Shown: positions 1 to 32,000, numbered from the stretch's first letter. The stretch: DNA of 32,000 nucleotides from an uncultured Anaerolinea sp. (GCA_964528275.1 CAZGSB010000001.1:123901-155900); one strand, 5' to 3'. The notes: generated by a model from the letters alone, not told the origin. Numbers and translations are program-made.

Positions 1-3000
1 AGCGGAGATCAGATCTGGGTGGCGAGTGGAACGTACTATCCCGATGATGGCGCGAGCCAGACGAATAACGCCCTTACCAGCACATTTACGCTCACGGACG
101 GAGTGTCCATTTACGGCGGGTTCACGGTTGGGGACACCCTGTTGAGCCAGCGAGACTCCAACCCAGCCACAAACGGTACGGTTCTGAGCGGGGATATCGA
201 TCAGGTCGCCGGCACAGCCGGAAACGCCTACACCGTTGTTACCGTAAACGGTTTGTTGACTGACACCTATGTCTTGGACGGGTTCACCGTTTCCGGCGGG
301 AATCAAGTTTCCGGCAGCGGTGTCGGGGGCGGAATGTATATCCAGAACGCCAGCCCCACCCTGAGCAACCTGATTATCACTGCAAATAGCGCGAATGGGC
401 GCGGTGGCGGCGTGTTTATAATTTCAGTGTCTGCCGTGGAAGCCAGCTACAGCCGCCCAACTTTCACCGACGTGACGGTCAGCAATAATACCGCAGGTAT
501 CGGGGGAGGCATCTATGTGCAAAATGGAAGCCCGTCATTTACCCGTGTGACGTTTTCCGGCAATTCATCGACAGGCGGCGCGGGCGGAGGCTTGAACCTG
601 CAGACCCTTGGCGGACCCGGCGTAGATGAACCCAATCTTCCAACCTTGTTGGATGTGACGTTCACCAGCAATACTGCAGTCGGCGGTGGCGGCATGTTCA
701 ATAACAACAGCACCACCACCCTCAACCGCGTGACCTTCAACGGCAACTCTGCCACGCGACGAGGCGGCGGCATGTTGAACGAGTTCTCTGCCCCCACGCT
801 CACCAATGTGACGTTCAGCGGCAACACATCCACCGAAACTTCCGGGACGACAACCCCGTGGGGCGGCGGCGGCATCATGAACATCGGCGCCGACCCGGTC
901 TTGAACAACGTCACCTTCAACGGAAATAATAGCGTCAACGGCTCCGGCACGGCGGGCGGTGACGCCATGAAAAACGTGACGTTGACTGGAAATGCCAGCA
1001 CGCCGGTCATTGAGAACAGTATTTTATGGGGCGATGGCGGCACGAACGACGAAGTACTCAATGAAGGGACAAGTTCCGCCACCATCGAAGATAGTATCGT
1101 GCAAGGCGGATGCCCCGCGTTATCGACATGTACGAATGTTATCAATTCCAATCCCGTATTAAGCGCGTTGGCGAACAATGGCGGCAACACGCAGACCATG
1201 GCAATCAGTGTCACTGGCGCGGCAGACGATGCGGCGGACACCACCACCGCAGATTGTGCCGCCACCGACCAGCGCGGGACAGCGCGTCCCCAGGGCGTGG
1301 CGTGCGATATCGGAGCCTATGAGATCGGCGACACCAGCGACCCGACTTTGATCTCTTTCACCCGCTTCAACCCGCCGACCTCCCCCACCAATGCAGACAC
1401 CTTGATCTTCCGCGCGACCTTTGATGAGACCGTTATAAATGTCAGCGCCGGCGATTTCGTCGTCAACGGGACCACCACTGCAACGGTCACCCTGGTAACG
1501 CAAATCAGCGGCACCGTGTACGAAATCACCGTTTCCGGCGGCGACCTGGCTGGCTTCAACGGTACGGTTGGGCTTGACTTGAGCGGCTCGCAGGATATTA
1601 CCGACGCAGTCGGTAATGCGTTGCCCGCCGGCGAACCGGTAACCGATGAAACCTATGTGGTGGACAATACCGCCCCCACCGTCACCATCGGCGCGCCGAG
1701 TGTAGCCATCACCAATACGGGACCCGTTGACTTTGCCATCACAGTCACCGGTGCAAATACGATCAATCTCATTGCTGGTAACGTCTCACTCAACTCAACC
1801 GGCACGGCGACTGGCACCGTTTCGGTGACCAACGGCAACACAGCCAACCCGACTGTGACCATCAGCGGAATCACCGGGGATGGCACGATCGGCATCTCGA
1901 TTGCGGCTGGCATCGCCTCCGATACGGCGGGCAACACCAGTGCGGCGGCAGGACCCTCCACAACGTTCACCGTGGACAACACCGCCCCCACTGTCACTAT
2001 CGGCGCGCCCAGTGTTGCGGTCACCAACACGGGACCGGTTGACTTCGCGATCACGGTCGCCGGTGCAAACACAGTTAACCTGGTTGCCGGCAACGTAACT
2101 CTGAACACAACCGGCTCAGCAACCGGCACAGTGTCTGTCACCAACGGAAACACCGCCAACCCAACCGTCACCATCAGCGGCATCACCGGAAACGGAACGA
2201 TTGGCATCTCGATTGCGGCGGGCATTGCGTCGGATACAGCCGGTAACACCTCCGCCGCGGCAGGACCCTCCGCCACGTTCACGGTGGACAATACTGCACC
2301 TACCGTCACCATCGGCGCGCCAAGTGTTGCGCTCACTAACACGGGACCGGTAGACTTCGCGATCACGGTCGCCGGTGCAAACACAGTTAACCTGGCTGCC
2401 GGCAACGTAACGCTCAACACCACCGGCACGGCGACCGGGACGGTGTCTGTCACCAACGGCAACACAGCGACTCCGACCGTCACCATCAGCGGCATCACCG
2501 GAGACGGAACGATCGGCATCTCCATCGCGGCGGGTATTGCCTCGGACACAGCCGGGAACAGCAGCGCCGCGGCAGGACCGTCAGCCACCTTCACTGTAGA
2601 CAACACCGGTCCCACCGTCGCCATCGGCGCGCCAAGTGTCGCGCTCACCAATACGGGACCGGTGGATTTTGCGATTACAGTCACTGGCGCAAACACGATC
2701 AACCTCACTGCCGGCAATGTAACGCTCAACACCACCGGCACAGCGACCGGCACAGTTTCCGTGACGAATGGCAACACTGCCAATCCAACAGTCACCATCA
2801 GCGGCATCACCGGGGATGGCACGATCGGCATCTCCATTGCGGCTGGCATTGCCTCCGATACGGCAGGCAACACCAGCGCGGCGGCGGGACCCTCTACCAC
2901 CTTCACCGTGGACAACACCGCTCCCACGGTAAGTATTGGCGCGCCCAGCGTGGCGCTGACTAACACAGGACCCGTAAATTTTGCGATCACGGTTGCCGGT

Positions 3001-5451
3001 GCGAACACAATCAATCTCACCGCCGGCAATGTAACACTCAATACGACCGGCACGGCGACGGGTACCGTTTCCGTGACCAATGGCAACACCGCTAACCCAA
3101 CGGTCACCATATCCGCCATTACGGGTAACGGTACCATCGGCATCTCCATCGCGGCGGGCATCGCCTCCGACACCGCCGGCAACACCTCCGCAGCCGCGGG
3201 ACCCTCCGCCACCTTCACCGTCGATAACACCACCCCCACCGTCACCATCGGCGCGCCAAGCGTGGCAACTACCACCGCGGGACCGGTTGATTTCTCCATC
3301 ACAGTTGCTGGCGCGAACACGATCAATCTCACCGCTGGGGATGTCACACTCAACACCACCGGCACAGCGACGGGCACCATTTCTGTCACCAACGGAAACA
3401 CCGCCAACCCAACGGTCACCATCAGCGGCATCACCGGAGACGGCACGATCGGCATCTCCATTGCGGCGGGCATCGCCTCCGATACGGCGGGCAACACCAG
3501 TGCGGCGGCGGGACCCTCTGCCACCTTCACCGTGGATAACTCGGGTCCTGTAGTGACGATTGGTGCGCCAAGCACGGCAACCACGACGAGTGGACCAGTG
3601 AACTTCTCCATCACGATCACCGGCGGCACAACATTTAATCTACTCGCCGCGAACGTCACCCTCAACACCACCGGCACGGCGACAGGCACAGTGTCCATCA
3701 CGAACGGCAACACAGCCAACCCGACGGTGACCATCAGCGGAATCACCGGCAATGGCACGATCGGAATCTCCATTGCGGCTGGTGTCGCAGCGGATGGTTT
3801 GGGCAACCCCTCCGCTGCGGCAGGACCGTCCGCCACCTTCACCGTCGATAACACCACCCCCACCGTCACCATCGGCGCGCCCAGTGTGGTGCTCACTAGC
3901 ACGGGACCTGTGGACTTTGCAATCACGGTTGCCGGTGCGAACACGATCAACCTCACTGCGGGCAACGTCACCCTCAATACCACCGGCACTGCGACGGGTA
4001 CCGTTTCTGTGACCAACGGCAACACCGCCAACCCGACGGTGACCATCAGCGGAATCACCGGCAATGGCACGATCGGCATCTCCATTGCGGCTGGCATTGC
4101 CTCCGATACGGCGGGTAACACCAGCGCGGCGGCGGGACCGTCTGCCACCTTCACCGTGGATAACACTGCCCCCACGGTCGCCATCGGCGCGCCCAGCGTC
4201 ACCGTCACAACGGCGGGACCGGTGGACTTCCCCATCACCATTTCCGGCGCGACAACCTTCAACCTCACTGCCGGCGATATCACACTGAACACCACTGGCA
4301 CAGCGACAGGGACAGTAGCCGTAACCAACGGCAATACCGCCACGCCCACGGTCACCATATCCGCTATTACGGGTAACGGAACCATCGGCATCTCCATCGC
4401 CGCCGGCGTCGCCGCAGATGGGAGTGGAAACACCAGCCCAGCCGCGGGACCGTCAACAACGTTCATCGTGGACAACTCGGGACCCACCGTCACCGCTTCG
4501 GTACCGGCGAACACCGCCACCGTAACCGGTCCTACCCAACTAACCGTGACATACAATGAAGATGTTAAGAACGATGGGTCGGCAGGCGCGGCGAACAATG
4601 TGGTCAACTACCTGCTGGTGGAAGCCGGCGTAAATACAACCTTTGATACAGTTTCATGTTTGGGCGGCGTGGTCGCCGACGATACGGTCATCACCGTCAA
4701 CACCGCCGCGTACACGAATAACGGCGGAAGCGGTCCGTTCGTCGCCACCCTGGATATCAACGGTGCGATCGCCCTCCCCGTGGGAACCTACCAACTGTAC
4801 GTGTGCGGAACCACCTCCATCGAGAATTTGGTGGACCTTGAACTGAACGATGGCTTGGCTGACACGATCATCCAATTCACCGTGATCGCGGGTCCGGGCA
4901 GCGGAGGCGGAGGCACTACCCTACGCGCAAGCGCCGTACCCGCCACCGGCTTCGCACAGGGATTCGTCACCACCCTGCCAGCCCAACCCGCCGAAAAAAT
5001 GTACACCGCCACCAGCCTGTGGATCGAGATTCCGCGCCTCGGGGTGAAGATGGATATTGTGGGCGTGCCTCAAACCAAGGACGGCTGGGATGTTTCGTGG
5101 CTTGGGCGCAACGCCGGCTGGTTGAATGGTTCGGCATTCCCCACCTGGAACGGCAACTCCGTGATCACCGGTCACGTCTGGACGGAAGCCAACAAACCCG
5201 GTCCGTTCAACAAACTGAAAGACTTGCAATACGGCGACCAGATCAAGATTCACGCATTTGGTCAGGTGTTCATCTACGAGATCCGCGATTCAGCCCTGAT
5301 CTCCTCCAGCGATACGAAGTCAATGATGAAGCATGAGGAAAAGACCTGGCTGACCCTGGTCACCTGCGAAGGGTTCAACTCGAAGACCGGCGAATACCTC
5401 TACCGCCGCATGATCCGCGCCGTTCTGGTCAGCGTCACAGCCGACAGATAA
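1..5451 (+). CDS. Giant secreted surface/adhesin-like protein, 5'-truncated by the window edge. Contains a parallel beta-helix (PbH1 / choice-of-anchor-Q-like) region, about 11 Ig-like domains, a Gly linker, a VPATG motif and a C-terminal sortase domain
   Basis: Frame 1 is open from nt 1; the track ORF 19..5451 starts at an internal GTG. GGGxxxxN...NVTFxGN beta-helix repeats are present. DQRGTARPQGVACDIGAYE lies at 1267-1323. Nine 104-aa repeats occupy 1660-4467. Sortase-like ITGH, TLVTC and YRRMIRA motifs lie near the C-terminus. Stop codon at 5449-5451. Confidence 0.85.
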   Translation, partial: SGDQIWVASGTYYPDDGASQTNNALTSTFTLTDGVSIYGGFTVGDTLLSQRDSNPATNGTVLSGDIDQVAGTAGNAYTVVTVNGLLTDTYVLDGFTVSGGNQVSGSGVGGGMYIQNASPTLSNLIITANSANGRGGGVFIISVSAVEASYSRPTFTDVTVSNNTAGIGGGIYVQNGSPSFTRVTFSGNSSTGGAGGGLNLQTLGGPGVDEPNLPTLLDVTFTSNTAVGGGGMFNNNSTTTLNRVTFNGNSATRRGGGMLNEFSAPTLTNVTFSGNTSTETSGTTTPWGGGGIMNIGADPVLNNVTFNGNNSVNGSGTAGGDAMKNVTLTGNASTPVIENSILWGDGGTNDEVLNEGTSSATIEDSIVQGGCPALSTCTNVINSNPVLSALANNGGNTQTMAISVTGAADDAADTTTADCAATDQRGTARPQGVACDIGAYEIGDTSDPTLISFTRFNPPTSPTNADTLIFRATFDETVINVSAGDFVVNGTTTATVTLVTQISGTVYEITVSGGDLAGFNGTVGLDLSGSQDITDAVGNALPAGEPVTDETYVVDNTAPTVTIGAPSVAITNTGPVDFAITVTGANTINLIAGNVSLNSTGTATGTVSVTNGNTANPTVTISGITGDGTIGISIAAGIASDTAGNTSAAAGPSTTFTVDNTAPTVTIGAPSVAVTNTGPVDFAITVAGANTVNLVAGNVTLNTTGSATGTVSVTNGNTANPTVTISGITGNGTIGISIAAGIASDTAGNTSAAAGPSATFTVDNTAPTVTIGAPSVALTNTGPVDFAITVAGANTVNLAAGNVTLNTTGTATGTVSVTNGNTATPTVTISGITGDGTIGISIAAGIASDTAGNSSAAAGPSATFTVDNTGPTVAIGAPSVALTNTGPVDFAITVTGANTINLTAGNVTLNTTGTATGTVSVTNGNTANPTVTISGITGDGTIGISIAAGIASDTAGNTSAAAGPSTTFTVDNTAPTVSIGAPSVALTNTGPVNFAITVAGANTINLTAGNVTLNTTGTATGTVSVTNGNTANPTVTISAITGNGTIGISIAAGIASDTAGNTSAAAGPSATFTVDNTTPTVTIGAPSVATTTAGPVDFSITVAGANTINLTAGDVTLNTTGTATGTISVTNGNTANPTVTISGITGDGTIGISIAAGIASDTAGNTSAAAGPSATFTVDNSGPVVTIGAPSTATTTSGPVNFSITITGGTTFNLLAANVTLNTTGTATGTVSITNGNTANPTVTISGITGNGTIGISIAAGVAADGLGNPSAAAGPSATFTVDNTTPTVTIGAPSVVLTSTGPVDFAITVAGANTINLTAGNVTLNTTGTATGTVSVTNGNTANPTVTISGITGNGTIGISIAAGIASDTAGNTSAAAGPSATFTVDNTAPTVAIGAPSVTVTTAGPVDFPITISGATTFNLTAGDITLNTTGTATGTVAVTNGNTATPTVTISAITGNGTIGISIAAGVAADGSGNTSPAAGPSTTFIVDNSGPTVTASVPANTATVTGPTQLTVTYNEDVKNDGSAGAANNVVNYLLVEAGVNTTFDTVSCLGGVVADDTVITVNTAAYTNNGGSGPFVATLDINGAIALPVGTYQLYVCGTTSIENLVDLELNDGLADTIIQFTVIAGPGSGGGGTTLRASAVPATGFAQGFVTTLPAQPAEKMYTATSLWIEIPRLGVKMDIVGVPQTKDGWDVSWLGRNAGWLNGSAFPTWNGNSVITGHVWTEANKPGPFNKLKDLQYGDQIKIHAFGQVFIYEIRDSALISSSDTKSMMKHEEKTWLTLVTCEGFNSKTGEYLYRRMIRAVLVSVTADR
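1660..4467 (+). repeat. Nine in-frame tandem 312-bp units, each encoding a 104-aa Ig-like domain (VDNTAPTVTIGAPSVAxTNTGPVDFAITV...AAAGPSATFT)
   Basis: Unit starts were read directly at 1660, 1972, 2284, 2596, 2908, 3220, 3532, 3844 and 4156, an exact 312-nt period. A divergent tenth domain follows from 4468. Confidence 0.95.
5017..5448 (+). other. Sortase catalytic domain, part of the 1..5451 CDS
   Basis: LWIEIPRLGVKMDIVGVP (beta1/2-like). His in NSVITGH (codon 5173-5175). Cys in LTLVTCEG (TLxTC signature, codon 5365-5367). Arg in YLYRRMIRAV. Spacing parallels SrtA-type sortases. Confidence 0.8.
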
Positions 5452-5465
5452 CGAACATTCACTGT

Positions 5466-5501
5466 AACGCCTTCCCGTTGGTTTTCCATCGGGAAGGCGT
5501 T
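5466..5501 (+). terminator. Stem-loop downstream of the giant gene, with a 12-bp perfect stem
   Basis: AACGCCTTCCCG (5466-5477) pairs with CGGGAAGGCGTT (5490-5501), 12-nt loop, 15 nt after the stop. No clear T-run follows. Confidence 0.45.
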
Positions 5502-5551
5502 GTGATTCCTGAGCGTGTCCGCTGAATCATCCGCGCTTCCACCTCCCAACT

Positions 5552-5590
5552 GAAAATAAAACAGACACCGGCGTAAACCCGGTGTCTGTT
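5552..5590 (-). terminator. Intrinsic terminator for the birA / small-ORF transcript
   Basis: ACAGACACCGG (5561-5571) pairs with CCGGTGTCTGT (5579-5589). On the minus strand it is followed by TTTATTTT (plus 5553-5560). Confidence 0.65.
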
Positions 5591-5615
5591 CCTGTAATAT
5601 CACTCCAGCGCCAAT

Positions 5616-5861
5616 TTAAAACACAGCCATCTTACCCAGGATCAACATCGCCAGGGTGCCGAGCAGGCATACAACGAAGAACAACATGAAGGAAAGGAAG
5701 AAGCGTTGCGCTCCGTTCATCCCAAGCATACGCGACTCGCGTTTGCGAGGAGCGGCAATGACCGCATCCATGGGTCTGGATGCCGGCTCCTTATAGAGGT
5801 CGTTCGAGTCCTCTTCGTAAAAAGGGGAGGAAGATGCGGATTCGCGCAGGTTATCGAACAT
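5616..5861 (-). CDS. Small tail-anchored membrane protein (hypothetical, about 81 aa)
   Basis: ATG at 5861-5859 lies 2 nt after the birA stop (5866-5864). The track start 5867 is a GTG overlapping that stop. C-terminal hydrophobic segment FFLSFMLFFVVCLLGTLAMLILG. A terminator follows. Confidence 0.5.
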   Translation of the reverse strand: MFDNLRESASSSPFYEEDSNDLYKEPASRPMDAVIAAPRKRESRMLGMNGAQRFFLSFMLFFVVCLLGTLAMLILGKMAVF

Positions 5862-5863
5862 GG

Positions 5864-6661
5864 TCACCTATTGTTGAGTATACCCGTGAATGGACGCAGG
5901 CTCACATCGCCAAATTGCACTGTCACGGATTTGTTATTGTCATCACGCAATCTCAAACTGCCATCCGAAAGAATCCCCTCCAGCCTGCCGACTACGGTCT
6001 TGCCAGCCCCCATTTCCACACGCACCTGCCTCCCGCGAAAGGCAAGCGAAGCGCCCCATTTATTCATCAGTTCATCGGTGCCCAGAGCGGGACGCAGGGA
6101 AAGGAAAGCGGCGAGTATCTCGTGGAGAACTTCCTCGCGCGCCACCTCGCGTTCCAACGCAGATTCCAGGCTGGTACCGGGGAAACGCAAAATATCTGTA
6201 TCGGGAACGGCACGTTTGAGAACATTCAGCCCGATCCCCACCACGACAAATTTGAGTTCCTCCCCTGCCCATGCCAGTTCCAGCAGGATCCCGGCCACCT
6301 TGCGTTGATTGAGCAGGATATCGTTGGGCCACTTGATCTGCGGGTTCAAGCCAAATTTTTGGAGAGGTTCGCAAATGGAGAGGGCGGCAAGCCCGACCAA
6401 CCGGGAAAGAAACGGTTTCTCTGCAGGGCTGGGACGCAGGATCATGCTAAATGCGAGGGCGGTTCCGGCGGGGGTGAACCAGGGACGGTCCATCCTGCCG
6501 CGCCCCATGGTTTGCTCGTCCGAAATAATCACCGATAGATCGCGTGCGCCTTTGTTTGCCCAGGCGAGCGCTTCATCGTTTGTGGAACCGATCGAATTGA
6601 AATACTGGATATCCCCAAGTGCCAGGTCAGAAAGCAGGGTTTGAAGCGAGGATTGGTTCAT
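5864..6661 (-). CDS. birA: Biotin--[acetyl-CoA-carboxylase] ligase, group I (no HTH domain)
   Basis: GRGRMDRPW signature, KWPNDILL, C-terminal SH3-like tail. Start placed at ATG 6661 (MNQSSLQ...), 7 nt after the upstream M23 stop. The track extension to 6808 overlaps that gene. Confidence 0.85.
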   Translation of the reverse strand: MNQSSLQTLLSDLALGDIQYFNSIGSTNDEALAWANKGARDLSVIISDEQTMGRGRMDRPWFTPAGTALAFSMILRPSPAEKPFLSRLVGLAALSICEPLQKFGLNPQIKWPNDILLNQRKVAGILLELAWAGEELKFVVVGIGLNVLKRAVPDTDILRFPGTSLESALEREVAREEVLHEILAAFLSLRPALGTDELMNKWGASLAFRGRQVRVEMGAGKTVVGRLEGILSDGSLRLRDDNNKSVTVQFGDVSLRPFTGILNNR

Positions 6662-6668
6662 CGCGCGG

Positions 6669-7733
6669 CTAGGGAAGAACGAACCACGGGTTGATGGATC
6701 CGCCACCCTGCCGTACCTCAAAATGGAGATGCGCGCCCTGCGAATTCCCGGTATTACCGGAAGCGCCGATCCATTGCCCGGCGCTAACGCTCTGGCATGC
6801 GCCGACACCGATCACGCTCAAGTGGGCGTAAATGGTCGAAAAGCCGTTCCCATGATCGATCTGGATCACATTGCCGTAGCCGTAGTTATAACCGCCTTGC
6901 GCCATGGTGACCACGCCGCTGTCCGCCGCGTACACGGGAGCGCCCTCCCCTGCCGCAATATCGATCCCGAGATGCCCGCTCCAGTAATCGTTTCCGGATA
7001 AAGAGTGCGAATCTGCGGGCCAGACAAACCCGCCGCTCCCCACCGCTCCGCCGGGGCATGCGCTCTGATTCGTGGGGGAACTTCCCGTGCCGGTGCTGCC
7101 AGTGCCCACGGTTGGCACAAGCCATTGAACGAACTCACGCGAACCACCGGGCACCATCACCCACGATCCCGAAGTGATCTTTGGGTCGGTCAGGTCGATG
7201 TCGTTGCCGGGGTAGTTGATGATACTGTCGACGGCCGCATTAAATTCGAAGGCGACCGAATCGAGGGTGTCGTTTTCTTTCCACTGATAATAGATCCCGT
7301 CTGTGGGGGGAATGCTCAAAACCTGCCCCGGCTTCAAACTGTGCGGGTCATCTTGCAACGTATCGTAGTTTGCCCAGAGCACGGTTTCGGCGGTAAGGTT
7401 GTACGAGGAGGAAATGGCGAAGATCGAGTCCCCGCGTTGCACACGATAGTCCACCGGTTCATAGCGCGGCTTATCTGCCGGGATATTCGTTTTCAATTGG
7501 ATGACCCGCGAAATGGACAGGAACGGATCGGACCCCAGTAAGGCTGGCATCGCCACCTCCACCGGTTCCTCCTCCTCCGCGACGATCGGTTGCGGCGCGA
7601 GCGCCTGCGCGGGCTGGTTAGAATTATTCCACGAGAGGGCGCCGAAGATCATTCCGCCCCCAAGCGCGATGGTTACGACCCAACTGATGACCGAAAATTT
7701 ATTCTTGAGTAGGAATTTAAACGCGTTCGACAT
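6669..7733 (-). CDS. Membrane-anchored LysM-domain M23 metallopeptidase
   Basis: N-terminal TM (VISWVVTIALGGGMIFGAL). LysM-like YRVQRGDSIFAISSSY and YQWKENDTLDSVAFEF. M23 motifs HLGIDIAA and GNTGNSQGAHLHFEV. The track start 7739 is TTG; the ATG is at 7733. Confidence 0.85.
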   Translation of the reverse strand: MSNAFKFLLKNKFSVISWVVTIALGGGMIFGALSWNNSNQPAQALAPQPIVAEEEEPVEVAMPALLGSDPFLSISRVIQLKTNIPADKPRYEPVDYRVQRGDSIFAISSSYNLTAETVLWANYDTLQDDPHSLKPGQVLSIPPTDGIYYQWKENDTLDSVAFEFNAAVDSIINYPGNDIDLTDPKITSGSWVMVPGGSREFVQWLVPTVGTGSTGTGSSPTNQSACPGGAVGSGGFVWPADSHSLSGNDYWSGHLGIDIAAGEGAPVYAADSGVVTMAQGGYNYGYGNVIQIDHGNGFSTIYAHLSVIGVGACQSVSAGQWIGASGNTGNSQGAHLHFEVRQGGGSINPWFVLP

Positions 7734-7739
7734 TTCCAA

Positions 7740-7768
7740 ATTATAGGGTGATCAGGAATCCCTGCCGA
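7740..7768 (-). promoter_or_regulatory. Putative promoter for a leaderless LysM-M23 mRNA: TCGGCA-17-TATAAT, with the -10 box 6 nt from the ATG
   Basis: Minus-strand TATAAT = plus 7740-7745. Minus-strand TCGGCA = plus 7763-7768, inside the rho 3' end. No SD lies between the -10 box and ATG 7733. Confidence 0.4.
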
Positions 7769-9029
7769 GGTTCTCGAGGAATTCCTGGTTGTTGCGCGCC
7801 CTGTCCAGGCGGGTGACGATGGCTTCGGTCGCCACCGAATGATCCATGCCGGCGCCCTGTGGTTGCGGGGAGGTCATTTGAATGTACATCCGCCGCATGA
7901 GCCAGACGCGTTGCAAGAGGTCGGGTCCCAGCAACAGGTCTTCGCGCCTCGTGGAGGAGCGTTCGATATCCACGGCGGGGAAGATGCGCCGTTCCTGCAA
8001 TTTGCGCGAGAGCAATAGTTCCATATTTCCGGTGCCTTTGAACTCTTCGTAGACCACATCGTCGAGGCGGGAGCCGGTATCCACGAGGCACGTGGCGATG
8101 ATGGTGAGCGAGCCGCCTTCTTCGATGTTGCGCGCCGCGCCGAAGAACCGCTTGGGCGGGTACAACGCGGAAGGATCCATGCCGCCGGAGAGGGTGCGTC
8201 CGCTGGGGTTGACGACCAGATTGTAAGCGCGGGCGAGGCGGGTGATCGAGTCCATCAAGATTACCACGTGGCGTCCGATCTCCACGAGGCGCTTAGCGCG
8301 CTCTAAGGCGAGTTCCGCCGTACGCACGTGGGAAGTGACCGGCTCGTCGAACGTCGACGCAACCACCTCGGCATCCACCGAGCGGTCCATGTCGGTTACT
8401 TCTTCGGGGCGTTCACCGATCAAGGCGACCAGCAAATGCACATCCGGGTATTTGGTTGAGATCGAATTCGCGATCTGTTTGAGGATGGTTGTTTTTCCCG
8501 CCTTGGGTGGGGAAACGATCAGCCCGCGCTGACCCCGCCCGATGGGGGCGATCAGGTTGATCAGGCGCGGAGCGAGGGTATCGTGGTCGGTTTCGAGATC
8601 AAATCGTTTGTCGGGGAAGATCGGGGTGAGGTTTTCAAACACTGTTCTTCGAGAGGCTTCTTCGGGGTCGAGCCCGTTAATGGATTCCACCTTGAGGAGT
8701 CCGAAATGCCGCTCACTTTCACGCGGCGGGCGTACCTGCCCAATGACGAGGTCGCCTGCCCTGAGATCGTGCCTGCGCAATTGCGCTTGTGACACGTACA
8801 CATCCTGGTCGCTGATGCGGTAGTTCGTGGCTCGCAGAAAGCCGATGCCTTCGCTCATGATCTCCAGGATGCCGCCTCGCAGTTCGATGCCCTCCTTCTG
8901 CGCTTCCGCCTCGCGGATCATCATGGCAAGGGTCTCTTTTTTCAGGCGGTTGGAGTTGGGAATATTCAGCGATTTTCCCAAGGCGCGCAATTTGGAGAGG
9001 GGTTCATTTTCAAGTTCAAGTATCTTCAT
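7752..9029 (-). CDS. rho: Transcription termination factor Rho
   Basis: N-terminal Rho_N ([15 protein letters not shown]), CSD-like RNA-binding region, Walker [19 protein letters not shown], typical about 420-aa length. Confidence 0.97.
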
Positions 9030-9237
9030 GGTTCATTTCTCTGGGTGGGATTTTGTGGAAAAGGAAACGCCGCCAGCGCGCCAAGGGAATGGCGCGGGTG
9101 GGGAGTCTCCCTTAATTTTTTCGTAAGTGTGGGTTTACTATCAAGTGGTTGCCGGGCGTGCCACCCATGCAGGTTGAATAACCCGACATTTAGATGACAC
9201 AATGTGTATGCTGTGAAATAACTGGGGAAGTGTTGCG

Positions 9238-9266
9238 ATTATAGCACGGTACACCGGGCAAGGCAA
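9238..9266 (-). promoter_or_regulatory. Putative rho promoter TTGCCT-17-TATAAT, giving a leader of about 200 nt
   Basis: Minus-strand TATAAT = plus 9238-9243. Minus-strand TTGCCT = plus 9261-9266. The spacer is exactly 17 nt. It lies just downstream of the stop of the preceding gene (9276). Confidence 0.45.
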
Positions 9267-9275
9267 GCGTTAATG

Positions 9276-9731
9276 TTACTTTTCGAGACGGACTTTCAGG
9301 TTTGTGAGCACTGCCCGCTGGCTTCGATTGGCTTCGTTGTACACAAAACTTTCGATCAACCGGTTAACCTTTTCGAATTCGACCCTTTGGACCAGATGGG
9401 TTTTGCCGTTTTCCACCTCATGGAATTCATAATGGAAAGCGAGTCGGATCCCCAGTTTGCCATAAAGGCGAATGGTCAACTCGCGTTTGGGGCGGGTAAG
9501 ATGGATAACTAGGTAGATGCGGCTCCGAAAAATGGGCAACCCCGCCCAGCGGTAGGTCTCCACGGTGTAAAACGGACGCAGGAGGATGCCCGTCGCATCG
9601 GTATGCTCCTTCATCACGTCGAGGGTGGTCAACCGCGGGCGAAGCCCGATCATGTTGAGCGGTTCAGCCAGCTGGTCGTACACCTCATTCCGCGGGCGGT
9701 CGATGAAGATGTTCAGCTCGAACGAATGCAT
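9276..9731 (-). CDS. SRPBCC (START/polyketide-cyclase-like) family protein
   Basis: 150-aa size. The N-terminus FELNIFIDRPRNEVYDQLAEP is typical of SRPBCC proteins. Assigned by pattern only. Confidence 0.55.
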   Translation of the reverse strand: MHSFELNIFIDRPRNEVYDQLAEPLNMIGLRPRLTTLDVMKEHTDATGILLRPFYTVETYRWAGLPIFRSRIYLVIHLTRPKRELTIRLYGKLGIRLAFHYEFHEVENGKTHLVQRVEFEKVNRLIESFVYNEANRSQRAVLTNLKVRLEK

Positions 9732-9737
9732 GCCCCA

Positions 9738-9765
9738 ATTTTAACCATGATTGGTGGATTGACAA
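9738..9765 (-). promoter_or_regulatory. Putative promoter TTGTCA-16-TAAAAT, with the -10 box 6 nt upstream of ATG 9731 (leaderless)
   Basis: Minus-strand TAAAAT = plus 9738-9743. Minus-strand TTGTCA = plus 9760-9765. No SD is present. Confidence 0.5.
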
Positions 9766-9790
9766 GTGCGCGATATTGCAATGTTATAAT
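9759..9790 (+). promoter_or_regulatory. Putative lgt promoter: TTGACA and an extended -10 TGTTATAAT
   Basis: TTGACA at 9759-9764. TGnTATAAT at 9782-9790. The spacer is 20 nt (long), so the extended -10 may be the main determinant. SD GAGG lies at 9809-9812 before ATG 9818. Confidence 0.45.
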
Positions 9791-9817
9791 CGTCCAAAAT
9801 GAATTTCCGAGGTATGG

Positions 9818-10903
9818 ATGATTAACCCAATAATTTACTCGTTTGGCAATTTTTCGCTCCACTGGTACGGTGTGATCGTGATGGCTGGCGTGATCGTCGG
9901 CTCACTGATCGCCGAACGCGAATTGATCCGTCGCGGTGGGAATGGGGATACGATCTGGGATGTACTGGTGGGCTGGACCGATATCGGACGGAAGATGAAA
10001 TTTCCCTTCGGGACGTTCCAGTTCGGCTTGCCGCTGGGCGTCCTTCCGGTCGGCATCATCGGCGCGCGATTGTGGTACGTGATGAATGCAACACTCGGCG
10101 GAAACAGGCTATACGTCGAAAACCCATCCGAGATCCTGAGAGTTTGGAATGGCGGACTACACATCTTTGGCGGTTTTCTCTTCGGCGCCATTTCAATGCT
10201 CCTGCTGTTGAAAAAGTACAAGGTCGATGTGTGGATGGTGTTGGATTCGATCGGTCCTGCCCTGCTCATTGGTCAGGGCATTGGGCGGTTGGGGAATTTC
10301 ATCAACCAGGAGTTGTACGGTCCGCCCACAACCCAGCCGTGGGGGTTAAAAATTTCGCCGGAATATTCCTATCAGGTCCCGTTGGAAATGCAGGGAAAAT
10401 CCAGCGCTGAAGTATTGAGTTACCTCGAGACCACGCGCTTCCATCCGACATTTGCCTATGAGATGCTCTGGAACTTCGCCGCGGCAGGACTCCTGTTATG
10501 GCTGTCTCGCCGGTATGAAAAGGACCTCAAGCCTGGAACCCTGTTCGCCGGCTGGTTGCTCCTCGCCGGCATCGGGCGCACCTGGATCGAGTTGTTTCGC
10601 CCCGACCAGCCAAAGATCGGCGAAACGGAGATCAGTTACTCCATGGTGATCGCCGCGTTGATGGCAATCGGCGGCGCGATCGTGCTGATGGCGCGTTATA
10701 AAGCGATCAACTTGAAAGTTGCAGAACATTGGGAAGAGGAATATCAATCGGCGGGTGGGGCTGTTCCGGTGATGACGCCAGCCGCCCCTGTAAAAAAATC
10801 TGCCGGCGTGAAACCGACAGGCAAACCCGCCAGGAAAACCAAAGCAAAAACAAAAACAGCGGCGAGCAAACCCAACAAGCCCGCTTCGCGCTCCGCGAAG
10901 TAA
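9818..10903 (+). CDS. lgt: Prolipoprotein diacylglyceryl transferase with a Lys/Ala/Pro-rich C-terminal tail
   Basis: HWYGVIVMAGVIVG, GRLGNFINQELYG signature, multiple TM segments. Basic tail KKSAGVKPTGKPARKTKAKTKTAASKPNKP. Confidence 0.9.
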   Translation: MINPIIYSFGNFSLHWYGVIVMAGVIVGSLIAERELIRRGGNGDTIWDVLVGWTDIGRKMKFPFGTFQFGLPLGVLPVGIIGARLWYVMNATLGGNRLYVENPSEILRVWNGGLHIFGGFLFGAISMLLLLKKYKVDVWMVLDSIGPALLIGQGIGRLGNFINQELYGPPTTQPWGLKISPEYSYQVPLEMQGKSSAEVLSYLETTRFHPTFAYEMLWNFAAAGLLLWLSRRYEKDLKPGTLFAGWLLLAGIGRTWIELFRPDQPKIGETEISYSMVIAALMAIGGAIVLMARYKAINLKVAEHWEEEYQSAGGAVPVMTPAAPVKKSAGVKPTGKPARKTKAKTKTAASKPNKPASRSAK

Positions 10904-10908
10904 ACGAT

Positions 10909-10941
10909 CAGGTCAGGCAAAATTGCCTGACCTGTGTTTTT
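10909..10941 (+). terminator. Intrinsic terminator between convergent lgt and the sulfotransferase gene
   Basis: CAGGTCAGGCA (10909-10919) pairs with TGCCTGACCTG (10924-10934), 4-nt loop, then TGTTTTT. Confidence 0.75.
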
Positions 10942-12139
10942 ATTCGACCGAGTTGACGGTGACGAACTGTGAACGCGCGCTGACGGTTTCCTCTTCGCGT
11001 TTGTCGAAGCCGAACCGTTCGAAGATGTCGGCGTACATTTCGACGATCCTTTCGCGGGTAAACCCCATTTCTTCGTAGGAATAGGTATGGTCACTGCGAT
11101 GGGCAAGCGTATCTTTGACGGCTTCGTCCACAATCTTGTCCAAGCCCGGTTTATCGGGGTAGCCGAACTGCTCGTAGAAACCGCGGATCACCTGCTCAGG
11201 GCGTTGGATCAAATCGTCGTAGTTGAGGATCAAATGCCTCGGGGCGGGATGCGAGTCGAGATATTCCAAAGGATGGCGATACCAGTGTTGTGTCAAGTCA
11301 GTGATCTCATCCAGGTATTGATATTTTTCGAATCCGCCTGTGAACACGCCGCGCGAGTAGTTGATCCACGAGATGGTGGAGGGAAGCATGTCGAGCGGGT
11401 TGCGGGCGAGGTAAATGATGCGGGCGTCGGGGAAGATTTCGGCGAGGGTTTCGATCTTGGCGCTGAAAGCAGGCGCTTTTGCCACGTAATATTTTTTACC
11501 CGTCGCGTATATGTGCCGTTGCAACATGGATTTGTAAAATGCCATGATCCTGCGCTTGTGTTCCGGCGCGAGTGCCTCGTCGAAATGCTGGTAATTCGGG
11601 TACTCATCCATGAACGGGAAGAGGAACGTGACCCAGAACGAATCCCAAGCGTGCATGAGGATGTTCTCGTCCTCTTCGGGTTGGAAGAACGATATGGGAT
11701 GGATTTTGATCTGCCCGAGGGTGCGGCGGTCGAAGGCATAGAGGGCGCGGTGCAAATGCCCGCCAAGTTTTTTATCGATGCGCGAAACGAATTGTGTAAA
11801 TTTCTTTTGAACTACAGACGGGGTCAGGTAAATATCCCACGTAGTGAGGCTGGTAAATGTGGTGGTGTCGCGGGAGAGCAGGCGGTGGAGGAAGGTGGAT
11901 CCGCTTCTGAGATTGCCCAGAATAAAGAGCGGTTTCTCGACAATTTGGGTTTTGTGCCCGGGGTAGAAAATGTCATCGAGCCAGAAGCAGAACCAATGAA
12001 AGAGCGAGCCCAGGGGCCAGACCAGGTAAAACATGGTCAGGAAGATGATCCGTTTTCGGTTGAGGGGGGCGGGGGTGTCTTTCGATGCGAAGAATGATCG
12101 GTAGAACGTGCGCCAGAACAGGCGGAGGTTGTAGTGCAT
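10940..12139 (-). CDS. Sulfotransferase family protein with an N-terminal hydrophobic segment
   Basis: 5'-PSB-like LGNLRSGSTFLHRLLS and 3'-PB-like IIYLARNPLDMLPS motifs. Hydrophobic IIFLTMFYLVWPLGSLFHWFCFW near the N-terminus. Confidence 0.7.
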   Translation of the reverse strand: MHYNLRLFWRTFYRSFFASKDTPAPLNRKRIIFLTMFYLVWPLGSLFHWFCFWLDDIFYPGHKTQIVEKPLFILGNLRSGSTFLHRLLSRDTTTFTSLTTWDIYLTPSVVQKKFTQFVSRIDKKLGGHLHRALYAFDRRTLGQIKIHPISFFQPEEDENILMHAWDSFWVTFLFPFMDEYPNYQHFDEALAPEHKRRIMAFYKSMLQRHIYATGKKYYVAKAPAFSAKIETLAEIFPDARIIYLARNPLDMLPSTISWINYSRGVFTGGFEKYQYLDEITDLTQHWYRHPLEYLDSHPAPRHLILNYDDLIQRPEQVIRGFYEQFGYPDKPGLDKIVDEAVKDTLAHRSDHTYSYEEMGFTRERIVEMYADIFERFGFDKREEETVSARSQFVTVNSVE

Positions 12140-12161
12140 GGAAGCGGCGTATCCTTTGCGT

Positions 12162-12183
12162 AGAGCCGACTTAAGTCGGCTTT
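12162..12183. repeat. Near-perfect 22-bp palindrome (core AGCCGACTTAAGTCGGCT) in the promoter region of the sulfotransferase gene; function unknown
   Basis: Read directly. GCCGAC (12165-12170) pairs with GTCGGC (12175-12180) with flanking A/T pairs. A weak GCCC/GGGC hairpin plus a minus-strand T7 run lies at 12196-12215. Confidence 0.5.
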
Positions 12184-12301
12184 ACCGTTTTACATAAAAA
12201 AAGCCCGTGAAGGGCGTCTTCTTTTGGGTATTCTATCAGGGTTTGGATATTTTGCGGGAGGGGGGAATACGATTCAGCAAGGTGTCGCAACCAATAAAGT
12301 T

Positions 12302-12853
12302 CTACGGCGCAACCACATTGACCCGAATATAGATTGGGTCGCCGAAGGCAAGTCCATCGGGGTCGAATGCCTGCCATGCCGATTCGAACTCGCCGTCGCT
12401 GAAGGGCGCGGTGAAAAAGATCTGAATGGTGGCTTGCGTTCCTGCGCGGGCGGGGAAGAGCAGAATTTCCTCGGGCGCGCCCAAGTCTGCGCCGCCGATG
12501 TGGATGAAGCGATATTCCGCGTTCCAATCGCATGTTCCGCTGTTTTGTACGAGCCACTGCTTGTCGATCGTCGCGCCGTAGGTGACGAAGGAATTGTCGG
12601 GCACGGTCAGGTCTTCAAGGTAAGTGAGGTCGTTCACGCAGGTTTCAAGGGCTGAGGTCGAGGCGATCGTGGGCAATGGCGTGGATTGAACAACCGCGAC
12701 ATTTTGGGTCGGGTTGATGATGAACGTCGGTTCAATGAGCAGGGATTGGGATGTCGGCGGGATGAACGGGGTCGGCGTGGCGGCGGGGGAACACGAGGCG
12801 AGAAAAATGCCGGGGATGAGAAGCAAAATGAAATGGGAAATGAAGCGAAGCAT
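12302..12853 (-). CDS. Lipoprotein with an NBR1-type Ig-like (N_BRCA1_IG-like) domain
   Basis: From ATG 12853: MLRFISHFILLLIPGIFLASC (lipobox LASC). Domain pattern LTVPDNSFVTYGATIDKQWLVQNSGTCDW...FESAWQAFDPDGLAFGDPIYIRVNV. The track start 12877 is a GTG inside the recA terminator stem. Confidence 0.7.
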   Translation of the reverse strand: MLRFISHFILLLIPGIFLASCSPAATPTPFIPPTSQSLLIEPTFIINPTQNVAVVQSTPLPTIASTSALETCVNDLTYLEDLTVPDNSFVTYGATIDKQWLVQNSGTCDWNAEYRFIHIGGADLGAPEEILLFPARAGTQATIQIFFTAPFSDGEFESAWQAFDPDGLAFGDPIYIRVNVVAP

Positions 12854-12856
12854 GTC

Positions 12857-12889
12857 AAAAATAAAAAGGGCGGACACGACGGTCCGCCC
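12857..12889 (-). terminator. Intrinsic terminator after recA
   Basis: GGGCGGAC (12868-12875) pairs with GTCCGCCC (12882-12889). On the minus strand it is followed by TTTTTATTTTT. Confidence 0.7.
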
Positions 12890-12897
12890 AGTTGGGT

Positions 12898-14019
12898 TTA
12901 CGCTTCTTCGTCGGAGCCGCCGTCATCTTCGCCGCCGCCGATCTCGAGCGGCATGGCGATCTCGCCGCTCAGGGCTTTCTGGCGGATGATGCCGTCAATC
13001 TCAGCCAACAGGTCTGGGTTGGAGCGCAGGTACTCCTTCGCGTTTTCGCGCCCCTGACCGATGCGCACATCGCCGTAGGAGAAGAACGCGCCACGCTTCT
13101 GGACCACCTCGAACTTGGTCGCCAGATCCAGAATGTCGCCTGCGCGCGAGATGCCTTCGTTGAACATGATGTCGAACTCGGCAGTGCGGAACGGAGGCGC
13201 CACTTTGTTCTTGACCACTTTGACGCGGGTGCGGTTGCCGATAACTTCCTCGCCGACTTTGATGGCTTGGATGCGCCGCACGTCGAGACGGACGGATGCG
13301 TAGAATTTGAGGGCGTTGCCGCCAGTGGTGGTTTCGGGGTTGCCGAACATGACGCCGATCTTCGAGCGCAACTGGTTCGTGAAGACCACAGCGGTCTTGG
13401 TCTGGTTGATGGCGCCGGAAAGTTTGCGGAGCGCTTGCGACATGAGGCGGGCTTGCACACCCATGGTGGCGTCGCCCATGTCGCCTTCGATCTCGGAGCG
13501 GGGAACGAGTGCGGCAACCGAGTCTACGACGACGATATCCACGCCGCCGGAGCGGACGAGGGTTTCGGTGATCTCGAGGGCTTGTTCGCCGGTGTCGGGT
13601 TGCGAGACAAGCAGGTTGTCGATGTCCACGCCAACGCGGGCGGCGTAGACCGGGTCGAGGGCGTGTTCCATATCAATGAACGCCGCGGTGCCGCCGAGTT
13701 TTTGCACTTCGGCAATGATGTGCTGGCAGATGGTGGTTTTACCGGAGGATTCGGGTCCGTAGATCTCGATCACGCGCCCGCGGGGGATGCCGCCGACGCC
13801 GAGGGCAATATCAAGGGAGAGCGAGCCGGTGGGGAAGGTCTCGGTCTGCATGTGTTGCGCTTCGCCGAGGCGGATGATGGAACCGTCGCCGTAGCGTTTG
13901 AGGATGTCGCCGACGGCTTTATCGAGCACGGCACGCTTGGCGCCGTCCACATTGCGGTTCGCCTGCGCTTCTTCCATCGCCGCGGCTTTGGATTCTTTGG
14001 ATGATTTTCGAGGGGACAT
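12898..14019 (-). CDS. recA: Recombinase RecA
   Basis: Walker [24 protein letters not shown], acidic C-terminal tail. Start placed at ATG 14019, preceded by GGAGAAACAAAT. The track start 14094 is a TTG overlapping the upstream gene. Confidence 0.97.
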
Positions 14020-14066
14020 ATTTGTTTCTCCAATACAGTGTAAGTGTCGGGTTGTGGGTAGCCGAC

Positions 14067-14094
14067 AGTATAGCACAGATGTTCGATACGTCAA
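14067..14094 (-). promoter_or_regulatory. Putative recA promoter TTGACG-16-TATACT. The spacer contains a Cheo-box-like CGAACATCTGTGCT (14072-14085)
   Basis: Minus-strand TATACT = plus 14067-14072. Minus-strand TTGACG = plus 14089-14094. The left half-site CGAAC is perfect. The right half GTGCT matches GTTCG at 3 of 5 positions. Confidence 0.45.
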
Positions 14095-15281
14095 GGTATG
14101 GGGGTGATGGTCACAGGCAGAAAATCCAATGTCGGCACGGGCGGCGGGGTGAGTTGGAATCCGTCTTTATCGGTGAACGTGAAGTAGGTCACCTGCCCCG
14201 GGAAAATTTCCACGAAGAATTGAACGTCCTTCTCCAAATAATTGATCAACACCTTATAAATCCCCGCCGGCAGGTCGCTGAGCACCAAATTCTCCTGATA
14301 GTACGGATCGCCATTGACCGCGCCTTCGGCGTACGTCAATACTTTACGCAAGGGGACTTCGGACGGTAACGGTCGCACCTCGACGGGGTACTGGTTCAGC
14401 AACTCGTCTTTTTCGCCGCTGACGCGCCCCACCAGCACGCCCCAGCCCTGCGGAGGAGCCATCCATAGTTCGGGGTTGAACGTGTTGTAAAAAGTGTTTT
14501 TCCCCAACCGGATTTCAAAATGCAAATGCGGACCGGTCGTCGCGCCGGTGTCGCCGACCAGACCGATCACATCCCCGGTCTCCACGCGCTGACCTTCCAC
14601 CGCGAGGATCGCGCTCATGTGGGCGTAAATGGTAAACAGCGATTGTTCCTTGTAACCGAAATCATGGCGGATGACGACCGCCTGCCCGTACGGATCAGAT
14701 TCGTTGCCCGGCACCTCGGTGTACAAACCCCACCCCGCGGAGACGACCGTACCGGAACCCGCGGCGAGGATGGGCGCGCCTTCGGCGGCATCGATATCCA
14801 CACCGGTGTGCACGATGTTAGGCGCGAAGAACACGCCGCCGTAGCGGTATTCCGCCAGGGGCCAGTTGACGTTATCCGCGGCGATGGGGCGGGCGAAGTA
14901 AAAATGATCGTAGGGCGAAACAGCCCAGGGAACCGGATAAAGAGGCGGACGCCATCCCGAAACCGGTTCCGCTCCGGGGGTCGGCAGGACGAACCGGAAC
15001 GGCTCAATCGTCGGGTTCGGTGTCGCATCCGTTTCATCGGCAGGCTGGAGCGCCGTCCCACCGGCGATGACCGCTGTGCTGGTGGGATTCGCTGCGAGGT
15101 TCGATGGCGCGCAGGAAACTAATAATAAAACCAACAACAAAATTATGTCATTGCGAGGAGGAGCGAAGCGACGACGAAGCAATCTCCATCTTGGTAGGGA
15201 GATTGTGTCACCACGGCGCCACGGCGACGCTTGAACCGTCTTTCGGGCTTTCTCGCAATGACGAAACAAAAAATTCTTCAT
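14091..15281 (-). CDS. M23 family metallopeptidase (probable lipoprotein) with a C-terminal beta-sandwich domain
   Basis: [17 protein letters not shown] and [16 protein letters not shown]. Lipobox LLLVSC. ATG 15281 overlaps the upstream stop (ATGA). An alternative in-frame TTG at 15182 would give [24 protein letters not shown]. Confidence 0.85.
15147..15262. repeat. Nested inverted-repeat (REP/MITE-like) element lying inside the annotated 5' end of the M23 gene
   Basis: Outer arms GTCATTGCGAG (15147-15157) and CTCGCAATGAC (15252-15262), 11/11. Inner arms CAATCTCC (15180-15187) and GGAGATTG (15198-15205), 8/8. Confidence 0.6.
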
Positions 15282-17116
15282 GGAATGATTGTCGGCGGGG
15301 TGGGCGAAAGAGTGGGCGTGTTCGAAGGCGCCGGCGTCAGGCTCGGTGTTGGGCTAAGCGAGGCGGTCAGCGTGATGCGCGGTGTGCGCGTCAGGGTGAT
15401 GGTCGGCGTGAAAGTGGATGTGACCGTGGGCGTGAACGTGGGCGGGAGCAGGCGCGTGGGCGTGAGCAACACATCGGGCGGATACAGCTGAAGCAGTGCG
15501 GAGTAAAAGTCAAGCCCATCGGTGAGCGCAAATTCGGTGAAGCGCGCGCCGCGATAGAACGTCCGCCAGTTGGGGAGGGCGGGGACGCGCTCCCAGCCGT
15601 ACTGGCGCGCGAGCGAAGTCACGTCCACCCAATAGCCCGGCGGGACAGGGCTGTACTTGCCGCCTTGCTCGTACACTTTTGGGTCAAGATTGTAGCGTGA
15701 GGATAAGTCCCACGGGTTGGCGTGAAGCGGTTCGCCGCGCGAACCATCCTGCGCCTGCGCGCGGATGTATAACCGCCAGTAGGTTTGCGCGCCGAAATCC
15801 TCGCGCACCGCCACCATCCAGCCGGCATTGGTCATCAACGAATTGATGGCGAAGGCTCGCCCGGTATACAACCACGATTCCTCAAACCCGGGATCAAGCG
15901 TGGCTGTGATCGGCACAAAGGCATTTTCCAAACTGGCGAGCGCATCCCAACCGGCTTCAGCGATCACACGCTCACGCAAGGCGTTGAATGCCTCGTCCAC
16001 GCGATCGCTCAATTGCGGATACGGCGCTTGGACGTTGGCAAGGTCCACCAGAGTATCGCGCCCTTGGGCGCCTTCTGAAGCGGGGTTAACATTCGATGTC
16101 CACAGCGGCGCCGGTGTCAATTCTGACACTTGCTGGACGACGGATGGCAGGGGATCTGCCAGCGCGACATTCATCCACGCCAGCCCGCGCAACGGACCGG
16201 GAATAAGTTGCAACGGCTCAAGGAGTTGACCGTTCAGCGAATATTGAGCGAGATATGTTTCGTTCGGCGTGCTGAACGTGGTGAGCAATTTGCTGTCGCT
16301 TGTTCCCCAGGCGGGATAATCGCCATCCGCCAGCCAGATCGCCGGGGCATTGCGCGTCGAATCCCAGACGTAAATCCCGCTTCGCCCCACGCTTTGACTC
16401 GAAGCCGCCCATAGCAGGCGCGTCCCATCCCTCGACCAGACCGGGCGCGATTCCGCCGCGTCCGGCGTGTTACTCAAATTGGCGTAGCGCGACTCGTCCG
16501 TTTTATCGAGGTCGGCAAGGATGATCTCACCGTCCGACACGAAAACGATCTGACGTCCGCCAGGCGCCCACGCGGGCGAATGATCTGCCGTGGCGGAGGC
16601 GGTCAACTGGACCGCGTTCTGGCGCGGATCGTCCGCGGGACCGATGACGATCTCGAGATTGTCGTCGAGGTACGCCTCGAACGCGAGGAACGATCCATCC
16701 GGCGACCATGTCGGCGCGCCTTCATACTCTGGCGTGTCGGTGAGTTGGGTCACATCCCCACTGGAGGCGTCGAAGAGGTACAGGTCCCAAAATCCACTGC
16801 GGTTGGAGGCGAAGGCGATCCGTCGCCCATCCGGGCTGACCGACGGGGAAATATCATCCCAATGATCGCCGGTCAAACGCGTCAGCGGCATCCGTCCGGG
16901 CAGGTAGGCGAACAGGTGGGCATATCCATCCTCTTCGATAGACAGGATGACCATCTCCCTCGCGCCGGCAGGGATGGTCGGAGCGAAATCTGGAGTTGTC
17001 GTACTTTGAGCCGCGTTCTCAGAAGTTGGCGTTTCATTGATAGGTTGAACGCAACTGGTGAAGAGGACCAGGAAGATTGGAAGAATTAAGGTTAAGCGGG
17101 TGAAAGGTTTGGGCAT
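15278..17116 (-). CDS. PD40/TolB-like beta-propeller lipoprotein with an uncharacterised C-terminal domain and a Thr/Pro-rich tail
   Basis: Signal/lipobox LVLFTSC. PD40 repeats (SPDGRRIAFASNRSGFWDLYL, TWSPDGSFLAFEA, AWAPGGRQIVFVS, VWSRDGTRLLW). Tail TPTVTSTFTPTITLTRTPRITLTASLSPTPSLTPAPS. Confidence 0.8.
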   Translation of the reverse strand: MPKPFTRLTLILPIFLVLFTSCVQPINETPTSENAAQSTTTPDFAPTIPAGAREMVILSIEEDGYAHLFAYLPGRMPLTRLTGDHWDDISPSVSPDGRRIAFASNRSGFWDLYLFDASSGDVTQLTDTPEYEGAPTWSPDGSFLAFEAYLDDNLEIVIGPADDPRQNAVQLTASATADHSPAWAPGGRQIVFVSDGEIILADLDKTDESRYANLSNTPDAAESRPVWSRDGTRLLWAASSQSVGRSGIYVWDSTRNAPAIWLADGDYPAWGTSDSKLLTTFSTPNETYLAQYSLNGQLLEPLQLIPGPLRGLAWMNVALADPLPSVVQQVSELTPAPLWTSNVNPASEGAQGRDTLVDLANVQAPYPQLSDRVDEAFNALRERVIAEAGWDALASLENAFVPITATLDPGFEESWLYTGRAFAINSLMTNAGWMVAVREDFGAQTYWRLYIRAQAQDGSRGEPLHANPWDLSSRYNLDPKVYEQGGKYSPVPPGYWVDVTSLARQYGWERVPALPNWRTFYRGARFTEFALTDGLDFYSALLQLYPPDVLLTPTRLLPPTFTPTVTSTFTPTITLTRTPRITLTASLSPTPSLTPAPSNTPTLSPTPPTIIP

Positions 17117-17129
17117 GGGTTGTTGATAT

Positions 17130-17151
17130 CCCCTTTCCGTTTGGAAAAGGG
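17130..17151. repeat. REP-like hairpin between the 121-aa ORF and the PD40 gene
   Basis: CCCCTTTCC / GGAAAAGGG, 8 of 9 pairs, 4-nt loop, no T-run. Confidence 0.4.
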
Positions 17152-17167
17152 TTAGGGTGAGGGTGAA

Positions 17168-17533
17168 TCAATTTCGCGGCGAAGAAGGAGGCGGTTTCAC
17201 ATCGAATGAAAAAGCGACTGGCTCCTGTGACGGACCATCGGGATAGTACAACTTCGCCTCCAGCGTGTACGGATTCTTCAACTCTTCATCGCGCAGGTGC
17301 ATGGTGAATTCGAGTTTCCAACTCATCGGCTCGACGATGCTTGTGGAGGCAACTTCTACGCCACCCGAATCGCGAAGAGTTACTTCGATGTGCGGGCGTT
17401 TTTGATACGGCGTGATTTCGATATTGCATCGCACGCGGTAACCATCGGGGTACACCTCCGCCGTGAGTGACGTGATGCGCGTCTCCTCGGGGACCATGCG
17501 TTGCAAATTATCTTCGGAAAAAAAGAAATCCAT
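17168..17533 (-). CDS. Hypothetical 121-aa protein; no family recognised
   Basis: Clean ORF in an operon-like minus-strand run. ATG 17533 is directly abutted by the CA-rich octamer repeats and has no SD. Confidence 0.5.
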   Translation of the reverse strand: MDFFFSEDNLQRMVPEETRITSLTAEVYPDGYRVRCNIEITPYQKRPHIEVTLRDSGGVEVASTSIVEPMSWKLEFTMHLRDEELKNPYTLEAKLYYPDGPSQEPVAFSFDVKPPPSSPRN

Positions 17534-17589
17534 AGTTTGTTAGTTTGTTAGTTGGCTAGTTTGCTGGTTGGCTGGTTGGCTGGTTGGTA
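17534..17589. repeat. Seven tandem octamers. Sense (minus) strand reads TACCAACC AGCCAACC AGCCAACC AGCAAACT AGCCAACT AACAAACT AACAAACT-ATG
   Basis: Read directly. The period is exactly 8 nt. The sense strand has only 4 G in 56 nt. Confidence 0.9.
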
Positions 17590-17609
17590 TGGTGTGATCG
17601 TCGGTTTTC

Positions 17610-17640
17610 AATCGTAAATCGAAAATCGTCAATCGTAATC
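17610..17640. repeat. Four and a half tandem heptamers, AATCGNN on the plus strand
   Basis: AATCGTA AATCGAA AATCGTC AATCGTA ATC, read directly. Confidence 0.85.
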
Positions 17641-17667
17641 TTGTGCTGAGCCTGTCGAAGCATCGTC

Positions 17668-18516
17668 TTATTCATCGAACAAAAACGTCGCCTCCGAATA
17701 CAGCCGCACACCTTTCTTCTTCACGCGCTCGTCCACCCACTGCTTGAGATACTCGCGCTTGTATTCGATGGGCTTGCCGCTCGAAAGTTCATGCAACGGA
17801 TAGTTCAAATGCAATGCGCGCGGTGAAACGGTGAACCGCGTGATCCCCGTGGGCAAAACGATCTTGCGCCCCGCCAGTTTGAGCAACGTTCGAATCTTGA
17901 AACGCGGAAAGATGATCAGCGCGGTCAGGTCCTCGTGGACTTCGCGGAACGGCTCGACCAGCGTCTGACTGGTGCGGTCGAGCGATGCGCGCGCTTTATA
18001 CGTGTCCACGATGCGGTGCAGGGTGTGGATGTGATTGGAAAGGTCGGCAGGATCCTCCAGCAACAGGTATAACTTTCCATCGGGCAGGCGCACATTGACC
18101 GGTATGTACTTCGGCGCATCCACCGAGTGGTGGGTATCCACCTTCGTCACGTCCAACCCCTTGATCTTTTTCAGGTCGCCCATCAGCGACTTGGGCGGCA
18201 GGCCCCACACCACGTGGTTCCACGTTTGCAGATTCACGTTGGGGTCATCAGCGCCCACCACCTGCGCCACGATGTGCGGGAATTCCAATTCCTCCAGCGA
18301 GGTGACGCGGTTCGCCCCATCCAAAACCATGTAACGCTTCGTACCGTCCATCAACGGCATCACGATGGGCGGGTTCCGCAGAATTCCCGCCGCGCGCAAC
18401 TTCTCGATCAGCGGCATGCTCCGTTGCATGTCGTGATCTTCATGCAAAATTAAACTTTCGATGGGGAGAATGTCCAGTTTGGGAAGGCTGGGAATCATCG
18501 TCGCGAAGCATACCAC
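17668..18516 (-). CDS. ParB/Srx-fold N-terminal domain protein, possibly of the SerK/SbnI-like small-molecule kinase type
   Basis: ILPIESLILHEDHD...YMVLDGANRVTSL resembles the ParB/Srx core (DGxHR position reads DGANR). No ParB arginine patch (GERRxRA) or HTH was seen. The track start is GTG 18516; the alternative ATG is at 18498. Confidence 0.6.
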   Translation of the reverse strand: MVCFATMIPSLPKLDILPIESLILHEDHDMQRSMPLIEKLRAAGILRNPPIVMPLMDGTKRYMVLDGANRVTSLEELEFPHIVAQVVGADDPNVNLQTWNHVVWGLPPKSLMGDLKKIKGLDVTKVDTHHSVDAPKYIPVNVRLPDGKLYLLLEDPADLSNHIHTLHRIVDTYKARASLDRTSQTLVEPFREVHEDLTALIIFPRFKIRTLLKLAGRKIVLPTGITRFTVSPRALHLNYPLHELSSGKPIEYKREYLKQWVDERVKKKGVRLYSEATFLFDE

Positions 18517-18537
18517 ACAAGGTTGAGAGCCTTCAAC

Positions 18538-19242
18538 TTACAAAAGTTTCAACGCGGTGGCAAAATCGTTTGGATGTTCCGCCCTGAACGTCATTCGCTC
18601 GTTCGTTGTGGGATGCATGATCGTTAGTGAATGCGCGTGCAATGCGGGACGTGCGATGATTTTTGATTCAGACGCGCCGTACAGGACGTCCCCCGCCAGC
18701 GGATGCCCCACCGCCGCCGCATGGACTCGCACCTGATGCGTCCGTCCCGTCTTCGGCGCCGCTTCGACCCACGAGTACGCCTGCCCTCGCCGTAGGATGT
18801 TGAAGCGCGTCTCCGACGATTTCCCGCTCCTGTCGTCAACCACGGTCCGATGTTTATGCCCCACGTTGACTCGCAGTGGATGCCGCGCAACCTTCTCCTC
18901 CCATCTTGGAATCCCCACGACAATGGCGTGGTAAATCTTTTCCACCTCGTGATTTTCAAACTGCACATTCAACGCGCGGTGACTCTCGGCATTCCGCGCA
19001 AAGACCATCACCCCGCTGGTGATTTTGTCCAAGCGATGAACAATCCAGACCTTTCCGAATTCCTCTTCAAGGATCTTCACCAAATACGGCGCGTCCTTAT
19101 CCCAGCCATCTGGCAGGACAGGAATCCCCGCGGGCTTGTCGAGGACGAGGATGTGATCGTCTTGAAAAATAATTATCATGATTCGTGGGGCGGGATGACA
19201 TCCCGCTATTTCAAAAATGTGCGGAATATCATTCCGCACCAC
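18538..19242 (-). CDS. RluA-family pseudouridine synthase (no S4 domain)
   Basis: HRLDKITSGVMVFARN (catalytic Asp motif), LDKPAGIPV, GRTHQVRVH. Start is uncertain: GTG 19242 or ATG 19179. Confidence 0.85.
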   Translation of the reverse strand: MVRNDIPHIFEIAGCHPAPRIMIIIFQDDHILVLDKPAGIPVLPDGWDKDAPYLVKILEEEFGKVWIVHRLDKITSGVMVFARNAESHRALNVQFENHEVEKIYHAIVVGIPRWEEKVARHPLRVNVGHKHRTVVDDRSGKSSETRFNILRRGQAYSWVEAAPKTGRTHQVRVHAAAVGHPLAGDVLYGASESKIIARPALHAHSLTIMHPTTNERMTFRAEHPNDFATALKLL

Positions 19243-19248
19243 GCTTCA

Positions 19249-19254
19249 ATTTTA
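19249..19254 (-). promoter_or_regulatory. Possible -10 box (TAAAAT) 6 nt upstream of the GTG 19242 start of the RluA-family gene
   Basis: Minus-strand TAAAAT = plus 19249-19254. No convincing -35 was found, and a GTG start is less typical for leaderless mRNAs. Confidence 0.25.
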
Positions 19255-19256
19255 CC

Positions 19257-19285
19257 TTGACGCATGGTTCGTAACCGCATATTAT
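19257..19285 (+). promoter_or_regulatory. Promoter TTGACG-17-TATTAT, with the -10 box 7 nt upstream of ATG 19293 (leaderless TrmH-family mRNA)
   Basis: TTGACG at 19257-19262. TATTAT at 19280-19285. The spacer is exactly 17 nt. No SD is present. Confidence 0.55.
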
Positions 19286-19292
19286 CCCAATT

Positions 19293-20111
19293 ATGGACGA
19301 CCCCTCTGCCAACAACCCCTTCCTCGTAGACTCGCTCAACCATCCCCTCGCTGGTCCCATCCGCAAACTGCTCACGCGCGAAGGTCGGCGTGAACTCAAC
19401 CAGATCATCATTGACGATGAAGAGAATATCCTCCAAGCCCTCGATGCGGGGGTTGAAATTGAATCCGTTTATTTCTCTGGCGACGATAAAGTCTCCGAAA
19501 CCCTGCGAGAGAAATTGACCGCGGGCGCGACCATCCACGAAGTGGCAAAGCGGACGACGAAAAAATTGTTCGAAAACGACAAAATTTCACGCATTTTCGC
19601 CATCGCCGAAACACCGAAGCCCACCGGGTTGGAGAAGTTGAAGACAATCTCGAAAGATGTCGTTGTGCTGGAGGATGTGAGCATCTCAGGCAACATCGGC
19701 AATATCATCCGCACCTCGCTGGCGCTGGGCGTGGGAGGGATGATCCTACTCAACATGGACCCGCTGGATATTTACGATCGCCGTCTCATCCGCGCCAGCC
19801 GCGGGTATTTGTTCTCACTCCCAGTGATGACGGCAACCACAAGCGAATTGATCGCCTACTGCAAACAAAACAACGAATCCCTGCTTGTCACCGCGGCAGA
19901 CGCGGAGAAATCCGTAGGCGAGATCGGCTCGATCCCTGAACGCCTGCTGATCGTCTTCGGCAGTGAAAAGGAGGGATGCTCGCCGGAGATCGAGAACGCC
20001 GCGAGTTTGAAGGTGCGGATTCCGATCAATAAAAAAGTTGAATCATTGAACGTCTCAGCCGCGGCGGGGATCACGTTGTTCAATCGGGCGGGGTTCAATA
20101 ACCCATCTTAA
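19293..20111 (+). CDS. TrmH/SpoU-family RNA 2'-O-methyltransferase
   Basis: SpoU motifs GNIGNIIRTSLALGV, IVFGSEKEGCS, IPINKKVESLNVSAAAGITLF. Confidence 0.85.
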   Translation: MDDPSANNPFLVDSLNHPLAGPIRKLLTREGRRELNQIIIDDEENILQALDAGVEIESVYFSGDDKVSETLREKLTAGATIHEVAKRTTKKLFENDKISRIFAIAETPKPTGLEKLKTISKDVVVLEDVSISGNIGNIIRTSLALGVGGMILLNMDPLDIYDRRLIRASRGYLFSLPVMTATTSELIAYCKQNNESLLVTAADAEKSVGEIGSIPERLLIVFGSEKEGCSPEIENAASLKVRIPINKKVESLNVSAAAGITLFNRAGFNNPS

Positions 20112-20126
20112 ACTTGAACATTGAAA

Positions 20127-20152
20127 AGGGGTGGACACGCACGTCCGCCCCT
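20127..20152. repeat. REP-like GC hairpin (AGGGGTGGAC / GTCCGCCCCT), same family as the hairpin at 12868-12889
   Basis: 10-bp stem with one G-T pair, 6-nt loop, 16 nt after the stop of the TrmH-family gene, no T-run. Confidence 0.5.
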
Positions 20153-20220
20153 ACCGAATCTGGGGGAACTTTTTAGAATCCGTTTCGTCCATTCTCTGAA
20201 ATCAACATTCGGAGAATAAC

Positions 20221-20628
20221 ATGAAAAATCTGATCCTTTCCCTTGGGTTTTTGGCAATTCTGGTTTCCGCCTGCGCCTCCGCGCCGTCCGCGGACATCAC
20301 CGGCAACTGGACACTTGTCGCTTATGGAGACCCCTCGAACCCAACGCCAGCACTGCCGGACGTGGAAACCTCCATCGAATTCAAATCGGATGGCACCCTC
20401 GGCGGAAATGTCGGTTGCAACGGTTTCGGAGGTGAGTACGAAGTCAACGCCGGTACGATTGAATTTGGTCCCGTAATGATGACCGAGATGTTTTGCGAAG
20501 CCATCGCCGAGCAGGAGTCAAGCGTGGTGAACGTGTTGGTTGGTTCCGCTGGGTTCTCGCTGGAGGGAAGCACCTTGACCATCACCTCGGAGGATGGGAG
20601 CGCTGTGATCGTGTTGGCGAGGAAGTAA
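20221..20628 (+). CDS. META-domain (HslJ-like) lipoprotein
   Basis: Signal/lipobox LAILVSAC. GNWTLVAY..., CNGFGGEYEV...GPVMMTEMFC pattern. SD GGAG lies 6 nt upstream. Confidence 0.8.
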   Translation: MKNLILSLGFLAILVSACASAPSADITGNWTLVAYGDPSNPTPALPDVETSIEFKSDGTLGGNVGCNGFGGEYEVNAGTIEFGPVMMTEMFCEAIAEQESSVVNVLVGSAGFSLEGSTLTITSEDGSAVIVLARK

Positions 20629-20645
20629 TTCGAAGAAAGACTAAC

Positions 20646-20678
20646 GTAGGACGAGATACGCAAAGCGTCTCGCCCTAC
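20646..20678. terminator. Imperfect hairpin between the convergent META and ABC-2 permease genes
   Basis: GTAGG..CGAG..ACGC AAA GCGT CTCG..CCTAC. No strong T-run on either strand. Confidence 0.4.
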
Positions 20679-20683
20679 TTCGT

Positions 20684-21469
20684 TTAACTGCTTGCCCCGC
20701 TGTATCGCTTGAGTCCCGCCTTCCACACTCGTGAAGCGACGAGAAAACTGATAACTCCAATGCCGATGAACATCATAATTTGATTCGCACCCAATTCGCC
20801 GCGTAGACCTTGCAAAGGAACTGTCGTTGCCACAGCGATGGGGACAAGAAACGTGACGATGATCCGCAACCACACGGGATATACTGTCGAAGGGTAGCGT
20901 CCCGCGTCGAGCAGGGCTTGCAGGATGGTCACGTTGTTGTCGAACTTGGTGAACCAGAACGTGAGGGCGATCAGGACGATCCACAAACTGTAGATGATGA
21001 TCACGCCGGAGAGGGCGAGCAGGATGAAGGTCAGGATGTGAAGCGGGGTGACGGAATCCCCAGACATGTTGATACCGATCACGATCAAACCGACGGCGAG
21101 AAATAAATCCCAAATCCGCCAGACGGTGATGCGCGAGAACGTGACGAGGAACATGCTGTTGACCGGTTGCAGGATGGTATAGTCCATCGAGCCGTCACGG
21201 ATGGATTGGTTGAATTTTTCGGTGTTGGGCCAGATCAGCGCGATCATCAATGTGTTGACGAGGCGGAACACGCCGAGCAGGGCGATGAGTTCACTAAAGC
21301 CCCAGCCGCCGATGGTCTCGGTGTTGCTGAAGATGATGTTGAGTGTGAGCAGTTCCCAGCCGAGCCACATCAGGTTGAGCAGGATGTTGACAATGGTATC
21401 GGCGCGATACGCCAGCGACATCTGGATGTTGACCTTGAGGAACGCGGAGAGTAATTTCAGTGTGTGCAT
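20684..21469 (-). CDS. ABC-2 family transporter permease
   Basis: Six hydrophobic segments. MHTLKLLSAFLKVNIQMSLAYRADT is an N-terminus typical of this uncharacterised ABC-2 permease family. ATG 21469 lies 1 nt after the upstream stop. Confidence 0.8.
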   Translation of the reverse strand: MHTLKLLSAFLKVNIQMSLAYRADTIVNILLNLMWLGWELLTLNIIFSNTETIGGWGFSELIALLGVFRLVNTLMIALIWPNTEKFNQSIRDGSMDYTILQPVNSMFLVTFSRITVWRIWDLFLAVGLIVIGINMSGDSVTPLHILTFILLALSGVIIIYSLWIVLIALTFWFTKFDNNVTILQALLDAGRYPSTVYPVWLRIIVTFLVPIAVATTVPLQGLRGELGANQIMMFIGIGVISFLVASRVWKAGLKRYSGASS

Positions 21470-21470
21470 G

Positions 21471-22268
21471 TCACGCCCCGACCGCCGAAAAGCGTTTGAC
21501 GCCCTGCCGCCAGGCAAACAGGAACAACGTCAGCGCGACAACCAGCCAGATAACTCCCGTTACGTAGCCTTGCGTGATCTCGCTCGCGGTGAGTTTCCCC
21601 TGAATCATCTGGATCGGCAGGTACATGAACAACTGGAAGGGGAGGAAACGCGCAATGGCTTGAATCAGGTCGGGCATGAGTTTGAGCGGCACGAATTGTC
21701 CCGCGAAGACGAGGATGAGCGCGTAATAAAATTCATGGATCGAAAACATGCGCGTCGTCCAGAAGGCGAGCGAGGTGATCGTGCCCGACAATAAGAAGTT
21801 GATGAAATATCCCAGCACGATGGCGGGAAGCGCAAGCAAAATCCCGTTCAGGCTGACCGACGCAAAATCGGGTTGAAAAACGAACGCGAGCACCAGCCAG
21901 ACGGGAACCAGCCACATCAGGTTCAAGGTTTTGAACGCGACATCGTTGACCAGCGTATTGGTCAGCAGGGGATGGATCGGTTTGACCAGTTCGCCGGATA
22001 GCGAGCCATCCTGAATTTTGTACCCGAAAATGTGGATGATGATGTTGCTCGTCATTTGATCCACGATCAACAAAATCATGTAGTAGGTCACAAAGTCATT
22101 GGCGGTAAAGCCGTTCACGTCGCCTTTGCTGGTGGCGATGCTGGTCCACACGGCGAGGTAGATGATGGGCGAGACCAGCCAATACAGCAAGTACATGATG
22201 AGGTTGGCGCGATACTGCCATTGCTCCGCCCAGTTCACCTGCCAGAGACGTTTGAAGATGAGGAACAT
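21471..22268 (-). CDS. ABC-2 family transporter permease (partner subunit)
   Basis: Polytopic. N-terminus FKRLWQVNWAEQWQYRANLIMYLLYW is typical of the paired permease. SD GGAG lies 5 nt upstream. Confidence 0.8.
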   Translation of the reverse strand: MFLIFKRLWQVNWAEQWQYRANLIMYLLYWLVSPIIYLAVWTSIATSKGDVNGFTANDFVTYYMILLIVDQMTSNIIIHIFGYKIQDGSLSGELVKPIHPLLTNTLVNDVAFKTLNLMWLVPVWLVLAFVFQPDFASVSLNGILLALPAIVLGYFINFLLSGTITSLAFWTTRMFSIHEFYYALILVFAGQFVPLKLMPDLIQAIARFLPFQLFMYLPIQMIQGKLTASEITQGYVTGVIWLVVALTLFLFAWRQGVKRFSAVGA

Positions 22269-22286
22269 GGTTACTCCAAAATCCGT

Positions 22287-22415
22287 TGGTTGAGTAGTCC
22301 TGAGCGAAGCGTAGCGGAGACGAAGGACGTATCGAAACCAACAGGTAACATAATTTGTGCGCTTATAGGGTGGTTTCGATACGCCCCGCGACGATCACGC
22401 GGGGCTACTCAACCA
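22287..22415. repeat. Structured inverted-repeat element of about 130 nt between the ABC ATPase and permease genes
   Basis: Outer arms 22287-22297 / 22405-22415 (11 bp). Inner arms CGTATCGAAACCA (22328-22340) / TGGTTTCGATACG (22371-22383), 13/13. Extra hairpin CCCCGCG / CGCGGGG at 22384-22404. Confidence 0.7.
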
Positions 22416-22428
22416 CCAGGTTGCTTTG

Positions 22429-23409
22429 TTACTCATTAAACGCGCGCTCGATGACGTTCTCGATCGGCGGATCGGAAATGCTGATGTCCGCGATGGGGAG
22501 TTCGGCGAGCATCCGCGAGGTGACTTTGGTGACCTCTTCGGCTTTGACCTGGATGTAGGACTTCTCCGCATCTTCCGCATTTTGGACGGGTTCGCCGTAG
22601 GGAGTCAGATCGTGCCCGTTCGACCCCGCCAGCACGACGCCGATCAACTTGTACGGCGCAATGCGGCGCGAAAGATCGCCGATGCCGCCGTCGTATTTGA
22701 GTTGACCGTGATGGATGATGATGATTCGTTCGCACAACGCAGTGACGTCTGCCATGTAGTGACTCGTCAGTAAGATCGTCGCGCCTGTGCGTTTGTTGTA
22801 CTCGCGCAAAAACTCGCGGATGCGCGCCTGCCCCGTAATATCCAGCCCGATGGTAGGTTCATCGAGGAACAACACTTTCGGGCGGTGCAACAACCCGACC
22901 GCAATCTCCACTTTCATCCGCTCGCCGAGCGAGAGATTGCGGACAGGCTTTTTCATCAACGGCTCGAGTTCGAGCAGTTCGTCCAGCTCTTTGTATGTCT
23001 TTTTGTATTCATCGTCGGGGATGCGGTAAATGGCTTGGTTCAGCAGATACGAATCCGCCGCGGGGATGTCCCATGACAAACGATTGCGTTGTCCCATCAC
23101 GAGCGTCATCGAACGCAGGTACTCTTGCTTCAACTCCCATGGCGTAAATCCCAGCACATTCGCGGTACCGCTTGTGGGGTGAAGTAGACCCGCCAGCATT
23201 TTCAATGTGGTCGTCTTACCCGCGCCGTTCGGTCCCAAAAAGCCGACGATCTCTCCCTGCGCGATGTTGAAATTCACACCGAGCACGGCTTTTACGTCGT
23301 TGTACTTGCGTTTGAAGAAGCCGCGCACCGCCGCGCTGAATCCGCCTTCGCGTTCGGGCACTTGATAGGTCTTGCTTAATTTTTCCACGCGAATGGTGTG
23401 TGTTGTCAT
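22429..23409 (-). CDS. ABC transporter ATP-binding protein
   Basis: Walker A GPNGAGKTTT, signature LSLGERMK, Walker B VLFLDEPTIGLD, H-loop TSHYM. Confidence 0.92.
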   Translation of the reverse strand: MTTHTIRVEKLSKTYQVPEREGGFSAAVRGFFKRKYNDVKAVLGVNFNIAQGEIVGFLGPNGAGKTTTLKMLAGLLHPTSGTANVLGFTPWELKQEYLRSMTLVMGQRNRLSWDIPAADSYLLNQAIYRIPDDEYKKTYKELDELLELEPLMKKPVRNLSLGERMKVEIAVGLLHRPKVLFLDEPTIGLDITGQARIREFLREYNKRTGATILLTSHYMADVTALCERIIIIHHGQLKYDGGIGDLSRRIAPYKLIGVVLAGSNGHDLTPYGEPVQNAEDAEKSYIQVKAEEVTKVTSRMLAELPIADISISDPPIENVIERAFNE

Positions 23410-23416
23410 AAAAACA

Positions 23417-23440
23417 AATCGCTCCTCGATGGGAGCGATT
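23417..23440 (-). terminator. Terminator-like hairpin plus T-run ending 1 nt before the ABC ATPase ATG; the 3' arm contains the only GGAG
   Basis: Minus strand reads AATCGCTCC-CATCGA-GGAGCGATT-TGTTTTT-ATG. The stem is 9 bp. Confidence 0.45.
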
Positions 23441-23488
23441 GTAACAGAGGTATTGCGTATTTATTCGGAGAAACACAAATAAGTTTCC

Positions 23489-23547
23489 CGTAGTAACGAC
23501 TTCAGTCGTTAATTTTCAGCCGACAAGCGACTGAAGTCGCCACTACG
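23489..23547. repeat. Long inverted repeat (18 of 20 bp stem, 19-nt loop), REP-like
   Basis: CGTAGTAACGACTTCAGTCG (23489-23508) pairs with CGACTGAAGTCGCCACTACG (23528-23547). Confidence 0.7.
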
Positions 23548-23570
23548 AAGTTAGGCAATGTGGGTTGCCT

Positions 23571-24218
23571 TTAATCAAACTCCGAAACGCGGTACCAAAC
23601 CTCCACGTTAACGTGGATCGTCTTGCTGTGTTGAATGTCCATGCCGAGGCTGGGTTCGGGCGTGATGCCCACCGAGCGTTTCGGCGCGGCTTGCATCGCC
23701 GCGAACTGCGGATACGGCATCTCCTCGTCGAAATGATTTTCGATCAGGTCGTACACCCCGAGCAACTTCACGCCCATTGCCTTTGCCACGTTATCGGCTT
23801 TGGCTTTCGCCTTCTCGATGGCAGACATCAACGCCTTCTCTTTTGCTTCCTCCTCATTGTACTGCCAGGCGATGCGTTCGAGTGCCGCGTTCTTCTGGGA
23901 TGAGATGGCATCCAGGACCTCTGCCAGCCCATCCAGGTTTTCGCATTTGACTTTCAGCCGATACGTCGCGCTGGAGGATTTGAGTAAGGCACCGCTCGAC
24001 GTCTCGATGTGGACGCCCTGCAACTGGATCGCTTCGGGACTCACCCCGATGCTGGTCAGCGCTTCGACGAGTTGATTCACCTCTTTGGCTTTCTTCATCG
24101 CCGCGTCCCCGCTGACCAGCGACGAACCTTTGACGGTCACGTACAAATCCGCGTGCGAGGCGCGGATCTCCTCCTTGTGCGAGGCGGATACTTTGATGGT
24201 GTCGGGTTTGGATTCCAT
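23571..24218 (-). CDS. SIMPL (DUF541)-like protein without an obvious signal peptide
   Basis: About 215 aa. Pattern IKVSASHKEEIRASHADLYVTVKG...KEKALMSAIEKAKAKADNVAKAMGVKLLGVYDLIE matches the SIMPL layout. Assigned by pattern only. Confidence 0.55.
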   Translation of the reverse strand: MESKPDTIKVSASHKEEIRASHADLYVTVKGSSLVSGDAAMKKAKEVNQLVEALTSIGVSPEAIQLQGVHIETSSGALLKSSSATYRLKVKCENLDGLAEVLDAISSQKNAALERIAWQYNEEEAKEKALMSAIEKAKAKADNVAKAMGVKLLGVYDLIENHFDEEMPYPQFAAMQAAPKRSVGITPEPSLGMDIQHSKTIHVNVEVWYRVSEFD

Positions 24219-24262
24219 GGGGGTTCTCTTTCACTCAAACACAGCTTTGGCTTTATATTTAT

Positions 24263-25402
24263 TTATGGGATTGGGGTCGTTTCAAGTGGGATTTGCGGGG
24301 CAATAATCAAAGGGTAGCCTCCTCTTTCATTTAGGTCTCGCAAGGTTTTTTGCCGCAAAGGTGTGTATTGGACATCTAGAGTGCTTTCCGCATACTGTAA
24401 ATACAATATGCCGTTTTGGACATCACCATCGTCAAACGCCATTTTCGCTTTTACATACCAATATACCCCATTACCATACCAAGAATAATTATCCCCTGTT
24501 GCAAGATCCTGAAGAGCTAATTCTTTCTCGCCGATTTCGTAAAAGATTGCCGCCCGAATGAAATAGCGCCATCCCCCGCCTTGTGGATTTGAATTTATCA
24601 TACGATTCAGTATATCAAGGGATTTGTCATACTCTTCCATCTGATAATAGATCTCCGCCATCAAACCCGACTTACACGTTAGCACCGGATCATCGCATTG
24701 AATCTGTTGGGCGATTTCAAGAGCTAATTCCAGATTGCCAAGACAAATGTTAGCTTCGGTCAGATAAATATAATACGTGCTCATGATGGAATCTTGCGGG
24801 TTCGTTTGGTTTACCAAGGTTTGTGTTTCAGCCAACCCTTCCTCACAGTGATTGGATTCGATTAAATTGCGGGCATGGTGTCGGTAGACATAGGAATATT
24901 CGGGACTGACGCCAAGTTCTATTGCTTTTTCGGCATTATCATTTGCGAGTTCATAGAGGGCAAATTTACTAGCCGAGTCGGTTGGCAATTCTGCCAAAGC
25001 ACGAAGAACAAGATTCCTGTTTACATAATTATCTCCGTTTTCAGGTTGAAGTTCTATCATTTTGTCGATATCAAGCAACGAATTGACGTAATAACTCTGT
25101 TGTTGCAAATAATCATTTGACCGGCTGTTGCCATAAGCGGTTGATCGGAGGCGATAAGCTTCCAAGCTAGTTGGAGCGCTAGCAACAACTTCGTTCAACA
25201 CTAGAATGGCATCATTGAACCTGCCCTGATTAATCATATCTTGCGCGTCGGCAAGTTGCTGACTGATTTTGGCTTCCTTTTGGTTGCGAAAGTATGAAGT
25301 TGCCAAGGGTACCAGAATTAGGATGAGAAGTATAAACATGGCAAGCGATGCCTTGTTTAATTTTCTCGACTGAGGTGTGCTCGATTTGTTCTGCTCTTCC
25401 AT
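24263..25402 (-). CDS. Membrane-anchored tetratricopeptide-repeat protein
   Basis: N-terminal TM ASLAMFILLILILVPLATSYF, followed by multiple TPR-like A/Y/L-patterned helices. SD AAGGA lies upstream. Low G+C. Confidence 0.75.
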   Translation of the reverse strand: MEEQNKSSTPQSRKLNKASLAMFILLILILVPLATSYFRNQKEAKISQQLADAQDMINQGRFNDAILVLNEVVASAPTSLEAYRLRSTAYGNSRSNDYLQQQSYYVNSLLDIDKMIELQPENGDNYVNRNLVLRALAELPTDSASKFALYELANDNAEKAIELGVSPEYSYVYRHHARNLIESNHCEEGLAETQTLVNQTNPQDSIMSTYYIYLTEANICLGNLELALEIAQQIQCDDPVLTCKSGLMAEIYYQMEEYDKSLDILNRMINSNPQGGGWRYFIRAAIFYEIGEKELALQDLATGDNYSWYGNGVYWYVKAKMAFDDGDVQNGILYLQYAESTLDVQYTPLRQKTLRDLNERGGYPLIIAPQIPLETTPIP

Positions 25403-25442
25403 GTGTTTTTTCCTTGGTGAAAATTAATGATTGCTTGAAGGT

Positions 25443-26771
25443 TCACGTCACCATCAACTTTTGCGTCGGATATTTCTCATGGCGTTTCTCATCCATCACT
25501 CGGCGGAGCCGGTCGAAGCCTTCGCGGAGGTCGGTGAAGGAGAGATATAACGGCGCGAAGCCGAGACGGAGGTTATCCGGTGCGCGGAAGTCGGGGATGA
25601 CGTTCATCTCTTCGATGAGGGCGCGGTTGATGCGGTAGCCTTCGGGGTGGCGGATGGAGATGTGCGAGCCACGTATGGATGAGTCACGCGGGGAGCCGAG
25701 GGTAAAGCCGAAAGGGGCGAGCCAACTGTCCGTCAGGTAGGAAGCGTAGTCCGTCATCAAAATGGATTTGGCGCGGATGGCGTCCATGCCCGCTTGCAAA
25801 GTCGGTTCGAGGGCGGCTTCCATCGTGAGTAGCGAGATCATCGGTTGTGTGCCGACAAGGAATCTTTGCGCGCCGGGCGCGGGTTCATAGTCGAGACCGA
25901 AGTCGAAGGGTCTGTTTTGCCCCCACCAGCCCCAGACGGGCGAGGATAATTTTTCTTGAATTTTTTTGTTGACGTAGAGGAACGCGGGCGCGCCGGGACC
26001 GCCGTTGAGGTATTTGTACGTGCATCCGATGGCGAGGTCGGCGTTGCATGCGTCGAGATGGACGGGGATTGAACCGACGGAGTGAGATAAATCCCAGAGT
26101 ACGAGCGCGCCTTTGCTGTGCGCGAGTTCGGTGATGAGTTGCATGTCATAGATGTAGCCACTTTTGAAAACAACATGTGAGAATGTGACGAGGGCGGTGT
26201 CTTCGTTGATGGCGGATTCGAGGGCGGCGAGGTCGGGGGTGAGGTCGTTGTCGAGGGAGGGGATGCGGAGGATTTCGTGGTCTCGATACGACGGCGGAAG
26301 AACGCCGCCGTCTACTCGACCACCAGATGAAAGTAAATTTTGTATGCCTTGAAGAATATAGAGATCGGATGGGAAGTTGAACGTGTCGGTGATGATGCGT
26401 TTGCGATTTGGTTGCAGGGTGAGCGCGGCGGCGGCGAGTTTGAAGAGGTTGATGGATACCGTGTCGGTGACGAGGGTCTGCCCGGGCGCGGCGCCGATGA
26501 GCGTGCCGATCTTGTCGCCGACGCGCGACGGCGCGTCCCACCAGCCTTTGTTCCAGCCGCGGATTAAATCTTTGCCCCATTGTTCATCCACGATCTGGCG
26601 TGATCTTTCCTGCGCGACTTTCGGCATCATGCCGAGCGAGTTGCCGTCGAAGTAGATCAGGTTGGGGTCGGCGAGGACGAATTGCTCGCGGTATGAGGCG
26701 AGAGGGTCTTGGGAATCGAGTTGCTGGGCGAAGGAGAGGGCGGTGTTAAATGTTGTCATGATTTTAGCCAC
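25443..26771 (-). CDS. kynU: Kynureninase
   Basis: Collinear with bacterial kynureninases: DPLASYREQF..IYFDGNSLG, TDTFNFPSDLY, WDLSHSVG, PLP-Lys motif GCTYKYLNGGPGAPAF, RFGFAPLY. The track start is GTG 26771; the alternative ATG is at 26759. Confidence 0.9.
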   Translation of the reverse strand: MAKIMTTFNTALSFAQQLDSQDPLASYREQFVLADPNLIYFDGNSLGMMPKVAQERSRQIVDEQWGKDLIRGWNKGWWDAPSRVGDKIGTLIGAAPGQTLVTDTVSINLFKLAAAALTLQPNRKRIITDTFNFPSDLYILQGIQNLLSSGGRVDGGVLPPSYRDHEILRIPSLDNDLTPDLAALESAINEDTALVTFSHVVFKSGYIYDMQLITELAHSKGALVLWDLSHSVGSIPVHLDACNADLAIGCTYKYLNGGPGAPAFLYVNKKIQEKLSSPVWGWWGQNRPFDFGLDYEPAPGAQRFLVGTQPMISLLTMEAALEPTLQAGMDAIRAKSILMTDYASYLTDSWLAPFGFTLGSPRDSSIRGSHISIRHPEGYRINRALIEEMNVIPDFRAPDNLRLGFAPLYLSFTDLREGFDRLRRVMDEKRHEKYPTQKLMVT

Positions 26772-26777
26772 TGATTA

Positions 26778-26795
26778 CACGGATTGTCACGGATT
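26778..26795. repeat. Tandem CACGGATT-GT-CACGGATT, the left inverted-repeat arm flanking the GxxExxY gene
   Basis: Read directly. Its reverse complement recurs at 27211-27227. Confidence 0.85.
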
Positions 26796-26807
26796 TTTTA
26801 AATAGGT

Positions 26808-27179
26808 TTACTTGATGACTCTGCGGTGTTCGAGCGAGCCTGTGCCGAAATTGAGCAGGAGGGCGAGGCGGAGACCTGTAGCAGAAAGATAATGCATGGC
26901 TTGAGCCTGATGGCTGGCGTTGAGCTTGGAAATAGCTTTTATCTCAACAACAAATTTTCCGTCAACAACGAGATCCGCCTCATAAATGCCGATTTCAACA
27001 TCCTTGTATCTTACCGGTAATTTTACTTTGCGCTCAAATAGAATTCCGCGCAGTGCTAATTCTCTTTCCAGCGCGGCTTGGTACACGGCTTCGAGAAAAC
27101 CAGACCCAAGAATTTTGTGAACTTCCATTGCAGCGCCAATCACGGCGAACGTCAACTCTTTGTAAATCAGTTCCACCAA
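26808..27179 (-). CDS. GxxExxY family protein
   Basis: LIYKELTFAVIGAAMEVHKILGSGFLEAVYQAAL (GxxExxY = GFLEAVY), ADLVVDGKFVVEIKA, LLLNFG. GGAGG lies upstream. The start is TTG 27179 or GTG 27176. Confidence 0.85.
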   Translation of the reverse strand: MVELIYKELTFAVIGAAMEVHKILGSGFLEAVYQAALERELALRGILFERKVKLPVRYKDVEIGIYEADLVVDGKFVVEIKAISKLNASHQAQAMHYLSATGLRLALLLNFGTGSLEHRRVIK

Positions 27180-27210
27180 AGAGCCTCCAAAAATTAAACC
27201 AATCTGTGCT

Positions 27211-27227
27211 AATCCGTGAAATCCGTG
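27211..27227. repeat. AATCCGTG-A-AATCCGTG, the right inverted-repeat arm flanking the GxxExxY gene
   Basis: The reverse complement CACGGATT-T-CACGGATT matches 26778-26795 except for the 1-2 nt linker. Confidence 0.85.
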
Positions 27228-27228
27228 G

Positions 27229-28836
27229 CTAGGGTTTTCGTTCTATCTTGCTCATCGCATATTCGGCGAGCGCGGTGATGGTGAGAGAGGGGTTGACGCC
27301 GGGGTTGGCAGGCATGACGGAGCCGTCCACGACGTAGAGGCTGGGGTAGTTGAAGACTTCAAAATTCAAATCAATCACGCCGTCTTCTGCGCTTTTTCCG
27401 AACGGCACGCCGCCCATGAGGTGCGCGGTGGTGGGGAAGTTGAACAAGCTGTCGGTGAACGCGGCGGCGGGGATGCCGTCCATTTTTTCGGCGAAGGCGC
27501 GGGTGATGTCGTTGGCGAGCGCGAGGCTGTCGGCGCTGTGTTCCTTTTCATTGCGGATGACCAGTCCCTGCCTGCCAAAGGTGAAGAAACTTCGACCCAA
27601 GCGGATGCGCGTGAGGTTTTCCTCGGTCTGCATGACGAGCAGGATCGTACTGTAGCGCGCCCAATGCGCAAAAAATTTCGAGTAGAAAAAATCCCACAGG
27701 TTGCGGAGGATCGCCCCGAACGTTTTGACGAACCGCATGGGGACGCTGTGCGCGCCTTCGATCAGCGGCGCAGTCATGATGCGGATGAAGTTCTGCCCAT
27801 CCGCATAGCGGACGGGTTCGACGCGTGTCACCTCGTCGGCGCTGAAGATGGAAGTGATGGCGATGCCCTTGGAATAATCCACGTCTCGTTGGCGGGCGGT
27901 GACGCCGAGGATGTTCTCGCTGTTGGTGCGCACGCGATTGCCGAGTTGCGCTGAAATTTTATTCAGCGATTTGGTTTTGTCGCGGCAGCGGAATAAAAGT
28001 TCGAGCGTGCCGAGCGTCCCTGCCGAGACGATGACGTTGCGGGCGCGTACGCTTCGTTGAGGCTTGTAGAGGAACGAGGTGGAGGAGGAGAAAACGATCT
28101 CATACCGCGCGCCAGCCTCCCCGTCGGGATGAAGCGGTTTGATATCCCGCGCTTTAACTTCGGGGATGACCGTCGCCCCGTACTTTTCCGCGAAGTACAG
28201 ATAATTTTTCATCAACGTATTTTTTGCGCCGAAGCGACAGCCGACCATGCACCCGCCGCAGAAATTACAGCCCGTGCGCTCGGGTCCTTCGCCGTGGAAA
28301 TATGGATCGGCGACTTTGACATTTTCCTCCCCGAAGAAAACGCCGACCGGAAGCGGCTGGAAGGTATGACCATAGCCCAGCGCCTCGGCGATCTCTTTGG
28401 AAATTTCATCGGGACGGAAGAGGCGCGGGTTGCGCGTGACGCCGAGCATTTTGCGCGCCGTGATGTAATGCGGCTGGAGTTCGGTCTTCCAATCGTTGAG
28501 GTCACTCCACGACGGCGCGGCGAAGAGGCGGTCATCAGGCTCGATGAGCACGTTGCCGTAGGTGAGACTCCCGCCGCCCACGCCGCTCCCGTGCAGGGCG
28601 AGCAGTCCGTTCATGAAGGTCATTTCGAAGAAGCCGTGAAAACGCAGGGCGGGGAGCCAGAGATATTTGCGGAGATTCCAATTGGTTTTGGGAAAATCCT
28701 TATCTTCGAATCGCTTGCCGCGTTCGAGCACGAGCACGGAGTAGCCTTTTTCAGCGAGCCGCATGGCAGAGACGGAGCCGCCGAAGCCCGAACCGATGAT
28801 GACATAGTCGTACACATTTTGGAGTGGGGAGATCAT
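27229..28836 (-). CDS. GMC-family FAD oxidoreductase (cholesterol-oxidase-like)
   Basis: YDYVIIGSGFGGSVSAMRLAEKGYSVLVLERG (GxGxxG-E). C-terminal LYVVDGSVMPANPGVNPSLTITALAE. Confidence 0.85.
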   Translation of the reverse strand: MISPLQNVYDYVIIGSGFGGSVSAMRLAEKGYSVLVLERGKRFEDKDFPKTNWNLRKYLWLPALRFHGFFEMTFMNGLLALHGSGVGGGSLTYGNVLIEPDDRLFAAPSWSDLNDWKTELQPHYITARKMLGVTRNPRLFRPDEISKEIAEALGYGHTFQPLPVGVFFGEENVKVADPYFHGEGPERTGCNFCGGCMVGCRFGAKNTLMKNYLYFAEKYGATVIPEVKARDIKPLHPDGEAGARYEIVFSSSTSFLYKPQRSVRARNVIVSAGTLGTLELLFRCRDKTKSLNKISAQLGNRVRTNSENILGVTARQRDVDYSKGIAITSIFSADEVTRVEPVRYADGQNFIRIMTAPLIEGAHSVPMRFVKTFGAILRNLWDFFYSKFFAHWARYSTILLVMQTEENLTRIRLGRSFFTFGRQGLVIRNEKEHSADSLALANDITRAFAEKMDGIPAAAFTDSLFNFPTTAHLMGGVPFGKSAEDGVIDLNFEVFNYPSLYVVDGSVMPANPGVNPSLTITALAEYAMSKIERKP

Positions 28837-28843
28837 GCGCTCG

Positions 28844-28852
28844 ATTATATCA
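28844..28852 (-). promoter_or_regulatory. Extended -10 box TGATATAAT, 7 nt upstream of the GMC ATG 28836 (leaderless)
   Basis: Minus-strand TGATATAAT = plus 28844-28852. No SD is present. No good -35 was found. Confidence 0.45.
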
Positions 28853-28874
28853 ACGCTGATGAACTCGCTGGTTG

Positions 28875-28880
28875 TATAAT
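28875..28880 (+). promoter_or_regulatory. -10 box TATAAT, 7 nt upstream of the DUF2721 ATG 28888 (leaderless)
   Basis: TATAAT at 28875-28880. No SD is present. No good -35 was found. Confidence 0.45.
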
Positions 28881-28887
28881 CCTCATC

Positions 28888-29292
28888 ATGGAATTCAACC
28901 TGACCACCCCCGCGCTGTTATTCCCGACCATCTCGCTGTTGATGCTGGCGTACACCAACCGCTTTTTGACGCTTGCCACGATCGTCCGCAATTTGTACGA
29001 CCGCTATAAATCGAACCACGACGAGAGTCTGCTCGGTCAGATCGACAACCTGCGGTACCGGGTGTATCTGATCCGCAACATGCAGATCTTCGGCGTGCTC
29101 AGCCTGTTGTTCTGCGTCGTGAGCATGTTCGCCCTGTTCGCAGGCTGGATTTTCACCGGGCAATGGAGTTTCGCGATTGCGCTCGTGTTGATGATCGTCT
29201 CGCTGGGCATTTCCCTGCGGGAGTTGCAAATCTCCGTCGGCGCGCTGGACTTGTTGTTGACGGATTTGGAAGAGCAGGAGAAAGGAGATTGA
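28888..29292 (+). CDS. DUF2721-family membrane protein
   Basis: MEFNLTTPALLFPTISLLMLAYTNRFLTLATIVRNL...IRNMQIFGV matches the DUF2721 pattern. The track ORF 28057..29292 upstream of 28888 is antisense to the GMC gene. Confidence 0.8.
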   Translation: MEFNLTTPALLFPTISLLMLAYTNRFLTLATIVRNLYDRYKSNHDESLLGQIDNLRYRVYLIRNMQIFGVLSLLFCVVSMFALFAGWIFTGQWSFAIALVLMIVSLGISLRELQISVGALDLLLTDLEEQEKGD

Positions 29293-29295
29293 AGC

Positions 29296-29685
29296 ATGAA
29301 AACCAAAAAGCCTTTTCCCGACACGGTTCTCGAAAGCATCCACAAGGAAAGGATTCTCGGCATCCGCGCGGGGACGGACTCGCCGCATCGCGTCATCGGC
29401 GTTTGGGCTGTCGTCGTGGATAGACGCGTCTTCGTCCGTTCGTATCAACTGAAGCCGGGCGGCTGGTGGCAGACGTTGGTCAAAGACCCGTATGGCGAAA
29501 TCTTTGTTGCGCGGCGCAAACGCGGAATTAAAATCCGCGCGGTGCCGGTGAAAAGTGAAAAGATGAAGGAAGCGGTCAGCGCGGCGTATCGTGAGAAGTA
29601 CAATACACCGGGATCGGTTGGCTATGTGGCGGAGATGTCGCGCAGTCCGTCGAAGGATGCGACGCTGGAGTTGGTGGCAATATAA
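29296..29685 (+). CDS. DUF2255-like small protein
   Basis: VIGVWAVVVDRRVFVRSYQLKPGGWW...VSAAYREKYNTPGSVGYVAEM...ATLELV resembles the DUF2255 layout. SD AAAGGAG lies 8 nt upstream. Confidence 0.55.
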   Translation: MKTKKPFPDTVLESIHKERILGIRAGTDSPHRVIGVWAVVVDRRVFVRSYQLKPGGWWQTLVKDPYGEIFVARRKRGIKIRAVPVKSEKMKEAVSAAYREKYNTPGSVGYVAEMSRSPSKDATLELVAI

Positions 29686-29714
29686 AAAACCGCAGGTGAT
29701 CAGTCTGCGGTTTT
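29686..29714. terminator. Bidirectional intrinsic terminator between convergent genes
   Basis: AAAACCGCAG (29686-29695) pairs with CTGCGGTTTT (29705-29714), 9-nt loop. The A-run and T-run form part of the stem flanks. Confidence 0.75.
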
Positions 29715-29733
29715 GAATGGTCGAGCAGGTAAC

Positions 29734-30522
29734 CTACCGAGAAAATTCACAGTTCGAATACAGGGGGTAAGCATTGAACAGCACCCCGTCCGCGGATGGG
29801 ATGGAATCGCCTCCGGCAGAAATGAGTTCAGGCGATACCACGGTCACGAAATAGAAGTAATCCTCTTCAACGAAGATATATGTGAATTCGATCATATATC
29901 CGCCGTTATTTCCGGGTCCAAGGATAAGGGTGACCTCCAAAATATCGTCTTCCAAATATTCGACACTCTCCACCGATTTCAAGGAGGATGATCGGGCGGG
30001 TTGCAATAATTCCACGAAGATCCTGTTGAGACCTTCTTCCTTCGTCCCGGGTTCATCCAGGAGGGTTTTTACTTCGTCGGGCAAGTGTGAATAACTGAAA
30101 TACTCGACATAGTATTGATCCCCGGCTAAATTTTGCGCAAAGAACCCGCCGCCGTTCCAGCCGCTTTCAATGGGGTAGTCCGTGACCATGCTATACCCCA
30201 GAGTGGGTTCGAACATGAAAGTAAGCATCAGGTTGAGCCGGCACGAGAAGTTCCCCTCGGCTGACACGTACTCCACGCAATCGAAGGTTCCGCGCGTTAC
30301 ATCCACCTCCTGGCCTTCTCCACAAGAGGTAATCGGCGTAGGCGTAAAGGTCGGGGGTGGGGTGTTTGTCGGTTCGGGTGTTTGAGTCTGCGTTGCCGTT
30401 GGCGTGGGCTCGCCAGTCTGGGTTTGTGCCTGCGCCTCCGCGGCGGTCGCGGTGATCTGCTCTGCGGACGGCCCGCACGCAGTGATCAGAGTGGCAATCA
30501 GAATAAACGGTATGAGTTTCAT
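29734..30522 (-). CDS. Hypothetical lipoprotein with a Thr/Pro-rich linker
   Basis: MKLIPFILIATLITAC (lipobox ITAC). Linker TQTGEPTPTATQTQTPEPTNTPPPTFTPTP. SD AAGGAG lies 7 nt upstream. Confidence 0.7.
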   Translation of the reverse strand: MKLIPFILIATLITACGPSAEQITATAAEAQAQTQTGEPTPTATQTQTPEPTNTPPPTFTPTPITSCGEGQEVDVTRGTFDCVEYVSAEGNFSCRLNLMLTFMFEPTLGYSMVTDYPIESGWNGGGFFAQNLAGDQYYVEYFSYSHLPDEVKTLLDEPGTKEEGLNRIFVELLQPARSSSLKSVESVEYLEDDILEVTLILGPGNNGGYMIEFTYIFVEEDYFYFVTVVSPELISAGGDSIPSADGVLFNAYPLYSNCEFSR

Positions 30523-30721
30523 GGCAATCTCCTTATGTGTTTACCTCTCCTGCTCAGGAAAGGTCACCTTGAGAATGCCACTTTTGAACTGCCAAATCCA
30601 GATAAGCAACTGCCAAAAAATGCCAATCTGACAAAACACGATGTCCGCGCCCGCATTCACGCATGAGAATAAATCTACATGCTAAATTTACGACGCCGAC
30701 GAAATCAGCTGAACCGTAAGG

Positions 30722-32000
<1,279 letters not shown>

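Follow-up and report, generated by a model that had tools for sequence, protein, structure and literature searches.

Can a surface protein carry its own sorting enzyme? In the established paradigm sortases are membrane-anchored enzymes, and their substrates are held at the membrane by a transmembrane (TM) helix. A preliminary description of a 32,000-nucleotide stretch of DNA from an uncultured Anaerolinea sp. (hereafter the window) proposed a different arrangement, in which a complete sortase with intact catalytic residues is fused in cis to the C-terminus of a large surface protein, about 25 residues downstream of an LPXTG-type motif. The analysis reported here bears out this architecture. 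We put at roughly 0.5 the probability that the last ~170 residues constitute a self-contained C-terminal sorting module, one that cuts its own Thr-Gly bond and hands the passenger on to an acceptor in the envelope. The cleavage, its cis or trans mode and the acceptor are all inferred, and neither cleavage nor an acyl-enzyme nor an acceptor has biochemical evidence behind it.

Passenger, motif and sortase lie in one continuous reading frame

The fused gene occupies the beginning of the window (Table 1), where frame 1 is open from the first base to the stop codon. A frameshift or assembly join between positions 4900 and 5020, concealing a separate sortase gene, would have refuted the fusion. Neither a frameshift nor a stop codon was found within this interval, and the passenger-sortase junction is likewise continuous in an independent assembly of an uncultured Anaerolinea sp. 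(locus L004) that is syntenic with the window over positions 3493-11227 at 88.8% nucleotide identity. The coordinates first given for the landmarks around the junction were all exact (GPGSGGGG, 4891-4914; VPATG, 4936-4950; the His codon CAC, 5173-5175; the Cys codon TGC, 5365-5367). The window and L004 modules differ by 35 synonymous and 9 nonsynonymous codons, a pattern indicating purifying selection on the module.

The observation that could lend weight to an artefact, with a frameshift, an assembly join or a miscalled gene mimicking a fusion of two genes, comes from public annotation. Gene calls there often give a separate 169-aa 'sortase' whose start lies precisely at LPxTGF, and nine database proteins begin exactly at this motif. 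Such calls are, however, gene-caller errors: at locus L001 the true ORF is 588 aa long and includes a signal peptide and an ice-binding domain, ruling out a separate sortase gene, and the passenger is overlaid by spurious antisense gene calls. The fusion is unbroken in the window and in L004, as well as in 90 ORFs drawn from 79 genomes, and an artefact can be practically discounted.

Within the passenger, a choice-of-anchor Q domain (NF041518; 67.5 bits, above the cutoff of 25) lies upstream of a long stalk of Ig-like repeats (Table 1). The last passenger domain is of a type often found ahead of the module in homologues (alignments A1 and A2), and a search for homologues of this domain bearing different C-terminal anchors returned a single match. 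That the passenger is an 'adhesin' remains an inference. Because the N-terminus lies outside the window, the signal peptide of this protein can likewise only be inferred, from homologues.

Table 1. Coordinates of the fused gene, its module and its 3' flank within the window (aa, amino acid residues)
Feature	Position	Strand	Remarks
ORF: passenger, LPxTGF and sortase	1-5451	+	1816 codons plus stop; 5' end cut by the window edge
Choice-of-anchor Q domain	1150-1326	+	aa 384-442, inside a Gly-rich, beta-helix-like N-terminal region; NCBIfam NF041518
Ig-like stalk	1660-4494	+	9.1 tandem copies of a 312-bp (104-aa) repeat; Tandem Repeats Finder, 79% matches
Last passenger domain, NYLLVEAG...YxLxVCGTTSIxxL...FTV	4594-4893	+	consensus of alignments A1 and A2
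Gly-rich linker (GPGSGGGGTTLRASA)	4891-4935	+	flexible; modelled as disordered, pLDDT <50 at model residues 7-17
VPATGF sorting-type motif	4936-4953	+	VPATG, aa 1646-1650; predicted scissile bond Thr1649-Gly1650 (4945-4950)
Connector, xxGxVTxLPxQPxxKxY...	4954-5022	+	22 residues, from motif to strand beta-1; conserved in A1 and A2; pLDDT 85-92
Sortase catalytic domain	5023-5430	+	aa 1675-1810; Pfam PF04203; AF2 pLDDT 88 and Foldseek sortase matches
Catalytic His1725	5173-5175	+	CAC; invariant; aligns with SrtA H120
Catalytic Cys1789	5365-5367	+	TGC; invariant; aligns with SrtA C184
Catalytic Arg1802	5404-5406	+	CGC, first R of YRRMIRA; invariant; aligns with SrtA R197
Stop codon	5449-5451	+	protein ends 27 residues past Cys, without TM segment or basic tail
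Terminator-like hairpin, weak	5481-5498	+	3' of the gene
14-bp hairpin	5558-5592	minus	stronger than the hairpin at 5481-5498

The C-terminal domain belongs to the sortase superfamily

Profile searches matched the domain significantly to the sortase models PF04203 (E=8.3e-22; 77.7 bits against a cutoff of 26.6) and TIGR01076 (56.7 bits against 39.35), and a sequence search matched sortases in the PDB at E-values down to 7e-11. An AF2 model of the module (pLDDT 88, pTM 0.83) retrieved class C, D and A sortase structures in Foldseek at E about 1e-11; in the absence of a solved structure, the eight-stranded beta-barrel sortase fold remains a prediction. The three hallmark residues, originally placed in canonical order and spacing by inspection, fall into the register of SrtA in an hhalign alignment, with identical distances (His to Cys, 64; Cys to Arg, 13). 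His, Cys and Arg are invariant across alignments of 78 and 63 sequences. The identification of the domain as a sortase, which a lack of any sortase match or a failure of the catalytic residues to align would have overturned, thus stands.

Its class is another matter. While membership of the superfamily is supported, none of the curated class models (A-F, GN) reached its cutoff with the window protein (~37-53 bits against 140-166). The class C model NF033745 scored 52.9 bits against a cutoff of 160 (47.8-55.3 in other family members); scores and cutoffs for the remainder were 51.2/166 (F), 47.7/165 (D), 46.6/140 (SrtD), 38.9/160 (E) and 37.4/158 (GN), and the NCBIfam models of classes A and B gave no match. 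Sortase activity, meaning transpeptidation on an LPXTG-type substrate, is inferred without biochemical data.

In public annotation the family proteins are labelled just 'sortase' or 'class F sortase'. Together with the split gene calls, these labels distort both the sortase census and the surface-protein census of Chloroflexota.

A sorting-type motif stands at a fixed distance from the catalytic cysteine

The Pro and Thr of the motif are invariant in both family alignments, the Gly and Phe are present in at least 90% of sequences, and the family consensus is [LIV]PxTGF. The pattern [LIVMA]Px[TS]G[FY] occurs 141-145 residues ahead of the catalytic Cys in 145 of 147 family representatives, and the motif was also found in 84 of the 90 locus ORFs, 141-146 residues ahead of Cys; judged from sequence, its occurrence is far above chance. 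Among homologues, the linker ahead of the motif differs in both length and composition. Rare members have lost the Thr and kept the enzyme, as in L075 (IPAIGF).

Structural models place the onset of order at the same point. In the AF2 model of the window module, residues 21-40 have pLDDT values of 85-92 after the disordered Gly linker, and in that of protein P0074 disorder persists through residue 110 and confidence climbs at LPDTGF (residues 119-124), so that in both models order begins exactly at the motif. The connector that follows aligns with the N-terminal linker of SrtA and with the class C lid region. Its Lys (QPAxKAY) was considered as a conserved nucleophile and ruled out, since this residue is not conserved.

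The motif lies 171 residues from the C-terminus, compared with about 35 in a classical signal. No TM-like segment was detected in the last 200 residues of the window protein (maximum Kyte-Doolittle mean over 19 residues, 0.86) or in the modules of 60 homologues (at most 1.64), and there is no basic tail, in agreement with the original statement that no hydrophobic helix follows the motif and that the enzyme has no TM segment. The LPXTG anchor model TIGR01167 failed to match the window protein and three other fused proteins. As a positive control, a protein of the same lineage with a classical signal (L008; LPNTGF, a TM helix and RRLR) scored 18.5 against the cutoff of 15.9. The L008 signal has the same LPxTGF form, and LPxTGF appears to be a real sorting motif within this lineage; the existence of such a classical substrate also implies that some trans-acting sortase activity exists.

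The module resembles LPXTG sorting of the S. aureus SrtA type in its predicted fold, in the register of its His-Cys-Arg triad and in the Sec export of the substrate, and its LPxTG-type motif has Thr-Gly where the scissile bond would be expected. It departs from that type in joining enzyme and motif in a single chain, in lacking a membrane anchor for the enzyme, and in having neither a TM helix nor a basic tail after the motif; TIGR01167 does not match it.

The module is widespread in Anaerolineales

Treated at first as a single protein, the fusion turned out, when further copies were sought, to represent a large family in the Anaerolineales (Chloroflexota), which groups into about 1475 clusters at 50% identity. 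Without exception the module forms the extreme C-terminus of its host protein, whose length ranges from 270 to more than 2800 aa, and a Sec signal peptide is present in most complete members. The passengers are mutually unrelated (ice-binding-like, PARCEL/DUF285, cadherin, Flg_new and choice-of-anchor Q), and fused genes occur in several copies per genome, tandem pairs included. In its kinds of passenger (choice-of-anchor Q, ice-binding-like, PARCEL), its extreme C-terminal position and its many paralogues per genome, the module resembles the tags of the PEP-CTERM/exosortase, T9SS CTD and LPXTG systems. There, processing falls to a separate membrane protein, whereas here the enzyme lies inside the tag.

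No conserved neighbour gene family was found across the 79 loci; the sole recurrent 'family', in 48 loci, is an antisense ORF of the fused gene. Nor was a stand-alone sortase found within about 8 kb of these loci (~1 Mb sampled). Because this survey covers loci and not whole genomes, a separate housekeeping sortase that processes the fused proteins is not excluded. A conventional membrane sortase of this kind could cut the motif and leave the fused domain an unrelated or regulatory role, and L008 provides a classical substrate of the same LPxTGF form. Without a TM helix and basic tail, however, the fused substrate would not be retained at the membrane, and motif and enzyme are conserved jointly at a fixed spacing; with no stand-alone sortase near the 79 loci besides, we regard this explanation as very improbable.

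The motif coincides with the lid position of class C sortases

Class C pilus sortases are the best matches of the module in both sequence and structure. In these enzymes the active site is covered by an N-terminal extension that lies about 20-25 residues before beta-1. The LPxTGF of the module falls no more than 3 residues from the aligned DPF lid: in a profile alignment with the E. faecalis Ebp class C sortase (PDB 24rr), DPF is placed three residues past the motif's TG, and Foldseek aligned 179/196 residues with the lid-bearing SrtC-1. Unlike class C enzymes, the module reads LPxTGFxPG, a true sorting motif, at the lid position instead of DP[FWY], and it has neither a C-terminal TM helix nor linked pilin genes.

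This correspondence is what recommends a reading of LPxTGF as a pseudo-substrate lid, which would remain uncleaved in the groove and auto-inhibit a sortase acting in trans on classical LPxTGF-TM substrates, with the passenger as an envelope tether or positioner in place of a membrane anchor. Such a substrate does occur in the lineage, and stand-alone sortases are absent from the ~1 Mb sampled. Yet known lids are DP[FWY] and not a perfect cleavable sorting motif, the near-invariance of the scissile Thr and Gly is hard to square with selection against self-cleavage, and many unrelated, very large passengers in several copies per genome would be unexpected for the tether of a housekeeping enzyme. 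We consider a lid unlikely.

The affinity with pilus sortases raises intermolecular cross-linking as a further alternative, whereby the sortase domain of one molecule, or its acyl-enzyme, would join the passenger to a second surface protein, through a Lys or an N-terminal amine of the latter, to build a covalent polymer, sheath or matrix comparable to class C pili. Anaerolineae are filamentous organisms, and the tandem gene pairs would also suit this arrangement. Against it, the unrelated passengers share no pilin-like Lys motif, the connector Lys is not conserved, the mature N-termini left after signal peptide removal have no conserved Gly or Ala nucleophile, and the fixed spacing and ordered connector suit docking in cis and not free recognition in trans; we give cross-linking little weight.

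The invariant motif at its fixed spacing, the conserved and confidently modelled connector, the class C lid position, the diversity of passengers and the several copies per genome argue for a motif that is docked within, and integral to, a general sorting module. The same evidence favours self-processing over an uncleaved lid.

Discussion

We suggest that the module would stand in both for the classical signal (LPXTG, TM helix and basic tail) and for the separate membrane-anchored sortase. Export would proceed by Sec through an N-terminal signal peptide, evident in homologues and inferred for the window protein. The connector would then hold the LPxTGF of the same chain in the substrate groove, where class C sortases have their lid; this docking is an inference that rests on conservation, the fixed spacing, AF2 confidence and the alignment with a class C lid, without a Thr-Cys distance. 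Attack by Cys1789 on the Thr1649-Gly1650 bond would yield a passenger-Thr thioacyl enzyme and a sortase fragment starting with Gly-Phe. An envelope amine, most plausibly of a peptidoglycan stem peptide or lipid II, would resolve this intermediate, leaving the passenger covalently attached and setting free the sortase fragment, either spent or now active in trans. Each surface protein would in this way bring along one essentially single-use sortase. Beyond the evidence for docking, this reading draws support from the intact catalytic triad, the secretion of the host proteins without an anchor, the lack of conserved neighbours and of stand-alone sortases within about 8 kb at the 79 loci, the use of LPxTGF in a classical signal of the lineage and the purifying selection on the module. 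A peptidoglycan wall is likely in the host, given the LysM and M23 peptidase genes of the window.

Several points speak against self-sorting: a soluble, secreted enzyme-substrate fusion has no obvious means of staying near lipid II, the rare members without Thr retain the enzyme, a separate housekeeping sortase is not excluded by the survey of loci, and the classical substrate in L008 implies some activity in trans. The first of these also fits a purely autoproteolytic release, in which the acyl-enzyme would be hydrolysed and the sortase would be a self-removing pro-domain (for example an aid to folding or export), the passenger remaining unattached. Without a nucleophile sortases do hydrolyse their acyl-enzymes, as is established for SrtA, and engineered self-cleaving sortase fusions operate in this manner (PMC2901362). 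A transpeptidase would nevertheless be an uneconomical means of mere cleavage, and the passenger families are typical of anchored surface proteins, a 'choice-of-anchor' domain among them; release alone therefore seems to us quite unlikely.

The engineered fusions bear on self-sorting as well. In constructs such as BISOP, sortase and LPXTG are on one chain that undergoes intra- or intermolecular self-cleavage, the man-made order being sortase-LPXTG-target and the tag being removed through hydrolysis or glycine attack (PMC2901362). That they self-cleave makes the chemistry feasible for a fusion. The natural module differs in its order, passenger-LPxTGF-sortase, and in its conservation across a bacterial order. 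A search of the full-text literature for a published natural passenger-motif-sortase fusion returned only engineered ones; subscription papers, in-silico surveys of sortase domain architectures among them, fell outside this search and may mention the architecture.

A layout common to well over a thousand proteins suggests self-cutting and self-attachment without a separate membrane enzyme. We tentatively advance, at somewhat less than even confidence, an 'autosortase' pathway in Anaerolineae, in which a single-turnover sortase with a pre-docked LPxTGF would cleave itself off and ligate the passenger to the envelope with no membrane-bound sortase. Self-processing C-terminal domains are familiar from the Hedgehog/Hint autoprocessing domain and from autotransporters. 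The likeness is conceptual: a (thio)ester at the junction, a passenger handed to an acceptor, a discarded domain and portability. Neither the fold nor the chemistry is related, and we imply no homology.

Looking ahead, self-cleavage at LPxT|G coupled to ligation of the passenger, in a module as compact as ~170 aa, would interest protein engineers, and if the proposal is true the module would be a natural, portable self-ligating protein tag. A natural family with the enzyme built into each substrate would amount to a second way of running sortase chemistry. Anaerolineae are abundant in sludge, sediments and subsurface habitats, and their envelope is almost unstudied. The family would offer a first view of how these bacteria decorate their surface and, if self-sorting is true, would represent a bacterial analogue of Hedgehog-type autoprocessing and a new principle for displaying proteins at the surface, in a major phylum that is still poorly studied.

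The sortase domain and its motif share one chain

A single plus-strand frame is open from base 1 of the window to a stop at 5449-5451 (1816 codons), with the N-terminus of the encoded protein outside the window; residues are numbered here from codon 1. Its passenger comprises choice-of-anchor Q and a stalk of 9.1 tandem 104-aa repeats, the latter giving only a weak Pfam match, to DUF7356. The C-terminal 136 residues matched the Pfam Sortase model PF04203 (E=8e-22; 77.7 bits, cutoff 26.6). The generic NCBIfam sortase model also recognised the domain (56.7 bits, cutoff 39.35), and its sequence matches to solved sortase structures reached down to E=7e-11. In a profile alignment to Staphylococcus aureus SrtA, His1725, Cys1789 and Arg1802 fell on H120, C184 and R197, and the His-Cys and Cys-Arg spacings (64 and 13 residues) were the same in both. 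An AlphaFold2 model of the C-terminal module built with 78 sequences (mean pLDDT 88, pTM 0.83) retrieved class C, D and A sortase structures with Foldseek at E about 1e-11.

HMM match, catalytic triad and predicted fold all place the domain in the sortase superfamily. This supports the preliminary description, which had read the region as a sortase domain with its triad, placed in cis after an LPXTG-like VPATG motif in a giant adhesin; its positions for the Gly linker, VPATG and the three catalytic residues proved exact on re-translation. The HMM search and classification that it proposed gave a significant sortase match, and every curated class model scored below its cutoff (C 52.9/160, F 51.2/166, D 47.7/165, E 38.9/160, GN 37.4/158).

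While canonical sortases have a membrane anchor, the fused domain has none, and while a classical LPXTG signal continues into a helix and tail, the fused proteins share only the motif. No hydrophobic segment occurs in the last 200 residues of the window protein (19-residue Kyte-Doolittle means peak at 0.86), upholding the earlier claim that no such helix or TM segment follows VPATG, and the chain ends 27 residues past the Cys without a basic tail.

Features of the window and of a related locus
Feature	Position	Strand	Basis or remark
9.1 tandem copies of a 312-bp (104-aa) repeat, 79% identity	1660-4494		passenger stalk
GPGSGGGG linker	4891-4914	+	translation
VPATG	4936-4950	+	translation
His of VITGH (His1725)	5173-5175	+	translation
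Cys of TLVTC (Cys1789)	5365-5367	+	translation
First Arg of YRRMIRA (Arg1802)	5404-5406	+	translation
Weak hairpin	5481-5498		sole one after the fused gene itself
Hairpin, perfect 14-bp stem and T-run	5558-5592	minus	between fused gene and convergent small-ORF/birA genes
M23 peptidase genes (two, one with LysM domain)	6669-7739; 14091-15281	minus	
lgt	9818-10903		
180-aa protein: N-terminal TM, Gln/Thr/Ala-rich region, LPNTGF, hydrophobic helix, RRLR	L008 (related locus):12269-12811	minus	TIGR01167 match

The fusion is genuine and its annotation fragmented

Locus L004, from an independently assembled uncultured Anaerolinea sp., is collinear with window 3493-11227 at 88.8% nucleotide identity and has the same uninterrupted passenger-sortase junction. 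Together with the open frame, this excludes a frameshift or assembly join at 4900-5020, which would have refuted the preliminary description. The two modules differ at 35 codons synonymously and at only 9 nonsynonymously, which indicates, for this pair of sequences, purifying selection on the module.

Nine database entries describe separate 169-aa sortases beginning exactly at LPxTGF; we rejected these as gene-caller errors. At related locus L001, where spurious antisense genes were laid over the passenger, the actual ORF has 588 aa and encodes a signal peptide, an ice-binding-like domain, a Thr/Pro linker, LPETGF and the sortase. Long antisense ORFs overlie the GC-rich repetitive passenger in the window (1653-4607, minus strand, 984 aa), in L001 (273-1529) and in another related locus, L065 (about 5033-9182). 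Public gene callers choose these ORFs, and what they leave of the true gene is a 169-aa 'sortase' that begins at LPxTGF; public annotations of the family are therefore systematically fragmented.

A large family with interchangeable passengers

Using the module as query yielded 590 relatives, and all that were long enough have [LIVM]PxTGF about 140 residues N-terminal of the Cys. A profile search of 1.84 billion representatives returned 1475 cluster representatives at E<=1e-30. The best 150, a few of them truncated fragments, all carry the module at their very C-terminal end (length up to 2735 aa, median 808). The motif stands 141-145 residues before the Cys in 145 of 147 representatives, opening with L (116), I (19) or V (8); its Gly is preceded by T (141) or S (4) and followed by F (144) or Y (1).

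At least 581 module copies were found by scanning one genome per GTDB species, with multiple copies and tandem pairs in several genomes. The best 80 all belong to Anaerolineales/Chloroflexota, cultured Longilinea arvoryzae KOME-1 among them. The sortase domain came last in all 90 ORFs from scanned loci (228 to >2850 aa), 25-32 residues separating Cys from stop. Most complete ORFs open with a Sec signal peptide (basic n-region, hydrophobic core, AxA site), and no TM-like segment was present within the module in any ORF checked. Passengers vary by protein and include ice-binding-like, DUF285/PARCEL, cadherin, Flg_new and PMP-repeat domains.

Loci L023, L015, L034, L052, L061, L077, L068 and L013 each contain two fused genes, paralogues that stand in tandem or close together; the two copies in L061 are near-identical and share the variant PPKTGF. 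The KOME-1 ORF (locus L030, ending at about 8513) is interrupted by an in-frame stop that precedes a long Thr/Pro/Ala repeat region, and no signal peptide was found in frame; a frameshift or a misassembly within the repeat may account for this. Protein P0116 is labelled 'Candidatus Bathyarchaeota archaeon' at NCBI; every other named match is from Chloroflexota, so its contig was probably mis-binned and a true archaeal member is less likely.

The motif is a fixed part of the module

In both alignments the motif P and T are invariant, G and F occur in at least 90% of sequences, and the 22 residues after the motif (xxGxVTxLPxQPxxKxY) are about as conserved as the enzyme core. Upstream, the sequence varies freely, being Gly-rich in the window protein and Thr/Pro-rich or absent in homologues. 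Both AlphaFold2 models predict disorder until the motif is reached and are confident thereafter: pLDDT in the window model is <50 at residues 7-17 and 85-92 at residues 21-40, and in that of related protein P0074 it is <50 at residues 54-110 and climbs at LPDTGF (residues 119-124). When the module was profile-aligned to the class C sortase of Enterococcus faecalis Ebp pili (PDB 24rr), the alignment spanned the motif extension and put the lid DPF of that enzyme three residues after the motif TG. Foldseek aligned 179 of 196 window-model residues to lid-bearing SrtC-1 of Actinomyces oris. By conservation, predicted order and the lid alignment, the motif belongs to the module as a fixed and ordered element, at the position of the class C groove-covering element; occupancy of the groove is inferred, without measured coordinates.

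This position raises the alternative that the enzyme acts in trans and the motif serves it as a pseudo-substrate lid. Known class C lids, which cover the substrate groove, read DP[FWY], whereas here the scissile Thr-Gly is strictly conserved, arguing against a lid that is never cleaved.

The motif itself can deviate beside an intact triad. In related protein P0029 the LPSTGFRHGEVTQLPKQPAA segment is duplicated in tandem (residues 36-80), so that two motifs precede one sortase, and related loci L075 and L074 have IPAIGF, without Thr, and NPATGF.

Inferred sortase activity in trans

The window consists of ordinary chromosomal DNA; its genes include birA, rho, lgt, recA, two M23 peptidase genes (one M23/LysM), a sulfotransferase gene and ABC-2 transporter genes. 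The minus-strand hairpin is probably the terminator of minus-strand genes. The LysM and M23 genes suggest that the organism likely has a peptidoglycan wall, which bears on a possible sortase acceptor, and lgt implies lipoprotein maturation.

Processing of the motif by a separate sortase must also be considered. No stand-alone sortase lies within the window, about 1 Mb of related loci gave no sortase match outside the fused family (whole genomes were outside this sample), and no recurrent gene family adjoins the fused genes in these loci. [LIVM]PxTG[FY] occurs 89 times in this sample: 86 in the module, two apparently by chance and one in a classical sorting signal. The last belongs to the 180-aa L008 protein, about 3.7 kb downstream of a >2775-aa fused protein resembling that of the window. 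It matches the LPXTG-anchor model TIGR01167, which matched neither the window protein nor three other fused proteins. From its sequence, LPxTGF appears to be the lineage's real sortase recognition form, classical anchoring included, and some trans-acting sortase activity must then exist in Anaerolineales.

Proposed mechanism

The best-supported reading is that the module is a self-contained sorting unit, although cleavage and attachment are inferred without biochemistry. It rests on an intact sortase, a lineage-typical motif at fixed distance, an ordered and conserved connector, signal peptides in homologues, the lack of a membrane anchor, interchangeable passengers and the absence of a genomic partner in the sampled loci. 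The motif would dock in the substrate groove and Cys1789 would cut Thr1649|Gly1650, giving a thioacyl intermediate. An envelope amine, as yet unidentified, would resolve this intermediate and leave the passenger attached, while a sortase fragment starting with GF would be set free. Intermolecular cross-linking is a rival, but the motif's constant distance from the Cys and the conservation of the connector speak against recognition in trans alone; hydrolytic self-release is another. Against a self-contained unit, the route of a soluble fusion to lipid II is not evident and conventional sortases elsewhere in the genomes are not excluded. We hold the fully autonomous 'autosortase' reading only tentatively, at a probability of roughly 0.4.

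Apart from engineered self-cleaving fusions (e.g. PMC2901362), we found no natural sortase-substrate fusion in the full-text literature, subscription-only work being outside our scope, and the passenger-motif-sortase architecture is not modelled in NCBIfam release 20. Family members are named publicly only as 'sortase', 'class F sortase' or 'LPXTG-site transpeptidase family protein'. The fused proteins form a large, apparently undescribed family, and what began as one odd protein suggests that sortase chemistry can be run in another way.
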